Positions 1 to 64,000 of a stretch of DNA of 64,000 nt are shown one piece after another. Under the pieces are notes generated by a model. That model made no database searches and was not told the origin of the DNA. It was given only the letters and a program-made list of their open reading frames with translations. The stretch is from an uncultured Clostridia bacterium (lineage in GTDB: Bacteria > Bacillota > Clostridia > Christensenellales > Borkfalkiaceae): NCBI GenBank assembly GCA_944372575.1, contig CALVZS010000007.1, positions 10,132 through 74,131 of the forward strand. Reading direction: 5' to 3'. Both the position numbers and the translations under genes were made by a program. Numbering within the stretch: position 1 is the first letter of the stretch; every line of letters begins with the position of its first letter.

Positions 1-37
1 ATATAATAAATCAAAATCAACGCCCGGAGGTGAGCGC

Positions 38-529
38 ATGAACAGGCTGGAGAAGGACATTCTCGGCATCCTGCAGGCGGACAGCCGTACGCAGGCCAAG
101 GAGATCGCCGTCATGCTCGGAGCAGAGGAGCAGGCGGTGAAGGATGCCGTGCGCGCAATGGAAAAGCGCGGGACGATCGTCAAATACACCGCGATCGCCA
201 ATCTTGACGAGGAGGAGGATGAGTGCGTCGAGGCGCTCATCGAAGTCAAGATCGCGCCGCGCAGCGGCTCCGGGTTTGACGGCGTGGCGGAGGAGATCGC
301 CGCCCATGAGGAGGTCAAGACGCTCTATCTCATGAGCGGGGCGTACGATCTTCTCGTCATCGTGGAGGCGCATTCCATCCGGGCGGTCTCACGCTTCGTT
401 TCGGACTGCATCTCCACGTTCGACTGCGTGCTGTCCACCGCGACGCATTTCATTCTCAAAAAGTACAAGATCGAGGGAGCGCTCACGTCAAAACGCGACA
501 GGCACCGCAGGCTGCCCGTGCAGGCATGA
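38..529 (+). CDS. Lrp/AsnC family transcriptional regulator
   Basis: 163 aa. N-terminal HTH (LEKDILGILQADSRTQAKEIAVMLG) plus AsnC-type C-terminal domain. Stop overlaps the start of the next gene (ATGA). Confidence 0.85.
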   Translation: MNRLEKDILGILQADSRTQAKEIAVMLGAEEQAVKDAVRAMEKRGTIVKYTAIANLDEEEDECVEALIEVKIAPRSGSGFDGVAEEIAAHEEVKTLYLMSGAYDLLVIVEAHSIRAVSRFVSDCISTFDCVLSTATHFILKKYKIEGALTSKRDRHRRLPVQA

Positions 530-1704
530 GAGATTTCCTCACCGGGCGCGCCAAGGCGCTCAGACCCAGCGGGATCAGAAAGTACTTTGACATCGTGGAG
601 ACGCTGCCCGACGCCATCTCCCTCGGCGTGGGCGAACCCGACTTCGTGACCCCCTGGGACATCCGTTCGGCGGGCATCCGCTCGCTGCAGAAGGGGTATA
701 CCTCCTATACGGGAAACCGCGGGCTGAAGGAGCTGCGCGAGCTCATCGCGCGCTATCTTTCCGAGCGCTTCGGGGCGGAATATCCCGCCGATGCGATCAT
801 CGTCACGGTGGGGGCGAGCGAGGGGATCGACCTCGCCCTGCGCACCACCTGCGAGGCGGGGGATGAGGTGCTCATCCCCGATCCCGCCTATGTCTCCTAT
901 GCGCCCATCGTCGAGCTGTGCGGGGGGATCCCCGTCTCAGTTCCCTGTTCGGCGGAGAACGGCTTCATCCTCACGCCCGAGGCGCTCTCCTGCGCCGTCA
1001 CCGCGCGCACCAAGTCGCTCATACTGGCATATCCCAACAATCCGACGGGCGCCGTCATGACGCGCGCGCAGCTGGAGGCGATCGTCCCCGTCATCGAACA
1101 AAACGACCTTCTCGTCATCTCGGACGAGATCTATGCCGAGCTCACCTACGGCGGGCATCATTGCTCCTTTGCCTCCCTGCCCGGGATGAAGGAGCGCACC
1201 GTACTGCTCTCCGGTTTTTCCAAGGCGTTCGCCATGACGGGCTGGCGCATCGGCTATGCCTGCGCGCCCGCCGCGATCGACGCCGCCATGCTCAAGGTGC
1301 ATCAGTACACCATGCTCTGTGCGCCGCGTGTCGCGCAGCACGCCGCCGTGGCGGCGCTTGCGGGCGGCTTTGCGGACGGGTTTGCCGCCGTCGCGCAGAT
1401 GCGCACGGAATACGACCGCCGCCGCCGCTTCCTCGTGGATGCGCTGCGGGGGATGGGGCTCTCCTGTTTTGAGCCGCGCGGGGCGTTCTACGTCTTTCCC
1501 GGCGTCGCCGCCACCGGCCTTACGGGCGAGCAGTTTGCCGAGCGGCTTCTGGCGCAGGAACAGGTCGCCGTCGTGCCGGGCAGCGCCTTCGGTGCGTGCG
1601 GCGTATTTCATGTGCGCTGTTCGTACGCCACGGGCATGGATGAGCTCAGGGAGGCCGCCGCGCGCATGGTGCGTTTTGTGGAAAATATCGGGAAAAATGC
1701 GTAA
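526..1704 (+). CDS. PLP-dependent aminotransferase, class I/II (AspC-like)
   Basis: 392 aa. Has the SGFSKAFAMTGWRIGY PLP-lysine motif and YPNNPTG motif. Translationally coupled to the Lrp regulator. Confidence 0.9.
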   Translation: MRDFLTGRAKALRPSGIRKYFDIVETLPDAISLGVGEPDFVTPWDIRSAGIRSLQKGYTSYTGNRGLKELRELIARYLSERFGAEYPADAIIVTVGASEGIDLALRTTCEAGDEVLIPDPAYVSYAPIVELCGGIPVSVPCSAENGFILTPEALSCAVTARTKSLILAYPNNPTGAVMTRAQLEAIVPVIEQNDLLVISDEIYAELTYGGHHCSFASLPGMKERTVLLSGFSKAFAMTGWRIGYACAPAAIDAAMLKVHQYTMLCAPRVAQHAAVAALAGGFADGFAAVAQMRTEYDRRRRFLVDALRGMGLSCFEPRGAFYVFPGVAATGLTGEQFAERLLAQEQVAVVPGSAFGACGVFHVRCSYATGMDELREAAARMVRFVENIGKNA

Positions 1705-1719
1705 CGGCGGGCAAAGCGG

Positions 1720-1748
1720 TTGACAAATCGGCGCAAACGGCATATAAT
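1720..1748 (+). promoter_or_regulatory. sigma-A type promoter upstream of greA (TTGACA-17-TATAAT)
   Basis: TTGACA at 1720-1725 and TATAAT at 1743-1748, with exact 17-nt spacing. Confidence 0.7.
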
Positions 1749-1881
1749 ATAGAAACGTGAAACCCGTGATTTCCCTTTTGGGGGGAATCACGGGTCTTTC
1801 GGATATTCCCGCAAACATCAGCTGCGGGAAGAGTTTGAATCCCGCGCACGAACGCGGAAAAAAGCGAGGGTAAGAAAAAAG

Positions 1882-2346
1882 ATGGCAGAATTTCTCATGA
1901 CCCGGCAGGGGTATGACGAGGCGGTCAAAAAGCTCGACTATCTGCGCAAGGTCAAGCGCGAGGAGATCGTGCGCCGCATCGCCGAGGCGCGCAGCCACGG
2001 CGATCTCTCGGAGAACGCGGAGTACGACGCCGCGCGCAACGAGCAGGCGGCAAACGAACTTGCGATCGAGGAACTGGACTTTCAGATCAAGAACGCAAAG
2101 GTCATCGAGGAGAGCGGGGACAACTCCGCCGTTCACTTCGGCTCCGTCGTCACCGTCCACGATGTGGACTTCGACGAGGACGTCGAGTACACCATCATGG
2201 GTACCACGGAGGCGGATCCCATGAAGAACATCATCTCCAACGAGTCCCCCGTGGGCGCGGCGCTCATGGGCAGAAAGGCGGGGGAGACGGTCACCGTCCA
2301 GGCCCCCAACGGCGAATACAAGCTGAAGATCCTCAAGATCAACTGA
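1882..2346 (+). CDS. greA: transcription elongation factor GreA
   Basis: 154 aa. LTRQGYDEAVKKLDYL...HGDLSENAEYDAAR coiled-coil and C-terminal FKBP-like domain, typical of GreA. Confidence 0.95.
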   Translation: MAEFLMTRQGYDEAVKKLDYLRKVKREEIVRRIAEARSHGDLSENAEYDAARNEQAANELAIEELDFQIKNAKVIEESGDNSAVHFGSVVTVHDVDFDEDVEYTIMGTTEADPMKNIISNESPVGAALMGRKAGETVTVQAPNGEYKLKILKIN

Positions 2347-2349
2347 CGT

Positions 2350-3837
2350 ATGGAAGAGAACATCACCGCTCCGGAGGAGGCGCTCATCGAACAGGCGCGC
2401 ATCCGCCGCGACAAACTTAAAAAACTCATCGAAGAGGGGAACAACCCCTACGCAAAGACCAAGTACGCCGTCACCGTCCGTTCGCAGCAGGTGAAGGCGG
2501 ATTTTGCCGCGTGGGAGGGGCAGGAGGTGTCCGTCGCGGGCCGCCTCATGTCCCGCCGTGTGATGGGCAAGGCTTCCTTTTCCCACATCCGCGACGGCGA
2601 GGGGGACATCCAGATCTACGTCACCCGCCAGGACGTGGGCGAGGTCGTGTATCAGTCCTACAAAAAGGACTTTGACATCGGCGACATCGTGGGCGTCAGA
2701 GGCACCGTGTTCAAAACGCAGACAGGGGAGGTGACCATCCATGCCACCCGGCTCGAGATGCTCACCAAGTCCCTTCTGCCCCTGCCCGAAAAGTACAACG
2801 GGCTGCAGAATGTGGACATGAAGTACCGCCTGCGCCACGTCGACCTCATCATGAACGCGGACGTGCGCGAGACCTTCCGCCGCCGCGCCGCCATCCTGCG
2901 CGAGATCCGCGCTTATCTGGACGGACACGGCTACATGGAAGTGGAGACGCCCGTTCTGCTGACGCTGGAGATCGGCGCGGACGCGCGCCCCTTCAAGACG
3001 CACCACAACGCGCTCGACATCGATATGTATCTGCGCATCGAGACGGAGCTGTATTTGAAGCGCCTCATCGTGGGCGGGTACGAAAGGGTGTACGAGGTGG
3101 GGCGGATCTTCCGCAACGAGGGCATGGATTCCTCCCACAACCCCGAGTTCACCACCATCGAAATGTACCAGGCGTACGTCGATTACCGCTACATGATGGA
3201 CTTCATCGAGGGGCTGTACAAGCACGTCGCCGAGAAGGTGTGCGGCACGCTGCAGGTACCCTTCCGCGGCAACGTCATCGACCTCTCCCATTGGGAGCGG
3301 CTGACCATGACCGAGGCGGTGCAAAAATATGCGGGCGTGGATTTTTCCGCCATCTCCTCCGATGAGGAGGCGCTCGCCGCCGCAAAGGCGCACGGCGTGG
3401 AGGTGGAAAAGGGGAAGGAGGACAGGGGCCACATCCTTGCCGCCTTCTTCGACGCCTTCGTGGAGGACAAGCTCATCCAGCCCACCTTCATCTATGACTA
3501 TCCCGTGGAGATCAGCCCGCTCGCCAAGCGCAGGCCGGAGGATCCCTCGATGACCGAACGCTTCGAGTACTTCATCAGCGGCATGGAGATGGGCAACGCC
3601 TTCTCCGAGCTCAACGACCCCATCGACCAGCGCGCGCGCATGGAGGCGCAGGCGGCGGCAAAGCGCGCCCAGGGCGCCAATGCCGAGGTAGATGAGGACT
3701 TTCTGAATGCGCTCGAATACGGAATGCCGCCCACGGGGGGGCTGGGCATGGGCGTCGACCGCCTTGTCATGCTGCTCACGGACAGTGCAAGCATCCGCGA
3801 CGTGCTGCTCTTCCCCACCATGAAACCCAAGAAGTAA
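2350..3837 (+). CDS. lysS: lysine--tRNA ligase (class II)
   Basis: 495 aa. N-terminal OB anticodon-binding domain and class II motifs (FRNEGMD, GGLGMGVDRLVMLL). Confidence 0.97.
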   Translation: MEENITAPEEALIEQARIRRDKLKKLIEEGNNPYAKTKYAVTVRSQQVKADFAAWEGQEVSVAGRLMSRRVMGKASFSHIRDGEGDIQIYVTRQDVGEVVYQSYKKDFDIGDIVGVRGTVFKTQTGEVTIHATRLEMLTKSLLPLPEKYNGLQNVDMKYRLRHVDLIMNADVRETFRRRAAILREIRAYLDGHGYMEVETPVLLTLEIGADARPFKTHHNALDIDMYLRIETELYLKRLIVGGYERVYEVGRIFRNEGMDSSHNPEFTTIEMYQAYVDYRYMMDFIEGLYKHVAEKVCGTLQVPFRGNVIDLSHWERLTMTEAVQKYAGVDFSAISSDEEALAAAKAHGVEVEKGKEDRGHILAAFFDAFVEDKLIQPTFIYDYPVEISPLAKRRPEDPSMTERFEYFISGMEMGNAFSELNDPIDQRARMEAQAAAKRAQGANAEVDEDFLNALEYGMPPTGGLGMGVDRLVMLLTDSASIRDVLLFPTMKPKK

Positions 3838-3931
3838 AACAGTGCCGGCACGAAATGTTCCGTGCCTTTTGGCGTATCGGCGCCTCTGCGCCGCGCCGCG
3901 CCGCAGGACAGCGTAATAGGAGGTACCGCTC

Positions 3932-4903
3932 TTGGACGCTCGCATCACAAAACAGAGGCTTTCCAACCTCATTTCCTACGACTGGCTGAAGATGCTCGGC
4001 ACCATCCTTGCATTCATTCTGGTGCTCGTCCTGCTCTTCACGATGACGGCGACCCGCCCCCGGCAGGATCAGGAGTATGCGATCTACGCGCACACCGATC
4101 TGCAGGCGGACACGGCGTTTTCCGGCCTCGGCGACACGCTCCTCGGGCGGGAGGTCTTTTCCTATGACATCCTCACGGTGACGGCGGAGAGCTTCTCCGG
4201 CAACAGCTATGCCTCCTCCGTCTTTCAGGCGCGCCGCGCCGCAGGGCAGGGGACGGTCATGTTCATGACGGACAACCCCACCTATGAGACGGATGAGGAG
4301 GGCAACTACGTCCTCGGCGACGACGGGCAGCCCGTCATCTCGGCGCAGTCGGAGCTGTACAGCTTTGCCGGCGGCAGCGCGGTCACGGCGGACGCCTCCT
4401 CTCCGAGTGCCATCTACGATACGGTCTATTATCTGGAAATGTGCGAGGAGTATCTTGCGCAGTTCTTCGGCGGCGACTGGGAGACGGACGCTGCCTTTGA
4501 CGGCTCCACATCGCCCGAGCAGAGTTTTGAGAGGCGCAACGGGGAGGACAAGCGCTATCGCACGCAGGAGCAGCGGGTGCAGGGTGTGGAAGAGGAGCGC
4601 GATCGGCTTTTAAAGCTGCGCGAGAACTACCTCTTTGTGCGCGACGCCTTTGCGGACGGCACGCTCTCGCATACGGCATACGATTTTGAAGGGGAGGACG
4701 GCACGGTGACGACGCTCCATCTCGGCATCGACGTGGGCGGGCTCAACGGGCTCAAGAATCTTGTCTACTACACGGACGGGGAGGGCAGCCGCACAACGGA
4801 GAATGTCAACCTCGTCATCCTCTACAACAACTACCTCTTCGGCCAGGATCTCAACTTTGAGACGGTGTCCTTCCTGCGCTATCTCGTGGAAACATACCGG
4901 TGA
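3932..4903 (+). CDS. hypothetical membrane-anchored protein
   Basis: 323 aa. One N-terminal TM helix (MLGTILAFILVLVLLFTM) followed by an acidic extracytoplasmic domain. No motif recognised. Confidence 0.6.
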   Translation: MDARITKQRLSNLISYDWLKMLGTILAFILVLVLLFTMTATRPRQDQEYAIYAHTDLQADTAFSGLGDTLLGREVFSYDILTVTAESFSGNSYASSVFQARRAAGQGTVMFMTDNPTYETDEEGNYVLGDDGQPVISAQSELYSFAGGSAVTADASSPSAIYDTVYYLEMCEEYLAQFFGGDWETDAAFDGSTSPEQSFERRNGEDKRYRTQEQRVQGVEEERDRLLKLRENYLFVRDAFADGTLSHTAYDFEGEDGTVTTLHLGIDVGGLNGLKNLVYYTDGEGSRTTENVNLVILYNNYLFGQDLNFETVSFLRYLVETYR

Positions 4904-6120
4904 TGCGCTGTCACATCGTGCGGATGCTGCGTGCGCAGAGGCGGCACACCTCCTTTCATACGCCCGGCCACAAGCGCCCGGGCGCGGACATCACGGAGCT
5001 GCCCTATTCGGACGACCTGTCCGACCCGACGGGCGTCATCGCCGCCGCACAGGCGGACGCTGCGCGCATCCTCGGCTCGGACGGCAGTTTTTTTCTGACG
5101 GATGGCTCGACGAGCGGCGTCTTTTCTATGCTCTATGCGCTGCGCCTGCGCGGCTGCCGGCGCATCTGCGTGCCGACGTATGCGCACAAGAGCGTCTTTC
5201 ACGCGTGCGAAGCGCTGGGGCTCGACCCCGTTCTGCTCGCGCAGGAGAGCGCGCAGGGTTATCCCGCCCAGCCCGGACAAAGGGCGCTGGAAGAGGGGCT
5301 CGCGCAGGCGGACGCCCTGCTGCTCACCTCCCCTGACTACTATGGGTTTTTCGCCCCGCTGCGGCAGGCGCGCGCGCTCTGCGACGCGCAGGGCAAGCCG
5401 CTCGCGGCGGACGGCGCGCACGGCGCGCATCTGCACTTCACGTCCGCCTATGCGGGCAGGTACGCCGACCTCTGGGTGGACGGCGTGCACAAGTCCCTGC
5501 CCGCCCTCACGCAGGGAGCGGTCGTCTCGGCAAGGGGAGCATGGGTGGCGCCCCTGCAGGAGGCGGTGGGGTATTTCCGCACCTCCTCTCCCTCCTATCC
5601 CATTCTGGCGAGCGTCGAATACGCCGTCAAGTATCCGCGCAACCTCGCCGTTGAGCGGGCGGCGGAGAAGGCAAAGCGCGCGCTCGGCGCGCTCGCAAAC
5701 GACGACTGGACAAAGATCGTGCTGCCCTTCGGCGCTTCGGCGGACGCCGCCGAGGCGTATCTCGAAAGGCACGGCGTCTATCCCGAATTCAACGACGGGA
5801 ACTATCTCATGTTCTATCTCTCGCCCGCCAGCCGGGTAGGCGACGTCAGAAAACTCGTCCGCCTCACACGCGGCCTGCACCGTGAGCCGGTCTGCGCCGC
5901 CCCCGCCCTTGCGGGGCGCGCGGCGGGGGAGGTCGCGGAGGTCTCGCCCGAGGAGGCGGTGGGACGCACCTGCGCGCGTGCGTGCGGCATCGTGCCGCCC
6001 TGCGTGCCGCTCATCGCGGCGGGAGAAGTGGTCACCGCGCAGAAGGCGGCGCGCCTGAAGGGGGCGCGGCACACCTTCGGACTCAGAGACGGCAGGATCG
6101 CCGTCTACCGGGAGCAATGA
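4900..6120 (+). CDS. Orn/Lys/Arg decarboxylase family protein (YaaO-like)
   Basis: 406 aa. FHTPGHK motif near the N-terminus. Sits next to holB/yaaT as in B. subtilis. ATGA overlap with the upstream gene. Confidence 0.75.
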   Translation: MMRCHIVRMLRAQRRHTSFHTPGHKRPGADITELPYSDDLSDPTGVIAAAQADAARILGSDGSFFLTDGSTSGVFSMLYALRLRGCRRICVPTYAHKSVFHACEALGLDPVLLAQESAQGYPAQPGQRALEEGLAQADALLLTSPDYYGFFAPLRQARALCDAQGKPLAADGAHGAHLHFTSAYAGRYADLWVDGVHKSLPALTQGAVVSARGAWVAPLQEAVGYFRTSSPSYPILASVEYAVKYPRNLAVERAAEKAKRALGALANDDWTKIVLPFGASADAAEAYLERHGVYPEFNDGNYLMFYLSPASRVGDVRKLVRLTRGLHREPVCAAPALAGRAAGEVAEVSPEEAVGRTCARACGIVPPCVPLIAAGEVVTAQKAARLKGARHTFGLRDGRIAVYREQ

Positions 6121-6121
6121 T

Positions 6122-7057
6122 ATGCGCAAGCTCTTTCGCACGACAACGGCATACCGCGCCCTCGCGGAGGGCGCAGGGAAGGGGGAGGCGCACTTCACGC
6201 TCGTCCTCTTTCCGGACGCCGTTTATCTGCGCCCCTTCCTCACCGAGTGCGCCAAGGCGTTCTTCGGCGCGGAGGACGGCTCGCGCACGGCGCGCCTCAT
6301 CGAGGCGGAGAGCTATTCGGACTGCCTCTTCTATCCTGCGGCGGGCGGCAAACTCACGGCGGAACTTGCGGGGCGGATCTCGGATGAGAGCGTGCTGCAG
6401 CCCGTCGAGGGGGACAGGAAGCTCTTTGTGCTGGACGCCTTCCAGACGGTCACGCCCCTCGTGCAGAACAAGCTCTTAAAGCTTCTGGAGGAGCCGCCGC
6501 AGGGGGTGTACTTCCTTGCGGGGGCAACGGCGGAGCACACCGTCCTCTCCACCGTGCTTTCCCGCGCCAACGTGCGCCGGGTGGAGCCCTTTGCGGAGGC
6601 GCCCCTTGCGGAGGCGCTCGCGCGCCTGCACCCCGGGGCGGCGGGCATCCGCGCGGCGGCTGCCGCGAGCGGCGGCATCCTGTCCGTTGCCGAACAGCTG
6701 CTCGCGGGCGGCGGCGAGGACTTCCGCCTCGCCGAGCGCTTCCTCGCGGGCGGGGACGTCACACAGGTCTGCCGTGCGGCGGGGGAGCGGGGCAAGTCTT
6801 TCTTCGCGGCGGTGCGCCTCGCTCTGCGCGACGCGATGTTCTATGCGGCGGGGGAGCGGAAGTATCTCGTCCTGCCCGCATCCGAGATCGCGCCCGTCGC
6901 CGCGCGCTGCGGCCTGCAGGCGGCGGCTGCGCTGCGCTTTGCCGCGGAGGCGGAGCGCGAACTGCAATTCAATTCCAATCCCGCGCAGGCGGCGCTCACG
7001 CTCGCTCTGCGTATTCAGGGGGTGTGCGGAGCGGAGGCGCCCGGCACTTTCCGATAA
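6122..7057 (+). CDS. holB: DNA polymerase III subunit delta-prime
   Basis: 311 aa. LLKLLEEPPQGVYFL clamp-loader motif and conserved holB-yaaT context. Confidence 0.75.
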   Translation: MRKLFRTTTAYRALAEGAGKGEAHFTLVLFPDAVYLRPFLTECAKAFFGAEDGSRTARLIEAESYSDCLFYPAAGGKLTAELAGRISDESVLQPVEGDRKLFVLDAFQTVTPLVQNKLLKLLEEPPQGVYFLAGATAEHTVLSTVLSRANVRRVEPFAEAPLAEALARLHPGAAGIRAAAAASGGILSVAEQLLAGGGEDFRLAERFLAGGDVTQVCRAAGERGKSFFAAVRLALRDAMFYAAGERKYLVLPASEIAPVAARCGLQAAAALRFAAEAERELQFNSNPAQAALTLALRIQGVCGAEAPGTFR

Positions 7058-7068
7058 GGAGGTCTTTT

Positions 7069-8175
7069 ATGGCACAGGTTGTCGTAGTCAAATTCAGAAA
7101 GGGCTGCAAGCCCTATTATTTCGGTGCGGGCGGACTGACGCTCGAAAAAGATCAGGGCGTCATCGTGGAAACGGCGCGCGGGCTGGAATACGCCGTCGTC
7201 GTCGATCCCCTGCGGGAGGTGGCGGACGACGCCGTCGTGCAGCCGCTCAAGAATGTCATCCGCGCCGCCACGCCGGGGGATGAAGCGGTGCTCGCCGAAC
7301 ACGATGCCCGCCGGCCCGAGGCGATGAAGATCTGCAAGGAGAAGATCGTCGCGCGCAATCTTCCCATGAAACTCATCGACTGCGAATTTACCTTTGACGG
7401 CAGCAAGGTGGTGTTCACCTTCACATCGGAGGGGCGCGTCGATTTCCGCGAGCTCGTGCGCGATCTGGCGAGCGTGTTCCATCTGCGCATCGAACTCCGG
7501 CAGGTGGGCATCCGCGACGAGGCGAAGATCCTGGGCGGCATTGCCCCCTGCGGCAGAGAGGTGTGCTGCGCGGGCTGTATGCCCGACTTCAAGAAGGTCA
7601 GCATCAAGATGGCGAAAAACCAGGGGCTCTCCCTCAACCCCGGCAAGATCAGCGGGCTGTGCGGCAGGCTCATGTGCTGCCTCGCCTACGAGGACGAGTA
7701 TTACGCCTCGGTCTGCAAGCAGGTTCCCAAGCTCGGCGCGAGCGTCTCCACGCCGGAGGGGCGCGGCAGCGTCGTCTCCGTCAACATGCTCAAGATGGAG
7801 GTGCGCGTCAAGATCGAGCGGGACGGCGTGTTCGTCTACAGGGACTTCCCCGCCGATCAGGTACACCGCGGCGAGGCGGCCGACCGCGCTCCCGCCGGCC
7901 AGGAACGAGTGGAGCAGGAAACGGAAGATGCGCCTGCCGCCGCGCAGAGCGCACAGCGTCCGGCGCGCGAATCTGCCGACGAGCACAGGGAAAAACGTCG
8001 CCAGGGCCGCGACGGCCGGGAGGCGCAGCCCGCGCGGCCGCCGCACGCAAAGGGCGCAGGGCGTACACAGCGCGATGCGTCCCGTCCCGCGCACAGGAAT
8101 GCCGCTTCTCCCGCGCCCGCGAAGAAAGAGCCGTCGCCCGCGGGAGAGACGCCCTCTTCCGAGAAAAATTCCTGA
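7069..8175 (+). CDS. ricT: PSP1 domain protein (RicT/YaaT-like, stage 0 sporulation) with long disordered C-terminal tail
   Basis: Start moved to the ATG at 7069, preceded by AAGGAGG. MAQVVVVKFRKGCKPYYF plus the Cys-rich CGREVCCAGC...CGRLMCCL PSP1 core. The last ~100 aa are R/A/P/E-rich low complexity. Confidence 0.85.
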   Translation: MAQVVVVKFRKGCKPYYFGAGGLTLEKDQGVIVETARGLEYAVVVDPLREVADDAVVQPLKNVIRAATPGDEAVLAEHDARRPEAMKICKEKIVARNLPMKLIDCEFTFDGSKVVFTFTSEGRVDFRELVRDLASVFHLRIELRQVGIRDEAKILGGIAPCGREVCCAGCMPDFKKVSIKMAKNQGLSLNPGKISGLCGRLMCCLAYEDEYYASVCKQVPKLGASVSTPEGRGSVVSVNMLKMEVRVKIERDGVFVYRDFPADQVHRGEAADRAPAGQERVEQETEDAPAAAQSAQRPARESADEHREKRRQGRDGREAQPARPPHAKGAGRTQRDASRPAHRNAASPAPAKKEPSPAGETPSSEKNS

Positions 8176-8203
8176 AAATCGTGTGCGAATTTGGGCAAAA
8201 GAC

Positions 8204-8232
8204 TTTACGTGCGCCGAAAGTTGTGGTATAAT
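8204..8232 (+). promoter_or_regulatory. promoter of ferredoxin gene (TTTACG-17-TGgTATAAT)
   Basis: Extended -10 TGgTATAAT ending at 8232. -35-like TTTACG at 8204-8209. Confidence 0.6.
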
Positions 8233-8264
8233 ACACATACAAGATCATATTGGAGGTTGTCGAA

Positions 8265-8435
8265 ATGGCTCATGTAATTTCGGATGATTGCATCTCCTGC
8301 GGCGCTTGCGCAGATACCTGCCCCGTCGGCGCGATCGCTCCCGGCGACAGCAAGTACGTCGTCGATCCCGATGCCTGCATCGACTGCGGCGCCTGCGAAG
8401 ACGGCTGCCCCGTCGGCGCGATCAAGGCGGAGTAA
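8265..8435 (+). CDS. 2x[4Fe-4S] ferredoxin
   Basis: 56 aa starting from the ATG at 8265 (GGAGG 8 nt upstream). Two CxxCxxCxxxCP motifs (CISCGACADTCP, CIDCGACEDGCP). Confidence 0.9.
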   Translation: MAHVISDDCISCGACADTCPVGAIAPGDSKYVVDPDACIDCGACEDGCPVGAIKAE

Positions 8436-8450
8436 CCTGAGGAATTAAAA

Positions 8451-8479
8451 ATACCCGAGCGGCCCGCTCGGGTATTTTT
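8451..8479 (+). terminator. intrinsic terminator after ferredoxin
   Basis: 11-bp stem ATACCCGAGCG/CGCTCGGGTAT followed by a T-run. Confidence 0.8.
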
Positions 8480-8488
8480 CATAGACAT

Positions 8489-9163
8489 ATGCAAGTGGAA
8501 GAAGAACTGCTCATCGGCAATTACCGCATCCTGCAGGACACCGCGCTCTACCGCTTTACATCGGACGCGGTGCTTCTGGCGCGCTTCCTTTCCGCCAAAA
8601 AGGGGGAACGCGTCGCCGATTTCTGTTCGGGCAGCGGCATCGTGGGGCTGCATTTCTATGCGGAGAACCGGGGCGTGGAGCATGTCACCCTCTTTGAGAT
8701 GCAGCCCTCCCTGGCAGATATGAGCGCGCGCACCGTCGCCCTCAACCGCCTGGAGGAGGTGTTCACGGTGGAAAATATGCGCGTGCAGGACATCCCCGCG
8801 CGCTATGTCGAGGCGTTCTCGCTCATTCTGTGCAATCCGCCCTACGAGCGCGGCGGCTTTGCAAACGCCGACGCGGGGAAGGCGCTGTGCAGAAAGGAAC
8901 TCTCCCTCACGCTGGACGAGCTGTGCGCGGCGGCGGCAAGGGGGCTCAGGTACGGCGGCAGGTTCGCCCTCATCCACCGCGCCGACCGCCTGGCGGAGGT
9001 CATTTACACGCTGCACGCCCACGCGCTGGAGGTCAAAAAGATCCAACCCGTCGCGGGGAAGGAGGGCGCAAAACCGTACGCCGTGCTGGTCGCGGCGGTC
9101 AAGGGGGGCAGGCCGGGCTGCGAACTGCTGCCCGCCGTCGCCAACGAGAGGGGGAAGGTATGA
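8489..9163 (+). CDS. SAM-dependent methyltransferase, YabB/TrmN6-like
   Basis: 224 aa. DFCSGSGIVG SAM-binding loop and NPPY motif (LCNPPYE). Located upstream of rsmI as in B. subtilis yabB-yabC. Confidence 0.8.
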   Translation: MQVEEELLIGNYRILQDTALYRFTSDAVLLARFLSAKKGERVADFCSGSGIVGLHFYAENRGVEHVTLFEMQPSLADMSARTVALNRLEEVFTVENMRVQDIPARYVEAFSLILCNPPYERGGFANADAGKALCRKELSLTLDELCAAAARGLRYGGRFALIHRADRLAEVIYTLHAHALEVKKIQPVAGKEGAKPYAVLVAAVKGGRPGCELLPAVANERGKV

Positions 9164-9963
9164 TCAGCTTTGTTGCAACGCCCATCGGGAACCTGAAGGA
9201 CATCACCCTGCGCGCCCTGGAGGCACTGCGTGCGGCGGACGCCGTCTTCTGTGAGGACACCCGCCACACCATAAAACTGCTCAACGCCTATGAGATCAGA
9301 AAGCCGCTCTACGCCTGCCACAAGTTCAACGAGCGGGAGGCGGCGGAGCGCATCCTCGCCCTCTCGCGCGAGGGCAAAAACGTGTGCATCGTCTCGGATG
9401 CGGGGATGCCCGTCGTGTCCGACCCCGGGCGGGAAGTCTGCCGCATCCTGCGCGAGGCGGGGGAGCAGTATACCGTGCTCCCCGGGGCGAACGCCGCGCT
9501 GTGCGCGCTCGTGCTGTCCGCATTTCCCGCCGACCGTTTCACTTTTATCGGGTTCCTCCCCGAAAAAAAGGCGGAGCGCCGCGCCCTTCTGGAGCGCTAT
9601 GCCGCCGCGCGGGAGACGCTGCTCTTTCACTGCGCCCCGCAGGACGTGGACATATACGTCTCGGCGATATTCGAGGTGTTCGGCGAGCGGCGCGCCTGCG
9701 CCGTGCGCGAGATCACCAAGATCCACGAGGAGAGTGTTCCCTTTCTCCTCTCCGGGGGGCTGCCCGGGGAGAAGCGCGGGGAATACGTCCTCGTCGTCGA
9801 GGGGGCGCGGGAGGCGGAGAACCCCCTGAATGCGCTCTCCGTGCGCGAGCACGTTGCGGCATACCTGGCGCAGGGCATGGACAAGAAGGAGGCGCTCAAG
9901 CGCACGGCGCGCGATCGCGGCATCTCCAAGAGCGAGGTCTACCGCGAGGCGCTCGGTCTGTGA
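9160..9963 (+). CDS. rsmI: 16S rRNA (cytidine1402-2'-O)-methyltransferase
   Basis: Start at the ATG at 9160 (ATGA overlap). MISFVATPIGNLKDITLRALEAL...FCEDTRHT, typical of RsmI. Confidence 0.92.
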   Translation: MISFVATPIGNLKDITLRALEALRAADAVFCEDTRHTIKLLNAYEIRKPLYACHKFNEREAAERILALSREGKNVCIVSDAGMPVVSDPGREVCRILREAGEQYTVLPGANAALCALVLSAFPADRFTFIGFLPEKKAERRALLERYAAARETLLFHCAPQDVDIYVSAIFEVFGERRACAVREITKIHEESVPFLLSGGLPGEKRGEYVLVVEGAREAENPLNALSVREHVAAYLAQGMDKKEALKRTARDRGISKSEVYREALGL

Positions 9964-9968
9964 TGCAG

Positions 9969-10010
9969 GGCCGGGGGCGGACGTGAAGCGTCCGCCCCCG
10001 GCCTTCTTTT
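9969..10010 (+). terminator. intrinsic terminator after rsmI
   Basis: GC-rich 15-bp stem GGCCGGGGGCGGACG/CGTCCGCCCCCGGCC followed by TTCTTTT. Confidence 0.75.
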
Positions 10011-10072
10011 GAAATCCCCGGCCCGATCCCGCGCGAACGGGGGAGAAAATTGTATTTTTTGTGAAAAAGGGC

Positions 10073-10101
10073 TTGTCTTTCCCATGCGTCGGTAGTATAA
10101 T
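10073..10101 (+). promoter_or_regulatory. promoter with -10 only 6 nt upstream of ATG (leaderless-type)
   Basis: TTGTCT at 10073-10078, 17-nt spacer, TATAAT at 10096-10101. The ATG of the downstream CDS is at 10108. Confidence 0.55.
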
Positions 10102-10107
10102 GGAGAC

Positions 10108-11571
10108 ATGCTTACCGAGGCATTTCCCCAACTCCAACGTCTGCGCGCCGTCACGTCACTGCGCGCCTTTTTCCGGTCGGGGTGGTTTGCCGGCGTCGTT
10201 GTGATCCTCATGGCCTGCTCCGAGCTGTTCGGGGCGGAGATCGCCGTTATCTATTGCTATCTTGCCTTCGGGCTGCTCATCGCACTGCTTTGCGACGATA
10301 TGCTCCCCATCGTGCCGATGGTCGCCTGCGGGTATATGCTCTTCTCTGCGCAAAACAATCCGGGCAAGTTTCCCGATTCCCTCTTCGGCAGGGCGGAGGG
10401 GCAGCTCGCTCTCTTTTACGCGATCGCGCTCGTGGTCGTCATCCTGATCGGGCGGCTCGTATCCATGCTCCTGCAGGGCGGCAGGCGGGGCGTGCCGAAG
10501 CTGCTCTGGGGCTTTCTGGCGCTCGGGGCCGCCTATCTTCTGAGCGGCCTGTTCTCCCCCTATTACGACGGCAGGACGGCGCTGATGGGCTTTGTGCAGA
10601 TCGCCGCCCTGTGCGGGTTCTATTTCTATTTTTACTTCACCGTCCGCTGGGAAAACGTGCCGCGGGGGTATCTTCCCCTCGTCGTCACCGCGGTGGGGGC
10701 GGGCCTGCTCGCCGAGATCGCGGGGATGTACTTCAATCCGGGCGTCATCGGCCCGGACGGCAGCATCGACCGCGCGCACCTGTATACGGGCTGGGGGATC
10801 TACAACAACGTCGGCTGCATGATGGCGATGTGTATGCCCGCGCCCGTCTGGTTCGCCCTCAAAAAGAAGCACGGCTGGGCGTTCACCATCCTCAACACCG
10901 TCTACTATCTCGGCGCGCTGCTCACCCAGAGCCGCGGCACGATGCTCTTTGCCACGCTCGTCTACCTTGCCTGCGTCGTTGTGACGCTTGTCGGCGCAAA
11001 AAAGGGGGCACGCCGGCAGCATGTCATCGTCTATGCCGCTGTTCTTGCGGCTGCCGCCGTCGGCATATTCCTCTTCCGTGAACAGGTCGCCGATCTGTTC
11101 GCCTCGGTCATTTCGCAGGGATTCAACGATTCCGCCCGCTTCGACACCTGGCGCGCCTGCTGGCAGCGCTTCCTGGAATATCCCGTCTTCGGCGTCGGGT
11201 TCTATAAGACGCCCGGCACCGTACTGACGGAGAACGGGATGCTCACCGAGTTTGTGGACGGTACGCCGGAGGGGATGTTCCTCGCGCTGCGCTCACACAA
11301 TACCTTCTTCCAGCTCATTGCCACGGGCGGCGCCGTTGCGCTGGCGGCATATCTCTTCCACCGCATCCAGACGCTCGTGCTCTGTCTGCGCCGGCCCAAT
11401 GCGGAAAAGATCGTCGCGCTTCTGTGCATTTTCTCGCTTCTGCTCACCAGCCTGACCGACTGCCACATGTTCAACATGGGGCCGGGGCTGCTGTATTCCA
11501 TCCTGCTCGTGTTCTCCGAAAAGTCGCCGCAGGCACAGGCGGCACAGGCGGAAGGATCAAAAAGTAAGTAA
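10108..11571 (+). CDS. O-antigen ligase/polymerase-like (Wzy_C family) integral membrane protein
   Basis: 487 aa and about 10-12 TM segments. The loop SRGTMLFA ... RSHNTFFQLIATGG resembles the O-antigen ligase signature. Confidence 0.7.
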   Translation: MLTEAFPQLQRLRAVTSLRAFFRSGWFAGVVVILMACSELFGAEIAVIYCYLAFGLLIALLCDDMLPIVPMVACGYMLFSAQNNPGKFPDSLFGRAEGQLALFYAIALVVVILIGRLVSMLLQGGRRGVPKLLWGFLALGAAYLLSGLFSPYYDGRTALMGFVQIAALCGFYFYFYFTVRWENVPRGYLPLVVTAVGAGLLAEIAGMYFNPGVIGPDGSIDRAHLYTGWGIYNNVGCMMAMCMPAPVWFALKKKHGWAFTILNTVYYLGALLTQSRGTMLFATLVYLACVVVTLVGAKKGARRQHVIVYAAVLAAAAVGIFLFREQVADLFASVISQGFNDSARFDTWRACWQRFLEYPVFGVGFYKTPGTVLTENGMLTEFVDGTPEGMFLALRSHNTFFQLIATGGAVALAAYLFHRIQTLVLCLRRPNAEKIVALLCIFSLLLTSLTDCHMFNMGPGLLYSILLVFSEKSPQAQAAQAEGSKSK

Positions 11572-11577
11572 AAACGA

Positions 11578-11610
11578 ATGCGCCCGATCGCGGATCGGAC
11601 GCATTTTTTT
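11578..11610 (+). terminator. intrinsic terminator
   Basis: Stem ATGCGCCCGATC/GATCGGACGCAT followed by TTTTTTT. Confidence 0.8.
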
Positions 11611-11655
11611 GAAGAGACTGTCCGGCATTCTGCCCGGGCGGTTCGGGAGGGCGCC

Positions 11656-12786
11656 ATGCCGGATTATTCGTATGCAAAACTGCGCCGGGAGGACATTGCC
11701 GCGATTGCGGAGCACCTGCGGGCGGAGCGTCTCCGGCGCGGGAGGACTTTTTTGGGGATCCTCGGCAGAGAACATGACGAGGAAATGCTCTCCCGTATCC
11801 TCGCCTGCCTGCTCGCATCGGATGCTCTTTTTGCCGGGCGCCTTGCGTCGTATGCCTTCGGAGAGGAGATCTCCCTGCAGGAGGGGACGGTTTCGTGCGA
11901 CTGCGAAAAATTTCTGCCCGGCGGGAGGATCGACCTCTTTCTCACCGCCTCCGGCAGGGACGGGGTACGCTACACCGTCACGATCGAAAACAAGGTCGAC
12001 AGCTTTGAGCACGGCGAACAGACGCAGAGATACTATGACTATATCACGGCGAACTGCCCGCAGTCGCGCAACGCCTTTTTGTTTTTGAAGCCGGCATACA
12101 ATCAGAGCCCGTGTGCCTGCGCGCAATTTGTGCCGATCACCTACGGGGAACTGTATAAAATGATCTCCGCAGACGATCCGATCGCGGAAGATTTCAAGAG
12201 ACATATCCGGGAATACCTTTCGGAGAAGGAGGTTCGCGTGGACGAGTCCGTCAAAGAGATCCTGCGCAATTACAGGGAGATCCGCGCCGCCCTTTCGGAG
12301 GCGGAAAAGCAGCTGGAGATGATCCGCCTGGCGGCGTTCTCGCAGGCCGTGGCGGCGGCAAAAGCGCAGGGCGGGCCGTGGGAGACGCTGCACAGGGGCG
12401 GCAGCAGCCGCATTTTCCGCCCCGATTGGCGCAATGAGGGCGCGCCCGATCCGGGCGGAAAATACTTTTTCTATTCGGAACTCTATTTTGTGGACGGCAG
12501 TCCGCAGAAGATCGTCGTACAGAGCACCGTCCAGCGGTACGGCCAGCGCGCATCGGAGAGCATGGTCTGGCAGTACCTGTCCGGCAGCGGCGTGCAGGGG
12601 TATTGGGACGGGGCATATTTCGTCCACTACGCGTCGGAATTTCAGACGCAGTGCGACTTTTTCGGCGCAGACTGGCAGGAAGCGCTCAAGCAGTTCGCGC
12701 TGCGCGAAATTGCCCGCGCGCTGGAGGAGAGCGAAAAGGCGTTCTCCGGCTTTGCGGCATATCTCCGCCCGGAGATCGGCGGATAG
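11656..12786 (+). CDS. PD-(D/E)XK nuclease superfamily protein with uncharacterised C-terminal domain
   Basis: Start at 11656 (GGGAGGG SD); the upstream ATG at 11578 lies inside the terminator. GRIDLFL...TVTIENKVDSFEHGEQTQRYYDY matches the D...(D/E)xK core. Confidence 0.6.
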   Translation: MPDYSYAKLRREDIAAIAEHLRAERLRRGRTFLGILGREHDEEMLSRILACLLASDALFAGRLASYAFGEEISLQEGTVSCDCEKFLPGGRIDLFLTASGRDGVRYTVTIENKVDSFEHGEQTQRYYDYITANCPQSRNAFLFLKPAYNQSPCACAQFVPITYGELYKMISADDPIAEDFKRHIREYLSEKEVRVDESVKEILRNYREIRAALSEAEKQLEMIRLAAFSQAVAAAKAQGGPWETLHRGGSSRIFRPDWRNEGAPDPGGKYFFYSELYFVDGSPQKIVVQSTVQRYGQRASESMVWQYLSGSGVQGYWDGAYFVHYASEFQTQCDFFGADWQEALKQFALREIARALEESEKAFSGFAAYLRPEIGG

Positions 12787-13142
12787 GGCGGCGCGCGTTG
12801 CAGTGCTTTCCGGGCGATCGCGTGCGCCCGGAAAGCAGACCGATCGGAAAATATAGTAACGCCCCGGAACTCGCGTCCCGGGGCGTTACTATATGATAAG
12901 GGGGAAAAATGATGAGCTGGTTCATGTCATCGGCGGGATGTCTCTCTCGCTTCTGACACCCATATTATAACCGCTCCGATACGAATTGTAAAACATTTCG
13001 TCGAAAAATTTCAAAAAATTTTTTTCTGTGAATTTGTTACATACGAACATAAATTTTTTCAAAAAATGGGAAAATTCTTTTTGTATCACACATTTTTGCT
13101 TCCTTCAGGGGCTGCGGCGAGCAAAAAGAGAGCCATTTCAGG

Positions 13143-13186
13143 AAAAAAATCGGGATCCCGCCGGCTTTGCCCGGCGGGATCCCGAT
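13143..13186 (-). terminator. intrinsic terminator of small membrane protein gene
   Basis: 16-bp stem ATCGGGATCCCGCCGG/CCGGCGGGATCCCGAT with a T-run on the minus strand. Confidence 0.8.
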
Positions 13187-13200
13187 CATGAATTTTGTGG

Positions 13201-13413
13201 TTATTTGTTGGCTTCGTCTTCCCGCGTTTGCGGATGGCGCTCCCTCCGGCAGACCAAAATGAGTCCTATTACAGCGGTGACTATGCCCGCGATCAGAGAG
13301 ATCAGCAGCGTGACGATCCACAGATACCAATCCGAATAGTTAAGCATCATTGCAGACAGGATGCTCAATGCAAACATAGAGATGCTGAACAAAATCAGCC
13401 CGATTCCCTTCAT
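13201..13413 (-). CDS. small two-TM membrane protein, hypothetical
   Basis: 70 aa with two hydrophobic helices. Has its own consensus promoter, an AAGGGGG SD and a terminator. Visibly more AT-rich than its neighbours. Confidence 0.55.
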   Translation of the reverse strand: MKGIGLILFSISMFALSILSAMMLNYSDWYLWIVTLLISLIAGIVTAVIGLILVCRRERHPQTREDEANK

Positions 13414-13447
13414 TTTTTACCCCCTTTTTTCTGTTCCGTTCGGCAAC

Positions 13448-13476
13448 AGTATAATACGTTCCGCGATGATTGTCAA
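13448..13476 (-). promoter_or_regulatory. promoter (TTGACA-17-TATACT) of small membrane protein gene
   Basis: Read on the minus strand: TTGACA (13471-13476), 17-nt spacer, TATACT (13448-13453). Confidence 0.65.
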
Positions 13477-13503
13477 GTACTTATGAAAATTTTCCCGAAA
13501 CCC

Positions 13504-14013
13504 TCACAGGATGCGGCAGAGGAAGCAGCCGAAGATCAGGCTGATGAAGTTGGAGAGGAGCGCGACGGCGACGGGCTTTGCAACGCTCTTTTTGCTGCCC
13601 GCAAAGTAGACGGCGGAGAGGAAGAACACCGTCTCGCTCGAGCCGCAGGCGAGTGCGGCGCACCGCCCGATATAGCTGTCCGCGCCGTATGCGGCGAGCA
13701 GGTCGGCAAGCAGCGCCGTCGACCCGCTGCCCGAAAAGGGCTTGAGCAGCACCAGCTTTCCGATTTCGGGCGGGATGCCCAGAAAGGAAAAGACGGGGGA
13801 GAGCGCCTGCGTCAGCCTTGCGGCAAGTCCGCTGCGCTCGAAGAGTTCGGACAGGATGAGCACGGACACCAGGTAGGGAAAGACGGACAGCACAAGGGGT
13901 ACGGCTTCCTTCACGCCCTCGGTAAAACTGTCGTATATCTTCACGCGCCTGATGAGGGCGTAGACGAACAGAACAAGAAAGAGGGCGGGAATGACAAGGG
14001 CGGCGTACCTCAT
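13504..14013 (-). CDS. spmB: spore maturation protein B
   Basis: 169 aa from MRYAALVIPALFLVLFVY. Nucleoside-recognition/Gate-type membrane protein. 4-nt overlap with spmA. Confidence 0.85.
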   Translation of the reverse strand: MRYAALVIPALFLVLFVYALIRRVKIYDSFTEGVKEAVPLVLSVFPYLVSVLILSELFERSGLAARLTQALSPVFSFLGIPPEIGKLVLLKPFSGSGSTALLADLLAAYGADSYIGRCAALACGSSETVFFLSAVYFAGSKKSVAKPVAVALLSNFISLIFGCFLCRIL

Positions 14014-14570
14014 GTCCGCCGCCTCCCGATCTTGTGTGTGAGGAAGAGCAGCGCCGCGCCCAGGAGGGTGGAGAGGAGGGAGGCGAGCAGGGTGGGCAGC
14101 AGGATGTCCGCGGGGGAGGCGGAGCCCGCCGCGGCGCGCAGGGCGATGACGGTTGTAGGCAGCAGCTGCAGGCTCGTCGCGTTGAGTACGAGCAGCATCT
14201 CGGCGGCATATCCGTTGCGGGCGGCGAGGAATTTCTGCGTCGCGGCAACGCCCAGCGGGGTGGGCGCGCCGGGCAGTCCCAGCATGTTGGCGGCAATGTT
14301 CTGGCAGGCGAGGGAGAGCGCCCGCGCATCCCGGGAGCGGAACAGCCGCCCGGCGGCGGGCAGCAGCGCACGGGAGAGCTTGTCTGCAAGCGCGCAGCGT
14401 TCCAGTACCTTGAAAAAGCCCAGCCACACACAGTAGGAGGCGAGCAGCGCAAGGCACACACCCGCCGCCCGCTCGGCTCCCGCAAGCAAGGCGGGCAGAA
14501 ATCCCTCGGCGTCGGTGAAAAGGAAGATGAGCGCCGCTCCCAGAAACACGGCGGCAAAGATGACGTTCAT
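14010..14570 (-). CDS. spmA: spore maturation protein A
   Basis: 186 aa from MNVIFAAVFLGAALIF. Only the C-terminal part of the 896-aa track ORF is real. spmA-spmB pair. Confidence 0.85.
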   Translation of the reverse strand: MNVIFAAVFLGAALIFLFTDAEGFLPALLAGAERAAGVCLALLASYCVWLGFFKVLERCALADKLSRALLPAAGRLFRSRDARALSLACQNIAANMLGLPGAPTPLGVAATQKFLAARNGYAAEMLLVLNATSLQLLPTTVIALRAAAGSASPADILLPTLLASLLSTLLGAALLFLTHKIGRRRT

Positions 14571-14612
14571 GGGATATTGTATGAGCGGGGCAAAAAAATT
14601 ATCAGCAAATGC

Positions 14613-14641
14613 TTGACAACCTCTGGGTAAAAGATTACAAT
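14613..14641 (+). promoter_or_regulatory. consensus promoter TTGACA-17-TACAAT
   Basis: TTGACA at 14613-14618 and TACAAT at 14636-14641. Confidence 0.65.
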
Positions 14642-14647
14642 GAGAGC

Positions 14648-14710
14648 ATGAAACGCGATTTTTCTGTTTGCAACGCCATGCGCACCGTGTTTGCAATGCA
14701 AATACGGTAG
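14648..14710 (+). CDS. candidate leaderless 20-codon micro-ORF (MKRDFSVCNAMRTVFAMQIR), or the 5-prime part of a small RNA
   Basis: ATG lies 6 nt after the -10 box, and an in-frame TAG is at 14708-14710. The unit ends at the terminator at 14741-14767. No homology assessed. Confidence 0.3.
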   Translation: MKRDFSVCNAMRTVFAMQIR

Positions 14711-14740
14711 TTTGGCGTGTCATCATATCTGAAACAGGGA

Positions 14741-14767
14741 AGTCCGCCGAACGGCGGGCTTTTTTTG
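14741..14767 (+). terminator. intrinsic terminator closing the micro-ORF/sRNA unit
   Basis: Stem AGTCCGCC/GGCGGGCT with a GAAC loop, followed by TTTTTT. Confidence 0.75.
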
Positions 14768-14810
14768 TTGAGGGAAACGGGGCTGCGCCGCGGCGGGAAA
14801 GGAGAAAAAT

Positions 14811-15416
14811 ATGAATTACCCGGGCAGCAGAGTTCTGGAAACGGCGCGGCTCACGCTGCGCCCCTTTTGCGCAGCCGACGCGCAGCAGGCGTTCGACAAC
14901 TGGATGAGCGATCCGCTCGTCACGCAATATCTCACCTGGGCGCCGCACGGCGACATCGCTTTCACGCGCCGCCTGCTCGCCGCGTGGGAGGAAGAGGCGA
15001 AACTGGACGACGTGTTTCACTGGGCGATCGTCCTGCGCGGCAGCGGCGAGGTCGTCGGGGACATCTCCGTCGTCTCGCTCGACAGGCGCGCGGAGAGCGC
15101 GCAGGTGGGCTATTGCCTGTGCCGCAGGCGGTGGGGGCGGGGCATCATGACGGAGGCGCTTTCCGCCGTCATCGGTTATTTGTTCGCTGCCGTCGGCGTG
15201 TGGCGCATCGAGGGGACGTATGTTGCGGACAACGCCGCCTCGGGCAGGGTGATGGAAAAGTGCGGAATGCAGAGGGAGGGCGTCGCGCGGCAGGCGTGGG
15301 TGCTGCCCTCGGGGGAACGTGCCGACCTTGTACACCGCGCCGTCCTGCGCGGGGAGTGGCAGCGCAGCCGCCGCGGTGCGGCGCGCTGGGTCAATCTCCT
15401 GTGGCAGGCAAAATAA
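14811..15416 (+). CDS. GNAT family N-acetyltransferase (RimJ/RimL-like)
   Basis: 201 aa. RLTLRPFCAADAQQAFDNWMSDPLVTQYLTW N-terminus and RRRWGRGIMTEAL acetyl-CoA loop. Confidence 0.85.
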   Translation: MNYPGSRVLETARLTLRPFCAADAQQAFDNWMSDPLVTQYLTWAPHGDIAFTRRLLAAWEEEAKLDDVFHWAIVLRGSGEVVGDISVVSLDRRAESAQVGYCLCRRRWGRGIMTEALSAVIGYLFAAVGVWRIEGTYVADNAASGRVMEKCGMQREGVARQAWVLPSGERADLVHRAVLRGEWQRSRRGAARWVNLLWQAK

Positions 15417-15476
15417 GTTTACTTTTTCGCGCGGATACAGTATAATGGAGGGGAAAAGAAAGGAACGGGAGTCATC

Positions 15477-17480
15477 ATGAAGAAACCCTACTATGTCACA
15501 ACGGCCATTGCCTACACCTCGGGCAAGCCGCATATCGGAAACACCTATGAGGCGATCCTGACGGACGCCATCGTCCGCTATAAAAAACTGCAGGGCTACG
15601 ACGTGCGCTTTCAGACGGGCACGGACGAGCACGGGCAGAAGATCGAGGAGAAGGCTGCCGCCGCCCATGTCACGCCCAAGGCGTATGTGGACAGGGTGGC
15701 GAACGTCATCAAAACGGTCTGGGACGGCGTGAACGTCGCATACGACAAGTTCATCCGCACCACGGACGGCGACCATATGCGCACGGTGCAGAAGATCTTC
15801 CGCAGGTTCTATGAACAGGGAGACATCTACAAGGGAGAATACGAGGGCTGGTACTGCACGCCGTGTGAGAGTTTCTGGACGCAGAGCCAGCTCGTCGACG
15901 GCAAGTGTCCCGACTGCGGCAGGGAGGTGAAGAAGGCGAAGGAGGAGGCATACTTCTTCAGGATGAGCAAGTATGCCGACAGGCTCATCGCTCATATCGA
16001 GAACCACCCCGACTTCATCCGCCCCGTCTCCAGAAAGAACGAGATGATGAACAACTTTCTGAAGAAGGGACTGCAGGATCTGTGCGTGTCGCGCACCTCC
16101 TTCACCTGGGGCATCCCCGTGGACTTCGACGAAAAGCACGTTGTCTACGTCTGGCTGGATGCGCTCACCAACTATATCACGGGCCTCGGCTACGACCCCG
16201 ACGGGAAAAGCGGGGAACTGTATGAAAAATACTGGAAGAACGCCGAGACGCTGCATGTCATCGGCAAGGACATCGCCCGCTTCCACACCATCTACTGGCC
16301 CATCTTCCTGATGGCGCTGGGTGAAAAACTGCCCGACCACGTCTTTGCGCATCCCTGGCTGCTGCAGGGGGGCGAAAAGATGAGCAAGTCGCGCGGCAAC
16401 GTCATCTATGCGGACGACCTCGCCTCCGTGTTCGGCGTGGACGCCGTGCGGTATTTCGTGCTGCACGAGATGCCCTATGAAGGGGACGGCACCATCACCT
16501 GGGAGCTGGTGTGCGAGCGCGTCAACTCCGACCTTGCCAACACGCTGGGTAACCTCGTGCGGCGCACCCTCGCCATGACCAGAAAGTATTTCGGCGGCAG
16601 GGTCGCGGACATGGGTGCCGCCGAGGAAGTGGACGACGACCTCAAGGCGGCGGTCACGGGGACGGCGGCAAAGGTGACGGCGTGCATGGAGGACTACCAT
16701 GTCGCGGACGCGCTGAATGAGCTCTTCCTCATCTTCCGCCGCGCCAACAAGTATATCGACGAGACCATGCCCTGGGTGCTGGGCAAGGATGAGGCGAAAA
16801 AAGACCGCCTTGCCACCGTCCTCTACAATCTGACGGAGAGCATCCTGACGGGCGCAAGCCTGCTCGCTCCCTTTCTGCCCGATACGGCGAAGCGGATCGC
16901 CGCCTATCTCAACGCCCCCCTTAAATCACTCGAGGCGTGCGCCGCGTTCGGTTCCTATCCGAGCGGCAATCAGATCGCGGAACAGGACGAGCCCCTCTTC
17001 GCCCGCTTTGACTGGAAGGAGGTCGCCCCCAAGGTGGAGGCGATCCGTTCGGCGCAGCGCGCGGAGTACGAGCGCGAGAACGGCGCGGCGCAGGGCGAAA
17101 CAGCCGCGGCGCAGGAGGGGACGCAGAAGGCGGGGGGCGATTCCGCAAAGGCGGAACAGATCACGATCGACGACTTTGCGCGCGTGGAGCTGAGGGTGGG
17201 CGAGGTCATCGCCTGCGAGCGCGTTCCCAAGTCAAACAAACTGCTGCATGAGACCATCCGCATCGGGGAGGAAGTGCGCTCCGTCGTCTCGGGCATCGCC
17301 AAATGGTACACGCCTGAGGAGATGGTGGGCAAAAAGGTGGTGCTCGTCACCAATTTAAAGCCCGTCAAGCTGTGCGGGGTGCTGTCCGAGGGCATGGTGC
17401 TCTGTGCCGAGGATGAGGCGGGGAATTTGTCCTTGCTCTCCCCCGAAAAGGACATGCCCTCCGGCGCATCTATCCGCTGA
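15477..17480 (+). CDS. metG: methionine--tRNA ligase with C-terminal tRNA-binding (EMAP) domain
   Basis: 667 aa. HIGN (PHIGNTYE) and KMSKS motifs, a CPxC zinc knuckle and a C-terminal OB domain. Confidence 0.97.
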   Translation: MKKPYYVTTAIAYTSGKPHIGNTYEAILTDAIVRYKKLQGYDVRFQTGTDEHGQKIEEKAAAAHVTPKAYVDRVANVIKTVWDGVNVAYDKFIRTTDGDHMRTVQKIFRRFYEQGDIYKGEYEGWYCTPCESFWTQSQLVDGKCPDCGREVKKAKEEAYFFRMSKYADRLIAHIENHPDFIRPVSRKNEMMNNFLKKGLQDLCVSRTSFTWGIPVDFDEKHVVYVWLDALTNYITGLGYDPDGKSGELYEKYWKNAETLHVIGKDIARFHTIYWPIFLMALGEKLPDHVFAHPWLLQGGEKMSKSRGNVIYADDLASVFGVDAVRYFVLHEMPYEGDGTITWELVCERVNSDLANTLGNLVRRTLAMTRKYFGGRVADMGAAEEVDDDLKAAVTGTAAKVTACMEDYHVADALNELFLIFRRANKYIDETMPWVLGKDEAKKDRLATVLYNLTESILTGASLLAPFLPDTAKRIAAYLNAPLKSLEACAAFGSYPSGNQIAEQDEPLFARFDWKEVAPKVEAIRSAQRAEYERENGAAQGETAAAQEGTQKAGGDSAKAEQITIDDFARVELRVGEVIACERVPKSNKLLHETIRIGEEVRSVVSGIAKWYTPEEMVGKKVVLVTNLKPVKLCGVLSEGMVLCAEDEAGNLSLLSPEKDMPSGASIR

Positions 17481-17481
17481 T

Positions 17482-18246
17482 ATGTACCTGGATATTCACG
17501 CCCACTTCGCTGAAGAGGGCTATGACGTTCCCGCCGAATGGGAGCGCATCCGCGCCGCGGGGGTGGACACGCTCGTGCTGGCGGGAGACACGCTCGCCCA
17601 CAGCCGGATGCACGCCGCCATTGCCGCGCACTATGACGGAATGTACTTTACGGCGGGCATCCACCCCTCCGAGGCGGCATCCCTCTCGCAGGAGGCGGAG
17701 GAGGAGCTGCGCGCCCTGCTCGGGCAGGAGAAGTGCATCGCGGCAGGGGAGATCGGGCTGGACTACCACTGGGACACCCCCGCGCGCCAGGTGCAGCAGG
17801 CGGCGTTTTCCCGCCAGCTGGAACTCGCTCATGCGCTCTCCCTGCCCGTGCAGATCCACTCGCGCGACTGCTTTGCCGATATGCTCGCCATGCTGCGCGA
17901 GCGCCGCGCCCTGCTTGCGCACGGCTTCCTCATGCACTGCTATTCGCACGGCGCGCAGCACATGGACGACTTTCTGGAACTGGGCGGCTATTTCTCCTTC
18001 GGCGGCGTGGCGTGCTTCAAGAACGCAAAAAGCGTCTGGGAGAGCGTGCAGGCGTGTCCCGCCGACCGCATCCTGACCGAGACGGACTCGCCCTACCTCT
18101 CCCCTTTCCGCGGGCAGAAGAATACGCCCGCCAACATTCCCGTCATCGCCGCCCGCCTTGCGCAGCTGCGCGGGGAGAGGGTGGAGGCATTTGCCCTTCA
18201 GGTGCGCAAAAACGCGCACACGCTCTTTGCAAAATTGGGAAAATGA
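17482..18246 (+). CDS. tatD: TatD family metal-dependent hydrolase/DNase
   Basis: Start at the ATG at 17482 (MYLDIHAHF). HxH motif and ETDSPYL motif. metG-tatD context. Confidence 0.9.
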   Translation: MYLDIHAHFAEEGYDVPAEWERIRAAGVDTLVLAGDTLAHSRMHAAIAAHYDGMYFTAGIHPSEAASLSQEAEEELRALLGQEKCIAAGEIGLDYHWDTPARQVQQAAFSRQLELAHALSLPVQIHSRDCFADMLAMLRERRALLAHGFLMHCYSHGAQHMDDFLELGGYFSFGGVACFKNAKSVWESVQACPADRILTETDSPYLSPFRGQKNTPANIPVIAARLAQLRGERVEAFALQVRKNAHTLFAKLGK

Positions 18247-18273
18247 TGAAATTTCACGCAACGGAAAGAAGAT

Positions 18274-18864
18274 ATGGATACCTATGTTTACCGGATCGGA
18301 AAAAATTTGTATGTCAACCTGACCAACCGCTGTTCCAACCGCTGCACCTTCTGCGTGCGCAACGGCAAGGACAGCTTTGAGGGCTATTCCCTCTGGCTCA
18401 AGGACGGCGAGCCCTCCGCCGAGCAGGTGGAGGAGGCGCTGGGCGGCTGCGATTGCGAGGAGGTCGTGTTCTGCGGCTTCGGCGAGCCCACCTACCGGCT
18501 GGGCGCCATGCTCGAGGTGTGCGACTATGTCCATCTGCACGGAAAGCGGACGCGGCTGAACACCAACGGACACGGCAGCATCATCAACGAGCGCGACATT
18601 GCGCCCGAACTCGTCGGCAAGCTGGACGGCATCAACATTTCGCTCAACGCCTCCAACGCCAAGCTGTATGAAAAGCTGTGCCGCCCCCTCTATCCGGACA
18701 TGGCGTTCGACTCCATGCTCTTTTTCGCGCAGGCGTGCCGCGACAACGGCCTCAACTGCTGGTTCTCCGTGGTGGACTGCATCGGCGCGGCGGAGGTGGA
18801 GGCGTGCCGCGCGCTGGCGCAGCGCGTGGGCATCCCGCTGCGCGTGCGCCCGATGATCGGATAA
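18274..18864 (+). CDS. TatD-associated radical SAM protein
   Basis: 196 aa. NLTNRCSNRCTFC gives a CxxxCxxC cluster. Small size and position next to tatD fit this family. Confidence 0.8.
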   Translation: MDTYVYRIGKNLYVNLTNRCSNRCTFCVRNGKDSFEGYSLWLKDGEPSAEQVEEALGGCDCEEVVFCGFGEPTYRLGAMLEVCDYVHLHGKRTRLNTNGHGSIINERDIAPELVGKLDGINISLNASNAKLYEKLCRPLYPDMAFDSMLFFAQACRDNGLNCWFSVVDCIGAAEVEACRALAQRVGIPLRVRPMIG

Positions 18865-18969
18865 AAAGCGAGAGAGCCGCTCTGCGCGGCTCCCTTTGTT
18901 CTTTTGTGGGGAGGGCCGTTCCCTCCCATGCAGTATGCGCCGCTGCCGGCGTTTGAAAGGAGGGAAGAT

Positions 18970-19806
18970 ATGGAAGATCTGCGCGACATCCTCGCGGGAA
19001 GCGGGTTCGCCTTTAAGAAGAAGTTCGGGCAGAACTTTCTGACGGACGCCAACCTGCTGGACGCCATCGTACGCGACGCGGGCGTAGGGGAGGACACCAC
19101 CGTGCTGGAGATCGGCGCGGGGGCGGGGGCGCTCACGCGCGCCCTCTCCAAGGCGGCGAAGAGGGTACTCGCTTATGAGATCGACGCCTCGCTCAAACCC
19201 GTTCTGGCGCACACGCTCGCCGGGTGTGAGAATGCGGAAGTCGCCTTCGGGGATTTTCTGCGCGCCGACCTTGCCGCCCTCGAGGAGGAGCTGGGCAGCT
19301 ACCGCGTGGTCGCCAACCTGCCCTATTACGTCACAACGCCCGTTGTCATGCGCTTTCTGGAGGAGGCAAAGCGCTGCACGGGGCTGACCGTCATGGTGCA
19401 GCAGGAGGTGGCGCTGCGCTTTACGGCGCAGCCCGGTACGGCGGACTACGGCGCCGTCACGGCGGCGATCGCCCTGAAGGGGGAGGCGCGCATCATGCGC
19501 AGGGTGCCGCGCACCATGTTTACCCCCCGCCCCAACGTGGATTCCGCCGTCGTGTGCATCGACTTTGTGCCGGGGCGCATCCCGGTGCAGAGCGAGGGAG
19601 CATACCGCGCGGTGGTGCGCTGCGCCTTTGCGGGCAGAAGAAAGACGCTGGAAAACAATCTGATGAACACCTTCCGTCTTCCGCGCGAGAGGGCGAAGGC
19701 GCTCCTTTCCGAGGCGGGCATCGCGGACATGGTGCGCGGGGAGACGCTCTCTCCCGCCGACTTCGCCCGCCTCGCCGACGTACTGCACGCCCGCGGCATC
19801 GCCTGA
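18970..19806 (+). CDS. rsmA: 16S rRNA (adenine1518/1519-N6)-dimethyltransferase
   Basis: Start at 18970. FKKKFGQNFL, VLEIGAGAGALT and NLPYYVTTP motifs. Confidence 0.93.
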   Translation: MEDLRDILAGSGFAFKKKFGQNFLTDANLLDAIVRDAGVGEDTTVLEIGAGAGALTRALSKAAKRVLAYEIDASLKPVLAHTLAGCENAEVAFGDFLRADLAALEEELGSYRVVANLPYYVTTPVVMRFLEEAKRCTGLTVMVQQEVALRFTAQPGTADYGAVTAAIALKGEARIMRRVPRTMFTPRPNVDSAVVCIDFVPGRIPVQSEGAYRAVVRCAFAGRRKTLENNLMNTFRLPRERAKALLSEAGIADMVRGETLSPADFARLADVLHARGIA

Positions 19807-19816
19807 TGCGCCTCCC

Positions 19817-20089
19817 TCAGCCGAGGGAGGTGTTTTTTTGCGGTGCGGGAGATTTTGCGCGGACGTCGATGCTGCCGCAGAGCACTTCGGCATAGGAGTA
19901 GGACGTCTTGCCCAGAAAGTTCTCATCGTCGGGGCGTACGGTGAACAGGGCGGGGTACACCCCGGTCAGTGTGCCGCAGAAGCGCTGAATCTTGTTGCGG
20001 CCCAGGCGGATGGTGACGTCCACCGGCTGCGACTGCAGGTCGCGGATGCGGCGGCGGACGCGCGCAATGTCGTTGTTCGGTTTGATCAT
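19817..20089 (-). CDS. veg: Veg (biofilm formation stimulator) homolog
   Basis: 90 aa from MIKPNNDIARVRRRI. ...GVYPALFTVRPDDENFLGKTSYSYAEVL parallels B. subtilis Veg (ETYPSVFVIQLD...ERVSYSYADIL). The upstream part of the track ORF is discarded. Confidence 0.8.
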   Translation of the reverse strand: MIKPNNDIARVRRRIRDLQSQPVDVTIRLGRNKIQRFCGTLTGVYPALFTVRPDDENFLGKTSYSYAEVLCGSIDVRAKSPAPQKNTSLG

Positions 20090-20216
20090 ACCGGGATTTT
20101 TGACAAACTCTCCGAAAAAGATACCTCTTTTTCCCGCGCAGCGGTGCTTCTTTGCGGAATAACCGCCGCCCTCCCCGCATACAATGCAGGGAAATCTCTT
20201 TTCGGGGTGAAGTATC

Positions 20217-21683
20217 ATGAGGACGCAGACGGAGACCTTCCGCGGGTACGGAAAATTGTTCGGGATCGGGGCGCAGACGGCGGTGGAGTGCCGCTTTCCG
20301 GAGGCAGAGACGGTGCTCTCCGCGCACGCGAGGGTGCATCTCGCGGGCGCGGAGGCGGGCAACGGCGAGGTGCGCTATTACGGCCGCGCCCTCTTCTCCA
20401 TCGTGTACGAGGACGCCGACCGGCACATCTGCCGCGCGGAGAAGGGGGTGGAGTTTTCCGCCGTCGCACGGGATGAGCGCATCGCCCCCGCGCAGACGGT
20501 GCGCATCCGGCTCGCCGTGGAGAACGTCTCGGTGCGCAGAGAGGGGGCGAGCATCTTCGTCACGGCGCTCCTCGGGGCGGACATCGCCCTCTTCGGCGAA
20601 CAGATCTTTGACTATCTCTCGGGCGGCGATCTCGTGTGCCGGCGCGATCCCGTCCATGTGTATGTCTCCCATCTCGCCGACGGCGCCGCCGAGGCGGAGG
20701 ACGACTTCGAGGTGGAGCGCATCGGCGATATCCTCCAGCACACGGAGACCGTTCACGTCACCGCCGTCTCCTGTACGGCGGGACAGCTGACGGCGGAGGG
20801 GGAGGTGTTCCTCGGCATTCTCGCCATGCGCGGGGAGGAGCCTGCCTCCTTCGAGCGGCTCATTCCCTTCCGCATCGACGTCCCGTCCGAAGCGGCGCAG
20901 CCCGGCTGCCGTGCGGAAGTGCATGTGGAGGTGTCCGACGTCAGCCTCACCGCGGACGCGGACGAGGAAAAGGGACGCTGCCGCATCCGCGCCGCCTTTA
21001 CGCTGCACCTGCAGGCCATCCTGTGCGAGGAGATCGCGGTGGACGGCGTGACGGACGCCTTCTCCCGCACCAATCAGATCAGACTCTCCTATGCGGAGAG
21101 CGGCAGCGACGGCACGGGCGAGACGACGCAGCTCACCGAGCGTGTGGCGGGCAGGGCGGCGCTCTCCGCAGCCATCGACTTCTCCGACACGCTCGAGGCA
21201 GTCACGATGCAGCGGGCGGAGGCAAACCTCGTGCGCGGGGAGAACGGCACGCGGGCGGAGGGGGTGGCGCTCGCCACGCTCCTCGTGCGCGCGCCCGACG
21301 GGAGCCACCGCGGGATCGAGATGAGCCTGCCCTTCTCCGTCGCCGTCCGGGCGGAGAACGCCGACGTCGACGTCATCGCCTGCGGCATGAGCGCGCGGCA
21401 GAAGGAGGAGGGGACGATCGACGCCGAGGCGACGCTCAAGTTCACCTTCACCGAGCGGCTGCACGCCTGCGCGCGCCTCGTCTCGTCCGCGGAGGAGGGG
21501 GAGGCGGTTCCCGAAAAGGACTGCGCCGTCAGCGTCTACGTTCCGCGCGCGGGCGACGGCCTGTGGGAGCTTGCCAAGCGGCTGAAAAAATCTCCCGAGG
21601 AGGTCATGGAGAGCAATCCCGACCTCGAGTTCCCCATCCGGGAGGGGCAGCGCGTGATCATCTATCGGAAAAAAGCGCTCTGA
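20217..21683 (+). CDS. DUF3794/SPOCS-like repeat protein with C-terminal LysM domain (sporulation-associated)
   Basis: 488 aa. The C-terminal VSVYVPRAGDGLWELAKRLKKSPEEVMESNPDL...GQRVIIY is LysM-like. The body resembles SPOCS-type repeats. Assignment is from memory only. Confidence 0.55.
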   Translation: MRTQTETFRGYGKLFGIGAQTAVECRFPEAETVLSAHARVHLAGAEAGNGEVRYYGRALFSIVYEDADRHICRAEKGVEFSAVARDERIAPAQTVRIRLAVENVSVRREGASIFVTALLGADIALFGEQIFDYLSGGDLVCRRDPVHVYVSHLADGAAEAEDDFEVERIGDILQHTETVHVTAVSCTAGQLTAEGEVFLGILAMRGEEPASFERLIPFRIDVPSEAAQPGCRAEVHVEVSDVSLTADADEEKGRCRIRAAFTLHLQAILCEEIAVDGVTDAFSRTNQIRLSYAESGSDGTGETTQLTERVAGRAALSAAIDFSDTLEAVTMQRAEANLVRGENGTRAEGVALATLLVRAPDGSHRGIEMSLPFSVAVRAENADVDVIACGMSARQKEEGTIDAEATLKFTFTERLHACARLVSSAEEGEAVPEKDCAVSVYVPRAGDGLWELAKRLKKSPEEVMESNPDLEFPIREGQRVIIYRKKAL

Positions 21684-21743
21684 TCGTGCAAGGCGGCGTC
21701 TGCCGCCTTGCGCCGCGCTTTGGAAAATTTCATGTGTTATGCC

Positions 21744-21772
21744 TTGCAATGCGTGTGAAAATGTGCTACAAT
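21744..21772 (+). promoter_or_regulatory. promoter TTGCAA-17-TGcTACAAT, leaderless-type for ispE
   Basis: -35 at 21744-21749 and extended -10 ending at 21772. The first ATG outside the -10 box is at 21780. Confidence 0.55.
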
Positions 21773-21779
21773 GGCAAAG

Positions 21780-22634
21780 ATGGACAGGGTGAGCGTCAGG
21801 GCATACGCCAAAGTCAATTTTACGCTCGATATCCTCGGGCGGGAGGGAGAATTTCATCTGCTCGACTCCCTCGTGAGCACGGTCAGCCTCTATGATCGGG
21901 TGACGGCGGTGCGGCGGGAGGACGGCGCCCTCTCGGTGGACTTTCGCGGCGCGGAAGCGCTCGGGAGCGTCCCGCCCGAAAGCAATGCCTCGCGCGCGGC
22001 GCGCGCGTTCATGCAGGCCTTTTCCGCGGGCGGCGCGGACGTGCGCATCGAGCGGCACATCCCCGCCGGCGGGGGGCTGGGCAGCTCCTCGGCGGATGCC
22101 GCGGGCGTTCTTCTTGCGCTTGCCGGGCTGTACGGCGTCACGGACATGGTGCGCCTCAAGGCCATTGCGGACAGTCTGGGGAGCGACACGGGGTATCTGC
22201 TCACGGGCGGCTGGGCGCGCATGACGGGCAGAGGGGAGCGAATTGCTCCGCTTGCGGACATGCCCGTGCTGCATCTGCTCCTGCTCCTTCCGCCTGCGGG
22301 CGTGTCCACGCCGCGCTGTTTTGCCGAGTACGACCGCCGCGGCGAGGCATTCGCTCCCCGTACGCAGCTGGCGATCGGCCTGCTGCGGGCGGAGGGGGCG
22401 GGCGGGGCGCGCGCCTTCACCAATGCGCTCACCCGGGCCGCGTGTTCGCTGGGCGGCGGCGTCGCCCGCGCGCTGGAGGAGGCAAAAGCGCTCTCTCCCC
22501 TGGGCAGCGGCATGAGCGGCTCGGGCAGCGCCTGCTATGCGGTGTTCGCAAGCGAGGCGGACTGCCTTGCGGCAAGAGAGCGGTATACGGGAAATGCGGC
22601 GGCGCTGTGCGTGCGCACGGTGCCGCAGAGATAG
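21780..22634 (+). CDS. ispE: 4-diphosphocytidyl-2-C-methyl-D-erythritol kinase
   Basis: AKVNFTLDILG and the GHMP kinase loop PAGGGLGSSSADAAG. The ATG at 21771 overlaps the -10 box, so 21780 is preferred. The start is uncertain by 9 nt. Confidence 0.9.
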   Translation: MDRVSVRAYAKVNFTLDILGREGEFHLLDSLVSTVSLYDRVTAVRREDGALSVDFRGAEALGSVPPESNASRAARAFMQAFSAGGADVRIERHIPAGGGLGSSSADAAGVLLALAGLYGVTDMVRLKAIADSLGSDTGYLLTGGWARMTGRGERIAPLADMPVLHLLLLLPPAGVSTPRCFAEYDRRGEAFAPRTQLAIGLLRAEGAGGARAFTNALTRAACSLGGGVARALEEAKALSPLGSGMSGSGSACYAVFASEADCLAARERYTGNAAALCVRTVPQR

Positions 22635-22668
22635 GCGCCGCGCGGATGCGCGCGCCGAAGGAGATCAT

Positions 22669-23577
22669 ATGGAAGAACGCATCATCGATAAGGACGAGCT
22701 GCGCGGCGTCAAAAAAAAGCGCACGGACGGGGAGGAGGACGTCGTCGACATCAACACGACGGACGCCGACCTGCCCGAGGAGGCGGAGTATTCCGTCGAG
22801 TTTGACGGGGAGTACGACGAGGATCTCGTCGGCCTCACGCCCACACAGCTCAAGGAGGAGCTGGAGCGGCGCGAGCGCCTGCGCGAGGAGGCACACGCCG
22901 AGGCGGTCAGGTACCTCGCCACGGGCGAGGAGGCGTTTGAAAAGGGCGACTTTGCGCGGGCGGAGCGCGATTTCCGCGACGCGCTCTCCTATGAGTTCAG
23001 CGAACAGACGCAGGAGCGCCTGTTCGCCGCCGTGACGGACAACTATACGAACGCGCAGCGGCTGCTGCTTGCGGAGAACGCGCAGGACTTCGCCGCGGCG
23101 GAGCCGGACGTGCGCGGGCGCGTTCTGTCTGTGTTCGGCGACGCGCTGCGCACAGAGCGTGCGCAGGCGGAGGAGGAGGCAGCCCCCCTGCGCGAGCGCG
23201 TGGCGGCGGGGCAGGAGGAGCGCCGCGCCCCCTTTGCGCAGAACCGCAGGTACTATCTGGCGCGCTTCCTCGTCTTTCTTGCGGCGTTTGCCGTATTTGC
23301 GGTGGGCATCGCGGTGAGCGCAAGTTTTCTCCTGCGCACGCAGAGTCCCGTCCCCACCATCCTCACCGCCGTGTTCGGCGTCCTCACCTTCCTTGCCCTT
23401 GTAGGATTGCTCGTCTTTACGCGCAAACTGGTGGTCGCGGTGCGCCTGTGCCGGGACAACGAGCGGCTCTCCTCGACCGGGGAGGGCGCCCGCCTGCAGG
23501 CGCTGGAGGAGAGGCTCGCTTCGCTCGCCCTCGTTCTGGACGGCGAGCCGGAACAGCCCGACCCGGACGAAGTGTAA
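22669..23577 (+). CDS. hypothetical membrane protein (acidic/helical N-terminal region, two TM helices)
   Basis: 302 aa from the ATG at 22669 (GGAG SD). Has coding-like codon usage. No motif recognised. Confidence 0.55.
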   Translation: MEERIIDKDELRGVKKKRTDGEEDVVDINTTDADLPEEAEYSVEFDGEYDEDLVGLTPTQLKEELERRERLREEAHAEAVRYLATGEEAFEKGDFARAERDFRDALSYEFSEQTQERLFAAVTDNYTNAQRLLLAENAQDFAAAEPDVRGRVLSVFGDALRTERAQAEEEAAPLRERVAAGQEERRAPFAQNRRYYLARFLVFLAAFAVFAVGIAVSASFLLRTQSPVPTILTAVFGVLTFLALVGLLVFTRKLVVAVRLCRDNERLSSTGEGARLQALEERLASLALVLDGEPEQPDPDEV

Positions 23578-23586
23578 CGTGATCGG

Positions 23587-23616
23587 AATGCCGCGGCGCG
23601 CCGCGGCATTTTTTTG
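23587..23616 (+). terminator. intrinsic terminator
   Basis: Stem AATGCCGCGG/CCGCGGCATT followed by TTTTTT. Confidence 0.8.
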
Positions 23617-23649
23617 TGCCGGACGGGGCGGGAAATTTCCGAAAAGGTA

Positions 23650-23678
23650 TTTACAACCGGTCAAAAATCGTATATAAT
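23650..23678 (+). promoter_or_regulatory. promoter TTTACA-17-TATAAT
   Basis: Read directly from the sequence, upstream of the kinase-like gene. Confidence 0.65.
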
Positions 23679-23735
23679 ATGCTACGGAAACACATTGCGG
23701 GATAAATCCCCGCGGATAAGGAGGAATTTGTAACT

Positions 23736-24476
23736 ATGGAACTCATCTATGAAAGCGCAGGGAAGAAATTCTACCGCGACGGGAACAAGCTCATCAAGTC
23801 GTTTGACGAGAGCTATTCCAAGGCGAACATCCTCAACGAAGCGCTCAACCAGGCGCGCGTGGAGGAGACGGGGCTGAACATCCCCAAGATTCTCGCCGTC
23901 ACGGTGGTGGACGGCAGGTGGGCGATCGTCCGCGAACTCATCGAGGGCGAGACGCTCGAATCGCTCATGGAAAAGCATCCCGAGAAGGAGGATGAATACC
24001 TCAACTTCTTCGTTGACCTGCAGATCCGCATGAGCAAGGAGCGCGTACCCCTTCTGGGTCATCTGCGCGACAAGATGCACATGAAGATCTCCTCGAGCGC
24101 CTATCCCGCCACGGTGCGCTACGATCTGCATATGCGCCTGGACGGCCTGCCTCGGCACAACAAGCTCTGCCACGGCGACTTCCAGCCCAGCAACATCATC
24201 ATCACTTCGGACGGCACGCCCTACATCGTCGACTGGTCGCACGCCACGCAGGGCAACGGCTCGGCGGATGCCGCGCGCACATACCTCATCTTCAAGTTGC
24301 AGGGCAAGGACGCGCTCGCCGAAAAGTACCTCAATCTCTTCTGCGCCAAGACGGATACTGCTATTCAGTATGTTCAGCGCATTCTGCCCATCGTCGCGGC
24401 GTCCCAGTCCGTCAAAGGCAAGCCGGAGGAGAAGGAATTCCTCGACAAGTGGGTCAACGTCTGCGATTGGCAGTAA
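23736..24476 (+). CDS. aminoglycoside phosphotransferase (APH)/choline-kinase-like phosphotransferase family protein
   Basis: 246 aa. Catalytic loop CHGDFQPSNIIITSDGTPYIVDWSHA (HGD...N...D). The stop TAA is immediately followed by repeat copy A. Confidence 0.75.
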   Translation: MELIYESAGKKFYRDGNKLIKSFDESYSKANILNEALNQARVEETGLNIPKILAVTVVDGRWAIVRELIEGETLESLMEKHPEKEDEYLNFFVDLQIRMSKERVPLLGHLRDKMHMKISSSAYPATVRYDLHMRLDGLPRHNKLCHGDFQPSNIIITSDGTPYIVDWSHATQGNGSADAARTYLIFKLQGKDALAEKYLNLFCAKTDTAIQYVQRILPIVAASQSVKGKPEEKEFLDKWVNVCDWQ

Positions 24477-24806
24477 AAGGGTTCACACTTTTTCTTTCGA
24501 ACTGACGAAAGAAAAAGTCGTGAGTTTTATAGACAACCCATTGCACGCCGCAAAAGCGGCTGACAATGTGTTTGTCTCAACCGCGCCAATCAAAATGCGA
24601 TTTTGCTTGCGCGAGTGATGGATGGCAGGTTCACACGTTTTTCCGCGAACTGACGTCGTCGGAACGGAGCGCAATGCGCAGCTGTTTGGCAAAGCCAAAC
24701 AGCACGCTGAAAACGCTCGTTCCTCCTCTTCGCAAAAAATCTTTGCGCAGCAAATCTTTTTTGCGAACCACTGCGAAAGCCGATATATCTCGTGAGGGAA
24801 AGGACA
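24477..24806 (+). repeat. modular structured repeat, copy A (H1 hairpin 24482-24524; module 2 at 24629-24785)
   Basis: Shares the H1 hairpin with copies B and C, and a ~110-nt core with copy B. Starts 1-5 nt after the TAA of the upstream gene. Confidence 0.8.
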
Positions 24807-24845
24807 ATATGCAGGGGCTGTGCCGTAGGCGCGGCCCCTTTTGCA

Positions 24846-24874
24846 TTGACAAAATCCGGTCTGTGCACTATAAT
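24846..24874 (+). promoter_or_regulatory. perfect consensus promoter TTGACA-17-TATAAT, leaderless-type for tcdA
   Basis: TTGACA at 24846-24851 and TATAAT at 24869-24874. The ATG at 24881 is 6 nt downstream. Confidence 0.65.
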
Positions 24875-24880
24875 GGGGGT

Positions 24881-25561
24881 ATGTTGGAACAGTTCAGCCG
24901 CACCGCCCTCGTGCTGGGCGGGGAGGCGGTGGAAAAATTACAGGTCAGCCGCGTCGCCGTGTTCGGGCTGGGCGGCGTGGGCAGCTGGTGCGCCGAGGCA
25001 CTCGCCCGCGCGGGGGTGGGGCATCTCACGCTCATCGACCGGGACAGGGTGGAGGAGAGCAACATCAACCGTCAGCTCGCGGCGCTCCACTCCACGATCG
25101 GGCGGGCAAAGACGGACGTCATGCGCGAGCGCATCGCGGACATCAATCCCGCCTGCGCGGTCATGGCGCAGGAGCTCTTCTATCTGCCCGAGACGGCGCA
25201 CCTTCTGCCCCTCGATGGGTATGACTTCGTCGCCGACTGCATCGATACCGTCACGGCGAAGCTGCATCTCATCTGCACCGCTTTCTCCGCGCACGTCCCC
25301 GTTATCTCGGCAACGGGTGCGGGAAACAAGCGCCGCGCGGACGCTTTCCGGGTATCCGACCTGTCCCGGACGCACACCGATCCTCTGGCGCGCGTTCTGC
25401 GCAGGGAGCTCAAAAAGCGGGGGATCGAACACCTCCCCGTCGTCTGGTCGGACGAGCCGCCTGCGGGAGGGAGCGCGGATGCGGTCGGCTCCCTGCCCTT
25501 TGTCCCGCCCGTCATGGGCTTTCTCATGGCGGGATACATCATCGGAGAACTCGTCAAATGA
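24881..25561 (+). CDS. tcdA: tRNA threonylcarbamoyladenosine dehydratase (ThiF/HesA family, TcdA-like)
   Basis: 226 aa. VAVFGLGGVGSWCAEALARAGVG Rossmann loop and TLIDRD. The track ORF's N-terminal extension runs through repeat copy A and is discarded. Confidence 0.82.
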   Translation: MLEQFSRTALVLGGEAVEKLQVSRVAVFGLGGVGSWCAEALARAGVGHLTLIDRDRVEESNINRQLAALHSTIGRAKTDVMRERIADINPACAVMAQELFYLPETAHLLPLDGYDFVADCIDTVTAKLHLICTAFSAHVPVISATGAGNKRRADAFRVSDLSRTHTDPLARVLRRELKKRGIEHLPVVWSDEPPAGGSADAVGSLPFVPPVMGFLMAGYIIGELVK

Positions 25562-26682
25562 TCTATCTCGACTACGCCGCCACTACGCCCGTGCGGGCGG
25601 AAGTGTTGGAGGCGATGCTTCCCTTTTTTTCGGAGCAGTTCGGCAATCCCGACTCCCCGCACGCCTGCGGCCGCCGTGCGGCGGGCGCGCTTTTGGATGC
25701 GCGCGATGAGATCGCCGCCCTTCTGGGCGTTCGTTCTGCCGAAGTGTACTTCACCTCGGGCGGGACGGAGGCGGACAACTGGGCGGTGCGCGGCGTCGCG
25801 CGCGGCGGGGAGGACGGCATCCTGCTCTCGCCCGTCGAACACGCCGCCGTCCTGCAGCCCGCATCGCGCTCGGGCAGGCGGCGCATCGTCTGCCGGGTGG
25901 GGGAGGACGGCATCGTCTCCCCCGACCATGTCCGCGAACTGCTTGCGCGCGAGGGGGGCGTGTCGCTGGTGTGCGTGATGGCGGTCAACAACGAGACGGG
26001 GTGTGTGCAGCCCGTACAAGAGCTTGCCGAGGCCGCCCATGCCCGGGGCGCATACTTCTTTTCCGACTGCGTGCAGGCGGCGTGCTCGTGCGATCTGAAG
26101 GCGCTCGCGCGCTGCTGCGACGCGCTTGCCCTCTCCGCGCACAAGGTAGGCGGGCCGAAGGGCGTGGGCGCGCTCATCGTCAGAAAGGGCGTGCCGCTCA
26201 CCCCGCTCATCGTGGGCGGCGAACAGGAGCGCGGCCTGCGCGGCGGCACCTCCAACGTGGCGGGGGTTGTGGGCTTTGCGCGCGCGCTCGCGCTGGCGCA
26301 GGCGGAGCGGGAGGCCTTCGTGCGGCGGACGGAGTCGCTGCGCGACGGCTTTGAACAGCGCATCCTCTGTGCGCTCGGCGGGGAAGTGCGCGCGGACGGC
26401 GGGCGGCGCGCGCCCAATATCTCCCATCTCACCTTTGCCCGCGGCGGCACGGCGTTTCTGGCAGCGCTCGATCTGGCGGGCGTCGCCTGCTCGGGCGGGG
26501 CGGCGTGTTCGGCGCACAGCGCACAGCCCTCGCACGTCCTGACGGCGATGGGGCGCTCCGCGCAGGAAGCGCTGCGCGGCGTGCGCTTCTCCTTCGGGCG
26601 GGAGACGACGGCGGAGGAGGTGCGCGAGGCAGCCGCGATCGTCATAGACAGCTATCGGAAATATACAGGAGAAGGATCATGA
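25558..26682 (+). CDS. cysteine desulfurase (NifS/IscS class V aminotransferase)
   Basis: 374 aa. MIYLDYAATTP..., SAHKVGGPKG PLP-lysine and C-terminal GGAACS active-site Cys loop. Confidence 0.9.
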   Translation: MIYLDYAATTPVRAEVLEAMLPFFSEQFGNPDSPHACGRRAAGALLDARDEIAALLGVRSAEVYFTSGGTEADNWAVRGVARGGEDGILLSPVEHAAVLQPASRSGRRRIVCRVGEDGIVSPDHVRELLAREGGVSLVCVMAVNNETGCVQPVQELAEAAHARGAYFFSDCVQAACSCDLKALARCCDALALSAHKVGGPKGVGALIVRKGVPLTPLIVGGEQERGLRGGTSNVAGVVGFARALALAQAEREAFVRRTESLRDGFEQRILCALGGEVRADGGRRAPNISHLTFARGGTAFLAALDLAGVACSGGAACSAHSAQPSHVLTAMGRSAQEALRGVRFSFGRETTAEEVREAAAIVIDSYRKYTGEGS

Positions 26683-26972
26683 TCAAACACATCGTCTGTT
26701 TCAAAATGAAGGAGGGATGCAGTGTCGAGGAGGCGCGGCAGATGCTGCTCTCCATGCGCGGGCGGGAGGAGACGGCGCTCGCGGTGGAGGTCGGCGTCGA
26801 CGCGCTGCACTCGCCGCGCTCGTACGATCTGGTGCTCATCGTCACGCTCGCGGACTTCGCCGCCCTCGAACGCTATCAGACGGCGGGCTATCACGCCAAG
26901 ACCGTCAAGCCCTACATGCATACGGTGACAGACACGGCGAAGTCCGTCTCGGTGGACTTTGAAGCGGAGTAA
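26679..26972 (+). CDS. Dabb (stress-responsive alpha/beta barrel) family protein
   Basis: 97 aa. MIKHIVCFKMKEG... is typical of the Dabb fold. ATGA overlap with the upstream gene. Confidence 0.8.
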   Translation: MIKHIVCFKMKEGCSVEEARQMLLSMRGREETALAVEVGVDALHSPRSYDLVLIVTLADFAALERYQTAGYHAKTVKPYMHTVTDTAKSVSVDFEAE

Positions 26973-27104
26973 TCAATTCGCACGAACTTCAGCGCTGTCG
27001 ACCTTATTCGACGGCGTTTTTTTCTTCTAAAACGCCTGCCCGCCGCATAGAGTATGATAGTCCGGCGGAGAAGTCCGCCCGGAGAAACATGTAAGAGGTG
27101 GGTT

Positions 27105-27827
27105 ATGAATGAAGAACTCAGTTATGCCGAGATGCTGGAGATCCCGGTGGAGACGGTGACCGTCAACCGCAGGGAGAAGAAGCGCCGCGCCAAGGAGGAC
27201 ATCGCGGAGCAGGTCGTGGACACGGTGAACGACCGGGTGGAGTCGTCCGACCCCGCCTATGCAGAGAGCAGGCCCATCGAGCGCGAGGCGGCGCCCGACA
27301 AACGCACCAGGCGGGCGCGGCGCATCCTCTGGGGGGAATTTGCCGCGGCGTGCGTCCTTTGCGCCACCATTTTCCTCACCAATATCTTTATGACGGACAG
27401 CGCCATCAACACCTTTGTGCGCGGCCTGTGGAGCGGCGATGCCGATACGGCGGACACGCGCACCTATCAGGATTTCACGCTCTCGCCCGTCGTCAACCAG
27501 TTCTCGGACGTGGAGCTGACCGTCTCGGACACCGGCGTGCTGTCCTTCACGGCGGCGTGTTCGGTGTATGCACCCTGCGAGGGGGAAGTCGCCGCCGTCA
27601 ACGGCGATGCGGAGAACGGCTACACCATCGAGATCAGACACTCCGACAACTTCTCCACTGTCATGAGCGGGCTGAGCAATGTCTACTTTGCCGAGGGCGA
27701 AACGGTGCGCAGCAACGTGCCGCTCGCCTATACGGACGGCACGCACCCCGTGCGCGTGACCTTCTATGAGGAGGGGAGCCTTCTGGACTGCGTGACGGTG
27801 GACGGAGGAACGCTTGCCTGGAGCTGA
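27105..27827 (+). CDS. spoIVFA: SpoIVFA-like protein with degenerate M23/LytM C-terminal domain
   Basis: 240 aa with a central TM helix and an LytM-like C-terminus (GYTIEIRHSDNFSTVMSGL). Translationally coupled to spoIVFB. Confidence 0.65.
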   Translation: MNEELSYAEMLEIPVETVTVNRREKKRRAKEDIAEQVVDTVNDRVESSDPAYAESRPIEREAAPDKRTRRARRILWGEFAAACVLCATIFLTNIFMTDSAINTFVRGLWSGDADTADTRTYQDFTLSPVVNQFSDVELTVSDTGVLSFTAACSVYAPCEGEVAAVNGDAENGYTIEIRHSDNFSTVMSGLSNVYFAEGETVRSNVPLAYTDGTHPVRVTFYEEGSLLDCVTVDGGTLAWS

Positions 27828-28648
27828 TGCGCCTGCGCATCCATCCCCTGTTTCTGGCGGCTGGGCTCGTCTCCGCCTTTACGGGGGATCTCATCTTATT
27901 TCTTGCCGCCACGCTCGCCGCGCTCGAACATGAGTGTGCGCACGCCTTTGCCGCCAGGCGGTACGGCTTTGCGCTCGACAAGCTCATCCTCATGCCCTAC
28001 GGCGCAGTGCTCTCGGGGGACATATCGGGCATCGGAAAAAGGCAGGAGCTTGCCGTGCTGCTTGCCGGGCCGCTCGCCAACGCCGCAACGGCGCTCGCCT
28101 TCGTGGCGCTGTGGTGGCTCTTTCCCGAGACGTATCCCTACACCGAGGCGGCGGCGCAGGTCTCCCTTTCGCTCTTTCTCGTCAACCTCCTGCCCGCCTA
28201 TCCGCTGGACGGCGGGCGCATTCTGCACCTTGCGCTCTCTCCGCTCGGCGAAAAGCGCGCCCGCACCGTCTGCCGCACCGTCACGCTGCTGATCGCAGCA
28301 GGGATCGCGGGCTATTTCGTGTGGACGTGTTTCTCCGCGCCCGCCTTTTCGGCGCTCGTGTTCGCGGGGCTGCTTGCCGCGGGGGCGTTCGGGGGCGGCA
28401 GGTACGCCCGCCTGACCTTTTCCCGGGAGCGGGGGCTTGCGCGCGGGATCGAGGAGCGGCGCATCGTCATTGCGGGGGACAGGACGGTGCAGGATGCCTT
28501 CCGCTATCTGAGGGAGGAGAAGTATCTCGTACTCGTTCTCTACAGGGACGGGGAGTTTTTGGGGGAACTTACGGAGGAGGAATATCTGCGCGCACTTCAG
28601 GCGGGGAAATGGCAGACTCCGCTCGCCGAAATTTTGCCGAAATTCTAA
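27827..28648 (+). CDS. spoIVFB: site-2 metalloprotease SpoIVFB (pro-sigma-K processing)
   Basis: 273 aa. HECAH (HExxH), NLLPAYPLDGGRIL (NxxPxxxLDG) and a C-terminal CBS-like domain. Confidence 0.82.
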   Translation: MRLRIHPLFLAAGLVSAFTGDLILFLAATLAALEHECAHAFAARRYGFALDKLILMPYGAVLSGDISGIGKRQELAVLLAGPLANAATALAFVALWWLFPETYPYTEAAAQVSLSLFLVNLLPAYPLDGGRILHLALSPLGEKRARTVCRTVTLLIAAGIAGYFVWTCFSAPAFSALVFAGLLAAGAFGGGRYARLTFSRERGLARGIEERRIVIAGDRTVQDAFRYLREEKYLVLVLYRDGEFLGELTEEEYLRALQAGKWQTPLAEILPKF

Positions 28649-28733
28649 AAAGACTTGAAAAATGCGGGAACGTATGGTAAAATAGAAAAAATTGTCAGAA
28701 CGCCCCGCGGGGGCGGAAAGGGTACGTTTCCGC

Positions 28734-30230
28734 ATGAGGAAGGAATGGTTTTTCGATCATCTGTGCGGCGCACAGATCGCCGTGTATGCCGAGGACGGCA
28801 GGATCGCCGAGGCGGTCTTTGAGCGCGGCAACTGCGCCGAACTGACGGGCAATATCTACAAGGGCAGGGTATGCAACCTCGTTCCCGGGATGCAGGCGGC
28901 ATTCGTCTCCTGCGGGCTGGAGCGCAACTGCTATCTGCCTCTGGGTGAGGGCGCGGCACGCTTTACGGCCTATGACGGGGAGGGAAATGCGCTGCGCGCC
29001 CCCGATCTGAAGGAGGGGGACGAGATCCTTGTGCAGATCGTCAAGCCCCCGCGCGGCAGCAAGGGTGCGAAGGTGACGTGCGATCTCTCCTTTGTGGGCA
29101 AGACGCTCATCTATCTGCCGCAGACGGACTTTCTGGGGATCTCGCGCAAGATCGTCGAGGGCGATGTGCGCGAGCGCCTCTTGAAGGATGTGGACAAGCT
29201 GCGGGACGAAGGGACGGGCTTCATCGTACGCACGGCCGCGGAGGAGGCGGACAGGCGGCATCTGAAGATTGAATCGGAATACCTGAAGCGTGTGTGGCAT
29301 ACGGTGGAGCGGGCAGCGGCTTCCGCCGCCGTGGGCGACGTCGTCTACCGCGAATACGATCTTCCCATGAAGGTCATGCGCGACAGCCTGGGCGGCGGCG
29401 TCACGCGCATCTATGTAGGGGACAGGGCGACGTACGAAAACGTCGTCCGCCTTGCGCGGATGCGCCCCGATCTGGGCGAGCGTAAGATCGTCCTCTATGA
29501 CGGAAAACATGAGATGATGCGCGCCTTCGGCATTGCCGGTCAGCTCAACCAGCTTGCCGACCGCGTCGTACAGCTGGAGAACGGCGGATATCTGGTCATC
29601 GACAAGACGGAGGCGATGACGGTCATCGACGTCAACACGGGTAAATTCGTCGGCGAGATCGATCTGGAGAGTACGGTATTTGAGACCAATCTCGTTGCCG
29701 CGCGCGAGATCGCGCGGCAGGTTCGCCTGCGCAACATCGGCGGGCTGGTCGCCGTCGACTTCATCGATATGGCGAATGAGGCGCACCGCGCTGCCGTGGA
29801 TGAGGCGCTCTCGGCAGCGCTCGCGCTCGACCGCGCCAAGAGCCGCGTCTCCCCGATGGGGGATATGTGCGTGACCATGTTCACGCGCAAGCGCACCAAC
29901 AACGATGCGGCGGATTTCTATCTGCAGTCCTGCCCGCATTGCACGGGACACGGAACGATCTTTTCGGATATCTACCTCGCCATCTGTATTCGCGGCGAGA
30001 TCACCGAGCGCTTTGCCGACGACTATTCCTCCGCCGTGGTGGAGTGCAACCGCGAGCTTGCCAAAAATATCCTCTCCAAACGCTATCTTGCGGAGGAAGT
30101 GCGCACCGTCTGGGCGGGCAGGCGCATCTATCTCATCCCGCACGACGACTGGGCATATGAAAGGTTTTCCGTACATGGCGACAATGCCGGCGTGCTGTCT
30201 CTGCCCGACTCGGCGATGCTGTTGTACTGA
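28734..30230 (+). CDS. rng: ribonuclease E/G family protein (Rng-like)
   Basis: S1 domain (GNIYKGRVCNLVPGMQAAFVSCG) followed by an RNase E/G catalytic core. The start is uncertain (TTG at 28692 or ATG at 28734). Confidence 0.85.
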   Translation: MRKEWFFDHLCGAQIAVYAEDGRIAEAVFERGNCAELTGNIYKGRVCNLVPGMQAAFVSCGLERNCYLPLGEGAARFTAYDGEGNALRAPDLKEGDEILVQIVKPPRGSKGAKVTCDLSFVGKTLIYLPQTDFLGISRKIVEGDVRERLLKDVDKLRDEGTGFIVRTAAEEADRRHLKIESEYLKRVWHTVERAAASAAVGDVVYREYDLPMKVMRDSLGGGVTRIYVGDRATYENVVRLARMRPDLGERKIVLYDGKHEMMRAFGIAGQLNQLADRVVQLENGGYLVIDKTEAMTVIDVNTGKFVGEIDLESTVFETNLVAAREIARQVRLRNIGGLVAVDFIDMANEAHRAAVDEALSAALALDRAKSRVSPMGDMCVTMFTRKRTNNDAADFYLQSCPHCTGHGTIFSDIYLAICIRGEITERFADDYSSAVVECNRELAKNILSKRYLAEEVRTVWAGRRIYLIPHDDWAYERFSVHGDNAGVLSLPDSAMLLY

Positions 30231-30242
30231 AGGGGGCGTAGG

Positions 30243-31274
30243 ATGAACGGCAGATCGGCATCTGCCCCGCCGAAGGGCATCGGAACGGGCATCGCGCTCG
30301 CTGTCCTGGCGGCGGCGCTCTATTCCGTCAATTCGCCTCTCTCCAAATTGCTGCTCGGCTATATGCCCTCCACACTCATGGCGGGCTTTTTGTATCTTGG
30401 CGCGGGGATAGGGATGGGGGCGGTCGCTCTGCTGCGCAGGAGGGCGAGGGGGCTGCCCGCGGAACACAAACTCACGCGGCGGGAGCTGCCCTACACTGTC
30501 GCTATGGTATTGCTCGACATCGCGGCGCCCGTCTGCCTGCTCTTCGGCCTGCGCACCACTTCGGCGGCGAATGCCTCTCTCCTGAACAATTTTGAGATCG
30601 TTGCCACTGCCCTTGTCGCGCTTGCGGTGTTCCGCGAAAAGATCAGTCTGCGGCTCTGGCTGGGAATCGCGTGTGTGACGGCTGCGTGCGCTCTGCTCTC
30701 CTTTGAAGACGGCTCCGGCCTGCAGTTCTCCTACGGCTCGCTGTTCATCCTCGCCGCCTGTGTCTGCTGGGGTGTGGAAAACAACTGCACCCGCAAGATC
30801 TCCTCCAAGGATCCCATGCAGATCGTCCTCATCAAGGGCATCTTTTCGGGGCTTGGTTCCCTGGTCATCGGCTTTTCCGTCGGCGAACGGGTGGGTGCGG
30901 CGTGGAGCGTCTTTGCCGTACTCGGTGTCGGCTTCGTCGCCTACGGATTGAGCATTTTCTTCTATGTCTATGCGCAGCGCCTGCTCGGGGCGGCGCGCAC
31001 CAGTGCGTATTACGCCATTGCACCCTTCATCGGCACGCTGCTCTCCCTTGTGATCTTCCGGGAACTGCCGCACTACACCTTTTTTATTGCGCTCGCCGTC
31101 ATGGCGGTGGGGGCGTGGCTGTCCGCAAACGATGCGCCGCTGTTCAGGCGGCACAGAAAGGTGCGCAAGGGCGACGGGGCGGGAAGTGCCGAACAGGCAC
31201 AGCCGGGTGAGCAGAACGGGCAGGCGGAGCCGCCTTCTCCGTCGGAGGAGCCGGAAAACCCCGTGCCGAAATGA
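30243..31274 (+). CDS. DMT superfamily (EamA-like) transporter
   Basis: 343 aa, about 10 TM segments in two EamA halves, with a charged C-terminal tail. Confidence 0.85.
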   Translation: MNGRSASAPPKGIGTGIALAVLAAALYSVNSPLSKLLLGYMPSTLMAGFLYLGAGIGMGAVALLRRRARGLPAEHKLTRRELPYTVAMVLLDIAAPVCLLFGLRTTSAANASLLNNFEIVATALVALAVFREKISLRLWLGIACVTAACALLSFEDGSGLQFSYGSLFILAACVCWGVENNCTRKISSKDPMQIVLIKGIFSGLGSLVIGFSVGERVGAAWSVFAVLGVGFVAYGLSIFFYVYAQRLLGAARTSAYYAIAPFIGTLLSLVIFRELPHYTFFIALAVMAVGAWLSANDAPLFRRHRKVRKGDGAGSAEQAQPGEQNGQAEPPSPSEEPENPVPK

Positions 31275-31361
31275 TGCAAACAGCAAAAGCGTTTGGAATC
31301 AAATACGCCGCGGCGGGGTCATGCGACCCCGCCGCGGCGGCCTTTGCCTCGCATCGCGCAA

Positions 31362-31802
31362 TCAGGCGATCATTTCCTTCCATTTCTTTTCAAACGATTC
31401 CTCGGCGGAGAGCAGTTCCTTCGCGAGGGAGAGGATCTCTTCATCGCCTTCCTCGCTCACTTCACCCAGCGTGCTCTTGAGCGCCGTAATGCCCATCACC
31501 GTCCCCTGCACCATCATTTCGGCGATGTGTGCGCGGGAATTGTCCGTCATCGTGCTCATCTTGATGCTCGACCACATCATCGCCTTTTTGATGGGGCCGG
31601 GGTTCTTGAGTTCGATGTTCTTGTCCTTTGCAAGGATGGCGGCACGCCCGCCGATCTTTTCGTAGTCCTCATGCTGGCGCAGCAGCTCCTCTTTGAGCTG
31701 CGCATCCTCCGTTTCGGGCAGGATGTCCGAGATGGACTGCAGCGCAAGCTGGCAGTTGCGGTGTACCTCCGCCAGCACCTCTTCGCTCTTTTTGAGTTCC
31801 AT
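31362..31802 (-). CDS. hypothetical helical protein
   Basis: 146 aa, acidic, predicted all-helical. Good coding signal. No family recognised. Confidence 0.6.
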   Translation of the reverse strand: MELKKSEEVLAEVHRNCQLALQSISDILPETEDAQLKEELLRQHEDYEKIGGRAAILAKDKNIELKNPGPIKKAMMWSSIKMSTMTDNSRAHIAEMMVQGTVMGITALKSTLGEVSEEGDEEILSLAKELLSAEESFEKKWKEMIA

Positions 31803-31882
31803 ATGCTCCTCCTTCCCTTACAGTATGCGCGCAAAAACAGGATGGTATGCGCACAAAATTCGCCGAAGGCGCGCAAAAGCGG

Positions 31883-31911
31883 TTGACTTTTTTTGCAGGA
31901 TATGATAGATT
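31883..31911 (+). promoter_or_regulatory. promoter TTGACT-17-TGaTAGATT upstream of rplU
   Basis: Read directly from the sequence. Confidence 0.5.
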
Positions 31912-31914
31912 ATA

Positions 31915-32003
31915 CTCCGAGCCGCTAAGGACGGGCAGCAAAGGGTCATGCAATACGGGCCGCCTATGACGCCTTGCGAGACTGGGAAGAGGAGGTAAAA
32001 GCA
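31915..32003 (+). promoter_or_regulatory. possible L21 ribosomal-protein leader
   Basis: A ~90-nt GC-rich leader between the promoter and the rplU start, at the position of the Firmicutes L21 leader. The motif itself is not verified. Confidence 0.3.
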
Positions 32004-32309
32004 GTGTACGCAATCATCGAAAACGGCGGGAAACAGTACAAGGTTTCCGAGGGCGACGTGGTGAGAGTGGAGAAGCTCGACGCGGAAGTCGGGGCGGAAG
32101 TCTCCTTCAACGTCGTCATGATCGCGGACGGGTCTGCCGTCAAAGTGGGGCAGGACGTCGCAAACGCCAAGGTGACGGCAACCGTTCAGGCGCAGGACAA
32201 GTACAAGAAGATCATCGTCTTCAAGTACAAGGCCAAAAAGAACGAGCGCAAGAAGCAGGGCCACCGTCAGCCGTTCACCGCTGTCAAGATCGAGAAGATC
32301 GCTCTTTGA
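32004..32309 (+). CDS. rplU: 50S ribosomal protein L21
   Basis: GTG start at 32004, after [19 protein letters not shown]... is the canonical L21 N-terminus. Confidence 0.93.
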
Positions 32310-32359
32310 CGCAAGGGGCGTCATCGCCCGGAAAATTTCGATTTAAGGAGATAACGGAT

Positions 32360-32626
32360 ATGTTTTTCATCAGTTTCTTCGCGCATAAAAAGGGAACGGG
32401 TTCCTCCCACAACGGCCGTGACAGCGAGGCGAAGCGCCTCGGCGTCAAGCGCCAGGACGGGCAGGCAGTGCTTGCGGGCAGCATCATCGTGCGCCAGCGC
32501 GGCACCAAGATCCACCCCGGCAACAACGTCGGCATCGGCGGGGACGATACGCTCTTCGCCCTCAAGGACGGCGTTGTCAGGTTTGAGCGCAAGGGCAGGG
32601 ACAGGAAGCAGGTCAGCGTATATTGA
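32360..32626 (+). CDS. rpmA: 50S ribosomal protein L27 (with short N-terminal propeptide-like extension)
   Basis: [31 protein letters not shown] at 32360, preceded by AAGGAG. Confidence 0.93.
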
Positions 32627-32641
32627 GACCGGGTCATCGAC

Positions 32642-32669
32642 CGCCGCCATATCTGGCGGCGTTTTTTTT
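32642..32669 (+). terminator. intrinsic terminator after rpmA
   Basis: Stem CGCCGCC/GGCGGCG followed by TTTTTTTT. Confidence 0.85.
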
Positions 32670-32777
32670 GCAAAAAATTCCGCACAGAAAACGGGGCTGC
32701 GCCGAACGCGCAGCCCCGCCTTTTACGTAAGAGGAAATACGAGAAGGAGCCGCGTCATTCGGCGCAGCCCCTTCGGT

Positions 32778-33171
32778 GTTTTCCTTCAAATCACGGAATC
32801 GTTTTAACCGCAGCCACTCGCAAAAAAGATTTGCTTTGCAAAGATTTTTTGCGATGAGGAGGGACGAGCGTTTTCAGCGTGCTGTTCGGCTTTGCCGTAC
32901 AGCCGCATATTGCGCTCCGTTCCGACGAGCCTTTGCGTGAGAAAATCCGTGAACTGGTTATAATTATTCGCGCAAGGAGGGTTTCCCTCCGCCAGCGCCC
33001 CACATTTGCGCATACCTGTGCTTATGCGGAAAGAGTGAAGGCGGCGATGTTATAATTGTTGCCAATTATCGCCGCAAAGAGAAAACCCGCGGTCAGCCAA
33101 AGGCGTGTCCGCGGGTTTTCTCTCAAACTCACGACTTTTTCTTTCATCAGTTTGAAAGAAAAAGTGTGAAC
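32778..33171 (-). repeat. modular structured repeat, copy B (H1 33128-33171; H2 33083-33125; H3 about 33048-33082; module 2 32808-32955)
   Basis: Reverse-strand copy. The G of the ATPase TAG stop is the first base of GTTCACAC. Module 2 is about nine-tenths identical to copy A by eye. Confidence 0.8.
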
Positions 33172-35858
33172 TATTTGTGATGTCTCACCAGATCGAACGC
33201 CTTGGCGATCTCCATCACGATGATGGGGACAAAGGCGAGCGCCACGCCGATGACGTACATTTCCCAGCCCAGGTACTCGGTGCCGAATCCGAACACATCC
33301 ATGACGCCCGGCGTGAACAGCACGAACGCAATGAGTGCGATCGCCAGCAGCGTCACCCAGTTGAGCACCTTGTTGGAGAACGGCCCCACCTTGAAGAGGG
33401 AATGCCCCGAGCGCATATTGTAGGCGTGCAGCGACTGCGAGAGGGCGAGCACCAGGAAGGTCGCCGCGCTCAGCTTTTCGGAGTTTGCCGCGGCAAGGGC
33501 CTCGTCGGCGACCGTCGGATCCCAGCCGAAGCCGTAGCGGCCGATGCAGTAGCTCGCCAGCGCCAGCGCCGCGAACATGCACCCCTGCAGCACGATCTGC
33601 AATCCGTAGCCGTGGGCGAAGATGCTCTCCGTCTTGGAGCGCGGCTTATGATCCATGACGTCCGGCTCCAGCTTTTCCATGCCCAGCGCCACGGCGGGCA
33701 GCGAATCGCCGATCAGGTTGATCCACAGCAGCTGGATGGAGATGAAGGGGGAAACTTGCCAGATACACATGGCAAGGAACACCACGATGACCTCAGAGAT
33801 GTTGGTTCCGAGCAGAAAGCCGACCACCTTTTTGATATTGGAGTAGATCCCGCGCCCTTCCTTGACGGCATCGACGATGGTGGCAAAGTTGTCGTCGGTG
33901 AGCGTCATGTCGGCGGCGCCCTTGGCGACGTCCGTTCCCGTGATGCCCATCGCACAGCCGATGTCGGCGGCCTTGAGGGCGGGCGCGTCGTTCACGCCGT
34001 CCCCCGTCATGGAGACCACCTGGCCCTTCTTCTGCCATGCCTTGACGATGCGGATCTTGTTCTCGGGGGAGACCCGGGCATAGACGGAGATGTTCTCCAC
34101 CTCCTGGTCCAGCTCCTCGTCGCTCATCGCGTCCAGCTGCGCACCCGTGATGGCCTTGTCGCCCTCCAGAAGGATGCCCAGTTCTCTGGCAATGGCGGAC
34201 GCCGTGACGACGTGGTCGCCCGTGATCATGACGGGCTTGATGCCCGCCTTGCGGCAGACGGCAACGGCCTCCTTCGCCTCGGGGCGGGGCGGGTCGATCA
34301 TGCCCACAAGCCCTAAGAAGGTCAGCCCGTTCTCCAGTTCCTCCGGCGTGGGATCGTCGGAGACGCGGTCGATATACTTGTAACCGACGGCGAGCACGCG
34401 CAGGGCGTCCGCGCTCATCTCGTCGTTCGCCTTCCTTGCCGCCTCGATGTCGCCCGCGATGCACTTGGTCGCCATGACGTCGAAGGCGCCCTTGACGATG
34501 GCGACGAGTTTGCCGTCGATGCGGTTGACGCTCGTCATGAGCTTTCTGTCCGAGTCGAAGGGGATGCCCGCGATGCGGGGATATTCCTCGTTGAGGACGT
34601 CCTTCGTGCTGCCTGCCTTATAGGCGGCATAGACGATGGCGGTCTCGGTGGGGTCGCCCAGATGCACTTCCTTGCCGTCCTCCACCTCCACGGAGCCGTC
34701 GCAGCACAGCGTTCCCCAGTCGAGCAGCCTGCGCACTTCGGGGGAGGCGTTTGCCGCGTCGAAAGTCTGCACGGCGCCGCCGTCGAGATAGGTCTTGACG
34801 AGGGTCATGCGGTTCTGGGTGAGGGTACCCGTCTTGTCCGAGCAGATGACGGAGGCGGAGCCGAGCGTCTCCACGGCGGGCAGGCGCTTGATGATGGCGT
34901 TCTTTTTGACCATGCGCGTCACGCCGATGGAGAGCACGATGGTGACCACGGCGGGCAGCCCCTCGGGGATGGCGGACACGGCGAGCGAGACGGCCGTCAT
35001 GAACAGCTCGATCCAGTCCGGTTCGGGCATACAGGCGCCGATGATGAAGATGACGGCGCACGCCGCCAGCGCGACGATGCCCAGATATTTGCCGAGCTGG
35101 GCAAGTTTTTGCTGCAGCGGCGTCTTGGTCTCCTTTTCGCCCGCGAGCAGTCCGGCGATCTTGCCCATTTCGGTGTTCATGCCCGTCCCGGTGACGACCG
35201 CCTTGGCGGTGCCGTAGGTCACCGAGCAGCCGGAGAATACCATGTTGTCCCGGTCTCCGAGGGGGGCCTTCCCGTCGACGATGGCACGGGCGTCCTTTTC
35301 GGAGGGGACGCTCTCGCCCGTCAGCGCCGATTCCTCGCTCTTTAAGTTGGTCGAGGTGATGAGGCGTGCGTCTGCGGGAACAAAATCTCCCGCCTCCAGG
35401 ATGATGATGTCCCCGGGGACGAGGTCGGCCGCCTGGATAAAGTGTTCCTTCCCGTCGCGGATGACGCGCGCATGGGGGGCGGACATATTTTTGAGCGCCT
35501 CCAATGCCTTCTCCGCCTTGCTCTCCTGCACAAGGCCCATGACGGCATTGAGGATGACGATGAAGATGATGAGGGCGGGTTCGACAAATTCAAGCGGGTC
35601 GCCGTTTCTGCCCGGGGTGAATACCTCATAGCAGATGACGCCGAAGGAGACGCACGCCGCGATCAGCAGGATGATGATCATGACATCCTTGAACTGCTCC
35701 AGAAAGCGGATGATGAGCGGCTTTTTCTTCTTCTCTGCCAGCTTGTTCGGGCCGAACTTGGCGAGCAGCTCCTGCGCCCGTGCGGACGAGAGCCCCTGTT
35801 CGGCGTCCGTGCCGAGGGACTTCAATACTTCCCCGGCGGGTTGATCGTGATACGTCAA
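33171..35858 (-). CDS. P-type Ca2+-transporting ATPase (P2A/P2B-like)
   Basis: 895 aa. CSDKTGTLTQNRM phosphorylation site, MITGDH and MTGDGVNDAPALKAADIG. Confidence 0.93.
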   Translation of the reverse strand: MTYHDQPAGEVLKSLGTDAEQGLSSARAQELLAKFGPNKLAEKKKKPLIIRFLEQFKDVMIIILLIAACVSFGVICYEVFTPGRNGDPLEFVEPALIIFIVILNAVMGLVQESKAEKALEALKNMSAPHARVIRDGKEHFIQAADLVPGDIIILEAGDFVPADARLITSTNLKSEESALTGESVPSEKDARAIVDGKAPLGDRDNMVFSGCSVTYGTAKAVVTGTGMNTEMGKIAGLLAGEKETKTPLQQKLAQLGKYLGIVALAACAVIFIIGACMPEPDWIELFMTAVSLAVSAIPEGLPAVVTIVLSIGVTRMVKKNAIIKRLPAVETLGSASVICSDKTGTLTQNRMTLVKTYLDGGAVQTFDAANASPEVRRLLDWGTLCCDGSVEVEDGKEVHLGDPTETAIVYAAYKAGSTKDVLNEEYPRIAGIPFDSDRKLMTSVNRIDGKLVAIVKGAFDVMATKCIAGDIEAARKANDEMSADALRVLAVGYKYIDRVSDDPTPEELENGLTFLGLVGMIDPPRPEAKEAVAVCRKAGIKPVMITGDHVVTASAIARELGILLEGDKAITGAQLDAMSDEELDQEVENISVYARVSPENKIRIVKAWQKKGQVVSMTGDGVNDAPALKAADIGCAMGITGTDVAKGAADMTLTDDNFATIVDAVKEGRGIYSNIKKVVGFLLGTNISEVIVVFLAMCIWQVSPFISIQLLWINLIGDSLPAVALGMEKLEPDVMDHKPRSKTESIFAHGYGLQIVLQGCMFAALALASYCIGRYGFGWDPTVADEALAAANSEKLSAATFLVLALSQSLHAYNMRSGHSLFKVGPFSNKVLNWVTLLAIALIAFVLFTPGVMDVFGFGTEYLGWEMYVIGVALAFVPIIVMEIAKAFDLVRHHK

Positions 35859-35995
35859 TGGGTAACCTCCGATAATTTTTTCCGTATATCTTCTATTTTA
35901 TCGCCTTGCGGCGGTTTTTTTGCGGCAGCGGACACGCCTTTTTCGTCGAGAAAGTAAAAAAACGGTCTGCGAGAAATTTTCCCGCGAACCGTTTC

Positions 35996-36070
35996 TGGAG
36001 GCGCCACCCGGATTTGAACCGGGGCGTCAGGGTTTTGCAGACCCTTGCCTTACCTCTTGGCTATGGCGCC
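35996..36070 (-). tRNA. tRNA-Cys (GCA)
   Basis: The reverse complement GGCGCCATAGCCAAGAGGTAAGGCAAGGGTCTGCAAAACCCTGACGCCCCGGTTCAAATCCGGGTGGCGCCTCCA folds as a cloverleaf with a CTGCAAA anticodon loop and encoded CCA. Confidence 0.9.
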
Positions 36071-36114
36071 GATTTCCCTTTTCGGGAAATAAAAAACAGC
36101 GCGGAAATCGTGTT

Positions 36115-36189
36115 TGGAGCGGGAAACGAGACTCGAACCCGCGACATTCACCTTGGCAAGGTGACGCTCTACCACTGAGCTATTCCCGC
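36115..36189 (-). tRNA. tRNA-Gly (GCC)
   Basis: The reverse complement GCGGGAATAGCTCAGTGGTAGAGCGTCACCTTGCCAAGGTGAATGTCGCGGGTTCGAGTCTCGTTTCCCGCTCCA has the anticodon loop TTGCCAA. Confidence 0.9.
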
Positions 36190-36213
36190 ATAATCTTTGA
36201 TTCCGCGCTGTGT

Positions 36214-36289
36214 TGGTGGAAACAACAGGGCTCGAACCTGTGACCCTCTGCTTGTAAGGCAGATGCTCTCCCAGCTGAGCTATGCTTCC
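36214..36289 (-). tRNA. tRNA-Val (TAC)
   Basis: The reverse complement GGAAGCATAGCTCAGCTGGGAGAGCATCTGCCTTACAAGCAGAGGGTCACAGGTTCGAGCCCTGTTGTTTCCACCA has the anticodon loop CTTACAA. Confidence 0.9.
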
Positions 36290-36304
36290 GAAACTAGCTT
36301 GACT

Positions 36305-36333
36305 ATCATACCATATCCTGCGCGGAATTGCAA
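36305..36333 (-). promoter_or_regulatory. promoter of the tRNA Val-Gly-Cys operon (TTGCAA-17-TGgTATGAT)
   Basis: Read on the minus strand. The -10 ends about 15 nt upstream of the tRNA-Val 5-prime end. Confidence 0.6.
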
Positions 36334-36519
36334 GCATTTTCTCTCACAAATCGCAGAATTTTTTCTGAAAAACAAAAAAAGGCGGAACGCCCTGCGCCGC
36401 ACCCTCTTTGCCGGGGGCAGACAAACCCCGCCCCGGCGCGCCCCTAGGCGGCAGACATTTTTTTGAAAACTGCATAGAAATTTCCGTGTGCCGCATAATG
36501 ACATTACACGGAGGTAACT

Positions 36520-37065
36520 ATGAAAGCAACGGGGATCGTGAGAAGGATCGATGAACTCGGCCGGGTGGTCATCCCGAAGGAGATCCGCAGAACGCTGCGC
36601 ATCCGCGAGGGGGATCCCCTCGAACTGTTCACAGACCGCGACGAGCTGATGCTCAAAAAATATTCGCCCATCGCATCGGTGGAGCGCTTTTCGGAGGGGA
36701 CGGCGAAGTCGCTGCACGAACAGAGCGGCTATCTTGCCGCCATTTCGGACACGGACAACGTCCTGCACGCCTTCGGAACGGGCAGAAAGGGGCTTCTGGG
36801 CCATGCCGTATCCGAGGAGCTGACCGAACTCATGGCGGCGCGCCGCAGCCATCTTGCCAGCCTTGCGGAGGGCGGGCGCATCCTGCCCGTCGTGCAGGGC
36901 GGCGAGGAGGCGTACACGGCGCAGCTCTTCGTGCCGATCGTGGCGAACGGGGACTGCCTGGGTGCGGTCATCCTCCTCTCCGCAGAGGAGGGCGCGGTCA
37001 TGGAGGCGTCCTGCGTCAAGCTCGCGCGCCTGACGGCGGACATCATCGCCAGCCAGTTTGTGTAA
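36520..37065 (+). CDS. spoVT: stage V sporulation protein T (AbrB-family regulator with GAF-like domain)
   Basis: 181 aa. MKATGIVRRIDELGRVVIPKEIRRTLRIREGDPLE SpoVT/AbrB swapped-hairpin N-terminus. Confidence 0.9.
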   Translation: MKATGIVRRIDELGRVVIPKEIRRTLRIREGDPLELFTDRDELMLKKYSPIASVERFSEGTAKSLHEQSGYLAAISDTDNVLHAFGTGRKGLLGHAVSEELTELMAARRSHLASLAEGGRILPVVQGGEEAYTAQLFVPIVANGDCLGAVILLSAEEGAVMEASCVKLARLTADIIASQFV

Positions 37066-37115
37066 GGTAAAGCGCCGCGCCGCCCGCCCCTTGCGGCGGG
37101 CGGCGCGCATACATA

Positions 37116-38552
37116 ATGAAGCACGCATCCTTTTTCAAAAACGCGGCGATCGTCTCCGCCGGGAGCCTGCTCGCCAAGGGCATCGGGGCGCTGTACCGCA
37201 TCCCGCTCGCCAACCTTTTGGGCGGCTACGGCGAGGGGCTCTATCATATGGCGTATCCACTCTTTTGCCTCATGCTCACGTTCTCGTCGGCGGGCATCCC
37301 CACCGTGGTGTCGCGCACGGTGGCGGCGGAGCGCGCCGCGGGCAGGGAGGGCGGAACGCTTTATGCCGCGCTCGGGATGTTCGCCCTCCTCGGCGGGGCT
37401 GCCGCCCTGCTCATGTGCCTTCTGGCGCGTCCCTTCGCGCGCCTGCAGGGGGAGGAGGCGCTCGTCGGGTGCTATCTCTCGCTCGCGCCCGCCGTCCTCC
37501 TCGTGGCGCTGCTCGCCGTGCTCAGGGGGTGGTGGCAGGGCAGGGGAGAGATGACGCCCACCGCGCTCTCCGAGATCGTCGAACAGCTCGTCAAGGCGGG
37601 CGCGGGACTGCTGTTCGCCGCGCGCTTCTCCGATCCCGTCCGCGCCGCGCGGGCGGCGCTCTTTGCCGTCACGCTCTCCGAACTTGCCGCCGTCCTCTTT
37701 CTTGCGGTGCGCGCGCGGGAGCGGCGCATCATGCTTTGCACGTCGCGGATGCACGGCAGCGTGCTCTTCGTTTCCGCCCTCCCCGTCATGGCGAACGCGG
37801 CGCTTTTGCCCTTGTCGCAGATCATGGACAGTGTCCTCATCGTCCGCCTGCTCGGGCGCGTCACGTCGCGCGCCGTTCCCCTTTACGGGCTCTATTCGGG
37901 GAGTGCGCTCTCGCTCGTCTCGCTGCCGGCGTCCCTGTGTTCGGGGCTGGTCGCCGCCTCCGTTCCCGCCGTCGCGGCGTGCATGGCGCGGGGGGAGGGG
38001 GCGGAGGGCAGGCGGCGCGCCCTGTTCGCCGCCGGCGTCACGCTCGCCCTCGCCCTGCCCTGCGCGGCGGCGCTGCTTGCGTTTGCCCCGTTTGTCGTGC
38101 GCCGGCTGTATCCCGCCCTGTCCGGTGCGGACGCCGTCCTGCTCGCGCGCCTTCTGCGCCTCATGTCGTTGTCTGCCGCGCTGCTCGCCGCCGTCAATAC
38201 GCTTGCGGCGTGCCTCACGGCGATGGGCAGGGCGAAGCGTGCCATGTTTTCCATGGCGGCGGCGGTCGCCGTTAAGGCGGCGCTCCAGTTCGCGCTCATC
38301 CGCCCCTTCGGCATTACGGGCGCGGCGATCGCTCTCAACGGGTGCTATCTGGTTGCTTTTTTCCTCGATTTGTTCTATACTGTAAGAAAAACACGGGAGA
38401 GGCGCCATGCTGTATATCATCGGATCGGGAACAAAAAAGGGGGAGATCACGCAGGACGCGCTCGCGGCGCTCAGGGGCGCGGACGCCGTGTACGTGCGCA
38501 CCGCGGCGCACCCCTCGGCGGAAACCTTGAGGGAGGCGGGAATCCCCTTTGA
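37116..38552 (+). CDS. MOP-superfamily polysaccharide/lipid II flippase-like protein (YabM/SpoVB-like)
   Basis: 478 aa, multi-TM. SLLAKGIGALYRIPLANLLG N-terminus. spoVT-yabM-yabN synteny. The 3-prime end overlaps the next gene by 146 nt. Confidence 0.75.
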   Translation: MKHASFFKNAAIVSAGSLLAKGIGALYRIPLANLLGGYGEGLYHMAYPLFCLMLTFSSAGIPTVVSRTVAAERAAGREGGTLYAALGMFALLGGAAALLMCLLARPFARLQGEEALVGCYLSLAPAVLLVALLAVLRGWWQGRGEMTPTALSEIVEQLVKAGAGLLFAARFSDPVRAARAALFAVTLSELAAVLFLAVRARERRIMLCTSRMHGSVLFVSALPVMANAALLPLSQIMDSVLIVRLLGRVTSRAVPLYGLYSGSALSLVSLPASLCSGLVAASVPAVAACMARGEGAEGRRRALFAAGVTLALALPCAAALLAFAPFVVRRLYPALSGADAVLLARLLRLMSLSAALLAAVNTLAACLTAMGRAKRAMFSMAAAVAVKAALQFALIRPFGITGAAIALNGCYLVAFFLDLFYTVRKTRERRHAVYHRIGNKKGGDHAGRARGAQGRGRRVRAHRGAPLGGNLEGGGNPL

Positions 38553-39789
38553 GAGCCTGGATCCGCTCTATGCCTCCAGCCGCAGCTATGACACGTTTGC
38601 CGCAAAGGCGGTGCGCCTGCTTGCCGGCGCGGCAAGGGAGAAGAAGGTCTGTTACTGCGTGGACGGCGGCGCGTTCGAGGATCGCGTCGCCTCCCTGCTT
38701 GCGCGCAGGAGGGGGACGCTCGTCTTTCCCGGCGTCTCCAAGTCGGCGGCGGCAGCGGCAAAGGCGGGCGTGTACGGCTCCTTTACCGCCGTCTCCGCGC
38801 AGGAGGCGGGGGAGCGCGAACTCACCCTCCCCCTCGTCGTCTACGACCTTGCCGACCGCGCCCTCGCGTCGGATGTCAAGCTTGCCATCGCCGAGCGCTT
38901 CGGCGACGAGGCGCCCGCGGTGTTCGTCTGCGGGGAGAGCGCGAAGGAGATCGCGCTCTACGAGGCGGACAGACAGGATACCTATGACATGACGTGCGCG
39001 CTCGTCCTGCCCGACGAGCCGCTCCTGGAAAAGAAGAAGTTCGACCTCTATGACTTCCTTGCGATCATGCGCCGCCTTCGCGCCCCCGACGGCTGCCCGT
39101 GGGATCGGGTGCAGACGCACGGGAGCATCCGCATCAACGCCATCGAGGAAGCGTATGAGCTGGTGGACGCCATCGATGCGGACGATCCGGACAAGATGTG
39201 CGAGGAGGCGGGCGACGTGCTGATGCAGGCGGCGTTCCACACGCTCATGGAGGAGGAGCGCGGCCACTTCACGATGAACGACGTCCTGACGGGACTGTGC
39301 CGCAAACTCATCGACCGCCACACCCATGTGTTCGGGCAGGACAGGGCGGCGGGGGCGGACGGCGCGCTCACCGTGTGGGAGGCGAACAAGATGACGGAGA
39401 AGCACCAGGCGACCTTCTCGGACGCCGTCAACGACGTCCCCGAGGTCTTTCCCGCCCTTCTCCGGGCACAGAAGATCGCCAAGCGCACCGCCAAGGGGGG
39501 CTGGAAACTGACGCAGGAGGAGGCGCGCGCCGCCCTGAAGCGGGCAGAGGACGACCTCTTCGCGCAGGGCGCCGGGGCGCTCGGGGAATTCCTCTATGCG
39601 GCGGCGGCTTACGCCTGCGCGATCGGCGCGGACGGCGAGCAGGCGCTTCTGGATTACGCCAAGCAACGGCAGAGGGTATATACCGCATTCGAAGCGCTCG
39701 TGCGCGCGGACAACAGGGACGTGAACGCGCTCACGCCCGCGGAGCGGCAGGCATATACGGAGGCGGCGGAACGTGTTGCACGCGCTTGA
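38407..39789 (+). CDS. YabN-type fusion: tetrapyrrole-methylase-like domain plus MazG nucleoside triphosphate pyrophosphohydrolase
   Basis: 460 aa. MLYIIGSG... methylase-like N-terminus, then a MazG core (CPWDRVQTHGSIRINAIEEAYELVDAI ... EEAGDVLMQ). Confidence 0.88.
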   Translation: MLYIIGSGTKKGEITQDALAALRGADAVYVRTAAHPSAETLREAGIPFESLDPLYASSRSYDTFAAKAVRLLAGAAREKKVCYCVDGGAFEDRVASLLARRRGTLVFPGVSKSAAAAAKAGVYGSFTAVSAQEAGERELTLPLVVYDLADRALASDVKLAIAERFGDEAPAVFVCGESAKEIALYEADRQDTYDMTCALVLPDEPLLEKKKFDLYDFLAIMRRLRAPDGCPWDRVQTHGSIRINAIEEAYELVDAIDADDPDKMCEEAGDVLMQAAFHTLMEEERGHFTMNDVLTGLCRKLIDRHTHVFGQDRAAGADGALTVWEANKMTEKHQATFSDAVNDVPEVFPALLRAQKIAKRTAKGGWKLTQEEARAALKRAEDDLFAQGAGALGEFLYAAAAYACAIGADGEQALLDYAKQRQRVYTAFEALVRADNRDVNALTPAERQAYTEAAERVARA

Positions 39790-40720
39790 CATTGCGGGCA
39801 TGGTATGCCCGAACAACGTCCTTCTCGCCCCGCTCGCGGGCTACACCAACTATCCCTTCCGCACCATGTGTATGCGGCTGGGCGCGGGGCTGACCTTTAC
39901 GGAGATGGTGAGCGCCAAGGGGCTCATGTACAACAGCGGGGAGACGAAGAAGCTGCTGTACTGCGGGGACGAATCCCCCAAGGCGGCGCAGATCTTCGGC
40001 AGCGACCCCGCCGTCATGCGCGCGGCGTGCGAGAGCGAGGAGCTCGCCCCCTTCGACCTGATCGATATCAACATGGGCTGTCCCATGCCCAAGATCGTCA
40101 AAAACGGCGACGGCAGCGCGCTCATGGAGAACTTCCCCCTTGCGGAGAAGGTGATCGCGGCGTGCGCAAAGAGCGGCAAGCGCATCTCCGTCAAGTTCCG
40201 CATCGGCGTGGACGAAGCGCACAGGAACGCCGCGGAGTTTGCGCGGCTGTGTGAGGGCGCGGGGGCGTGCATGATCACCGTACACGGCAGGACGCGTGAA
40301 AAGGTGTATGCGGGCGCGCCCGACTATGCGCAGATCGCCGCCGCCAAGCGCGCCGTGTCCATCCCCGTCATCGCCAACGGGGGCATCTGGTCGAAGAAGG
40401 ACTTCGATGATATGCTCGCGCGCACGGGGACGGACGGGGGCATGATCGCCCGCGCCGCACTCTTCCGCCCGCAGGTGTTCTGCGACATCGCGGGGGGTGA
40501 CCCTCCCCCGATCGGTGCGCTCTTTGTCCGTCAGCTGGAGGAGACGCGCGCGCTATTCGGCGAACATTTTGCCCTGGTGTTCATGCGCAAGATGGCTGCG
40601 TTCTACTGCAAGGGCAGGCCGGGCGCGGCGGAGGCGAAGCGAAAACTGTTTGCCGCGCAGACCACGCAGGAGGTCGCTTTCCTCGCCGCTGCGATTTTCT
40701 CGGACGGGACGCCCGCATAA
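39773..40720 (+). CDS. dus: tRNA-dihydrouridine synthase
   Basis: 315 aa with a GTG start. LAPLAGYTNYPFR, DINMGCPMPK and TVHGRTRE motifs. Confidence 0.9.
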   Translation: MLHALDIAGMVCPNNVLLAPLAGYTNYPFRTMCMRLGAGLTFTEMVSAKGLMYNSGETKKLLYCGDESPKAAQIFGSDPAVMRAACESEELAPFDLIDINMGCPMPKIVKNGDGSALMENFPLAEKVIAACAKSGKRISVKFRIGVDEAHRNAAEFARLCEGAGACMITVHGRTREKVYAGAPDYAQIAAAKRAVSIPVIANGGIWSKKDFDDMLARTGTDGGMIARAALFRPQVFCDIAGGDPPPIGALFVRQLEETRALFGEHFALVFMRKMAAFYCKGRPGAAEAKRKLFAAQTTQEVAFLAAAIFSDGTPA

Positions 40721-40750
40721 AAAAATGACCGCACGGTGCGGTCATTTTTT
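40721..40750. terminator. bidirectional intrinsic terminator between dus and the MFS gene
   Basis: AAAAA-TGACCGCA/TGCGGTCA-TTTTTT, with A/T runs on both sides. Confidence 0.8.
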
Positions 40751-40757
40751 GTTTTCG

Positions 40758-42125
40758 TTATTCCAAAGGCTCCTCTTCGGTGGGCGGGTTTCCGCCGTCC
40801 TGTTCCTGCCCTTCGGGCGCGGAAGGCGCCGCGTTGGCGGACGTCTGTTCGCTGCGTGCGGCGAGGAAGGGGCGATTGATTTTTGCGGCAAAGAGGAACA
40901 CCGCGACGCCCGCCGCCAGCAGGCAGGCAATGGGGATGGCGGCATAATTCGCAGATCCCGTCGTGTTCATGATGATGCTGGAGAGCAGGGTACCCAAGAA
41001 GGATGCGCCCTTGCCGAAGATATCGAGGATGCCGAACAGGCACCCCGATTGGTCGGGCGGAATGATCTTGGCGAAGTAGGATCGGGAGAGTGCCTGCACG
41101 CCGCCCTGGAAGAGTCCCACGGCGCAGGCGAGCAGCCAGAACTGCCAAATTGCGTCCATAAAGACTGCAAACAGCGCAATGCCCGTATAGGCGACAATGC
41201 TGATCAAAATCAACAGCTCGATGCGCACCCTGTCCGCAAGCTTTCCCATGAGGATGGCGGCGGGGAAGGCGATGAACTGCGTTAAAAGCAGTGCAAGCAC
41301 GAGTTGTGTATTCCGGTTTCCGTCATCGGGGAAGATCGCTGTGCCGAAAGTCGTCGCCATGTCGATGACGGTGTATACGCCGTCGATATAGAGGAAGAAG
41401 GCGATGAGGAAGATGATGATTCCCTTCTTGTTGGGGATGGCCGACTTTTTGGAAAAAACGGAGAACAGCCGCTTGAAGTTGTCGCGCACGGCATGGGCGG
41501 TGCGGGGGACAAAGTGGATCTGGCGGTAGTTCTTCATAAGCGGTATGGTGAACCCCAGCCACCACACCGCGTTGACGACGGTGGCAATAGGCATGGAGAC
41601 CGCCGTTTCGAGCGGGGAAAAGTTGACGATCAGGATGCTGATGATGAAAGGGATACAGCTTCCGATATAACCCCACGCGTATCCTTTGGAGGAGACGATG
41701 TCCGTGCGCGCGGGCGATGCCATATCGACAAGCATGGCATCATAAAAGACAAGGCTGCCCGAATAGAAGATCTTGGTGATGACGAACACGATCAGGAACA
41801 CCAACCACGGCATAGGGATACCCAGTGCAGCGCATCCGATGACGCCCATGACCGCGAAGAACATAAAGACGGGGCGTTTATATCCCTTGAAGTCGCTCAA
41901 CGTGCCGAAGATGGGACTCAGGATGGCAACGCAGATCGTCACGATCGCGGTGGCAAAGCCCCAATAAGAACCTGCCGTCGTTTCGCCGATGCCGGCATTG
42001 GCAGCAAGATAGCTGTTGAAGTAGATGGGCATGATCGCGCTGATGAGCAGCGTGAAGGCCGAATTTCCCACGTCGTACAGAATCCAGCTCCACTCCAGCC
42101 TGCGCGCAGGTGAAAGTCGTTTCAT
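40758..42125 (-). CDS. MFS transporter (UMF1/Atg22-like family)
   Basis: 455 aa, 12 TM. LEWSWILYDVGNSAFTLLISAIMPIYF is typical of the UMF1 family. Confidence 0.82.
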   Translation of the reverse strand: MKRLSPARRLEWSWILYDVGNSAFTLLISAIMPIYFNSYLAANAGIGETTAGSYWGFATAIVTICVAILSPIFGTLSDFKGYKRPVFMFFAVMGVIGCAALGIPMPWLVFLIVFVITKIFYSGSLVFYDAMLVDMASPARTDIVSSKGYAWGYIGSCIPFIISILIVNFSPLETAVSMPIATVVNAVWWLGFTIPLMKNYRQIHFVPRTAHAVRDNFKRLFSVFSKKSAIPNKKGIIIFLIAFFLYIDGVYTVIDMATTFGTAIFPDDGNRNTQLVLALLLTQFIAFPAAILMGKLADRVRIELLILISIVAYTGIALFAVFMDAIWQFWLLACAVGLFQGGVQALSRSYFAKIIPPDQSGCLFGILDIFGKGASFLGTLLSSIIMNTTGSANYAAIPIACLLAAGVAVFLFAAKINRPFLAARSEQTSANAAPSAPEGQEQDGGNPPTEEEPLE

Positions 42126-42922
42126 AGCAGTTCCTCCGATTCATAGTTGGATGCAAAGCGCATCTCGAGCGCGGCCTCTCCCGCAAGATAGGCGCGGTAG
42201 TTTTCCAGGAGCGCGCACGCCTTGTCGGCGGCGCGCGCATAGCAGGGAATGAGCGCCGCGGCTGCCGCCTCGCCCGCGGGGGCGGGTACGGCGGGGACGA
42301 TCATGTCGATGACCGATCGTTTTCCGGCAATGCGCAGCACAAGGGTGAGCAGGGCGCGCTTTGCCCCGTTCGGGCAGCGCAGAACTTCCGAGCAGCGCAC
42401 CATCGAGCGGATGCTTTTTTCCGCCTGCGCGTCTGTCACGCCGCAGTATGCGGCGACCGCGGCAATATTTTCCGCGCTTGCGCGGATGTGGCCGGCAATG
42501 TGCGCTTTTACGGGGTCAAGCCCGTCTTTCAGCAGCATATGCCGCTCGAACGCTGCCTCCACCGCCGTGTGCGAGAGGGCGTGCGCCCGCATCTGCGCGT
42601 CTACCTCCGGGTGACACACGCTGTCCAGCGCAAAGTGGCAGATAAAGCCGTAGAGGTAGGCGGTGTCGGAAGGGAGCCTGCCGCGCTGCTCCCGGACAGC
42701 GCGGGCGGCAGAAAAGAAGGACGCGGCGGAGGCATCGTGCATCGCATTGCCGCGGCCGTTGACGGCATTTTTTGAGAGCGGGTGATAGTAAAAGAGGGTG
42801 TCCGGGCCGTGCAGCCCGAGGGCGTAACTGTCCGGACAGGAGAAAATCTCCGGAAAGGCCTCCTTTGAAAGGCGGCTTCGGACTTCCTCGCCGAAGGCGC
42901 GATGTGCATAGATGGCAGGCAT
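42122..42922 (-). CDS. zinc-dependent phospholipase C-like family protein
   Basis: 266 aa. MPAIYAHRAFG... and several conserved His (HGPD, HDAS, CHFALDSVCHP). Family assignment is from memory. Confidence 0.6.
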   Translation of the reverse strand: MPAIYAHRAFGEEVRSRLSKEAFPEIFSCPDSYALGLHGPDTLFYYHPLSKNAVNGRGNAMHDASAASFFSAARAVREQRGRLPSDTAYLYGFICHFALDSVCHPEVDAQMRAHALSHTAVEAAFERHMLLKDGLDPVKAHIAGHIRASAENIAAVAAYCGVTDAQAEKSIRSMVRCSEVLRCPNGAKRALLTLVLRIAGKRSVIDMIVPAVPAPAGEAAAAALIPCYARAADKACALLENYRAYLAGEAALEMRFASNYESEELL

Positions 42923-43112
42923 GGCAGAGCCTCACGCTTCATTCATTTTGTGTACTTCACCATTATAAAACAAATGCCGCCAAATGTCTGCACAAAAATG
43001 TAAAAAATTTGTAAATTTTTTGAGACAATCGGGATTTTTTCAACGGAGCATTGCGTGCGGCAGAAAAACGTGGTATAATACTGCACCGAACCTGTTTTCT
43101 GAGGAGAAAGAG

Positions 43113-45596
43113 ATGGAAGAGCCGAAGGCGATCGAGATCCGCGGCGCGCGGGTACACAACCTCAAAAATATCGACGTCACGATCCCGCTGCACGAGATCG
43201 TGGGCATTGCAGGGGTGTCCGGTTCGGGCAAGTCCTCGCTCGCGCTCGGCATCCTGTATGCCGAGGGATCGCGGCGTTACCTGGAGGCGCTCTCCACCTA
43301 CACGCGGCGGCGCATGACGCAGGCGGCAAAGGCGCAGGTGGATGACATCCTGCACGTTCCCGCGGCGCTCGCGCTCCACCAGCGCCCCGTCGTGCCGGGC
43401 ATCCGTTCCACCTTCGGCACGGGGACGGAGCTTCTGAACAGCCTGCGGCTCATGTACTCCCGCCTCGCCTCCCACCGCTGTCCTAACGGGCATTATGCTG
43501 CGCCCACGCTCGCCGTGGCGGCGGGCAAGCCGCTCATCTGCCCCGTCTGCGGGGCGGCCTTTTACGCACCCTCCGCGGAGGAACTCGCCTTCAACAGCCA
43601 GGGCGCCTGCCCGACGTGCAGCGGCACGGGCATTGTGCGGGCGGTGGACAAAAGCACGCTCGTCCCCGATGAGAGCCTCACCATCGATCAGGGTGCCGTG
43701 GCGCCGTGGAACTCCCTCATGTGGTCGCTGATGACGGACGTCTGCCGCGCGATGGGCGTGCGCACGGACGTTCCCTTTTGCGAGCTGACGGACAGGGAGA
43801 AGGATATCGTCTACAACGGCCCCGCTGTCAAGAAGCATATCTTCTACCGCGCCAAAAATTCGGACGTGGCGACTGAGCTGGACTTTACCTATTATAATGC
43901 CGTCTACACGGTGGAGAACGCGCTCGCCAAGGTCAAGGATGAGAGCGGCATGAAGCGCGTGGAGAAGTTCTTAAAGCAGGACGTCTGTCCCGATTGCGGC
44001 GGCTCCCGCCTGTCCGCGGCGGCGCGTGCGCCCCGCTTGCGCGGCATCTCCCTCGACGAGGCGTGCCGCATGACGCTCTCCGACCTGCTCGCGTGGGTGA
44101 AGGGGGTGCCGGAGAGCCTGCCCGCGGAGATGCGCCCGATGGCGCAGAGCATCTGCGAGTCCTTTCTCACGGTTGCGCGGCGGCTGATGGATCTGGGACT
44201 GGGGTATCTCACCCTCGATCGCGCCGCCTCCACGCTCTCCACGGGGGAGCGGCAGCGGATGCAGCTCGCGCGCGCCGTGCGCAACCGCACGACGGGCGTA
44301 CTGTATGTGCTGGACGAGCCCTCCATCGGGCTGCACCCCGCCAACATTGCGGGACTCGTGGACGTCATGCACGATCTGGTGGCGGACGGCAACTCCGTCG
44401 TCCTCGTCGATCACGATGCGCAGATCCTCTCCGTCGCCGACCATATCGTCGAGATGGGGCCGGGCGCGGGCGCTGCGGGCGGGCGCGTCATTGCGCAGGG
44501 AACGGTGGAGGAGCTGCGCCGCAACCCCGCCTCTGAAATCGGCCCCTTCCTCGGGGAGGGGGCGTTCGGACGGGTGCGTGCGCGGCTTTCGCCCGACGTT
44601 CTCTTTGAAAAGGGGTGCATCCGGATGGAGACGGACGCCGTCCATACCGTGAAGCCGCTCAAGGTGCGCATTCCCAAGGGCAGGCTCACGGCGGTGACGG
44701 GGGTGTCCGGCTCGGGCAAGACGACGCTCATTCTCGAGAGCCTTGTCTCCGCTCTGGCGGCATATGCCGCCGGGCAGAAATTGCCCGGTCATGTGCGTGC
44801 CGTGGAGGCGGAGGGCATCTCCCAGGTCAAACTCATCGACGCAACGCCCATCGGCGTCAACGTGCGTTCCACGGTGGCGACGTACGCGGGAATCCACGAT
44901 GAACTGCGCAAGATCTTTGCGCGCACGCCCGAGGCGAAGGCGCTCGGGTACAAGGCGGGGGACTTTTCCTACAATACGGGCAGGCTGCGCTGTCCCGTCT
45001 GCGACGGAACGGGAGAGGTGAGCCTGGACGTGCAGTTTCTGCCCGATGTGGACGTCCCCTGCCCCTCCTGCCGCGGGGCGCGCTACGGGGAAGAGGCCGC
45101 GCGCGTGCATTTGGCCGCGGCGGACGGCACGGCTTATTCCCTGCCCGAACTCATGGCGATGGATGTCGCAAGCGCCCTGAAGGCGTGCAGCGGCATGAAG
45201 CTCGTCAGAGACCGCCTGCAGGTGCTTGCCGATCTGGGGCTGGGGTATCTCACGCTCGGGGAGGCGACGCCCGGGCTGTCGGGCGGCGAGGCGCAGCGGC
45301 TCAAGCTCGCGGAAGAGATGGGCAGGGCGCAGGCGGACAGCGTGTTCGTCTTTGACGAACCCACCATCGGGCTGCATCCGCTCGACGTGCGCACGCTTCT
45401 GAATGTCTTTCAGACGCTCATCGGGCACGGCGCCACCGTCGTGGTCATCGAACACGATCTGGACGTCATCCGAAATGCCGACTATGTGGTGGATATGGGG
45501 CCGGGCGGCGGAGAGGAGGGCGGCAAAATTGTGGCGTGCGGCACGCCGGAGGAGGTTGCGGCCTCGCCCGAGAGCATCACGGGAAAGTATCTGTGA
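43113..45596 (+). CDS. UvrA-like ABC ATPase (short UvrA paralog)
   Basis: 827 aa from the ATG at 43113. Two ABC modules (GVSGSGKSSLA, GVSGSGKTTL; LSGGE signatures) and CxxC zinc modules. It is about 100 aa shorter than canonical UvrA. Confidence 0.88.
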   Translation: MEEPKAIEIRGARVHNLKNIDVTIPLHEIVGIAGVSGSGKSSLALGILYAEGSRRYLEALSTYTRRRMTQAAKAQVDDILHVPAALALHQRPVVPGIRSTFGTGTELLNSLRLMYSRLASHRCPNGHYAAPTLAVAAGKPLICPVCGAAFYAPSAEELAFNSQGACPTCSGTGIVRAVDKSTLVPDESLTIDQGAVAPWNSLMWSLMTDVCRAMGVRTDVPFCELTDREKDIVYNGPAVKKHIFYRAKNSDVATELDFTYYNAVYTVENALAKVKDESGMKRVEKFLKQDVCPDCGGSRLSAAARAPRLRGISLDEACRMTLSDLLAWVKGVPESLPAEMRPMAQSICESFLTVARRLMDLGLGYLTLDRAASTLSTGERQRMQLARAVRNRTTGVLYVLDEPSIGLHPANIAGLVDVMHDLVADGNSVVLVDHDAQILSVADHIVEMGPGAGAAGGRVIAQGTVEELRRNPASEIGPFLGEGAFGRVRARLSPDVLFEKGCIRMETDAVHTVKPLKVRIPKGRLTAVTGVSGSGKTTLILESLVSALAAYAAGQKLPGHVRAVEAEGISQVKLIDATPIGVNVRSTVATYAGIHDELRKIFARTPEAKALGYKAGDFSYNTGRLRCPVCDGTGEVSLDVQFLPDVDVPCPSCRGARYGEEAARVHLAAADGTAYSLPELMAMDVASALKACSGMKLVRDRLQVLADLGLGYLTLGEATPGLSGGEAQRLKLAEEMGRAQADSVFVFDEPTIGLHPLDVRTLLNVFQTLIGHGATVVVIEHDLDVIRNADYVVDMGPGGGEEGGKIVACGTPEEVAASPESITGKYL

Positions 45597-45787
45597 TCTC
45601 CGCAGGCACCGCCTGCTGAAAGAGCTTCTTCTCTCTCCGCACTTCGCCCGAGCGCTTGCCTCCCTTTGTTCCGCGTTCTCTTGCTTCCTCCTTGCTTCGA
45701 GCCGGATTTAAGTTTTCTTCATTCGGCAATGTTCCCGCCTTTTTTCGGTATGAAAAAAGCGCCCCCGCAGGGACGCTCTTTTTGTTA

Positions 45788-45964
45788 TCAAATCGCGTAT
45801 TCTTCTATTATTTCAAAATCGGATGAACGGAATAAATAATCCTCCCCGGTTTCATCTATAATTCTGTACATTCCTTCTGCAATGGAAATTACGTTATAGA
45901 CGTTTCCTTTTATCAGGGAAACTTTATAATAACCTCCAATGTATTTTACTTTCAGATTCTCCAT
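45788..45964 (-). CDS. small hypothetical protein (58 aa) in an AT-rich islet
   Basis: Not in the ORF track (below 60 aa). The reverse strand reads MENLKVKYIGGYYKVSLIKGNVYNVISIAEGMYRIIDETGEDYLFRSSDFEIIEEYAI. GGAGG lies 9 nt upstream of the ATG. Confidence 0.4.
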   Translation of the reverse strand: MENLKVKYIGGYYKVSLIKGNVYNVISIAEGMYRIIDETGEDYLFRSSDFEIIEEYAI

Positions 45965-46032
45965 TTTTGATTTACCTCCTTTTTACTGTCTGTTGCTTCA
46001 TATCGGAAAGAGGCAGGGGATGCGGGCGCAAT

Positions 46033-46064
46033 AAAAAAGCTCACGCAGGCGCGTGAGCTTTTTT
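46033..46064. terminator. bidirectional intrinsic terminator
   Basis: AAAAAA-GCTCACGC/GCGTGAGC-TTTTTT, directly after the stop of the 1189-aa gene. Confidence 0.8.
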
Positions 46065-46065
46065 G

Positions 46066-49000
46066 TTATTCGTTGTAAGGATCGTTTTCATCCTTGGGCG
46101 CTTCGGGTTCGGCGGGAGCCTCTTCCTTCTTTGCCTTTGCCGGGCGGATGCGCGTATCCTTTGCCGGCTTGATCTTCGTGTGCTTGCCCAGCTTCTTGTG
46201 GACGCGGCGCACGATGATGGCGACGATCGCAAAGACGAGCGCGAGTGCCAGAACGCCGGAGGAGACGATGAGCCAGACGTTTGTCTGATCGGCTGTATCT
46301 CCATGGTCGTGGTCGTGGCTGTTCTCACCGTCATCCGCCGTCAGGTCGTCCGCCTCCACGGTGACATCCGTCGTTGCATAGTCAAGGAAGAGCGACGTGC
46401 CCTCATCCGTCTCAGCCTTGAGCCATGCGATGCCCTCGGTGTACGCCGACTGCGCATAGGAGCCGTAGGGATCGCCGAGCTGATCCTCGTCCGTCGTCTC
46501 GTCGTAGCGCAGGTAGTCCTTTGCGTCGTAGAAGGTGTAGGTGTAATAGAGCGCATACGCGGCGGGCAGGTTTTCGTCGACGGCGACGTCGTGCAGTTCC
46601 TTGAGCTGGTCGACCGTCTCGCTGAGCAGGGCGTCATAGTTGTCGGAGACGTCCGTCGAGGTGTAGTCGTCAAAGAAGAGGTAGCTGTTTGCGGGGATCT
46701 GAACGCCGGTCGGGGTGACCGTGCCGTCCTCGGCGACGGTGTAGTCGCGCGAACCCGCCCAGACTTCAAGGCGGTAGTCCTTTGAGGTATTGCCGGTGTG
46801 GACGTAGAAGGTGACGTCCATCCACTTTCCGGCGTTTTCGCTCGTTCCCGTCAGCGTGATGACGCTCGCATAGCTTCCCATATCGCGTCCGACGTTGTTG
46901 TAGCGGACATAGTCGGGGTCGGCGCGCTGTTCGGGCGTAAGGGAATCGAAGATGTCCAGCACTTCCTGCTCGTAGTCGTATTGACCGCGGCTTGTCTCGG
47001 TGCGGTAGGCGTAATATTTGCCGTCTTCCGCATTATAATAGAACGCGATCGTCGTATTGCCGTCGGCGTCTACGGCGACGAGGTTGCGCGCATCGTCCGT
47101 CTCGTAGTTGCGGAGGTTTGCATAGCAGACGTTCTCATCCTCGCCCGCGCGGTAGTACAAACCGTTCGCGGCGCGGTAGAACAGGACGTCGGTGCGGGCA
47201 TTGAAGCCGTCCGCCGTGGGATCTCCCCGGACAATGTTCCCGTTGTCGTCGTACCAGAAGGTGACGGCGGGGAGGGTGGGCGTAAGGGGATCGTTATATC
47301 CCGCCTTGACGTCGGAGGTGTCGATGAGGTAGATGGTCGCCGTCGCCCCCTCGGAGAGTTTGACGCGCATGGAGATGCGCTGGTAGGAATCGGCGGAGAC
47401 GGTCAGTGTGTCGGAGAGGAAGCCGTAGGCGTTGAGCGCGCTGTCCGAAGTGTTCATGACGACCAGCGGCTGGTTGGCGACGCGGGAGGATGCCCGCGAG
47501 CCGTCCGCATTGTAGTCGCCGAAGATCTTCGCCCACCACAGTTCGTCCTCGGAGAGGGAGGCATCCGTGAAGGAGCCCGCATCCGCCACGTCCGTGAGCG
47601 CGTTTGCCCACGCCGTGCCGGAGGTGCGGTAGGTCTGCGCGTATCTGGCGTTGAGCAGGCCGAAGGAGAGCCCGTCGGGAACGACGTTGTCCACGCCGCC
47701 CGTCACGATGGACTTGCTTGCGTTCGGCACAGCCGTGAAGTTGGCGGTGGGGGCAAGCGTGTTGCGGATGTCGCGGTTGGTGTCCACGCCCGCGGTGTCG
47801 AAGGCGGAGTCATTGTCCACGGCGCCCGTCAGGGAGACCTTCTGGGCATAGGTGCCGGCGGAGGCGTAGTCGATATACTTCGCGTTCACGTCGGCAAGCA
47901 CTTCAAAGTTAGCGAATGCGGCGTAGCCGTCGTCGTAGGCGCTCTGTTCCGCGGAGGCGACGTCGGTGGGGCCGTAGGAAAATTCGAGATAGAACTCTTT
48001 CGCGCTGTCCGTGTCGTTGGAGACGAAGAAGAAGCACTGCACCCAGCCGTTGTAGATATCCGTCGTCTCCTCGTCGATGTCCACCGTTGCGACGGTCGTC
48101 GAGTCGAACGCGGCGATCTGCGTGCGGTTCTCGCCGTCCACCAGCGTCGCGGAGGCGCCCGTGCCGCCGATCTCGCTCGTCTTGACCCAGAAGGAGATCA
48201 TCATGTGGGTGTGCGCTGCCAGCGTGTAGCTCTCGGAGGAGGCGGTGTAGGGCGCGCTCGAGACGGACATGAGCATGATCACCGTCATGTTGCCGTCGGC
48301 GCCCTCGAAGGGGAAGCTGCCCGCAAAGTCGGTGTCGTAGATATTTTTAAGGTAGGAGTTTGTGTCCGCCGCCGCGGCAAGCGCGGATGCGGTGGTCACC
48401 CGGGCATAATCGTCGGGATAGGTGCCGTTGTAGACGACGTTCGATTTGCCGCCGTCCGGATCGGCCGTGATCGCGGCGGCTCCCTGCTCGATGGCAAGGT
48501 CGTCCGCGCTGCCCAGGTCTGCGTCAAGGTCGATCTTGACGGAGGTATGGGTATTGCCCGCAAAGCGCTTTTCCGTATCGGTGCTGTCAATGCTGCACAG
48601 GGCGGATGCCGTTGCTTCGTCAAAGGCGGCGGAGGTGAGTACCTCGCAGCTCACGTCGTCGAAGAAGGCGTAGCCGTTCACATACTCGAGGCGGTAGTCC
48701 GTCGAGCCCTGTCCGAGGCCGAGGATCACGGTGAAAGTGGAAGTGGCAAAGGAGTTTGCCCGCACATAGACGGTGTATTCCCTCCACTCGCCTTCCGTCG
48801 AGATGTTTTCGATGTACACGGGGTCGAGCGACGTGCCGCCCACCGTCTGGTTGATGCGGATGTAGGCGCCCGCGTTGCCCTTGACGGAGGTGTCCTCGTT
48901 TTCGGAATAGTAGTGCTGAAGATCGTTGGTGCGCACCCACACGCTGACGCGGGCGGAAGTGCCGGCCTCCAGCGTGATGGACGTCGAGGAGGTGTAATAC

Positions 49001-49635
49001 TGTCCCGTGCCGAGCACGCCGTCCGAGGTGCGCTCGTTGTGGATCATGAGAACGGCCGTCTCGTCCTCCTCGGCGCCGGGGCGTGGCGTGGGCGCCTCGC
49101 TGATTGCGGAGAGGGTCTCCACGTCGTCAAAGTCGATGGAGTAGATGTAGTCGTCGAAGAGCGCGGCCGCCTCCGAGTCGGAATCGAGATCGTCGATCTC
49201 ATCCTCGAAGTCATTGAGGAATTTGAGCCTGTCGTAGGCGGTCACGGCGTCGTCGTCCCAGTGCGCAACGGCGTCCTCGACGGAGGTCAGCTCCCTGCCC
49301 GAGGCGGACAGGTAATTCCATTCCGTCGTGTCGATGATGCCGGTCGCCGCATCGGAGGTGGGGGAACCGGAGGTGAACGACCAGCTCGTGGGCGAGCTGA
49401 TGAGGTCGAGCTTCTCCTTTCTGTCCTCGACGTCCATCTCCGAATAGAACTCGAAGTTCCCGTTGCGGATCTTCTGGGTATCCGTCTGGGAGGTGGTCGT
49501 CTCCTCCTCGTCGTCCGTGGTATCGTCGGAGGCGGGGGCGCAGGCGGCAAGTGCGCTCAGGGTGAGCGTCGCCGAGAGTGCGAGCGTGAGTGCCGCAATG
49601 GAGCGGCGTCTGAATTTCTTTCGATCGAATGCCAT
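46066..49635 (-). CDS. large cell-surface protein: lipoprotein signal peptide, repeated CBM/jelly-roll-like modules, C-terminal TM anchor
   Basis: 1189 aa. N-terminus MAFDRKKFRRRSIAALTLALSATLTLSALAAC (lipobox LAAC). Recurring motifs (ARVSVWVRTNDL, MISFWVKTSEI, RISMRVKLSEG, VTFYVHTGNTSKDYRLEVWAG). C-terminal TM plus a K/R-rich tail. Confidence 0.8.
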   Translation of the reverse strand: MAFDRKKFRRRSIAALTLALSATLTLSALAACAPASDDTTDDEEETTTSQTDTQKIRNGNFEFYSEMDVEDRKEKLDLISSPTSWSFTSGSPTSDAATGIIDTTEWNYLSASGRELTSVEDAVAHWDDDAVTAYDRLKFLNDFEDEIDDLDSDSEAAALFDDYIYSIDFDDVETLSAISEAPTPRPGAEEDETAVLMIHNERTSDGVLGTGQYYTSSTSITLEAGTSARVSVWVRTNDLQHYYSENEDTSVKGNAGAYIRINQTVGGTSLDPVYIENISTEGEWREYTVYVRANSFATSTFTVILGLGQGSTDYRLEYVNGYAFFDDVSCEVLTSAAFDEATASALCSIDSTDTEKRFAGNTHTSVKIDLDADLGSADDLAIEQGAAAITADPDGGKSNVVYNGTYPDDYARVTTASALAAAADTNSYLKNIYDTDFAGSFPFEGADGNMTVIMLMSVSSAPYTASSESYTLAAHTHMMISFWVKTSEIGGTGASATLVDGENRTQIAAFDSTTVATVDIDEETTDIYNGWVQCFFFVSNDTDSAKEFYLEFSYGPTDVASAEQSAYDDGYAAFANFEVLADVNAKYIDYASAGTYAQKVSLTGAVDNDSAFDTAGVDTNRDIRNTLAPTANFTAVPNASKSIVTGGVDNVVPDGLSFGLLNARYAQTYRTSGTAWANALTDVADAGSFTDASLSEDELWWAKIFGDYNADGSRASSRVANQPLVVMNTSDSALNAYGFLSDTLTVSADSYQRISMRVKLSEGATATIYLIDTSDVKAGYNDPLTPTLPAVTFWYDDNGNIVRGDPTADGFNARTDVLFYRAANGLYYRAGEDENVCYANLRNYETDDARNLVAVDADGNTTIAFYYNAEDGKYYAYRTETSRGQYDYEQEVLDIFDSLTPEQRADPDYVRYNNVGRDMGSYASVITLTGTSENAGKWMDVTFYVHTGNTSKDYRLEVWAGSRDYTVAEDGTVTPTGVQIPANSYLFFDDYTSTDVSDNYDALLSETVDQLKELHDVAVDENLPAAYALYYTYTFYDAKDYLRYDETTDEDQLGDPYGSYAQSAYTEGIAWLKAETDEGTSLFLDYATTDVTVEADDLTADDGENSHDHDHGDTADQTNVWLIVSSGVLALALVFAIVAIIVRRVHKKLGKHTKIKPAKDTRIRPAKAKKEEAPAEPEAPKDENDPYNE

Positions 49636-49857
49636 AGGTCTTCCTTTTTCCGTCGGGGAGCGGGCGCTTCCCGTACTTTGTCAATTTTGGTTGCTGTTCC
49701 GGCGGGGCGCCCCCCGCGCAGGATACTTCTCTATTTTAATATAAAAAGCGTCCGAGCGCAAGCAATTCCGCATGAAAATCGTTATGAAATCGTGTGAAAG
49801 CGAAAAAATTTCCCGCATGATGGGCAAACTGACAGGAAAAGGAGGTCGGAAGCAGAC

Positions 49858-50238
49858 ATGACGGCGAGCGGGAAACGTACATTTTTTGCAAGGCTTCTGG
49901 GAGGAGGCGCGGTGGGGGCGGCAAACGGCATTTTCGGCGGGGGAGGGGGGATGATCGCCGTTCCCCTCCTCGAGCGCATCGAAAAACGGGGAACGGCGGC
50001 GGCGCACGCCACGGCGATCGCGTGCATCCTGCCCGCCTCCCTTGTGAGCGCCGCGGTCTATCTCCTTGCGGGGCTTGTCATGTGGCAGGCATTGCTGCCC
50101 GTCGCGCTCGGCGTGCTCGCGGGCGGCTTTCTCGGCGCAAAACTGCTGCCCTCGATCCCGCCCCGCGCCCTCGATCTCGTCTTTTCCCTGCTCATGCTCC
50201 TTGCGGGCATCAAGGCGGTGGCGGCATGGCATTTTTAG
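49858..50238 (+). CDS. TSUP (TauE/SafE) family membrane protein, half-size
   Basis: 126 aa, 4 TM, GGGGGMIAVPLL motif. Confidence 0.75.
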   Translation: MTASGKRTFFARLLGGGAVGAANGIFGGGGGMIAVPLLERIEKRGTAAAHATAIACILPASLVSAAVYLLAGLVMWQALLPVALGVLAGGFLGAKLLPSIPPRALDLVFSLLMLLAGIKAVAAWHF

Positions 50239-50600
50239 TGCTTCTTTTGTGCGGGCTGGCGGCGGGCGTGCCGGGCGGCATGGGCATGGGCGGCGGCACC
50301 GTGCTCATCCCTCTGCTCACCCTCTTCGGCGTTCCGCAGGCGGCGGCGCAGGCCATCAATCTCCTCTCCTTTCTGCCCATGGCTGCATTTGCGCTGCCCG
50401 TTCACGCGAAAAGCGGGCTTTTGAAGGGGGAGGGGCTGCTGCCGCTCATCCTTGCGGCGCTCGTCTTTTCCGCGCTCGGATCGCTGCTTGCTTCCCGCCT
50501 GCCGGGCGGGATCCTGGAGCGCGCGTTCGGCGCCTTTCTCATCGCGCTCGCCCTCCTTCGCCTGCGGGCGCTGTTCCGCAAAAAACAAATGCGGGACTGA
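50226..50600 (+). CDS. TSUP (TauE/SafE) family membrane protein, half-size
   Basis: 124 aa from the ATG at 50226, 4 TM, GMGGGTVLIPLL motif. Overlaps the first half-gene by 13 nt. Confidence 0.75.
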   Translation: MAFLVLLLCGLAAGVPGGMGMGGGTVLIPLLTLFGVPQAAAQAINLLSFLPMAAFALPVHAKSGLLKGEGLLPLILAALVFSALGSLLASRLPGGILERAFGAFLIALALLRLRALFRKKQMRD

Positions 50601-50854
50601 CTTTTCCCGAAACTTTTGTGAAATAACTGTGTTCGTTTCTCAAAAATGATGCCGGGAGGCGTTTTTTTGGGAAAAAATGAAATTTTTTTGCAAAAGGGTA
50701 TGGACAAACCGCCTCGCGTGTGGTAAAATGGAAAAGAATTGATAGACTTGGGGCATTGTTCGTTTCGCACATGGGCCGGATTCGGAGAGGGATGGATGCC
50801 TGCGGGTTTGCAAAATCGGACGGGGAGTCCGAAATCTCACACAAAAGGACGGGA

Positions 50855-52408
50855 ATGAATATGGAGAAAACGACGTCCGAAACACAGGAACTGGCAGAGG
50901 AGCGGATCGGGATCATCGATCTCGGTTCCAATTCCGCGCGTCTTGTCATCGTAAAACTTTTCGGCAACCACTTCATGGTCGAGGATGAGCTCAAGGAGAG
51001 CGTGCGCCTCGGACAGGATATGGACAGAGACGGTTTTTTGAAGCCGCAGCGCGTGGCGGAGACCATTCGCACACTCAAAATGTTTAAGCGTCTGTGCGAC
51101 GCAAGCAACGTCAGCCGCATCATCGCCGTTGCCACGGCGGCAGTTCGCCGCGCCAAAAATCAGCGCTCCTTTCTCGATGAGATCCAGGCGACGTGCGGCA
51201 TCCGCGTGGACGTCCTCTCGGAGGAAGAGGAGGCGACGCTCGTCTACCGCGGCGTCATCAATTCGATGGATATCCCCAAGGGGATCATTTTGGAGATCGG
51301 CGGCGGCAGCACCAAGATCATCTATTACAACCGCCGCACGGTACTCAATTACGCCTCGCTCTCCTTCGGCGCGGTGACGCTCACCGACCTCTTCGCGGAC
51401 GACGGCGTCACGCCCGAGGAACAGACCGCAAAGATCGAGGAGTTCTTCACCGAACAGTTCAAGAAGATAGGCTGGCTGGCGGACGTCGAGCCGGACGTGC
51501 AGATGATCGGCGTGGGCGGCTCCTTCCGCAACCTCTACAAGATCAACCGCCTTGTCAAGAAGTATCCCCTCAACACCGTGCATAATTATTCCTTTGCGGT
51601 GGAGGATTTCCGCTCCATCTACCAGATGATCCGCGTTCTGGACGTGGAGAAGCGCAAGCGCATCCGCGGGCTTTCGCCCGCGCGTGCGGACATCATGCCT
51701 GCGGCGCTCGCCATCATCAAGGCGTTCACCGACTATCTGCACATCGAATCGTTCACCGTCGGCGGGTGCGGACTCAGGGAGGGCATCATGTTCAACCAGG
51801 CGGTGCCGCAGACGGTGGAGCGGCCTATCCTCGACGTGCTGAGCTATTCTCTGAACACGCTCGTAAACTATTACGGCTGCGACGAAAAGCACGTCGAACA
51901 CACGGTGCGCCTCTCCATCCAGCTCTTCAAGCAGCTGCGCGTGCTGCACAAATTCCCGCGCGCCTACCTTAAAGTGCTCAAGATCGCCGCCAGCCTGAAC
52001 GACTGCGGGCTGCGCGTGCGCTATTACGATCACCAGCTGCACAGCCGCTACATGATTCTCAATTCGGGCATCTACGGGGCGAGCCACCGCGAGATCGTGC
52101 TCGCCGCCTTTGTTGCGGGCAGCCACAAGCGGGAGGACGTCAACGCCGCCGAATGGGCGCGCTACAAGGACATCGTCACCGAGGAAGATCTGGACGTCGT
52201 GAGAAAGCTGGGCGTCCTGCTGCGTATCGGCGAGGCGCTCGACAGAAGCGGCATGGGCGTTGTGACGGGGATCAACTGCGACGTGCTGGGCGATTCCGTC
52301 ATCATGAAGACAGAGCTTGCGGGCGACGCGGCGCTGGAGATCCGCCAGGCGATGGAGGTCGCGCCCGATTTCAAGCGCACCTTCCGGAAAAATTTGGAGA
52401 TCCTGTGA
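50855..52408 (+). CDS. Ppx/GppA family phosphatase
   Basis: IGIIDLGSNSARLVIV and EIGGGSTK actin-like ATPase motifs, plus a C-terminal HD-like domain. The start is at 50855 or 50861. Confidence 0.88.
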   Translation: MNMEKTTSETQELAEERIGIIDLGSNSARLVIVKLFGNHFMVEDELKESVRLGQDMDRDGFLKPQRVAETIRTLKMFKRLCDASNVSRIIAVATAAVRRAKNQRSFLDEIQATCGIRVDVLSEEEEATLVYRGVINSMDIPKGIILEIGGGSTKIIYYNRRTVLNYASLSFGAVTLTDLFADDGVTPEEQTAKIEEFFTEQFKKIGWLADVEPDVQMIGVGGSFRNLYKINRLVKKYPLNTVHNYSFAVEDFRSIYQMIRVLDVEKRKRIRGLSPARADIMPAALAIIKAFTDYLHIESFTVGGCGLREGIMFNQAVPQTVERPILDVLSYSLNTLVNYYGCDEKHVEHTVRLSIQLFKQLRVLHKFPRAYLKVLKIAASLNDCGLRVRYYDHQLHSRYMILNSGIYGASHREIVLAAFVAGSHKREDVNAAEWARYKDIVTEEDLDVVRKLGVLLRIGEALDRSGMGVVTGINCDVLGDSVIMKTELAGDAALEIRQAMEVAPDFKRTFRKNLEIL

Positions 52409-52962
52409 AGCTGATCCTTGCGAGCAATTCGCCGCGCAGGCGGGAACTGCTCGCGCAGCTCGTCCGGGAGTTTGAAACACAGCCCTCGCGCTTCGAGGAG
52501 TCGGGCGCGGGGCTTTCCGCGTCCGGGACGGCGCGCCTGAACGCCTGCGGAAAGGCGCGGGAGGTCGCCTCCCGTTTCCCGGACTGCGCCGTGCTGGGGG
52601 CGGACACCGTCGTCTCCCCGGACGGGCGGCGCGTCCTCGGAAAGCCGAAGGACGCGCGGGACGCGCGTGCGATGCTGCGCGAGCTGAGCGGGCAAGAGCA
52701 CGTCGTCTGCACGGGAGTCTGCCTCATCGCCGGAGGACGGGAGGAGAGCGATGCCGTCTTAACGCGCGTACGGTTTTATTCTTTGTCGGAGGAGCTCATC
52801 GCGCGCTATGTGGCGAGCGGGCTGCCCATGGACAAGGCGGGGGCATACGGCATCCAGGACGGATATGAGCTCGTAGAGAGCTATGCGGGCAGCTATTCCA
52901 ACGTGGTGGGGCTTCCCGTGGAACGTCTGCGCGAAATGCTGCGCGGGGCGGGGCTGCTCTGA
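52405..52962 (+). CDS. maf: Maf-like nucleoside triphosphate pyrophosphatase
   Basis: GTG start overlapping the ppx stop. KLILASNSPRRRELL and GAYGIQD motifs. Confidence 0.9.
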   Translation: MKLILASNSPRRRELLAQLVREFETQPSRFEESGAGLSASGTARLNACGKAREVASRFPDCAVLGADTVVSPDGRRVLGKPKDARDARAMLRELSGQEHVVCTGVCLIAGGREESDAVLTRVRFYSLSEELIARYVASGLPMDKAGAYGIQDGYELVESYAGSYSNVVGLPVERLREMLRGAGLL

Positions 52963-53003
52963 CGGGCGGCCGCAGACAGGACAACAATACAGAGGAAAAA
53001 GAT

Positions 53004-53987
53004 ATGCTCAAACTGGCCATCGATTTCGGGACTGCGGTCACGAAGATCTACAAAATCGGGAGCGGCATCGTGCTTGCCGAGCCGACCTGCGTCACCGTCC
53101 AGAAGGACACGGGGGAGATCCGCGCCTTTGGCGCGGAGGCAAAGCGTCTCCTCGGCAAGACGGCGGAGGTGACGGACGTCGTGTTCCCCGTCTATGAAGG
53201 GGAGATCGTGGACGAGCGCTGTGCCGCCGCGCTCCTGGAATACTTTCTGCGCAAGGTCGTGCGCCGCACCTTCTCCGTGGAGGCGCTCTTCTGCGTGCCG
53301 TGCGCGTGCAGCATCGGTCTGAGAGAAACGTACTGCCGCGTCGCGCGGGCGGCGGGGCTTGCGCGCATCTCCTTTGCCGAGACGCCCTATCTCGCCGTCC
53401 TGGGGCAGGACATCCCGCTCTCCGAGTCCAACCCCGTGTTCGCCATCGACATCGGCGCCGGCAAGACGTCGTGCGCGGCGTTCTCGCTGGACGGCATCAT
53501 TGCGGGCATCACGATGAACGTGGGCGGCAACAACATGGACGTACACATCATCGATCACGTCGCCGAGACGTTCAATCTGAAGATCGGGTCTCTCACGAGC
53601 GAAAAGCTCAAAAATACCGTCGGCAGCCTCATCGAGAACGACAACCAGGGAACCATCGTCAACGGGCGGGACATCGCCACGGGCAAACCCCGGTCGGTAT
53701 CCGTCTCCTCGGCGGACATCCTCTTCCCCGTCCGCGTGTATGTGGACAAGATCATCGAGTATGCCGAGATGGTCATGAAAAAACTTCCCGCCGAAGTCTC
53801 CGCCGTCATGTGCAAGAACGGCGTCTACCTTGCGGGCGGGGTTACGAATATCGCCGGGTTCGCCGACTACGTCTCCGACCGCCTGCAGATGGAGGCGCAC
53901 CTCGGCAGCGACGCCCAGATGGCGATCGTGCTGGGCGGCGGCAGGGCGATCGGCAATTCCGCACTCCTCAAACGCATTGCGCTCTGA
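53004..53987 (+). CDS. MreB/Mbl-like actin homolog (divergent)
   Basis: 327 aa. LAIDFGTAVTKIY phosphate-1 loop, IDIGAGKTS and LAGGVTNIAG. maf-mreB synteny, but no mreC/mreD follow. Confidence 0.72.
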   Translation: MLKLAIDFGTAVTKIYKIGSGIVLAEPTCVTVQKDTGEIRAFGAEAKRLLGKTAEVTDVVFPVYEGEIVDERCAAALLEYFLRKVVRRTFSVEALFCVPCACSIGLRETYCRVARAAGLARISFAETPYLAVLGQDIPLSESNPVFAIDIGAGKTSCAAFSLDGIIAGITMNVGGNNMDVHIIDHVAETFNLKIGSLTSEKLKNTVGSLIENDNQGTIVNGRDIATGKPRSVSVSSADILFPVRVYVDKIIEYAEMVMKKLPAEVSAVMCKNGVYLAGGVTNIAGFADYVSDRLQMEAHLGSDAQMAIVLGGGRAIGNSALLKRIAL

Positions 53988-53995
53988 CGGCGCAT

Positions 53996-54020
53996 TCCTC
54001 CCTTCGGGGAGGATTTTTTT
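53996..54020 (+). terminator. intrinsic terminator
   Basis: Stem TCCTCCC-TTCG-GGGAGGA followed by TTTTTTT. Confidence 0.85.
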
Positions 54021-54048
54021 CAAATCGCGGAAAATGTCATAATTTTTA

Positions 54049-54078
54049 TTGACAAATGCATTGCCCTCATGCTATAAT
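54049..54078 (+). promoter_or_regulatory. promoter TTGACA-18-TATAAT
   Basis: Read directly from the sequence. Confidence 0.6.
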
Positions 54079-54142
54079 CACGCCGTTCGGCGAAATCAGT
54101 CACAATGTGAACGAAATCGAACGAAAAGACAGAGAGGAGACA

Positions 54143-55378
54143 ATGCAGATGGAACAGGAAGGACAGGAAACGGCAAGAAAGCGCGCGCCGCGCTGGGTGA
54201 AGATCACGGCGATCGTGCTCGCGTGCATTCTCATCGTGCTCGTGGCGCTCGTGGGTGCGGCGGCGATCGTCTGGCGCAATGAGATCTCGACGGTGGCAAA
54301 CTTCGTGAAGGTCGCCGAGCGGAACGACGCGCACGAGGACGGCGCGGTGTACCGCATGGACGTGGCGGGGGATTTCTACTTCGACGACTTCCTCGCGCAG
54401 GGCGGGGCGTCGAGCGACGCGGAGCTCATCGAATTCATCACGGACAGCATCACGCGCGGGCTCATCGACATGACCATCGAGCAGAGCGAGATCGCGTGCA
54501 GCGCCTTTACGGCGGTCACGCCCGAGGGCGACAGGATCTTCGCGCGCAACTACGACTTCGCCAAGACCAACACGGCGCTCGTGTTCACCGATCCGGGCAA
54601 CGGCAGGTACAAGTCCTTCTCCACCGTCGATCTGCAGTTTCTGGGCATGGATCAGAACCGCGACGTGGAGGGGCTGATCAACAAGATCACCTGCCTTGCC
54701 GCGCCCTATGCGCCGCTGGACGGCGTCAACGAGAAGGGCCTGAGCTGCGGCATCTTCATGAGCTATCAGGGGAACGAGACGGTCGCCACCGATCAGCAGA
54801 CGGAAAAGCCCGACATCACCTCCACCACCATGATGCGCGCCATGCTCGACTACTGCGCCACGGTTGAGAAGGCGGTCGCCTTCGTCGAGGGATACGATAT
54901 GCACGATTCGGCGCAGACGTCCTTCCACTATATGATCGCGGACGCGACGGGCGCGAGCGCCATCCTCGAGTGGACGGCAGGCACCGACCTCACCGACAAC
55001 GACGGCTCGGCGCGCACCCTCCATGTCATCTACAACGACGACGATGCGCACATCGGCTCGCGCGAGGGGGCGGCGGACTACCAGTGGATCACCAACTTCA
55101 TCCTGCAGCCCGGCTATTATGAAAGCGATGACGCCAAGCCCGGCGTCGACCGCTACGACCACATCTACGATCAGCTCTCGGAGGCGCAGGGCGTGGTGGA
55201 AAACGAGCAGGCGGCGATGGACATCCTCGCCTCGGTGGGCAGGCGCAGCTGGAACAACGACGATTCCAACGGCATCACGGTGCATTCCGTCGTCTACAAC
55301 CTCACCAAGCGGACGGTGCTCTGGGTCGCCAACGAACACTACGGCGAGGAAGCATACACGTTTGAATTTACGCTATGA
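54143..55378 (+). CDS. linear amide C-N hydrolase (Ntn hydrolase, choloylglycine hydrolase/penicillin V acylase family) with N-terminal membrane anchor
   Basis: 411 aa. TM helix [27 protein letters not shown], then about 100 aa later the putative nucleophile context [11 protein letters not shown]...IFARNYDF. Confidence 0.72.
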
Positions 55379-55411
55379 GGCGGGCCGCGCCGGAAAAGAG
55401 CCGAAAAACGT

Positions 55412-55440
55412 TTGACAAAGGCGGGCGGGACGGCTATAAT
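55412..55440 (+). promoter_or_regulatory. perfect consensus promoter TTGACA-17-TATAAT of the pheST leader
   Basis: TTGACA at 55412-55417 and TATAAT at 55435-55440. Confidence 0.7.
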
Positions 55441-55446
55441 CAAGGT

Positions 55447-55700
55447 ATCAGGCATCGAAGCGGAAGAGACGTGCGTACGAAGCGCGCAAGAGAGGGGCGT
55501 CCGCAGGCTGAAAGACCCCCGCATGGACGCGCACGGTATTCCCCCGCCAGCCGCTCCGCCGAACGGAACTTCAAGCGGAGCCGTTCCCCCGCGTTAAGGG
55601 GCAATGAGGCGCGCGGCCTTTTTGCGGCGCGCAAAGACAGGTGGTACCGCGGCATTTCGCCCTGTTCACGGATGGTGGACGGGGCTATTTTTTTGTTTGG
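55447..55700 (+). promoter_or_regulatory. T-box riboswitch leader, Phe-specific (pheST)
   Basis: T-box core AAAGACAGGTGGTACCGCGG at about 55633-55652. Candidate specifier TTC at 55570-55572. Terminator hairpin plus TTTTTTT at about 55658-55697. Confidence 0.8.
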
Positions 55701-55707
55701 AGCAGAT

Positions 55708-56730
55708 ATGGACAAGTCATTGCAGGAAATTTTGCAGGAGGCGGCGGAAAAGTTCGCCGCAGCGGCGGACAGCCACGCGCTGTATGAGGCAAAGATGGCG
55801 TTCCTGGGCAAGATGGGCAGGCTGGGCGCCCTCTACAAAAAGCTTAAAGAGCTGCCCGAGAGCGAGCGGCCCGCTTTCGGCGCGCAGATCAACGAACTGC
55901 GCCGCGCCATCGAGGAGCGCGTCGCCGTCATCGAGGGGATGCTGCACGCGCGCGAGCTTTCCGCCCGCCTGGAGGGCGAACGGGTGGACGTCACCATGCC
56001 CGGCCGCAGGCGCCGGCAGGGGACGCTGCACCCCGTCACGCGCGTGAAGAACATGCTCATCGATGTCTTTGCGGGCATGGGCTTCGAGGTGTTCGAGGGG
56101 CCGGAGATCGAGACGGACTACTACAACTTCACGGCGCTCAACACGCCTGCCGATCACCCCGCGCGCGATATGCAGGATACCTTCTATCTCGCCGACGGGC
56201 TGCTTCTGCGCACGCAGACCAGTGCGGGGCAGATCCGGATGATGGAGCAAAAGAAGCCGCCCATCAAGATGCTCTCGCCCGGCAGGGTGTTCCGCTCGGA
56301 CGACGATGCCACCCACTCGCCCATGTTCCACCAGATGGAGGGGCTCGTGGTGGATAAGGACATCACCCTCTGCGACCTGCAGGGGATGCTCGACGAGTTT
56401 GCGCGCGTCATCTTCGGAAAGGAGAGCAAGACGCGCCTGCGTCCCTCCTACTTCCCCTTCACGGAACCCTCCGTCGAGGTGGACGTCTCCTGCCACGCCT
56501 GCGGGGGGAAGGGGTGTTCGCTGTGCAAGGGAACGGGCTGGATCGAGGTGCTCGGCGCGGGCATGGTCAACCGCCGCGTGCTGGAAAACTGCGGCATCGA
56601 TCCCGACGTGTACTCCGGCTTCGCCTTCGGCATGGGCATCGAGCGCATCGCCATGCTCAAGTACGGCATCAACAATATCAAGCTGCTCACCGAGAACGAC
56701 GTGCGTTTTCTGGAGCAGTTCAAGGATTAA
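55708..56730 (+). CDS. pheS: phenylalanine--tRNA ligase alpha subunit
   Basis: 340 aa from the ATG at 55708. Class II motifs ([31 protein letters not shown]). The upstream part of the track ORF covers the T-box leader. Confidence 0.96.
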
Positions 56731-56745
56731 AGGGGGGAAACGGAG

Positions 56746-59139
56746 ATGTTATTACCGCTCAGCTGGCTGAAAGATTATGTGGACGTGGACGTCACCTCCG
56801 AGGAACTCAGGGACAAACTCTTCTCCTGCGGGTTCGAGGTGGAGGAGATGACCTATCTTGGCAGGGACGTCGTCAACGTCGTCACGGGGCGCATCACCAG
56901 GACGGAGAAGCACCCCGATGCGGACAGGCTCACCGTCTGTCAGGTGGACTGCGGCGAGAAGGGCGTGCGGCAGATCGTCACGGCGGCGACCAACGTGTTT
57001 ACGGGCGCCGTCGTCCCCGTCGCGCTCGATAATTCCACCGTCCTGCACGAGGGCGGGGTACAGAAGATCAGGACGGGCAAACTGCGCGGCGTGCCGTCGG
57101 AGGGAATGTTCTGCTCGGGCGAGGAACTGGGCATCACGGACGATTTCTATGTGGGTGCCGAGGTCAACGGCATCCTCATCCTCGACGGCGATACGCCGCT
57201 CGGGCAGGACATCCGCCCCGTCGTCGGCATCGACGACTGGATCTTCGATATCGCCGTCACCGCCAACCGCCCCGACTGTCAGTGCGTGTTCGGCATGGCG
57301 CGCGAGGTGGCTGCCATCCTCAAAAAGCCGCTCCGAGTTCCCGCAACCGATTATACGGCGCATGAGACGGACGTGAAGATCGCGGTGGAGGTCAAAGAGC
57401 CTGCGCTCTGCCCCCGCTATGTGGGCAACTATGTGGCAGACGTGAAGATCGGCACCTCGCCCCGCTGGCTACGCCGCCGCCTTGCGCTGTGCGGCCTCAG
57501 GTCGGTGTCGGACATTGTGGACATCACCAACTTCGTGCTGCTGGAGCTGGGACAGCCCATGCACGCCTTTGACAGGAACTACCTCGAGGGGGACGCCATC
57601 GTGGTGCGCCGCGCGCAGGCGGGCGAGAAGATCGTCACGCTCGATGAAAAGGAGTTCACCCTCACGCCGGACAACCTGCTCATCTGCGACAGGAAAAAGG
57701 GCGTGGCGCTCGCGGGCATCATGGGCGGGCTCAATTCCGAGATCAAGGCGGACACGCGAGAGGTGTTCTTCGAGTCTGCGAAGTTTGCGCGCGACAGCGT
57801 GCGCAAGACTTCCCGCGCGCTCGGCCAGCGCAGCGATTCCTCCGCCCGCTTTGAAAAGGGCATGGACGCCTGGACGTGCGGCTTTGCCATGGATCGCGCG
57901 CTGCACCTTGTGCAGCAGCTGGGCTGCGGCGTTCCCACCGCCTGTCGCGCCGACGTCAACGCCGACCCGCTCACGCCCAAGGTCATTGAGGCGGGGTACG
58001 AAAAGATCGACGCGTTGCTCGGCATCCGGGTGCCGCACGCGGAGATGGCTGCCATTCTGGAGCGCCTCGGCTTCGGCGTGGAGACGCGCGAGGGGGGCAT
58101 GATCGTGACCGTGCCGCTCTGGCGGGAGGATGTGGACGGCTATCCCGACCTCGCGGAGGAGATCATCCGCTCCTACGGCTACGAACATCTCACGCCCACC
58201 TTCCTGGCGCGCGCGGCCGTCACGCGCGGCGGCCTGGACGAGGCGCAGAAGATGCAGGAGAAGTGCAAGCGCACCCTGCAGCACGAGGGCTTCATGGAGA
58301 CGTGCAGCTACTCCTTCTATTCGCCCAAGGACTTCGACCTTCTCCGCCTTGCCGCCGACGCGCCCGAACGCCGCGCCATCCGCATCCTCAATCCCATCGG
58401 CGAGGATCTGTCCGTCATGCGCACCATCCTTGCGCCCAGCATGATCGCCGATATCGTGCGCAACGTGCGCCGCGGCAACGATGCGGGCAGGCTGTTCGAG
58501 CTTGCTAACGTCTACCTCGCCGGGGAACTGCCCCTTGTGCGGCAGCCGGAGGAGCGGGCGCATATCTCCCTCGGCCTGTGGGGAGAGGGCGACTTCTTTG
58601 ATCTCAAGGGCGCCGTGGAGGCGATCGCGGAGGCATTCGATCTCCGCCTCACCTTCGAGCGCTGCGAAAAGCCCTTCCTGCACTCCGGCGTGGCGGCCTG
58701 CGTCAGGCTGGGCGAGCGGGAGGTCGGCTGGCTGGGCGAACTGCACCCCGCCGTCGCCGAGGAACTTGCCCTGGAAAAGCGCGCCTATCTCGGCGAGCTG
58801 GACTATGCGCAGCTCTCCGGAAAATTTGCGAAGGACATCACCTTCCGTGCGCTGCCCAAATATCCCGACGTCGTGCGCGATCTGGCGGTGGTCGTCGGAG
58901 AGGAGGTCACCTGCGCGCAGGTGGAGAACGTCATTCTCAGGAGCTGCCGCGCGGCAAAGCGGGCGGAACTGTTCGACGTGTTCCATGGCGCGGCGCTGGG
59001 CGCGGGGAAAAAGAGCATGGCGTTCCACATCACCTTCGCTGCAGAGGGGGACAAGGCCGTCACGCCCGAACTTTCGGAAAAATATTTCAAGCGCATCGTC
59101 GAAATGCTTGAAAAAGAGCTGGGTGCGCAGCTTCGGTGA
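56746..59139 (+). CDS. pheT: phenylalanine--tRNA ligase beta subunit
   Basis: 797 aa. MLLPLSWLKDYVDV N-terminus, with tRNA-binding, B3/4, B5 and FDX-ACB domains. Confidence 0.96.
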   Translation: MLLPLSWLKDYVDVDVTSEELRDKLFSCGFEVEEMTYLGRDVVNVVTGRITRTEKHPDADRLTVCQVDCGEKGVRQIVTAATNVFTGAVVPVALDNSTVLHEGGVQKIRTGKLRGVPSEGMFCSGEELGITDDFYVGAEVNGILILDGDTPLGQDIRPVVGIDDWIFDIAVTANRPDCQCVFGMAREVAAILKKPLRVPATDYTAHETDVKIAVEVKEPALCPRYVGNYVADVKIGTSPRWLRRRLALCGLRSVSDIVDITNFVLLELGQPMHAFDRNYLEGDAIVVRRAQAGEKIVTLDEKEFTLTPDNLLICDRKKGVALAGIMGGLNSEIKADTREVFFESAKFARDSVRKTSRALGQRSDSSARFEKGMDAWTCGFAMDRALHLVQQLGCGVPTACRADVNADPLTPKVIEAGYEKIDALLGIRVPHAEMAAILERLGFGVETREGGMIVTVPLWREDVDGYPDLAEEIIRSYGYEHLTPTFLARAAVTRGGLDEAQKMQEKCKRTLQHEGFMETCSYSFYSPKDFDLLRLAADAPERRAIRILNPIGEDLSVMRTILAPSMIADIVRNVRRGNDAGRLFELANVYLAGELPLVRQPEERAHISLGLWGEGDFFDLKGAVEAIAEAFDLRLTFERCEKPFLHSGVAACVRLGEREVGWLGELHPAVAEELALEKRAYLGELDYAQLSGKFAKDITFRALPKYPDVVRDLAVVVGEEVTCAQVENVILRSCRAAKRAELFDVFHGAALGAGKKSMAFHITFAAEGDKAVTPELSEKYFKRIVEMLEKELGAQLR

Positions 59140-59148
59140 GGTGAATGT

Positions 59149-60159
59149 ATGAGAACAATGATCTACGGGGCGGGGGCGCTGGGAACGGTGCTCGGCGCCT
59201 ACATTGCAAGGGCGGGGCGGCAGGTTGATCTGGTCAACCGCAACCGCGCGCACGTCGCGGCGCTCAGGGAGCGTGGCGCGCATATTGTGGGGAAGGCGGA
59301 TTTTACCCAGCCCGTGTCCGCCCTCCTGCCCGAGGAGCTCACGGGGCAGTATGATATTATCATTCTGATGACAAAGCAGCAGCACAATGCCGAGGTGGTT
59401 GCATTTCTCAAGCCCTTCCTGAAGGAGGACGGCGCGCTGTGTACCTGCCAGAACGGTCTGCCCGAGCCTGCCATTGCCGAGGCGATCGGCGCGGACAGGA
59501 CGCTGGGCTGCGCCATCGCATGGGGCGCGACGTTCAAGGGGGAGGGGGTGAGCGAACTCACCTCCGATCCCTCGGCGCTCACCTTTTCGCTGGGCGCGTT
59601 CGGGAAGGGGAATCATCTGGAGGACGTCAAGGCGCTCTTCGAGTGCATGGGCGTCGTGGTCGTCGAAAAGAACTTCATCGGCGCAAGGTGGTCGAAGCTG
59701 CTCATCAACAGCGCGTTCTCCGGTCTCTCCACGGTGACGGGCGCCACCTTCGGGGAGGTCGCAAAGAACAAAGCCTCCCGCCGCGTTGCCCAGCGCATCA
59801 TCAAGGAGTGCATCGACGTCGCCAGGGCGGCGGGCATCGCCGTCGAGCCCGTACAGGGACACAAGATCGACAAGCTGTTCGACTACCGCGGCCCGCTCAA
59901 AAAGGCAATCTCCTTTGCGCTCATTCCCGTGGCGATGAAAAAGCATTCCGCGCTCATCGCCAGTATGCTGCAGGACATCCGCGCGGGCAAGAAGTGCGAG
60001 ATCGACGCCATCAACGGCGTCGTGTGCGCCTTCGGCAAAAAGTACGGCGTGCCGACGCCCTTCAATGAGAGGACGGTCGGGATCGTACACGGGCTGGAGG
60101 AGGGCGCGCCCATCGCCTTTTCCAATATCGCCCGTTACGACGACCTGCTGCGCAGGTAA
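59149..60159 (+). CDS. 2-dehydropantoate 2-reductase (PanE/ApbA family)
   Basis: 336 aa. IYGAGALGTVLGAYIARAG Rossmann loop. KxxxN..S family pattern (KLLINSAFS). Confidence 0.82.
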   Translation: MRTMIYGAGALGTVLGAYIARAGRQVDLVNRNRAHVAALRERGAHIVGKADFTQPVSALLPEELTGQYDIIILMTKQQHNAEVVAFLKPFLKEDGALCTCQNGLPEPAIAEAIGADRTLGCAIAWGATFKGEGVSELTSDPSALTFSLGAFGKGNHLEDVKALFECMGVVVVEKNFIGARWSKLLINSAFSGLSTVTGATFGEVAKNKASRRVAQRIIKECIDVARAAGIAVEPVQGHKIDKLFDYRGPLKKAISFALIPVAMKKHSALIASMLQDIRAGKKCEIDAINGVVCAFGKKYGVPTPFNERTVGIVHGLEEGAPIAFSNIARYDDLLRR

Positions 60160-60164
60160 TGTGT

Positions 60165-60199
60165 GTGCGCCGCCGGGGCAGTTTGCCCCGGCGGCGCAC
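60165..60199 (+). terminator. strong GC hairpin after the panE-like gene (terminator-like, no clear T-run)
   Basis: Stem GTGCGCCGCCGGGGCA/TGCCCCGGCGGCGCAC. Confidence 0.45.
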
Positions 60200-60297
60200 T
60201 ATTCATAAAAACTCCATATTTTGTGTAACGTAAATTTTGTGAACACAATATTTAGTGTATTGTAAAAAATTTTTTACGAGTTTTTTTCCGCATTTTC

Positions 60298-60327
60298 TTG
60301 ACAAAGCATATGCGCGTATGGTATGAT
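60298..60327 (+). promoter_or_regulatory. promoter of the pfl operon (TTGACA-18-TGgTATGAT)
   Basis: TTGACA at 60298-60303 and extended -10 ending at 60327. Confidence 0.65.
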
Positions 60328-60337
60328 ATGGGCAGTT

Positions 60338-60450
60338 GGAACCCCTGCGGTGACTGACGAAGCAAGGCGGAGCACCGCGTGAAGCCGCAGGAGGGGAAAG
60401 AGCCGTTCGTCTGGGCAATTTTTATCGGTGGATAAAGATTGCCCTTTTTG
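60338..60450 (+). promoter_or_regulatory. ZTP riboswitch (pfl motif) with expression-platform terminator
   Basis: GGTGACTGACGAA ... GGCGGAGCACCGCGTGAAGC ... CCGTTCGTCTGGGCA matches the remembered pfl-motif pseudoknot pattern, with GACGAA pairing to TTCGTC. The terminator GGGCAAT...ATTGCCC plus TTTTT (60412-60450) overlaps the 3-prime pseudoknot strand. Confidence 0.78.
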
Positions 60451-60472
60451 AACCTTTTTCGGAGGGCGGGAC

Positions 60473-61201
60473 ATGGTCGGAAGAGTGCATTCCTACGAAT
60501 CGTTCGGCACGGTGGACGGCCCCGGCATCCGCTTCGTGGTCTTTCTGCAGGGCTGTCCCATGCGCTGCAGATACTGTCATAACCCCGACACCTGGGACGC
60601 GCGCGGGGGGCGGGAGGTCACGGCGGAGGAAGTCGCCCGCGAAGTGCTCAAATACAGGAACTACTTCGCCGACCGCGGCGGCGTCACCCTCTCGGGCGGC
60701 GAGCCCCTTTTGCAGCTCGACTTCGTGCTGGAACTCTTTTCCATTCTCAAAAAAAAGGGCATCCGCACCTGCCTGGATACCTCCGGCATCTGCTTTTCGG
60801 AAGAGGATGCACGCTACGAGCGCCTTGCCGCCCTGACCGATCTCGTGCTCTTGGACATCAAGCACATCGACGATGCGGCGCATCGTGCGCTGACGGGGCA
60901 GAGCAACAAAAACCCGTTGGCGTTTGCGCGGTTTCTGGACGAACGCGGCGTGAAAATGTGGATCAGACACGTGCTCGTCCCCGGCATCACGGACGACGAC
61001 GGGGCGCTCAGGGAGCTGCGCGCCTTCCTCGACACCCTCACCAATGTGGACAGGGTGGAGGTGCTGCCCTATCACACGATGGGGGTGCAGAAGTACAGAA
61101 AGCTGGGCATTCCCTATCCCCTGGAGGGGGTGCAGCCCCCTGCCCGCGAGCGGGTGGAGAATGCCGGACGTATATTATCGGACAGACAGGAGCGGCTATG
61201 A
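60473..61201 (+). CDS. pflA: pyruvate formate-lyase activating enzyme (radical SAM)
   Basis: 242 aa. GPGIRFVVFLQGCPMRCRYCHNPDTW with a CxxxCxxC cluster. Confidence 0.93.
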   Translation: MVGRVHSYESFGTVDGPGIRFVVFLQGCPMRCRYCHNPDTWDARGGREVTAEEVAREVLKYRNYFADRGGVTLSGGEPLLQLDFVLELFSILKKKGIRTCLDTSGICFSEEDARYERLAALTDLVLLDIKHIDDAAHRALTGQSNKNPLAFARFLDERGVKMWIRHVLVPGITDDDGALRELRAFLDTLTNVDRVEVLPYHTMGVQKYRKLGIPYPLEGVQPPARERVENAGRILSDRQERL

Positions 61202-61470
61202 GCAGATTTTCTCTTCTGGAAGTGAGCGGCGAATCGTGCGCCAACTGCCTGACGCTTCTGCCCGTGGTGAACCGCCTCGCGGCGGTGCGCGGGCTGGAGG
61301 TGGAGCATCTGGAGGTGAGCGAGGCGACCGCCGGGCGGGTGCGCGCCCTCGGCATTGACCGCGTTCCCACGCTCATCGTCTTAAAGGACGGCGCGGAGGT
61401 CGCCCGATGCACGGGCTATCAGCCGGAGGAGATCCTGGAACTCTGGCTGGATGCGAAGATACAGGAATAA
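61198..61470 (+). CDS. thioredoxin-fold protein (CANC motif)
   Basis: 90 aa from the ATG at 61198 (ATGA overlap with pflA). LLEVSGESCANCLTLLPV...VPTLIVLKDG fits the thioredoxin pattern. Confidence 0.7.
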   Translation: MSRFSLLEVSGESCANCLTLLPVVNRLAAVRGLEVEHLEVSEATAGRVRALGIDRVPTLIVLKDGAEVARCTGYQPEEILELWLDAKIQE

Positions 61471-61521
61471 CGGCAGTCTTTTTTTGACAAAATACAGGAT
61501 GATACAGTACGGAGAAAGAGT

Positions 61522-63549
61522 ATGAATTTTGAACATGCATGGCGCGGCTTTGAACGCGGCAAATGGAGCAACAACGAGGTCGACGTACGCGACTTCATTC
61601 AGCGCAATTATACCCCCTATGAGGGGGATTCCTCCTTCCTCGCTCCCGCCACCGAGGCGACCAAAAAGCTCTGGGCGCAGGTGATGGAGCTCACGCGTGA
61701 GGAGCGCGCGCGGGGCGGCGTGTACGACGCCGATACCGAGATCGTCTCGCGCGTCAATTCGCATGGGGCGGGCTATTTCAACAAGGATCTGGAAAAGATC
61801 GTGGGATTGCAGACGGATGCACCCTTTAAGCGCTCCCTGCAGCCCTTCGGCGGCATCCGCATGGCGGAGGAAGCGCTCAAGATGTACGGGTATGAGATCT
61901 CGCCGCGCGTAAAGGAGATCTTCACCAAGTACCGCAAGACGCACAACGACGGCGTGTTCGACGCCTACACGCCCGAAATGCGCCTGGCGCGCCACGCGCA
62001 CATCCTCACCGGACTGCCCGACACCTACGGCCGCGGGCGCATCGTGGGGGACTACCGCCGCGTCGCCCTCTACGGCGTGGACTACCTCATCAAAAAGAAG
62101 CAGGAGGACAAGCGCCTTCTGGACGGCGAAATGACGCCCGACAAGATCCGCGACAGGGAGGAGATCTCCGAGCAGGTGAAGGCGCTCGGCAGGCTCAAGG
62201 AGATGGCGGCGGCGTACGGCTTCGACATCTCCCGCCCCGCCGAGACGGCGCAGGAGGCGGTGCAGTGGCTGTACTTCGGCTATCTTGGCGCCATCAAGGA
62301 TCAGAACGGCGCGGCGATGTCCATCGGCCGCAACTCCACCTTCCTCGACATCTACATCCAGCGTGACCTGGATGAGGGCAAGCTCACCGAGCGGGAGGCG
62401 CAGGAGCTCATCGATCACTTCGTCATGAAGCTGCGTGTGGTCAAGTTCATGCGCATCAAGGAATACAATGAACTCTTCAGCGGCGATCCGACGTGGGTCA
62501 CCGAATCCATCGGCGGCATGGGCGTGGACGGCAGGACGCTGGTCACCAAGAACAGTTTCCGCATCCTGCACACCCTTGTCAACCTCGGTCCCGCGCCCGA
62601 GCCCAACCTCACGGTGCTCTGGTCAAAGCGCCTGCCCAAGAACTTCAAGACGTTCTGCGCGGAGATCTCCATCGCCACGTCCGCCATCCAGTACGAGAGC
62701 GACGATCTGATGCGGCCGGAGATGGGGGACGACTACTGCATCGCCTGCTGCGTGTCGAGTATGCGCGTGGGCAAGGATATGCAGTTTTTCGGCGCGCGCG
62801 CCAACCTTGCCAAGTGTCTGCTCTATGCCATCAACGGCGGCAAGGACGAGTTGGAAAAGGACAAGACGGGCAAGCCCCTGCAGGTGTCGCCCGCCTTTGC
62901 GCCCATCCTCGGCGACGGGCCGCTCGACTTCGAGGAGGTCAGGGAAAAGTACACGCAGATGATGCGCTGGCTGGCGGGGCTGTATGTGAACACGCTCAAC
63001 GTCATCCACTATATGCATGACAAGTACTGCTATGAGGCGCTCGAGATGGCGCTGCACGATTCGCAGGTGCGTCGCTTCTTTGCCACGGGCATCGCGGGGC
63101 TCTCCTGCGCGGCGGATTCCCTCTCCGCGATCAGGTACGCCAAGGTGTATCCCGTCCGCAACGAGGACGGCATCGTCACCGATTTTAAGATTGAGGGCGA
63201 CTATCCCAAGTACGGGAACAACGACGACCGCGTGGACGAGATCGCCGTATGGCTGGTCAAGACGTTCATGAACTTCATCAAGTCATACACCACCTACCGC
63301 GAATCGGTTCCGACCATGTCCATCCTCACCATCACCTCCAACGTGGTGTACGGCAAGAAGACGGGCAACACACCGGACGGCAGAAGGGCGGGGCAGCCGC
63401 TCGCGCCGGGCGCCAACCCCATGCACGGCAGGGATCACAGCGGTGCGCTCGCCTCGCTGGAGTCGGTGGCAAAGCTGCCCTATGACTACGCGCGGGACGG
63501 CATCTCCAACACCTTCTCGGTTACGCCGCAGTCGCTGGGGAAAGAGTAA
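61522..63549 (+). CDS. pflB: formate C-acetyltransferase (pyruvate formate-lyase) body, ending before the glycyl-radical domain
   Basis: 675 aa. Catalytic Cys pair in CIACCVS. Ends ...[14 protein letters not shown], where full-length PflB continues for about 80 more residues. Confidence 0.9.
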
Positions 63550-63750
63550 AGGGGTTCACACTTTTTTCCGCGAACTGACGCGGAAAAAAGTCGTGATTGA
63601 AAGGAAAGCCCAACGTTCGCCAAAGGCTCTGCGTTCGGTTTTCCTCTGCGCGGGCAGTGGCAACAGTTGTAGCGCCCGCGCATTCACCTTTCCGCAAAAG
63701 CCGCGTGTGCGGCAAAACATTTCATATCGTAAAAACAGGAGGAAACTACC
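63550..63750 (+). repeat. modular structured repeat, copy C (H1 63555-63596; H2 63602-63645; H3 63647-63682; H4 about 63688-63708), inserted within pflB
   Basis: Has the same H1 hairpin and conserved loop as copies A and B. H2 and H3 are homologous to copy B with different stems. It ends in AGGAGG-N8-ATG. Confidence 0.8.
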
Positions 63751-63987
63751 ATGGCAAACGAGAGAGCGGAAAATCTGGTCAATATGTTGGATGCCTATGT
63801 GGCGGACGGCGGGTATCATTTGAACGTCAACGTGTTCAACCGCGATACCTTGCTGGATGCGCAGAAGCACCCCGAAAAATATCCCCAGCTCACCATCCGC
63901 GTGAGCGGCTATGCGGTGAACTTCAACAAGCTGACCAAAGAGCAGCAGGATGACGTCATCGCCCGCACCATCCACGAGAGCATGTGA
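63751..63987 (+). CDS. stand-alone glycyl-radical domain (C-terminal fragment of PflB, GrcA/YfiD-like)
   Basis: 78 aa. ...[35 protein letters not shown] carries the RVSGY glycyl-radical signature. It has its own AGGAGG SD and is in the same reading frame as the upstream body. Confidence 0.85.
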
Positions 63988-64000
63988 CATGGCAAAGCTC

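What the first reader, a model, noticed from the sequence alone, without database searches (positions are those of the whole stretch)
24474..24806. Repeat family copy A: element starts at the stop codon of the kinase-like gene; H1 hairpin shows compensatory stem changes and a conserved loop across copies
**Shared entry point.** All three loci begin the same way relative to a stop codon.
- Copy A: CAG-TAA-AAGG|GTTCACAC
- Copy C: GAG-TAA-AGGG|GTTCACAC
- Copy B (reverse strand): AAA-TAG|TTCACAC

**Hairpin H1 follows immediately.**
- Copy A: TTCACACTTTTTCTTTC-GAACTGAC-GAAAGAAAAAGTCGTGA
- Copy C: TTCACACTTTTTTCCGC-GAACTGAC-GCGGAAAAAAGTCGTGA
- Copy B: TTCACACTTTTTCTTTC-AAACTGAT-GAAAGAAAAAGTCGTGA

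The inner stem differs (CTTTC/GAAAG versus CCGC/GCGG) but remains complementary. The loop and a single bulged C in the 3-prime arm are retained. This pattern implies selection on structure, either in RNA or in single-stranded DNA, rather than neutral repeat decay.

**What it could be.** Imperfect subterminal palindromes with extrahelical bases and no terminal inverted repeats are reminiscent of IS200/IS605-type ends and their non-autonomous derivatives. No transposase or TnpB-like gene is present in the window. In A and C the TAA and its flanking AGTAAA(A/G)GG look like part of the shared sequence, so the element may itself supply the stop codon.
Basis: seen in the sequence. Interest (0 to 1): 0.75.

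Follow-up and report, generated by a model that had tools for sequence, protein, structure and literature searches.

The report
Hairpin-capped mosaic intergenic repeat family
The 43-base hairpin after the kinase gene is the end-cap of a previously undescribed family of modular, hairpin-rich repeats that fill the gaps between genes in a group of uncultured gut Clostridia (Candidatus Gallimonas and relatives); it resembles the REP/BIME-type repeats of other bacteria, and it does not provide the gene's stop codon.

Summary
H1 (window 24481-24523, 33171-33129 on the minus strand, 63554-63596) belongs to a family with more than 140 copies in 18 Candidatus Gallimonas and related chicken-gut MAGs, and further copies in other gut metagenomes. 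A search pattern that left 22 stem positions free found 98.5% of those positions Watson-Crick paired, across 22 distinct arm combinations (12 or more fully paired); 13 of 17 stem pairs show changes on both sides. The foot (TTCAC/GTGA) and the bulged C are invariant. The loop is conserved only within sublineages.

H1 is the outward-facing terminal module of polar mosaic arrays. The basic unit is about 214 nt (H1-H5), followed by other hairpin modules. These arrays fill intergenic gaps from the stop codon (-1 to +6 nt away) or up to the next gene's ribosome-binding site. Orthologous sites are filled or empty in different species, and array content differs between close genomes. Copy A has a 148-nt indel between strains, with breakpoints in two H1 loops.

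The stop codons are native, and the split pfl gene at copy C predates the element. I found no transposase partner, target motif, target duplication or Rfam family.

Best reading: a lineage-specific REP/BIME-like selfish repeat whose mobilising enzyme is unknown. IS200/IS605 membership is not supported.

The parts
24481..24523 (+). Copy A, H1: terminal 43-nt hairpin GTTCACAC-TTTTTCTTTC-G AACTGA C-GAAAGAAAAAG-TCGTGA, with a bulged C in the 3' arm. It starts 4 nt after the native TAA (24474-24476) of the APH-family kinase gene.
   Evidence: family membership.
24531..24578 (+). Copy A, H2-type hairpin (AGACAACCC...GTTTGTCT) with an inner hairpin and a CTGAC motif.
   Evidence: H2 follows H1 in nearly all copies.
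24591..24628 (+). Copy A, H5-type hairpin plus tail (CAAAATGCGATTTTGCTTGCGCGAGTGATGG...). This is the usual 3' end of the basic unit; H3 and H4 are missing in this copy.
24629..24654 (+). Half-H1 'A2': GTTCACAC-GTTTTTCCGC-GAACTGAC with no 3' arm. It does not fold on its own. It opens unit II (module 2).
24507..24654 (+). 148-nt segment that is present or absent among strains of the same species. It runs from just after the H1 loop to just after the A2 loop. The short allele reads GTTCACACTTTTTCTTTCGAACTGAC|GTCGTCGG.
   Evidence: 6 fetched strain contigs (L103, L104, L105, L108, L109, L110) plus the window carry the long allele; 4 (L101, L102, L106, L107) carry the short one. Flanks are otherwise identical.
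24655..24775 (+). Module 2 of unit II: a long imperfect hairpin (24661-24723) followed by the hairpin TCGCAAAAAATCTTTGC-GCA-GCAAATCTTTTTTGCGA (24730-24766). It is 88% identical to 32928-32809.
   Evidence: (I1). The same module occurs in either orientation in other loci.
33129..33171 (-). Copy B, H1 (loop closed by A-T: AAACTGAT). Its first G is the third base of the TAG stop of the P-type ATPase gene.
32809..33128 (-). Copy B, rest of the array: H2 (33122-33073), H3/H4/H5-type modules, a half-H1 with an AAAG-class loop (32954-32929) and module 2 (32928-32809). It lies between the convergent ATPase and rpmA/rplU genes.
63554..63596 (+). Copy C, H1 (inner stem TCCGC/GCGGA). It starts 4 nt after the TAA of the PFL body gene.
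63597..63717 (+). Copy C, rest of the array: H2 (63602-63645), H3 plus TTCAC (63647-63687) and a truncated H4 (63692-63717). It stops about 20 nt before the ribosome-binding site and ATG (63736-63753) of the 78-aa glycyl-radical subunit gene.
   Evidence: The array length is the same in 9 strains.

Best explanation
**What is shown**
- H1 is the conserved end-cap of a lineage-specific family of modular extragenic palindromic repeats in Candidatus Gallimonas and related gut Clostridia.
- The basic unit is polar and about 214 nt long: H1, then four further hairpins (H2-H5). Its distal end is often truncated or replaced by other hairpin modules.
- Units occur singly, in tandem, or as inverted pairs. 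In every arrangement the GTTCAC end of H1 faces outward.
- Arrays occupy the dispensable DNA between a stop codon and the next functional signal (a ribosome-binding site or a terminator/promoter).
- Orthologous sites are filled in some species and empty in others.
- Array content turns over much faster than the flanking DNA, through exchange, deletion and duplication between copies.

**What is inferred**
- The family is selfish, non-autonomous DNA of the REP/BIME or MITE kind.
- H1 works as a folded single strand, most likely DNA, because it occurs in both orientations relative to transcription.
- Its invariant foot (TTCAC/GTGA) and flipped-out C would be read by a trans-acting protein that mobilises or processes the arrays.
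- The inner stem only needs to pair, which explains the many discrete, fully complementary alleles.
- Arrays are passively co-transcribed as structured 3'-UTR or intercistronic RNA. They are tolerated because they do not block expression of downstream genes (pheT, the small PFL subunit).
- The enzyme has not been identified.
For: **Size and spread of the family**
- The genome-collection scan gave 95 stretches. 88 of them come from 18 Gallimonas-type MAGs, with 1-18 exact-pattern copies per MAG.
- A looser scan of metagenomes found 85 further stretches with 32 alleles.
- The same kind of array occurs in a human-gut relative.

**Structure is kept, sequence is not**
-.

**H1 is the terminal module**
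- The repeat boundary is sharp, exactly at GTTCAC.
- 140 of 172 hits to the unit model start at model positions 1-10, while their ends vary.
- Of 128 arrays, 95 have an outward-facing H1 at one end and 9 at both ends.
- 18 intergenic regions are fully spanned between two outward-facing H1 copies.

**Flush placement against coding sequences**
- In 73 of 79 after-stop copies, H1 starts -1 to +6 nt from the stop codon.
- Divergent start codons lie 14-21 nt away.

**Filled and empty orthologous sites**
- pheS-pheT: empty in the window at 56729-56746, but holding 650-700-nt arrays in L047, L012 and L093.
- The kinase site, ffh and others, and pfl.

**Rapid turnover**
- Flanks are 97-99% identical while module content differs.
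- H1 alleles are swapped at orthologous sites.
- There is a 148-nt indel between strains.
- One H1 is a chimera of two alleles (L092).

**Both orientations**
- The after-stop to before-start ratio is 79:30. Orientation follows gene strand, not replication strand.

**The REP analogy, from the literature**
- REPs are imperfect palindromes with a conserved motif at the 5' foot and a stem irregularity that the RAYT transposase needs for binding.
- BIME number at a given locus varies between strains (PMC3333891; PMC6006769).
Against: - No partner enzyme was found. tblastn with Y1 transposase sequences recalled from memory (IS608 TnpA, E. coli RAYT) gave nothing in about 720 kb around 88 loci.
- No multi-copy protein gene occurs next to the arrays.
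- Genes lying between H1 pairs are housekeeping genes.
- The canonical REP guide tetranucleotide GT[AG]G is absent; the foot reads GTTC.
- H1 copies are not arranged as tight REPIN doublets.
- Copy number is modest.
- Whole genomes could not be scanned.
- Most data come from short-read MAGs, where the internal composition of arrays could be mis-assembled. H1 itself is anchored in unique flank, and copy A was seen in 10 independent assemblies.
- The 72% bias towards the sense orientation after stop codons would also fit a role at the RNA level.
Confidence: 0.55

Rival explanations
1. H1 and its array are a functional cis-acting RNA. A stable hairpin placed right after the stop codon (or, in the inverted orientation, right before the ribosome-binding site) would protect mRNA ends or direct endonucleolytic processing of polycistronic transcripts. 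Selection would then act on RNA structure.
For: - 79 of 109 classifiable copies are in the sense orientation, 0-6 nt after a stop codon.
- Covariation is strong.
- The whole copy A array folds far better than shuffled sequence (z = -6.8).
- Arrays inside operons (pheS-pheT, pfl body to small subunit) must be transcribed through.
- Copy A lies upstream of a canonical terminator.
Against: - About a quarter of copies are antisense to the adjacent gene.
- The same sites are empty in sister species, which use ordinary terminators there.
- Array content is hypervariable between near-identical genomes.
- There is no excess of G-U over A-C mismatches.
- The bulge and foot are conserved regardless of orientation.
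- There is no Rfam match.
Confidence: 0.2
2. H1 is a subterminal hairpin of a non-autonomous IS200/IS605-type element (a PATE), moved as single-stranded DNA by a Y1 TnpA encoded elsewhere.
For: - H1 is an imperfect hairpin with an extrahelical base, and there are no target-site duplications.
- An IS200-type TnpA exists in one related metagenome contig (L182 6365-6877, E = 5e-19 against IS608 TnpA as recalled from memory).
Against: - There is no conserved tetra- or pentanucleotide 5' of the element.
- Arrays have one H1, or two in inverted orientation, not LE and RE hairpins in the same orientation.
- H1 sits at the very end of the array rather than in a subterminal position.
- Orientation does not follow the replication strand.
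- The L182 IS200 has unrelated end hairpins and is not flanked by H1.
- No Y1 gene lies near 88 loci.
Confidence: 0.07
3. H1 is a recombination or nick site. The two arms would be binding sites, and the asymmetric centre (loop) would be the point of strand exchange for a site-specific recombinase, or for a HUH nuclease that nicks in the loop as at rolling-circle origins. Arrays would grow and shrink by exchange between such sites.
For: - The 148-nt strain indel has both breakpoints inside the identical 10 nt CGAACTGACG of two directly repeated H1-type sites. The result is a hybrid site.
- L092 carries a chimeric H1 with the 5' arm of one allele and the 3' arm of another.
- The 5' half of unit II shows the same allele diversity as H1 even though it has no 3' arm.
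- The L025/L054 indel joins two H5 hairpins near their loops.
Against: - Deletion mediated by 9-10 nt of microhomology explains the indel without any enzyme.
- The loop sequence is not conserved across the wider family.
- The arms, which would have to be the binding sites, are the variable part.
- No recombinase was found nearby.
Confidence: 0.08
4. H1 is simply an intrinsic transcription terminator that has been duplicated around the genome.
For: The scan tool flags H1 as terminator-like in copies where TTTT follows the hairpin.
Against: - The stem is A/T-rich.
- The T-run is absent in more than half of the copies.
- H1 lies inside essential operons (pheS-pheT) and is followed by 200-900 nt of further modules.
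- It also occurs in the antisense orientation upstream of genes.
Confidence: 0.03

Closest known systems
REP / BIME (REPIN) elements with their RAYT (TnpA-REP) transposase, described in Proteobacteria and some other phyla
   Same: - Extragenic, 30-45-nt imperfect palindromes with a conserved motif at the 5' foot and a conserved stem irregularity.
- Stems covary between subfamilies.
- Copies are assembled into mosaic arrays with other short motifs.
- They are found after genes and between genes of operons.
- The number and content of units at a locus varies between strains.
- The sequence is specific to the species or lineage (PMC3333891, PMC2817692, PMC6006769, PMC3116915).
   Different: - The foot motif is GTTC(AC), not GT[AG]G.
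- There is one bulged C rather than a mismatch.
- H1 is a polar end-cap of a five-hairpin unit, not one half of a tight inverted doublet.
- No RAYT was found.
- The host is an uncultured Clostridia lineage.
- Copy number is tens, not hundreds.
Modular Gram-positive repeats such as the pneumococcal BOX element (boxA-boxB-boxC). Named from my own knowledge; not tested here.
   Same: - Composite of distinct short modules in a fixed order, with variable numbers of modules.
- Intergenic, predicted to be highly structured, co-transcribed with neighbouring genes, and with no coding capacity.
   Different: - There is no sequence similarity.
- BOX has defined modules at both ends, whereas here only the H1 end is fixed.
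- The flush placement against stop codons and ribosome-binding sites, and the discrete covarying hairpin alleles, are not features described for BOX.
TIR-type MITEs such as Neisseria Correia elements. Named from my own knowledge.
   Same: - Double-ended arrays read 5'-GTTCAC...GTGAAC-3', that is, with inverted ends.
- They insert between genes and are co-transcribed.
   Different: - Most arrays have only one H1 end.
- Lengths are not uniform.
- There is no target-site duplication.
IS200/IS605 ends and PATEs
   Same: Hairpin with an extrahelical base; no target duplication.
   Different: See the membership test: target motif, hairpin arrangement, strand bias and partner gene were all not met or not found.
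Integron attC sites. Named from my own knowledge.
   Same: - Imperfect hairpins with extrahelical bases that begin at or inside the stop codon of the upstream gene.
- The stem sequence is free and the structure is conserved.
- There is a GTT at the boundary.
   Different: - H1 is shorter (43 nt).
- The boundary reads GTTCACA, not GTTRRRY.
- The neighbouring genes are housekeeping genes at scattered loci, not cassettes in one array.
- No integrase was seen.

Membership tests
REP/BIME (RAYT-associated) | Short extragenic imperfect palindrome present in many dispersed copies | tested here: met
   More than 140 H1 copies in about 720 kb from 18 MAGs, all extragenic.
REP/BIME (RAYT-associated) | Conserved GT[AG]G guide tetranucleotide 0-2 nt 5' of the hairpin foot (PMC6006769, PMC3333891) | tested here: not met
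   The foot reads (G)TTCAC. The first G is itself variable (A or C in some copies).
REP/BIME (RAYT-associated) | Conserved irregularity in the stem | tested here: met
   The bulged C before GTGA is invariant in 41 distinct sequences and in all loop classes.
REP/BIME (RAYT-associated) | A RAYT/TnpA-REP gene in the genome, flanked by the cognate REPs | tested here: inconclusive
   - None was found within the 8-kb blocks around 88 loci, nor in 650 kb of metagenome loci. The queries were sequences recalled from memory.
REP/BIME (RAYT-associated) | REPs paired in inverted orientation with short linkers (BIME/REPIN) | tested here: not met
   74% of arrays have a single H1. Inverted pairs are 420-1060 nt apart, at opposite ends of an array.
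IS200/IS605 non-autonomous element (PATE) | Insertion 3' of a fixed tetra- or pentanucleotide target | tested here: not met
   There is no fixed motif in the 12 nt upstream of 92 non-redundant junctions, only A/G- or A/T-richness.
IS200/IS605 non-autonomous element (PATE) | Similar subterminal hairpins at both ends on the same strand | tested here: not met
   Arrays have one terminal H1, or two in inverted orientation.
IS200/IS605 non-autonomous element (PATE) | Cognate Y1 TnpA whose own element ends carry the same hairpins | tested here: not met
   The only IS200 seen (L182) has end hairpins ACCCGCGGATAGTCCGCGGGT and CCACCGGCTATGCCGGTGG, which are unrelated to H1.
IS200/IS605 non-autonomous element (PATE) | Orientation bias relative to the replication fork | tested here: not met
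   H1 strand follows gene strand. Before-start copies split 16:10 with respect to the sign of GC skew. This is a crude test, made on 8-kb blocks.
TIR-type MITE | Terminal inverted repeats plus target-site duplication and uniform length | tested here: not met
   No direct repeats flank 18 double-ended arrays, and lengths range from 420 to 1060 nt.
Integron attC | R''/R' core sites (RYYYAAC ... GTTRRRY) and cassette organisation next to an integrase | tested here: not met
   The boundary reads GTTCACA, which does not fit GTTRRRY. Neighbouring genes are housekeeping genes at scattered loci.
Any described RNA family (Rfam 15) | Covariance-model match at or near the gathering score | tested here: not met
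   There is no hit on any of the three arrays, even at E <= 10 (best 17.8 bits against gathering scores of 50-216).
Intrinsic terminator | G+C-rich stem directly followed by a U-tract | tested here: not met
   The stem is A/T-rich, and a T-run follows in only a minority of copies.

The most novel reading that the evidence does not exclude
H1-capped units are a new kind of polar, hairpin-ended mobile module. It would have one fixed end and one variable end, like one-ended or rolling-circle transposition, and an unrecognised enzyme would read the TTCAC/GTGA foot and the flipped-out C. The module would home to the very edge of coding sequences (within 0-6 nt of stop codons, or just upstream of ribosome-binding sites) and would reshuffle by strand exchange in the hairpin loop. 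Alternatively, the host has co-opted the arrays as intercistronic insulating or processing cassettes.
Probability: 0.12. Interest if true: 0.75.

Novelty: new variant of a known kind. Interest (0 to 1): 0.45.

Why it matters
**Significance**
- Dispersed hairpin repeats of the REP/BIME type are well studied in Proteobacteria but barely described in Clostridia. I found no description of this family: 15 papers mention Gallimonas and none concerns repeats.
- The family gives an unusually clear natural data set:
  - many discrete, fully paired hairpin alleles with an invariant foot and bulge;
  - arrays that stop within a few bases of stop codons and ribosome-binding sites;
  - filled and empty orthologous sites;
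  - a polymorphism within one species whose breakpoints lie in hairpin loops.
- If the partner protein can be found, it would extend REP/RAYT-like biology to a new phylum-level context, or reveal a different enzyme.

**Practical consequences**
- These arrays will break short-read assemblies of these gut bacteria.
- They create spurious small ORF calls (for example, one search lists 41- and 69-aa 'genes' inside array B).
- They could serve as strain markers.

Tried and rejected
- **Rfam.** The whole window at gathering thresholds, and the three arrays at E <= 10, gave nothing relevant.
- **Viral contigs, plasmids and phages.** No H1 or unit match.
- **The idea that copy C split the pfl gene and supplied its stop codon and ribosome-binding site.**
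  - This looked attractive after Pfam showed the Gly_radical domain cut at profile position 48/51.
  - I rejected it because the same split exists in all 120 closest homologues, and in relatives with a 14-nt or 64-nt gap and no H1.
- **Y1 transposase or RAYT partner.** tblastn with sequences recalled from memory gave nothing near H1. The single IS200 hit in a metagenome contig is unrelated to H1.
- **An autonomous element between distant inverted H1 pairs.** The genes in between are TrkH, Ffh and PcrA/UvrD.
- **Multi-copy protein genes within one genome.** None found.
- **Target-site duplication and target motif.** Neither found.
- **Replication-strand bias.** None beyond gene orientation.
- **Outward promoter in the inverted unit.**
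  - The H3 loop reads TGCTATACT in reverse complement.
  - It is not conserved among H3 variants and was not picked up by the consensus scan, so I dropped the idea.
- **Excess of G-U over A-C mismatches as a sign of RNA-level selection.** No asymmetry.
- **Strain polymorphism at copies B and C.** None among 13 and 23 contigs respectively.
Full report
**1.

- Copy A: H1 at 24481-24523 (+), 4 nt after the TAA (24474-24476) of an APH-family kinase gene.
- Copy B: H1 at 33171-33129 (-). Its first G is the last base of the TAG stop of a P-type ATPase gene.
- Copy C: H1 at 63554-63596 (+), 4 nt after the TAA of a pyruvate formate-lyase (PFL) gene.

The 12-mer TTCACACTTTTT (at most 1 mismatch) occurs four times, against 0.12 expected. 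The fourth site (24629-24654) is a 'half-H1': 5' arm and loop but no 3' arm. Each H1 folds as a 17-bp hairpin with one bulged C, as RNA or DNA and on either strand (z = -5 to -6.7). The whole copy A array is also far more structured than shuffled sequence (z = -6.8).

**2. It is a large family, and structure rather than sequence is conserved**

I scanned one genome per species (185,579 species) with a pattern that fixed only GTTCACAC, AACTGA and GTCGTGA. The scan gave 95 stretches.
- 88 come from 18 MAGs of Candidatus Gallimonas or 'uncultured Clostridia' from chicken gut, with 1-18 copies per MAG.
- 7 are unrelated chance hits (Microcoleus, a Rhodospirillaceae, a Bacillota).

In the 96 family copies, 1039 of 1055 positions left free by the pattern are Watson-Crick paired, across 22 arm combinations. 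In the 7 unrelated hits the figure is 17 of 69.

A wider structural search found about 145 H1-type hairpins in about 720 kb. Their properties are:
- an invariant foot, TTCAC...(C)GTGA;
- an invariant bulged C;
- an A/T-rich middle stem;
- covariation right next to the bulge (CAC-AC/GT-C-GTG, CAC-GA/TC-C-GTG, CAC-AG/CT-C-GTG);
- two loop classes, R-AACTGA-Y and C-AAAG-G.

On 41 distinct sequences, 97.1% of cells pair, against 76.9% after shuffling and 40-57% with slid partners. 13 of 17 pairs change on both sides. That set was chosen with an energy filter, so one search is the unbiased test.

A looser scan of metagenomes added 85 stretches with 32 alleles.
- The 43-nt class has loops of the form xxCTGAx.
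- A 36-37-nt class has variable 3-4-nt loops.
- The arms are complementary in nearly every allele.

A human-gut relative (L098) has the same kind of arrays with still other loops. So the loop is conserved only within sublineages. The foot, the bulge and the pairing are the constants.

**3. What H1 belongs to**

All-against-all comparison shows a sharp repeat boundary exactly at GTTCAC: coverage rises from about 2 to about 63 copies. It also shows a core of about 200 nt.

The basic unit is about 214 nt:
- H1;
- H2 (GAGAGACAACCC...GGTTTTCTCTC, with a variable inner hairpin);
- H3 (a G+C stem with the loop ..GCAACAGTATAGC.., followed by TCAC);
- H4;
- H5 with the tail TGATTTATAGC.

A profile of this unit hits 172 places. 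140 of them start at model positions 1-10. Only 68 reach the end; the rest stop after H2, H3 or H4. Many other hairpin modules follow, in either orientation.

With its half-H1, module 2 forms a second kind of unit (unit II). Unit II occurs 10 times, and in 6 of those it is itself the outward terminal module.

Of 128 arrays, 95 have an outward-facing H1 at one end, 9 at both ends and 24 at neither. 18 intergenic regions are fully spanned between two outward-facing H1 copies. In the window there are only the three arrays, about 0.8 kb in total.

**4. Position relative to genes**

The 141 H1 copies not at a locus edge fall into these contexts.
- 79 follow the stop codon of a co-oriented gene. The distance is -1 to +6 nt in 73 of them. 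In 11, the G of GTTCAC completes a TAG.
- About 30 lie next to the ribosome-binding site of a divergent gene, with the start codon 14-21 nt away.
- 8 are internal to arrays.
- 24 are unclear.

There is no fixed upstream motif; C is simply avoided. There is no target-site duplication. H1 orientation follows gene strand, not the sign of GC skew.

**5. The stop codons are native**

- *Copy A.* The kinase is 246 aa in all 120 closest homologues, down to 81% identity. Species at 89% and 84% identity end the gene with the same ...GATTGGCAGTAA, followed by an ordinary terminator and promoter and no H1.
- *Copy C.*
  - Pfam shows the Gly_radical domain cut between the 675-aa body and a 78-aa ORF, which at first suggested an insertion that split the gene.
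  - However, all 120 closest homologues (86-95% identity) end at ...SLGK[DE][DE].
  - Relatives have TAA + 14 nt + ATG, or a 64-nt gap, with no H1.
  - The element therefore colonised an existing gap between stop codon and ribosome-binding site.

**6. Dynamics**

*Filled and empty orthologous sites:*
- pheS-pheT: the window has TAA-AGGGGGGAAACGGAG-ATG at 56729-56746, while three other species carry 650-700-nt arrays there. In L047 the array is capped by an outward H1 at both ends.
- The kinase site.
- ffh and other sites.

*Close genomes.* Between genomes whose flanks are 97-99% identical, arrays differ by whole modules. H1 is swapped between discrete alleles, for example CTTTCA..TGAAAG against TCCGCG..CGCGGA in L025/L054, while the neighbouring H2-H4 are identical.

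*Within the window's own species.* Copy A is dimorphic.
- Six independent assemblies (plus the window) carry the long allele and four carry a short one.
- The short allele lacks exactly 24507-24654. That is 148 nt, from just after the H1 loop to just after the half-H1 loop.
- The short-allele junction reads GTTCACACTTTTTCTTTCGAACTGAC|GTCGTCGG.
- The crossover lies within 10 identical bases (CGAACTGACG).

Copies B and C show no length variation among 13 and 23 contigs. One H1 (L092) is a chimera of two alleles.

These events fit recombination or slippage between short identical stretches. They do not require a dedicated enzyme, but they do not exclude one either.

**7. Search for a partner and for known families**

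- There is no Rfam family, even at E <= 10.
- There is no match in viral contigs, plasmids or phages.
- tblastn with IS608 TnpA and E. coli RAYT sequences recalled from memory found nothing near 88 loci.
- It found one IS200-type gene in a metagenome contig (L182, E = 5e-19). That element's end hairpins are unrelated to H1 and it is not flanked by H1.
- Genes between distant H1 pairs are housekeeping genes.
- No protein gene is multi-copy within a genome.
- The literature search on Gallimonas shows no description of these repeats.

**8. Interpretation**

*Shown:* a lineage-specific, modular, polar family of extragenic palindromic repeats with H1 as its end-cap.

*Inferred:* it behaves like REP/BIME-type selfish DNA.
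- It has spread to new intergenic sites within this lineage.
- It is kept out of coding and signal sequences by selection, hence the flush junctions.
- It is reshuffled by exchange between copies.
- H1 is kept as a hairpin with a fixed foot and a flipped-out base because some protein reads it on a single strand.

The analogy with REPs is close. REPs have a conserved motif at the foot and a stem irregularity required for RAYT binding, and BIME number varies by strain (PMC3333891; PMC6006769). Membership nevertheless fails on three counts: the GT[AG]G motif, the doublet organisation, and (so far) the transposase.

The RNA alternative (a protective or processing hairpin in 3' UTRs and between cistrons) remains possible, because 72% of classifiable copies are in the sense orientation after stop codons. 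It is weakened by the antisense copies, by the empty sites in sister species, and by the hypervariable array content.

The IS200/IS605 reading is not supported.

**9. Caveats**

- Almost all comparative data are short-read MAGs or metagenome contigs, so internal array composition may contain assembly errors. H1 next to unique flank, and the copy A alleles seen in ten assemblies, are robust.
- Whole genomes could not be searched for a partner gene.
- The Y1 query sequences were recalled from memory.
- ORF-based context calls in a 62% G+C genome are approximate.

Noticed in passing
window 60340-63987: A natural two-gene pyruvate formate-lyase.
- The body is 675 aa (61522-63549) and lacks the glycyl-radical glycine.
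- A separate 78-aa subunit (63751-63987) carries the RVSGY motif.
- The operon is headed by a ZTP riboswitch (60340-60423, RF01750, 59 bits) and the activase gene (60473-61201).
- The split is conserved in all 120 closest homologues and in human-gut relatives. It recalls the GrcA 'spare part' protein, but here as the only source of the radical domain.
   Followed up: partly
window 56729-56746: The pheS-pheT junction is an 'empty site'. Three other Gallimonas-type species carry 650-700-nt repeat arrays between these two essential, co-transcribed genes.
   Followed up: yes
window 35999-36289 (-): Three tandem tRNA genes (Rfam tRNA, 64-69 bits).
   Followed up: no
window 30215-31378: About 1.1 kb, including the ORF 30243-31274 (343 aa), is absent from the otherwise syntenic locus L062 of a sister species. 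This is a gene-sized indel.
   Followed up: no
L182 6200-7010; L088 1047-1075; L160 6361-6393: - L182 holds an IS200-type element: a 170-aa Y1 TnpA with its own end hairpins.
- Its left-end hairpin AAAACCCGCGGAT(A/C)GTCCGCGGGT also occurs alone in L088 and L160, followed by a conserved stretch (..CCGATGAGCAGAACTGAAT..GGAG..).
- The outer letters AAACCCGCGG...CCGCGGGTTT resemble the inner hairpin of many H2 modules.
- This may be coincidence (the palindrome CCGCGG) or a hint about where H2 came from.
   Followed up: partly
L128 4212-4555 (= window about 32800-33150): Public gene calls place 41-aa and 69-aa 'genes' inside repeat array B. These are almost certainly spurious ORFs created by the repeat.
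   Followed up: no
L005, L021, L032, L040, L056: Microcoleus and Oscillatoriales genomes share a conserved sequence that matches the H1 search pattern by chance (GTTCACACAACTTTTGGCAAAACTGAGGATATGTCTGTCGTGA). Its arms do not pair and it is unrelated to this family.
   Followed up: partly
L021-L095, many loci (e.g. L024 7430-7520, L047 5560-5640): There are further repeat modules of other types. Examples are TTGCCTCCCTCTTTGAGGGAGGTG...GTGACGGTGGGAGTTCTTGC, GGTCACGAAATTGCC...GGCAATTTCTCAGTTCGCG and AGGCATAACGCAGTGACGCCTTTTGC. They combine with H1 units in either orientation, so these genomes hold a whole repertoire of hairpin modules.
   Followed up: partly

What the first reader, a model, noticed from the sequence alone, without database searches (positions are those of the whole stretch)
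63547..63753. pflB is cleanly split before its glycyl-radical domain by a 207-nt structured insert that brings a stop codon, an SD and a new ATG
**What the sequence shows.** The 675-aa PflB body ends ...SLGKE-TAA at 63547-63549. A separate 78-aa ORF carrying the RVSGY glycyl-radical motif starts 201 nt later at 63751, with AGGAGG 8 nt upstream.

**Nothing appears lost.** From memory, E. coli PflB reads ...ALGKDDEVRKTNLAGLMDGY... Here it is SLGKE | [16 protein letters not shown], so the residue count across the junction is conserved to within one residue. The TAA-to-ATG span is 207 nt, so both pieces are in the same frame, but the insert has four in-frame stops (TAA, TGA, TAG, TAA). Readthrough therefore cannot rejoin them.

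**Nature of the insert.** It is not random DNA. It is copy C of a hairpin-rich repeat that also follows the stop codons of two other genes in this window.

**Possible explanations.**
- A small self-splicing or otherwise processed intron-like RNA.
- A naturally split glycyl-radical enzyme, whose radical domain is made as a separate GrcA/YfiD-like spare-part polypeptide.
- A recent MITE-like disruption that happens to preserve both halves.

I do not know of a described split of PFL at this position.
Basis: partly seen in the sequence, partly recalled or inferred. Interest (0 to 1): 0.85.

Follow-up and report, generated by a model that had tools for sequence, protein, structure and literature searches.

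The report
Naturally split PFL with repeat insert
The pyruvate formate-lyase gene here really is in two pieces, but the split is an old two-gene arrangement shared by many gut anaerobes (a 675-aa body plus a 78-aa GrcA3-type radical subunit), and the 'insert' is a copy of a dispersed hairpin repeat that later landed in the short gap between the two genes.

Summary
The PFL body (61522-63549) and a 78-aa glycyl-radical ORF (63751-63987) are separated by 201 nt of highly structured DNA with four in-frame stops. The two pieces are colinear with intact PFL to within one residue.

The causal reading is wrong. Of 78 related species-level loci, 66 are split at the same point. The closest relatives that lack the element have only an 11-40 nt spacer (TAA-AGGAGG-N8-ATG). 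Cutting the element out of the window restores that spacer, so the stop codon, SD and ATG are ancestral.

Both pieces are under strong purifying selection (dN/dS 0.03-0.19). All 77 tails have their own SD, and the frame offset between body and tail varies. This excludes an intron, readthrough or a pseudogene.

The tail matches NCBIfam 'GrcA3' (NF038360) at 156.1 bits against a cut-off of 158. Two body-only PDB entries (38la, 38lb) exist, but I found no paper on a natural split.

The insert (63554-63725) is one of three window copies, and of at least 95 metagenome copies, of a four-hairpin repeat. The repeat shows very strong covariation and usually starts 0-7 nt after a stop codon.

Verdict: a new member of a database-known but unpublished kind of split PFL. 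Moderately interesting.

The parts
60473..61201 (+). pflA, the pyruvate formate-lyase activating enzyme (242 aa)
   Evidence: TIGR02493 PFLA scores 314.5 bits against a cut-off of 231.75. The same gene order is seen in L001-L009.
61198..61470 (+). 90-aa thioredoxin-like ORF. Its start overlaps the pflA stop and it sits between pflA and the PFL body.
   Evidence: Pfam Thioredoxin PF00085 scores 27.3 bits against a cut-off of 23.5. It falls below the NCBIfam thioredoxin cut-offs. It is conserved in L001-L009.
61522..63549 (+). PFL body: 675-aa formate C-acetyltransferase without the C-terminal glycyl-radical domain. The active-site Cys-Cys (ACCVS) is at residues 408-412 and the stop TAA at 63547-63549.
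   Evidence: TIGR01255 scores 1084.7 bits (cut-off 994.2) over profile positions 1-662 of 744. PFL-like PF02901 matches, plus the first half of Gly_radical PF01228. The body is about 80% identical to the 687-residue PDB chain 38la_A, ending at the same ...SLGKE. dN/dS is 0.06-0.19.
63554..63725 (+). Copy C of a dispersed four-hairpin repeat element. Hairpins: H1 63556-63596, H2 63602-63645, H3 63647-63682, H4 63700-63713. The inserted DNA spans roughly 63553-63736.
   Evidence: Covariance model R1 scores 161 bits, E = 6e-42. The fold has z = -6.0. The family shows 91.7% paired cells, 46 of 48 pairs with double-sided changes, and a covariation score of 0.46 against 0.15 for shuffles. It is absent from the same spacer in L011-L013, L015 and L019.
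63737..63742 (+). Shine-Dalgarno sequence AGGAGG of the tail gene. It is ancestral and was not brought by the insert.
   Evidence: Element-free relatives have the same TAA-AGGAGG-N8-ATG context. An SD is found upstream of 77 of 77 tail ORFs.
63751..63987 (+). Tail: 78-aa GrcA3-type glycyl-radical subunit. The RVSGY motif has its radical glycine at G53. It corresponds to E. coli PflB residues ~677-759.
   Evidence: NF038360 GrcA3 scores 156.1 bits (cut-off 158) over profile 2-78 of 78. TIGR01255 profile positions 664-744 are covered. PDB matches are 6owr GrcA 67-127 (E = 4e-25) and 1h16 PflB 681-759. dN/dS is 0.026-0.094.
32996..33171 (-). Copy B of the repeat element. It is full length and starts at the TAG stop of ORF 33171..35858 (-).
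   Evidence: R1 scores 159.6 bits. Sequence, ORF.
24481..24673 (+). Copy A of the repeat element. It is a composite: H1 plus other modules, with a second partial H1 at 24628-24655. It starts 4 nt after the TAA stop of ORF 23736..24476 (+).
   Evidence: R1 scores 72.7 bits. Sequence, BLAST, ORF.

Best explanation
The locus encodes a naturally two-piece pyruvate formate-lyase.

The first piece is a 675-aa catalytic body that carries the Cys-Cys active site but ends just before the glycyl-radical domain. The second is a separately translated 78-aa subunit of the GrcA3 type. It supplies the last barrel strand, the RVSGY radical loop and the C-terminal helix, plus about 15 extra N-terminal residues ([10 protein letters not shown]...) that probably serve as a docking helix.

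Shown here: the two genes are colinear with intact PFL, are syntenic in 77 loci from many taxa, each have their own translation signals, and are both under purifying selection. The activase pflA lies two genes upstream.

Inferred: the pieces assemble non-covalently. PflA installs the radical on G53 of the small subunit. Oxygen damage then costs the cell only a 78-aa cartridge rather than the whole enzyme.

The 172-nt structured insert is a later arrival. It is one copy of a dispersed, modular, four-hairpin intergenic repeat of the REP/BIME/MITE type. It landed between the stop codon and the SD of a pre-existing ~15-25 nt spacer in the ancestor of this species group (the window, L006 and L066 all carry it). 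It did not create the split, is not spliced, and has been tolerated for a long time. Its effect on expression is unknown. One possibility is that it breaks translational coupling or acts as a partial terminator or RNA stabiliser through hairpin 2.
For: - Breadth of the split: it is found at the same point in 66 of 78 GTDB species loci, including Ca. Gallimonas, Scatosoma, Christensenellaceae, Breznakia, Ruminococcus, Collinsella and Gastranaerophilales.
- Ancestral spacer: the closest element-free relatives have 11-40 nt spacers with TAA-AGGAGG-N8-ATG. Excising the element restores that spacer.
- Translation signals: an SD precedes 77 of 77 tails, tail lengths are 77-84 aa, and frame offsets 0/1/2 occur 25/38/14 times.
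- Selection: dN/dS is 0.06-0.19 for the body and 0.026-0.094 for the tail, out to saturated dS.
- Completeness: profile coverage is 1-662 plus 664-744 of TIGR01255. ACCVS and RVSGY are present. pflA is adjacent.
- Database picture: all 120 best body homologues are 672-686 aa and all 120 best tail homologues are short.
- Family: tails of 10 split lineages score 153.7-168.4 bits on GrcA3.
- Experimental analogue: engineered E. coli tPFL(1-695) plus truncYfiD(61-127) can be activated and is catalytically active (PMC8683613).
- The insert: 3 window copies against 0 expected, 95 copies with E <= 1e-10 in 475 kb of metagenome loci, very strong covariation, and no Rfam family.
Against: - No expression, assembly or activity data exist for any split PFL that I could find.
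- In E. coli the engineered tPFL:YfiD pair is activated poorly (about 30-fold lower; PMC8683613), so non-covalent assembly is not guaranteed to be efficient.
- Only 64 kb of this genome is visible, so an intact second pflB elsewhere cannot be excluded. None is present in the window.
- The window's tail falls 1.9 bits below NCBI's GrcA3 cut-off.
- Hairpin 2 of the insert resembles an A-tract/stem/U-tract terminator and could reduce tail transcription. The simple scan found no promoter in the insert.
Confidence: 0.8

Rival explanations
1. The small ORF is a true spare part, as E. coli GrcA/YfiD is. Under this reading it repairs an intact PFL encoded elsewhere in the genome, and the radical-domain-less body is inactive on its own or has another role.
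For: NCBI names the family 'autonomous glycyl radical cofactor GrcA3' with the model tag 'rad_fix'. GrcA can insert into full-length or oxygen-cleaved PflB in E. coli (PMC8683613; Kammel and Sawers 2022, cited). Only 64 kb of the genome is visible.
Against: - The tail begins exactly where the body ends, so nothing is duplicated or missing.
- It lacks the ~60-residue disordered N-terminus that E. coli YfiD needs for efficient activation.
- The body is under strong purifying selection although it has no radical domain.
- Body and tail are adjacent in 77 of 77 loci.
- No second PFL is present in the window.
Confidence: 0.1
2. One reading: a mobile structured insert recently split an intact pflB and supplied the stop codon, SD and ATG. 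Both halves happened to survive, in the manner of the homing-endonuclease 'genes in pieces' ribonucleotide reductase of phage Aeh1 (recalled from memory, not checked here).
For: The insert is a mobile-looking repeat. Copies of the family usually abut stop codons. The body is 1-2 codons shorter in element-bearing lineages (...KE* or ...KEE*) than in neighbours (...KDED*).
Against: - Element-free sister lineages are already split at the same residue with their own TAA, AGGAGG and ATG.
- Excision restores the ancestral spacer.
- The split extends to distant phyla that lack this element.
Confidence: 0.02
3. The insert is an intron-like or otherwise processed RNA, or a recoding signal, and one full-length PFL is made.
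For: The fold is very stable (z = -6). The spacer length is a multiple of three in this window.
Against: - No Rfam intron or ribozyme match was found (best E = 3.6, far below gathering scores).
- There are four in-frame stops.
- The same element sits after the stops of unrelated genes.
- Relatives have 11-40 nt spacers, and frame offsets vary 25/38/14.
- Covariation is poor in G-U pairs, as expected for DNA palindromes.
Confidence: 0.01
4. The insert is more than selfish DNA. Under this reading it is a functional cis-acting 3'-UTR or intercistronic RNA module, such as an exonuclease barrier or partial terminator, that sets the body-to-tail expression ratio.
For: - 33 of 52 copies start 0-7 nt after a same-strand stop codon.
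- Hairpin 2 has the layout of an A-tract, GC stem and U-tract.
- The element has been kept at the PFL site across lineages with dS up to ~0.6.
- Structure is strongly conserved.
Against: - The simple terminator scan does not call it.
- Near-absence of G-U pairs suggests constraint at the DNA level.
- Most relatives do without it.
- The modular, mosaic copies look like BIME or BOX type repeats.
Confidence: 0.2

Closest known systems
NCBIfam NF038360 'autonomous glycyl radical cofactor GrcA3' (78-position model)
   Same: The tail gives a full-length match (2-78 of 78). Tails of every split lineage tested score 153.7-168.4 bits. Length, RVSGY motif and C-terminal helix all agree.
   Different: The window's tail scores 156.1 bits, 1.9 below the curated cut-off. 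The family name implies a repair ('rad_fix') role. Here and in all 77 loci, however, the neighbouring PFL lacks its own radical domain, so the protein looks like the only radical subunit and not a spare one.
E. coli GrcA/YfiD spare-part protein acting on oxygen-cleaved PflB (PDB 6owr; PMC8683613)
   Same: It is a separately encoded polypeptide carrying the PFL radical domain, activated by PflA, which completes a PFL that lacks a working radical loop. Tail residues 18-78 align with YfiD 67-127 at E = 4e-25.
   Different: YfiD is 127 aa with a disordered 60-residue N-terminus and coexists with an intact 760-aa PflB encoded elsewhere. It displaces residues 696-733 rather than abutting the body. 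The tail scores 99.9 bits against a cut-off of 170 on TIGR04365.
Engineered tPFL(1-695) plus truncYfiD(61-127) (Andorfer et al. 2021, PMC8683613)
   Same: This is a two-piece PFL with no overlap between the pieces and the same architecture as the wild type. It is catalytically active once activated.
   Different: It is artificial and poorly activated, and it is cut at residue 695/696. The natural split lies at about 677/678, so the natural tail carries about 15-18 extra N-terminal residues that the engineered piece lacks.
PDB 38la (687 residues) and 38lb (739 residues), both 'Formate acetyltransferase'
   Same: 38la_A aligns with the whole body (1164.7 bits) and ends at the same ...SLGKE. Neither entry has a radical-domain chain.
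   Different: They come from other organisms. 38lb has about 54 extra C-terminal residues. I found no paper on them. They are absent from the Foldseek PDB library of releases up to 2026-04-08, so they are probably newer.
REP/BIME, BOX, ERIC and Correia-type small intergenic repeats (recalled from general knowledge, not tested against their models)
   Same: These are multi-copy, non-coding, hairpin-rich, modular elements found in intergenic and 3'-UTR positions. Their structure is conserved while the stem sequences vary.
   Different: There is no sequence relationship and no Rfam match. The element has four defined hairpins with conserved loops (AACTGA, GCAACA). It shows a strikingly tight position 0-7 nt after stop codons. 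No associated transposase was identified.

Membership tests
Pyruvate formate-lyase (formate C-acetyltransferase, TIGR01255) | Score above the curated cut-off | tested here: met
   The body scores 1084.7 bits against a cut-off of 994.2, over profile positions 1-662 of 744.
Pyruvate formate-lyase (formate C-acetyltransferase, TIGR01255) | Adjacent active-site cysteines (E. coli C418/C419) | tested here: met
   ACCVS lies at body residues 408-412 and is invariant in alignment A3.
Pyruvate formate-lyase (formate C-acetyltransferase, TIGR01255) | C-terminal glycyl-radical domain (RVSGY) on the same polypeptide | tested here: not met
   The body stops at profile position 662. RVSGY lies on the separate 78-aa ORF.
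Pyruvate formate-lyase (formate C-acetyltransferase, TIGR01255) | Cognate radical-SAM activase | tested here: met
   pflA at 60473-61201 scores 314.5 bits on TIGR02493 against a cut-off of 231.75.
GrcA3 (NCBIfam NF038360) | Full-length match at or above the curated cut-off of 158 bits | tested here: inconclusive
   The tail scores 156.1 bits over profile 2-78 of 78, 1.9 bits short. The orthologue in L011 scores 158.4, and 8 of 10 tails from other split lineages pass.
GrcA3 (NCBIfam NF038360) | Glycyl-radical motif and C-terminal helix of the PFL radical domain | tested here: met
   RVSGY lies at residues 50-54. Pfam Gly_radical model positions 51-106 match at 83.6 bits.
E. coli-type GrcA/YfiD (TIGR04365) | Score above the cut-off of 170, and a ~60-residue N-terminal extension | tested here: not met
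   The tail scores 99.9 bits, and only profile positions 60-126 are matched. The protein is 78 aa in total.
E. coli-type GrcA/YfiD (TIGR04365) | Coexistence with an intact PFL that it repairs | not testable with these tools
   No second PFL is found in the 64-kb window, but the rest of the genome is not available.
Self-splicing introns and small ribozymes (Rfam) | Match to any intron or ribozyme covariance model | tested here: not met
   The best hits in 63300-64000 have E = 3.6-7.1 and 10-16 bits, far below the gathering scores, and none is an intron or ribozyme.
Self-splicing introns and small ribozymes (Rfam) | Exons that join into one reading frame, with the insert absent from intron-less alleles of a continuous gene | tested here: not met
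   Element-free alleles are still two genes with a stop, SD and ATG. Frame offsets vary.
Small non-autonomous intergenic repeats (REP/BIME/MITE-like) | Many dispersed copies in intergenic DNA | tested here: met
   There are 3 copies in the window and 95 with E <= 1e-10 in 475 kb of metagenome loci. 36 of 52 copies lie within 40 nt downstream of a long ORF.
Small non-autonomous intergenic repeats (REP/BIME/MITE-like) | Conserved hairpin structure with variable stem sequence | tested here: met
   91.7% of cells are paired against 69.4% in shuffles. 46 of 48 pairs change on both sides. The covariation score is 0.46 against 0.15 for shuffles and at most 0.10 for slid registers.
Small non-autonomous intergenic repeats (REP/BIME/MITE-like) | Terminal inverted repeats or target-site duplication, and a cognate transposase (for example a RAYT) | not tested
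   A possible 3-nt AGG duplication flanks the window copy. I did no systematic analysis and did not search for a transposase.

The most novel reading that the evidence does not exclude
GrcA3-type loci are obligate two-subunit glycyl radical enzymes. The radical-bearing domain of PFL is made as a separate, replaceable 78-aa 'cartridge'. This would be the prevailing form of PFL in many gut Clostridia, Coriobacteriia, Erysipelotrichales and Melainabacteria. Fission and re-fusion have happened more than once. In Ruminococcus, Oscillospiraceae and Lachnospiraceae lineages there is also a third small ORF whose N-terminus mimics the cartridge's docking segment. None of this is described in the literature I could search, and the 2026 GRE review mentions only YfiD-type spare parts.
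Probability: 0.55. Interest if true: 0.7.

Novelty: new member of a known kind. Interest (0 to 1): 0.45.

Why it matters
PFL is the most widespread glycyl radical enzyme and a central node of anaerobic carbon flux in the gut. It is irreversibly cleaved at the radical glycine by oxygen.

If the radical domain is routinely made as a separate 78-aa subunit, three things follow:

- Oxygen damage becomes cheap to repair.
- Activation by PflA might occur on the free small subunit or on the complex.
- The E. coli GrcA 'spare part' would look like a derived special case of a more general two-piece design.

There are practical consequences too. Genome annotation and metabolic models that count a ~675-aa 'formate C-acetyltransferase' as complete, or that count GrcA3 as an accessory repair factor, misdescribe these loci. 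Natural body/tail pairs are also ready-made material for engineering oxygen-tolerant or modular glycyl radical enzymes.

For this particular window the lesson is negative. The striking structured insert is a bystander repeat and not the cause of the split.

Tried and rejected
1. Rfam scan of 63300-64000 at E <= 10: only four chance-level hits.
2. Simple sigma-70 promoter and intrinsic-terminator scan of 63300-64000: nothing called. Whether hairpin 2 terminates transcription, or whether the tail has its own promoter, stays open.
3. Literature: nine searches found no paper on a natural split. Terms covered split PFL, GrcA3, truncated formate acetyltransferase, small subunit, and the PDB codes. 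One search was badly designed and uninformative. A tenth look-up failed on a term that was too short.
4. AlphaFold2 of the body with a 14-sequence alignment in which every homologue is at least 86% identical to the window body: pLDDT 41.5, unusable. The Foldseek run on it recovered E. coli PFL through sequence only (TM 0.25). I used it solely to note that 38la and 38lb are not in the library of releases up to 2026-04-08.
5. RNAalifold on the MAFFT alignment missed hairpin 3 because of gap placement. Re-aligning to a covariance model fixed this.
6. Pseudogene: rejected on dN/dS.
7. Assembly artefact: rejected on 10 independent contigs.
8. Readthrough or frameshift: rejected on the four in-frame stops and the variable frame offsets.
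Full report
**1. The observation**

- The PFL body is ORF 61522..63549 (675 aa) and ends ...SLGKE-TAA at 63547-63549. The 78-aa ORF 63751..63987 carries RVSGY. AGGAGG sits at 63737-63742, 8 nt before the ATG.
- The 207-nt TAA-to-ATG span has in-frame stops at 63547, 63598, 63670 and 63730.
- The junction loses nothing. The body covers positions 1-662 and the tail 664-744 of the formate C-acetyltransferase profile TIGR01255. The Pfam Gly_radical model is itself divided, with model positions 2-48 on the body and 51-106 on the tail. On E. coli PflB the body ends at residue 677, and tail residue 5 aligns with 681.
- The insert folds at -83.4 kcal/mol, z = -6.0.
- The same layout, with the element, is present in at least 10 independent metagenome assemblies, so it is not an assembly or sequencing error.

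**2. The split is older than the insert**

I fetched 80 species-level genome loci related to the C-terminal part of the body. Of the 78 that reach the junction, 66 are split at the same point and 12 are intact. Split loci come from Ca. Gallimonas, Scatosoma, Christensenellaceae, Breznakia, Ruminococcus, Oscillospiraceae, Lachnospiraceae, Collinsella/Coriobacteriaceae and Gastranaerophilales. The intact ones are mainly Bacillus and Paenibacillus.

The closest relatives without the element have very short spacers. L011 and L013 (Gallimonas, ~89% identical) read ...SLGKDED-TAA-AGGAGGAACTTGTT-ATG-SNQQTENLV.... Removing the element from the window leaves TAA-AGG/AGGAGGAAACTACC-ATG, which matches the L011 spacer over its first 12 bases. 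The stop codon, SD and ATG are therefore ancestral. The element landed between the stop and the SD, possibly with a 3-nt AGG duplication.

**3. Both pieces are real genes and are not rejoined**

Across 77 split loci:
- every tail ORF has an SD;
- tails are 77-84 aa;
- spacers range from 11 to 427 nt;
- the tail's frame relative to the body is 0/1/2 in 25/38/14 loci.

That excludes conserved readthrough, frameshifting or splicing.

Pairwise dN/dS between the window and 14 relatives is 0.06-0.19 for the body and 0.026-0.094 for the tail, wherever dS is not saturated. The active-site ACCVS is present in the body and the radical glycine (G53) in the tail. pflA lies two genes upstream. No other PFL-like sequence exists in the window.

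All 120 best database homologues of the body are 672-686 aa and, where named, are called formate C-acetyltransferase. All 120 best homologues of the tail are short.

**4. What is already known**

NCBIfam holds a 78-position model, NF038360 'autonomous glycyl radical cofactor GrcA3'. The window's tail matches it end to end at 156.1 bits against a cut-off of 158. Tails from ten other split lineages score 153.7-168.4, and eight of them pass. GrcA3 is therefore, in practice, the radical piece of split PFLs.

The PDB sequence file contains two 'Formate acetyltransferase' entries. 38la (687 residues) ends at the same ...SLGKE. 38lb (739 residues) is a body plus about 54 other residues. Neither has a chain matching the tail. 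Both are missing from the Foldseek library of releases up to 2026-04-08, and no paper in the library cites them. They are probably very recent.

Nine full-text searches found no description of a natural split PFL. The 2026 GRE review mentions only YfiD/GrcA spare parts.

The nearest experimental analogue is the engineered E. coli pair tPFL(1-695) plus truncYfiD(61-127). It has the wild-type architecture and is active, but it is poorly activated (PMC8683613). The natural split lies about 15-18 residues further upstream, so the natural tail carries an extra N-terminal segment ([10 protein letters not shown]...).

**5. Most likely mechanism**

Shown:
- two colinear, co-located, selected genes, each with its own translation signals;
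- the activase next door.

Inferred, from the E. coli GrcA work and the engineered pair:
- the 78-aa subunit docks into the body and supplies the last barrel strand and the Gly loop;
- PflA makes the radical on G53;
- oxygen cleavage then destroys only the small subunit, which can be replaced.

The main rival is that GrcA3 repairs an intact PFL encoded elsewhere. I could not test this for lack of the whole genome. It fits poorly with three facts: the pieces abut exactly, the tail lacks a YfiD-like N-terminus, and the radical-less body is under strong selection.

**6. The insert**

The hairpin-1 frame TTCACAC-N11-AACTGA-N11-GTCGTGA occurs three times in the window against 0.00 expected, and in 69 metagenome stretches. 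Across the true element copies in these loci the two 11-nt arms are complementary or nearly so (8-11 of 11 bases) in several different stem variants.

I built a covariance model from 28 full-length copies (172 positions, 48 pairs).
- In the window it finds 63554-63725 (161 bits), 32996-33171 on the minus strand (159.6 bits) and a composite copy at 24481-24673 (72.7 bits).
- In 475 kb of loci it finds 95 copies at E <= 1e-10. These loci were chosen for carrying the element, so that density is biased.

On the model-based alignment:
- 91.7% of cells pair, against 69.4% in shuffles;
- 46 of 48 pairs change on both sides;
- the covariation score is 0.46, against 0.15 for shuffles (0 of 500 reach it) and at most 0.10 for slid registers.

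The caveat is that an alignment fitted to the model leans towards its structure. However, RNAalifold on a plain MAFFT alignment already showed 20 of 32 pairs with compensatory changes.

G-U pairs are rare. That is what DNA-level palindromes would give, rather than an RNA-only structure (inference).

Copies are modular, with some carrying hairpin 1 or hairpins 1-2 followed by other modules. Of 52 distinct copies, 33 start 0-7 nt after the stop codon of an ORF of at least 100 codons on the same strand. No Rfam family matches.

I therefore read the insert as a REP/BIME/MITE-like intergenic repeat. Whether it also acts as a terminator or RNA stabiliser here is open. Hairpin 2 has an A-tract/stem/U-tract layout, but the simple scan calls no terminator or promoter.

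**7. History at this site**

The element is present at the PFL spacer in the window's species, in L006 and in L066. L006 has dS ~0.22 to the window and L066 has dS ~0.5-0.6. L066 also carries about 230 further nt.

The L006 copy is only ~70% identical over hairpins 1-3, while the more distant L066 copy is 83% identical. This suggests replacement or conversion from another copy.

On a rough NJ tree, intact forms L016 and L022 sit beside the Gallimonas clade. L058 (Treponemataceae) sits inside the Ruminococcus clade and has a 32-aa linker at the junction. Fission or fusion therefore happened more than once.

**8. Verdict**

The locus is a further member of the GrcA3-type split PFLs. That kind is curated in NCBIfam and represented in the PDB, but as far as I could find it is not described in papers. 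Interest is moderate. The headline claim falls. What remains worth following up is the under-described and apparently widespread two-piece PFL, together with an abundant structure-constrained repeat that hugs stop codons.

Noticed in passing
L054:3805-4110 (Ruminococcus callidus). Also L027-L029, L035-L038, L041, L049, L051, L053, L055-L057, L061, L062, L064, in each case between body and tail.: In many split-PFL loci the 210-340 nt 'spacer' holds a conserved 53-76 aa ORF. Its N-terminus (ELVDMIDKLMEDGSGHLTI...) is homologous to tail residues 4-30 (hhalign probability 91.6%, E = 8e-7). It continues with a DC..G..AC.QPT motif and an acidic end. It may be a third subunit or a placeholder for the radical-domain slot. 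It is absent from the window's lineage.
   Followed up: partly
52 distinct element copies in the window, L066 and L091-L159. In the window: 24481, 33171 (-) and 63554.: The hairpin repeat starts 0-7 nt after the stop codon of a same-strand ORF of at least 100 codons in 33 of 52 copies. That is an unusually tight and oriented placement for a selfish repeat. I did no matched-background control.
   Followed up: partly
Alignment A6 (95 element copies): Covariation in all four hairpins is almost entirely Watson-Crick to Watson-Crick, with very few G-U intermediates. This suggests the constraint acts on DNA palindromes (for example ssDNA hairpins recognised by a transposase), or on both strands, rather than on one RNA.
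   Followed up: no
window 61198-61470 (+): A 90-aa thioredoxin-like ORF overlaps the pflA stop and sits between pflA and the PFL body. It passes the Pfam Thioredoxin threshold (27.3 bits against 23.5) but falls below the NCBIfam cut-offs. It is conserved in all same-species contigs. A redox partner inside a PFL operon is unusual.
   Followed up: partly
window 63989-64000 (cut off by the window end); full ORF at L001:6239-6514: A 91-aa ORF starts 1 nt after the tail's stop. It has a basic N-terminus, a CPHC...CPYC zinc-ribbon motif and a C-terminal hydrophobic segment. It appears to be part of the same operon in this lineage.
   Followed up: no
L006:5798-5990 compared with window 63550-63735 and L066:3751-3925: The element copy at the PFL site in L006 (flanking dS ~0.22) is only ~70% identical to the window's over hairpins 1-3 yet 87% identical over the last ~60 nt. 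The more distant L066 (dS ~0.5-0.6) is 83% identical. This looks like replacement or gene conversion of part of the element from another copy.
   Followed up: partly
L058:3726-4057, L016:3137-3369, L022:3750-3982: These are intact PFLs nested among split ones on a rough NJ tree. L058 has a 32-aa linker (DSSIDLASMKNYGNCMSCDTATIMAAPTVAETLANP) at the split point. It looks like a re-fused split gene that may have absorbed part of the middle ORF.
   Followed up: partly
PDB entries 38la and 38lb: Two 'Formate acetyltransferase' structures of radical-domain-less PFL bodies, with 4 chains each and no small-subunit chain. They are absent from the PDB fold library of releases up to 2026-04-08, and no paper in the library cites them. 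They are probably unpublished 2026 work on the same kind of enzyme.
   Followed up: partly
L066:3925-4177; L014:3754-4050; L018 and L021 spacers: Other lineages have different hairpin-rich DNA in the same body-tail spacer: an extra ~230 nt in L066, 296 nt in L014, and 81-87 nt in L018 and L021. The intercistronic gap seems to be a recurrent landing site for small repeats.
   Followed up: no
window 24481-24673 (+): Copy A is a composite. A complete hairpin 1 is followed by a different hairpin module, and then by a second, truncated hairpin-1 start at 24628-24655. This shows the mosaic, tandem nature of the family, which is also seen as tandem pairs in L124, L137 and L147.
   Followed up: partly
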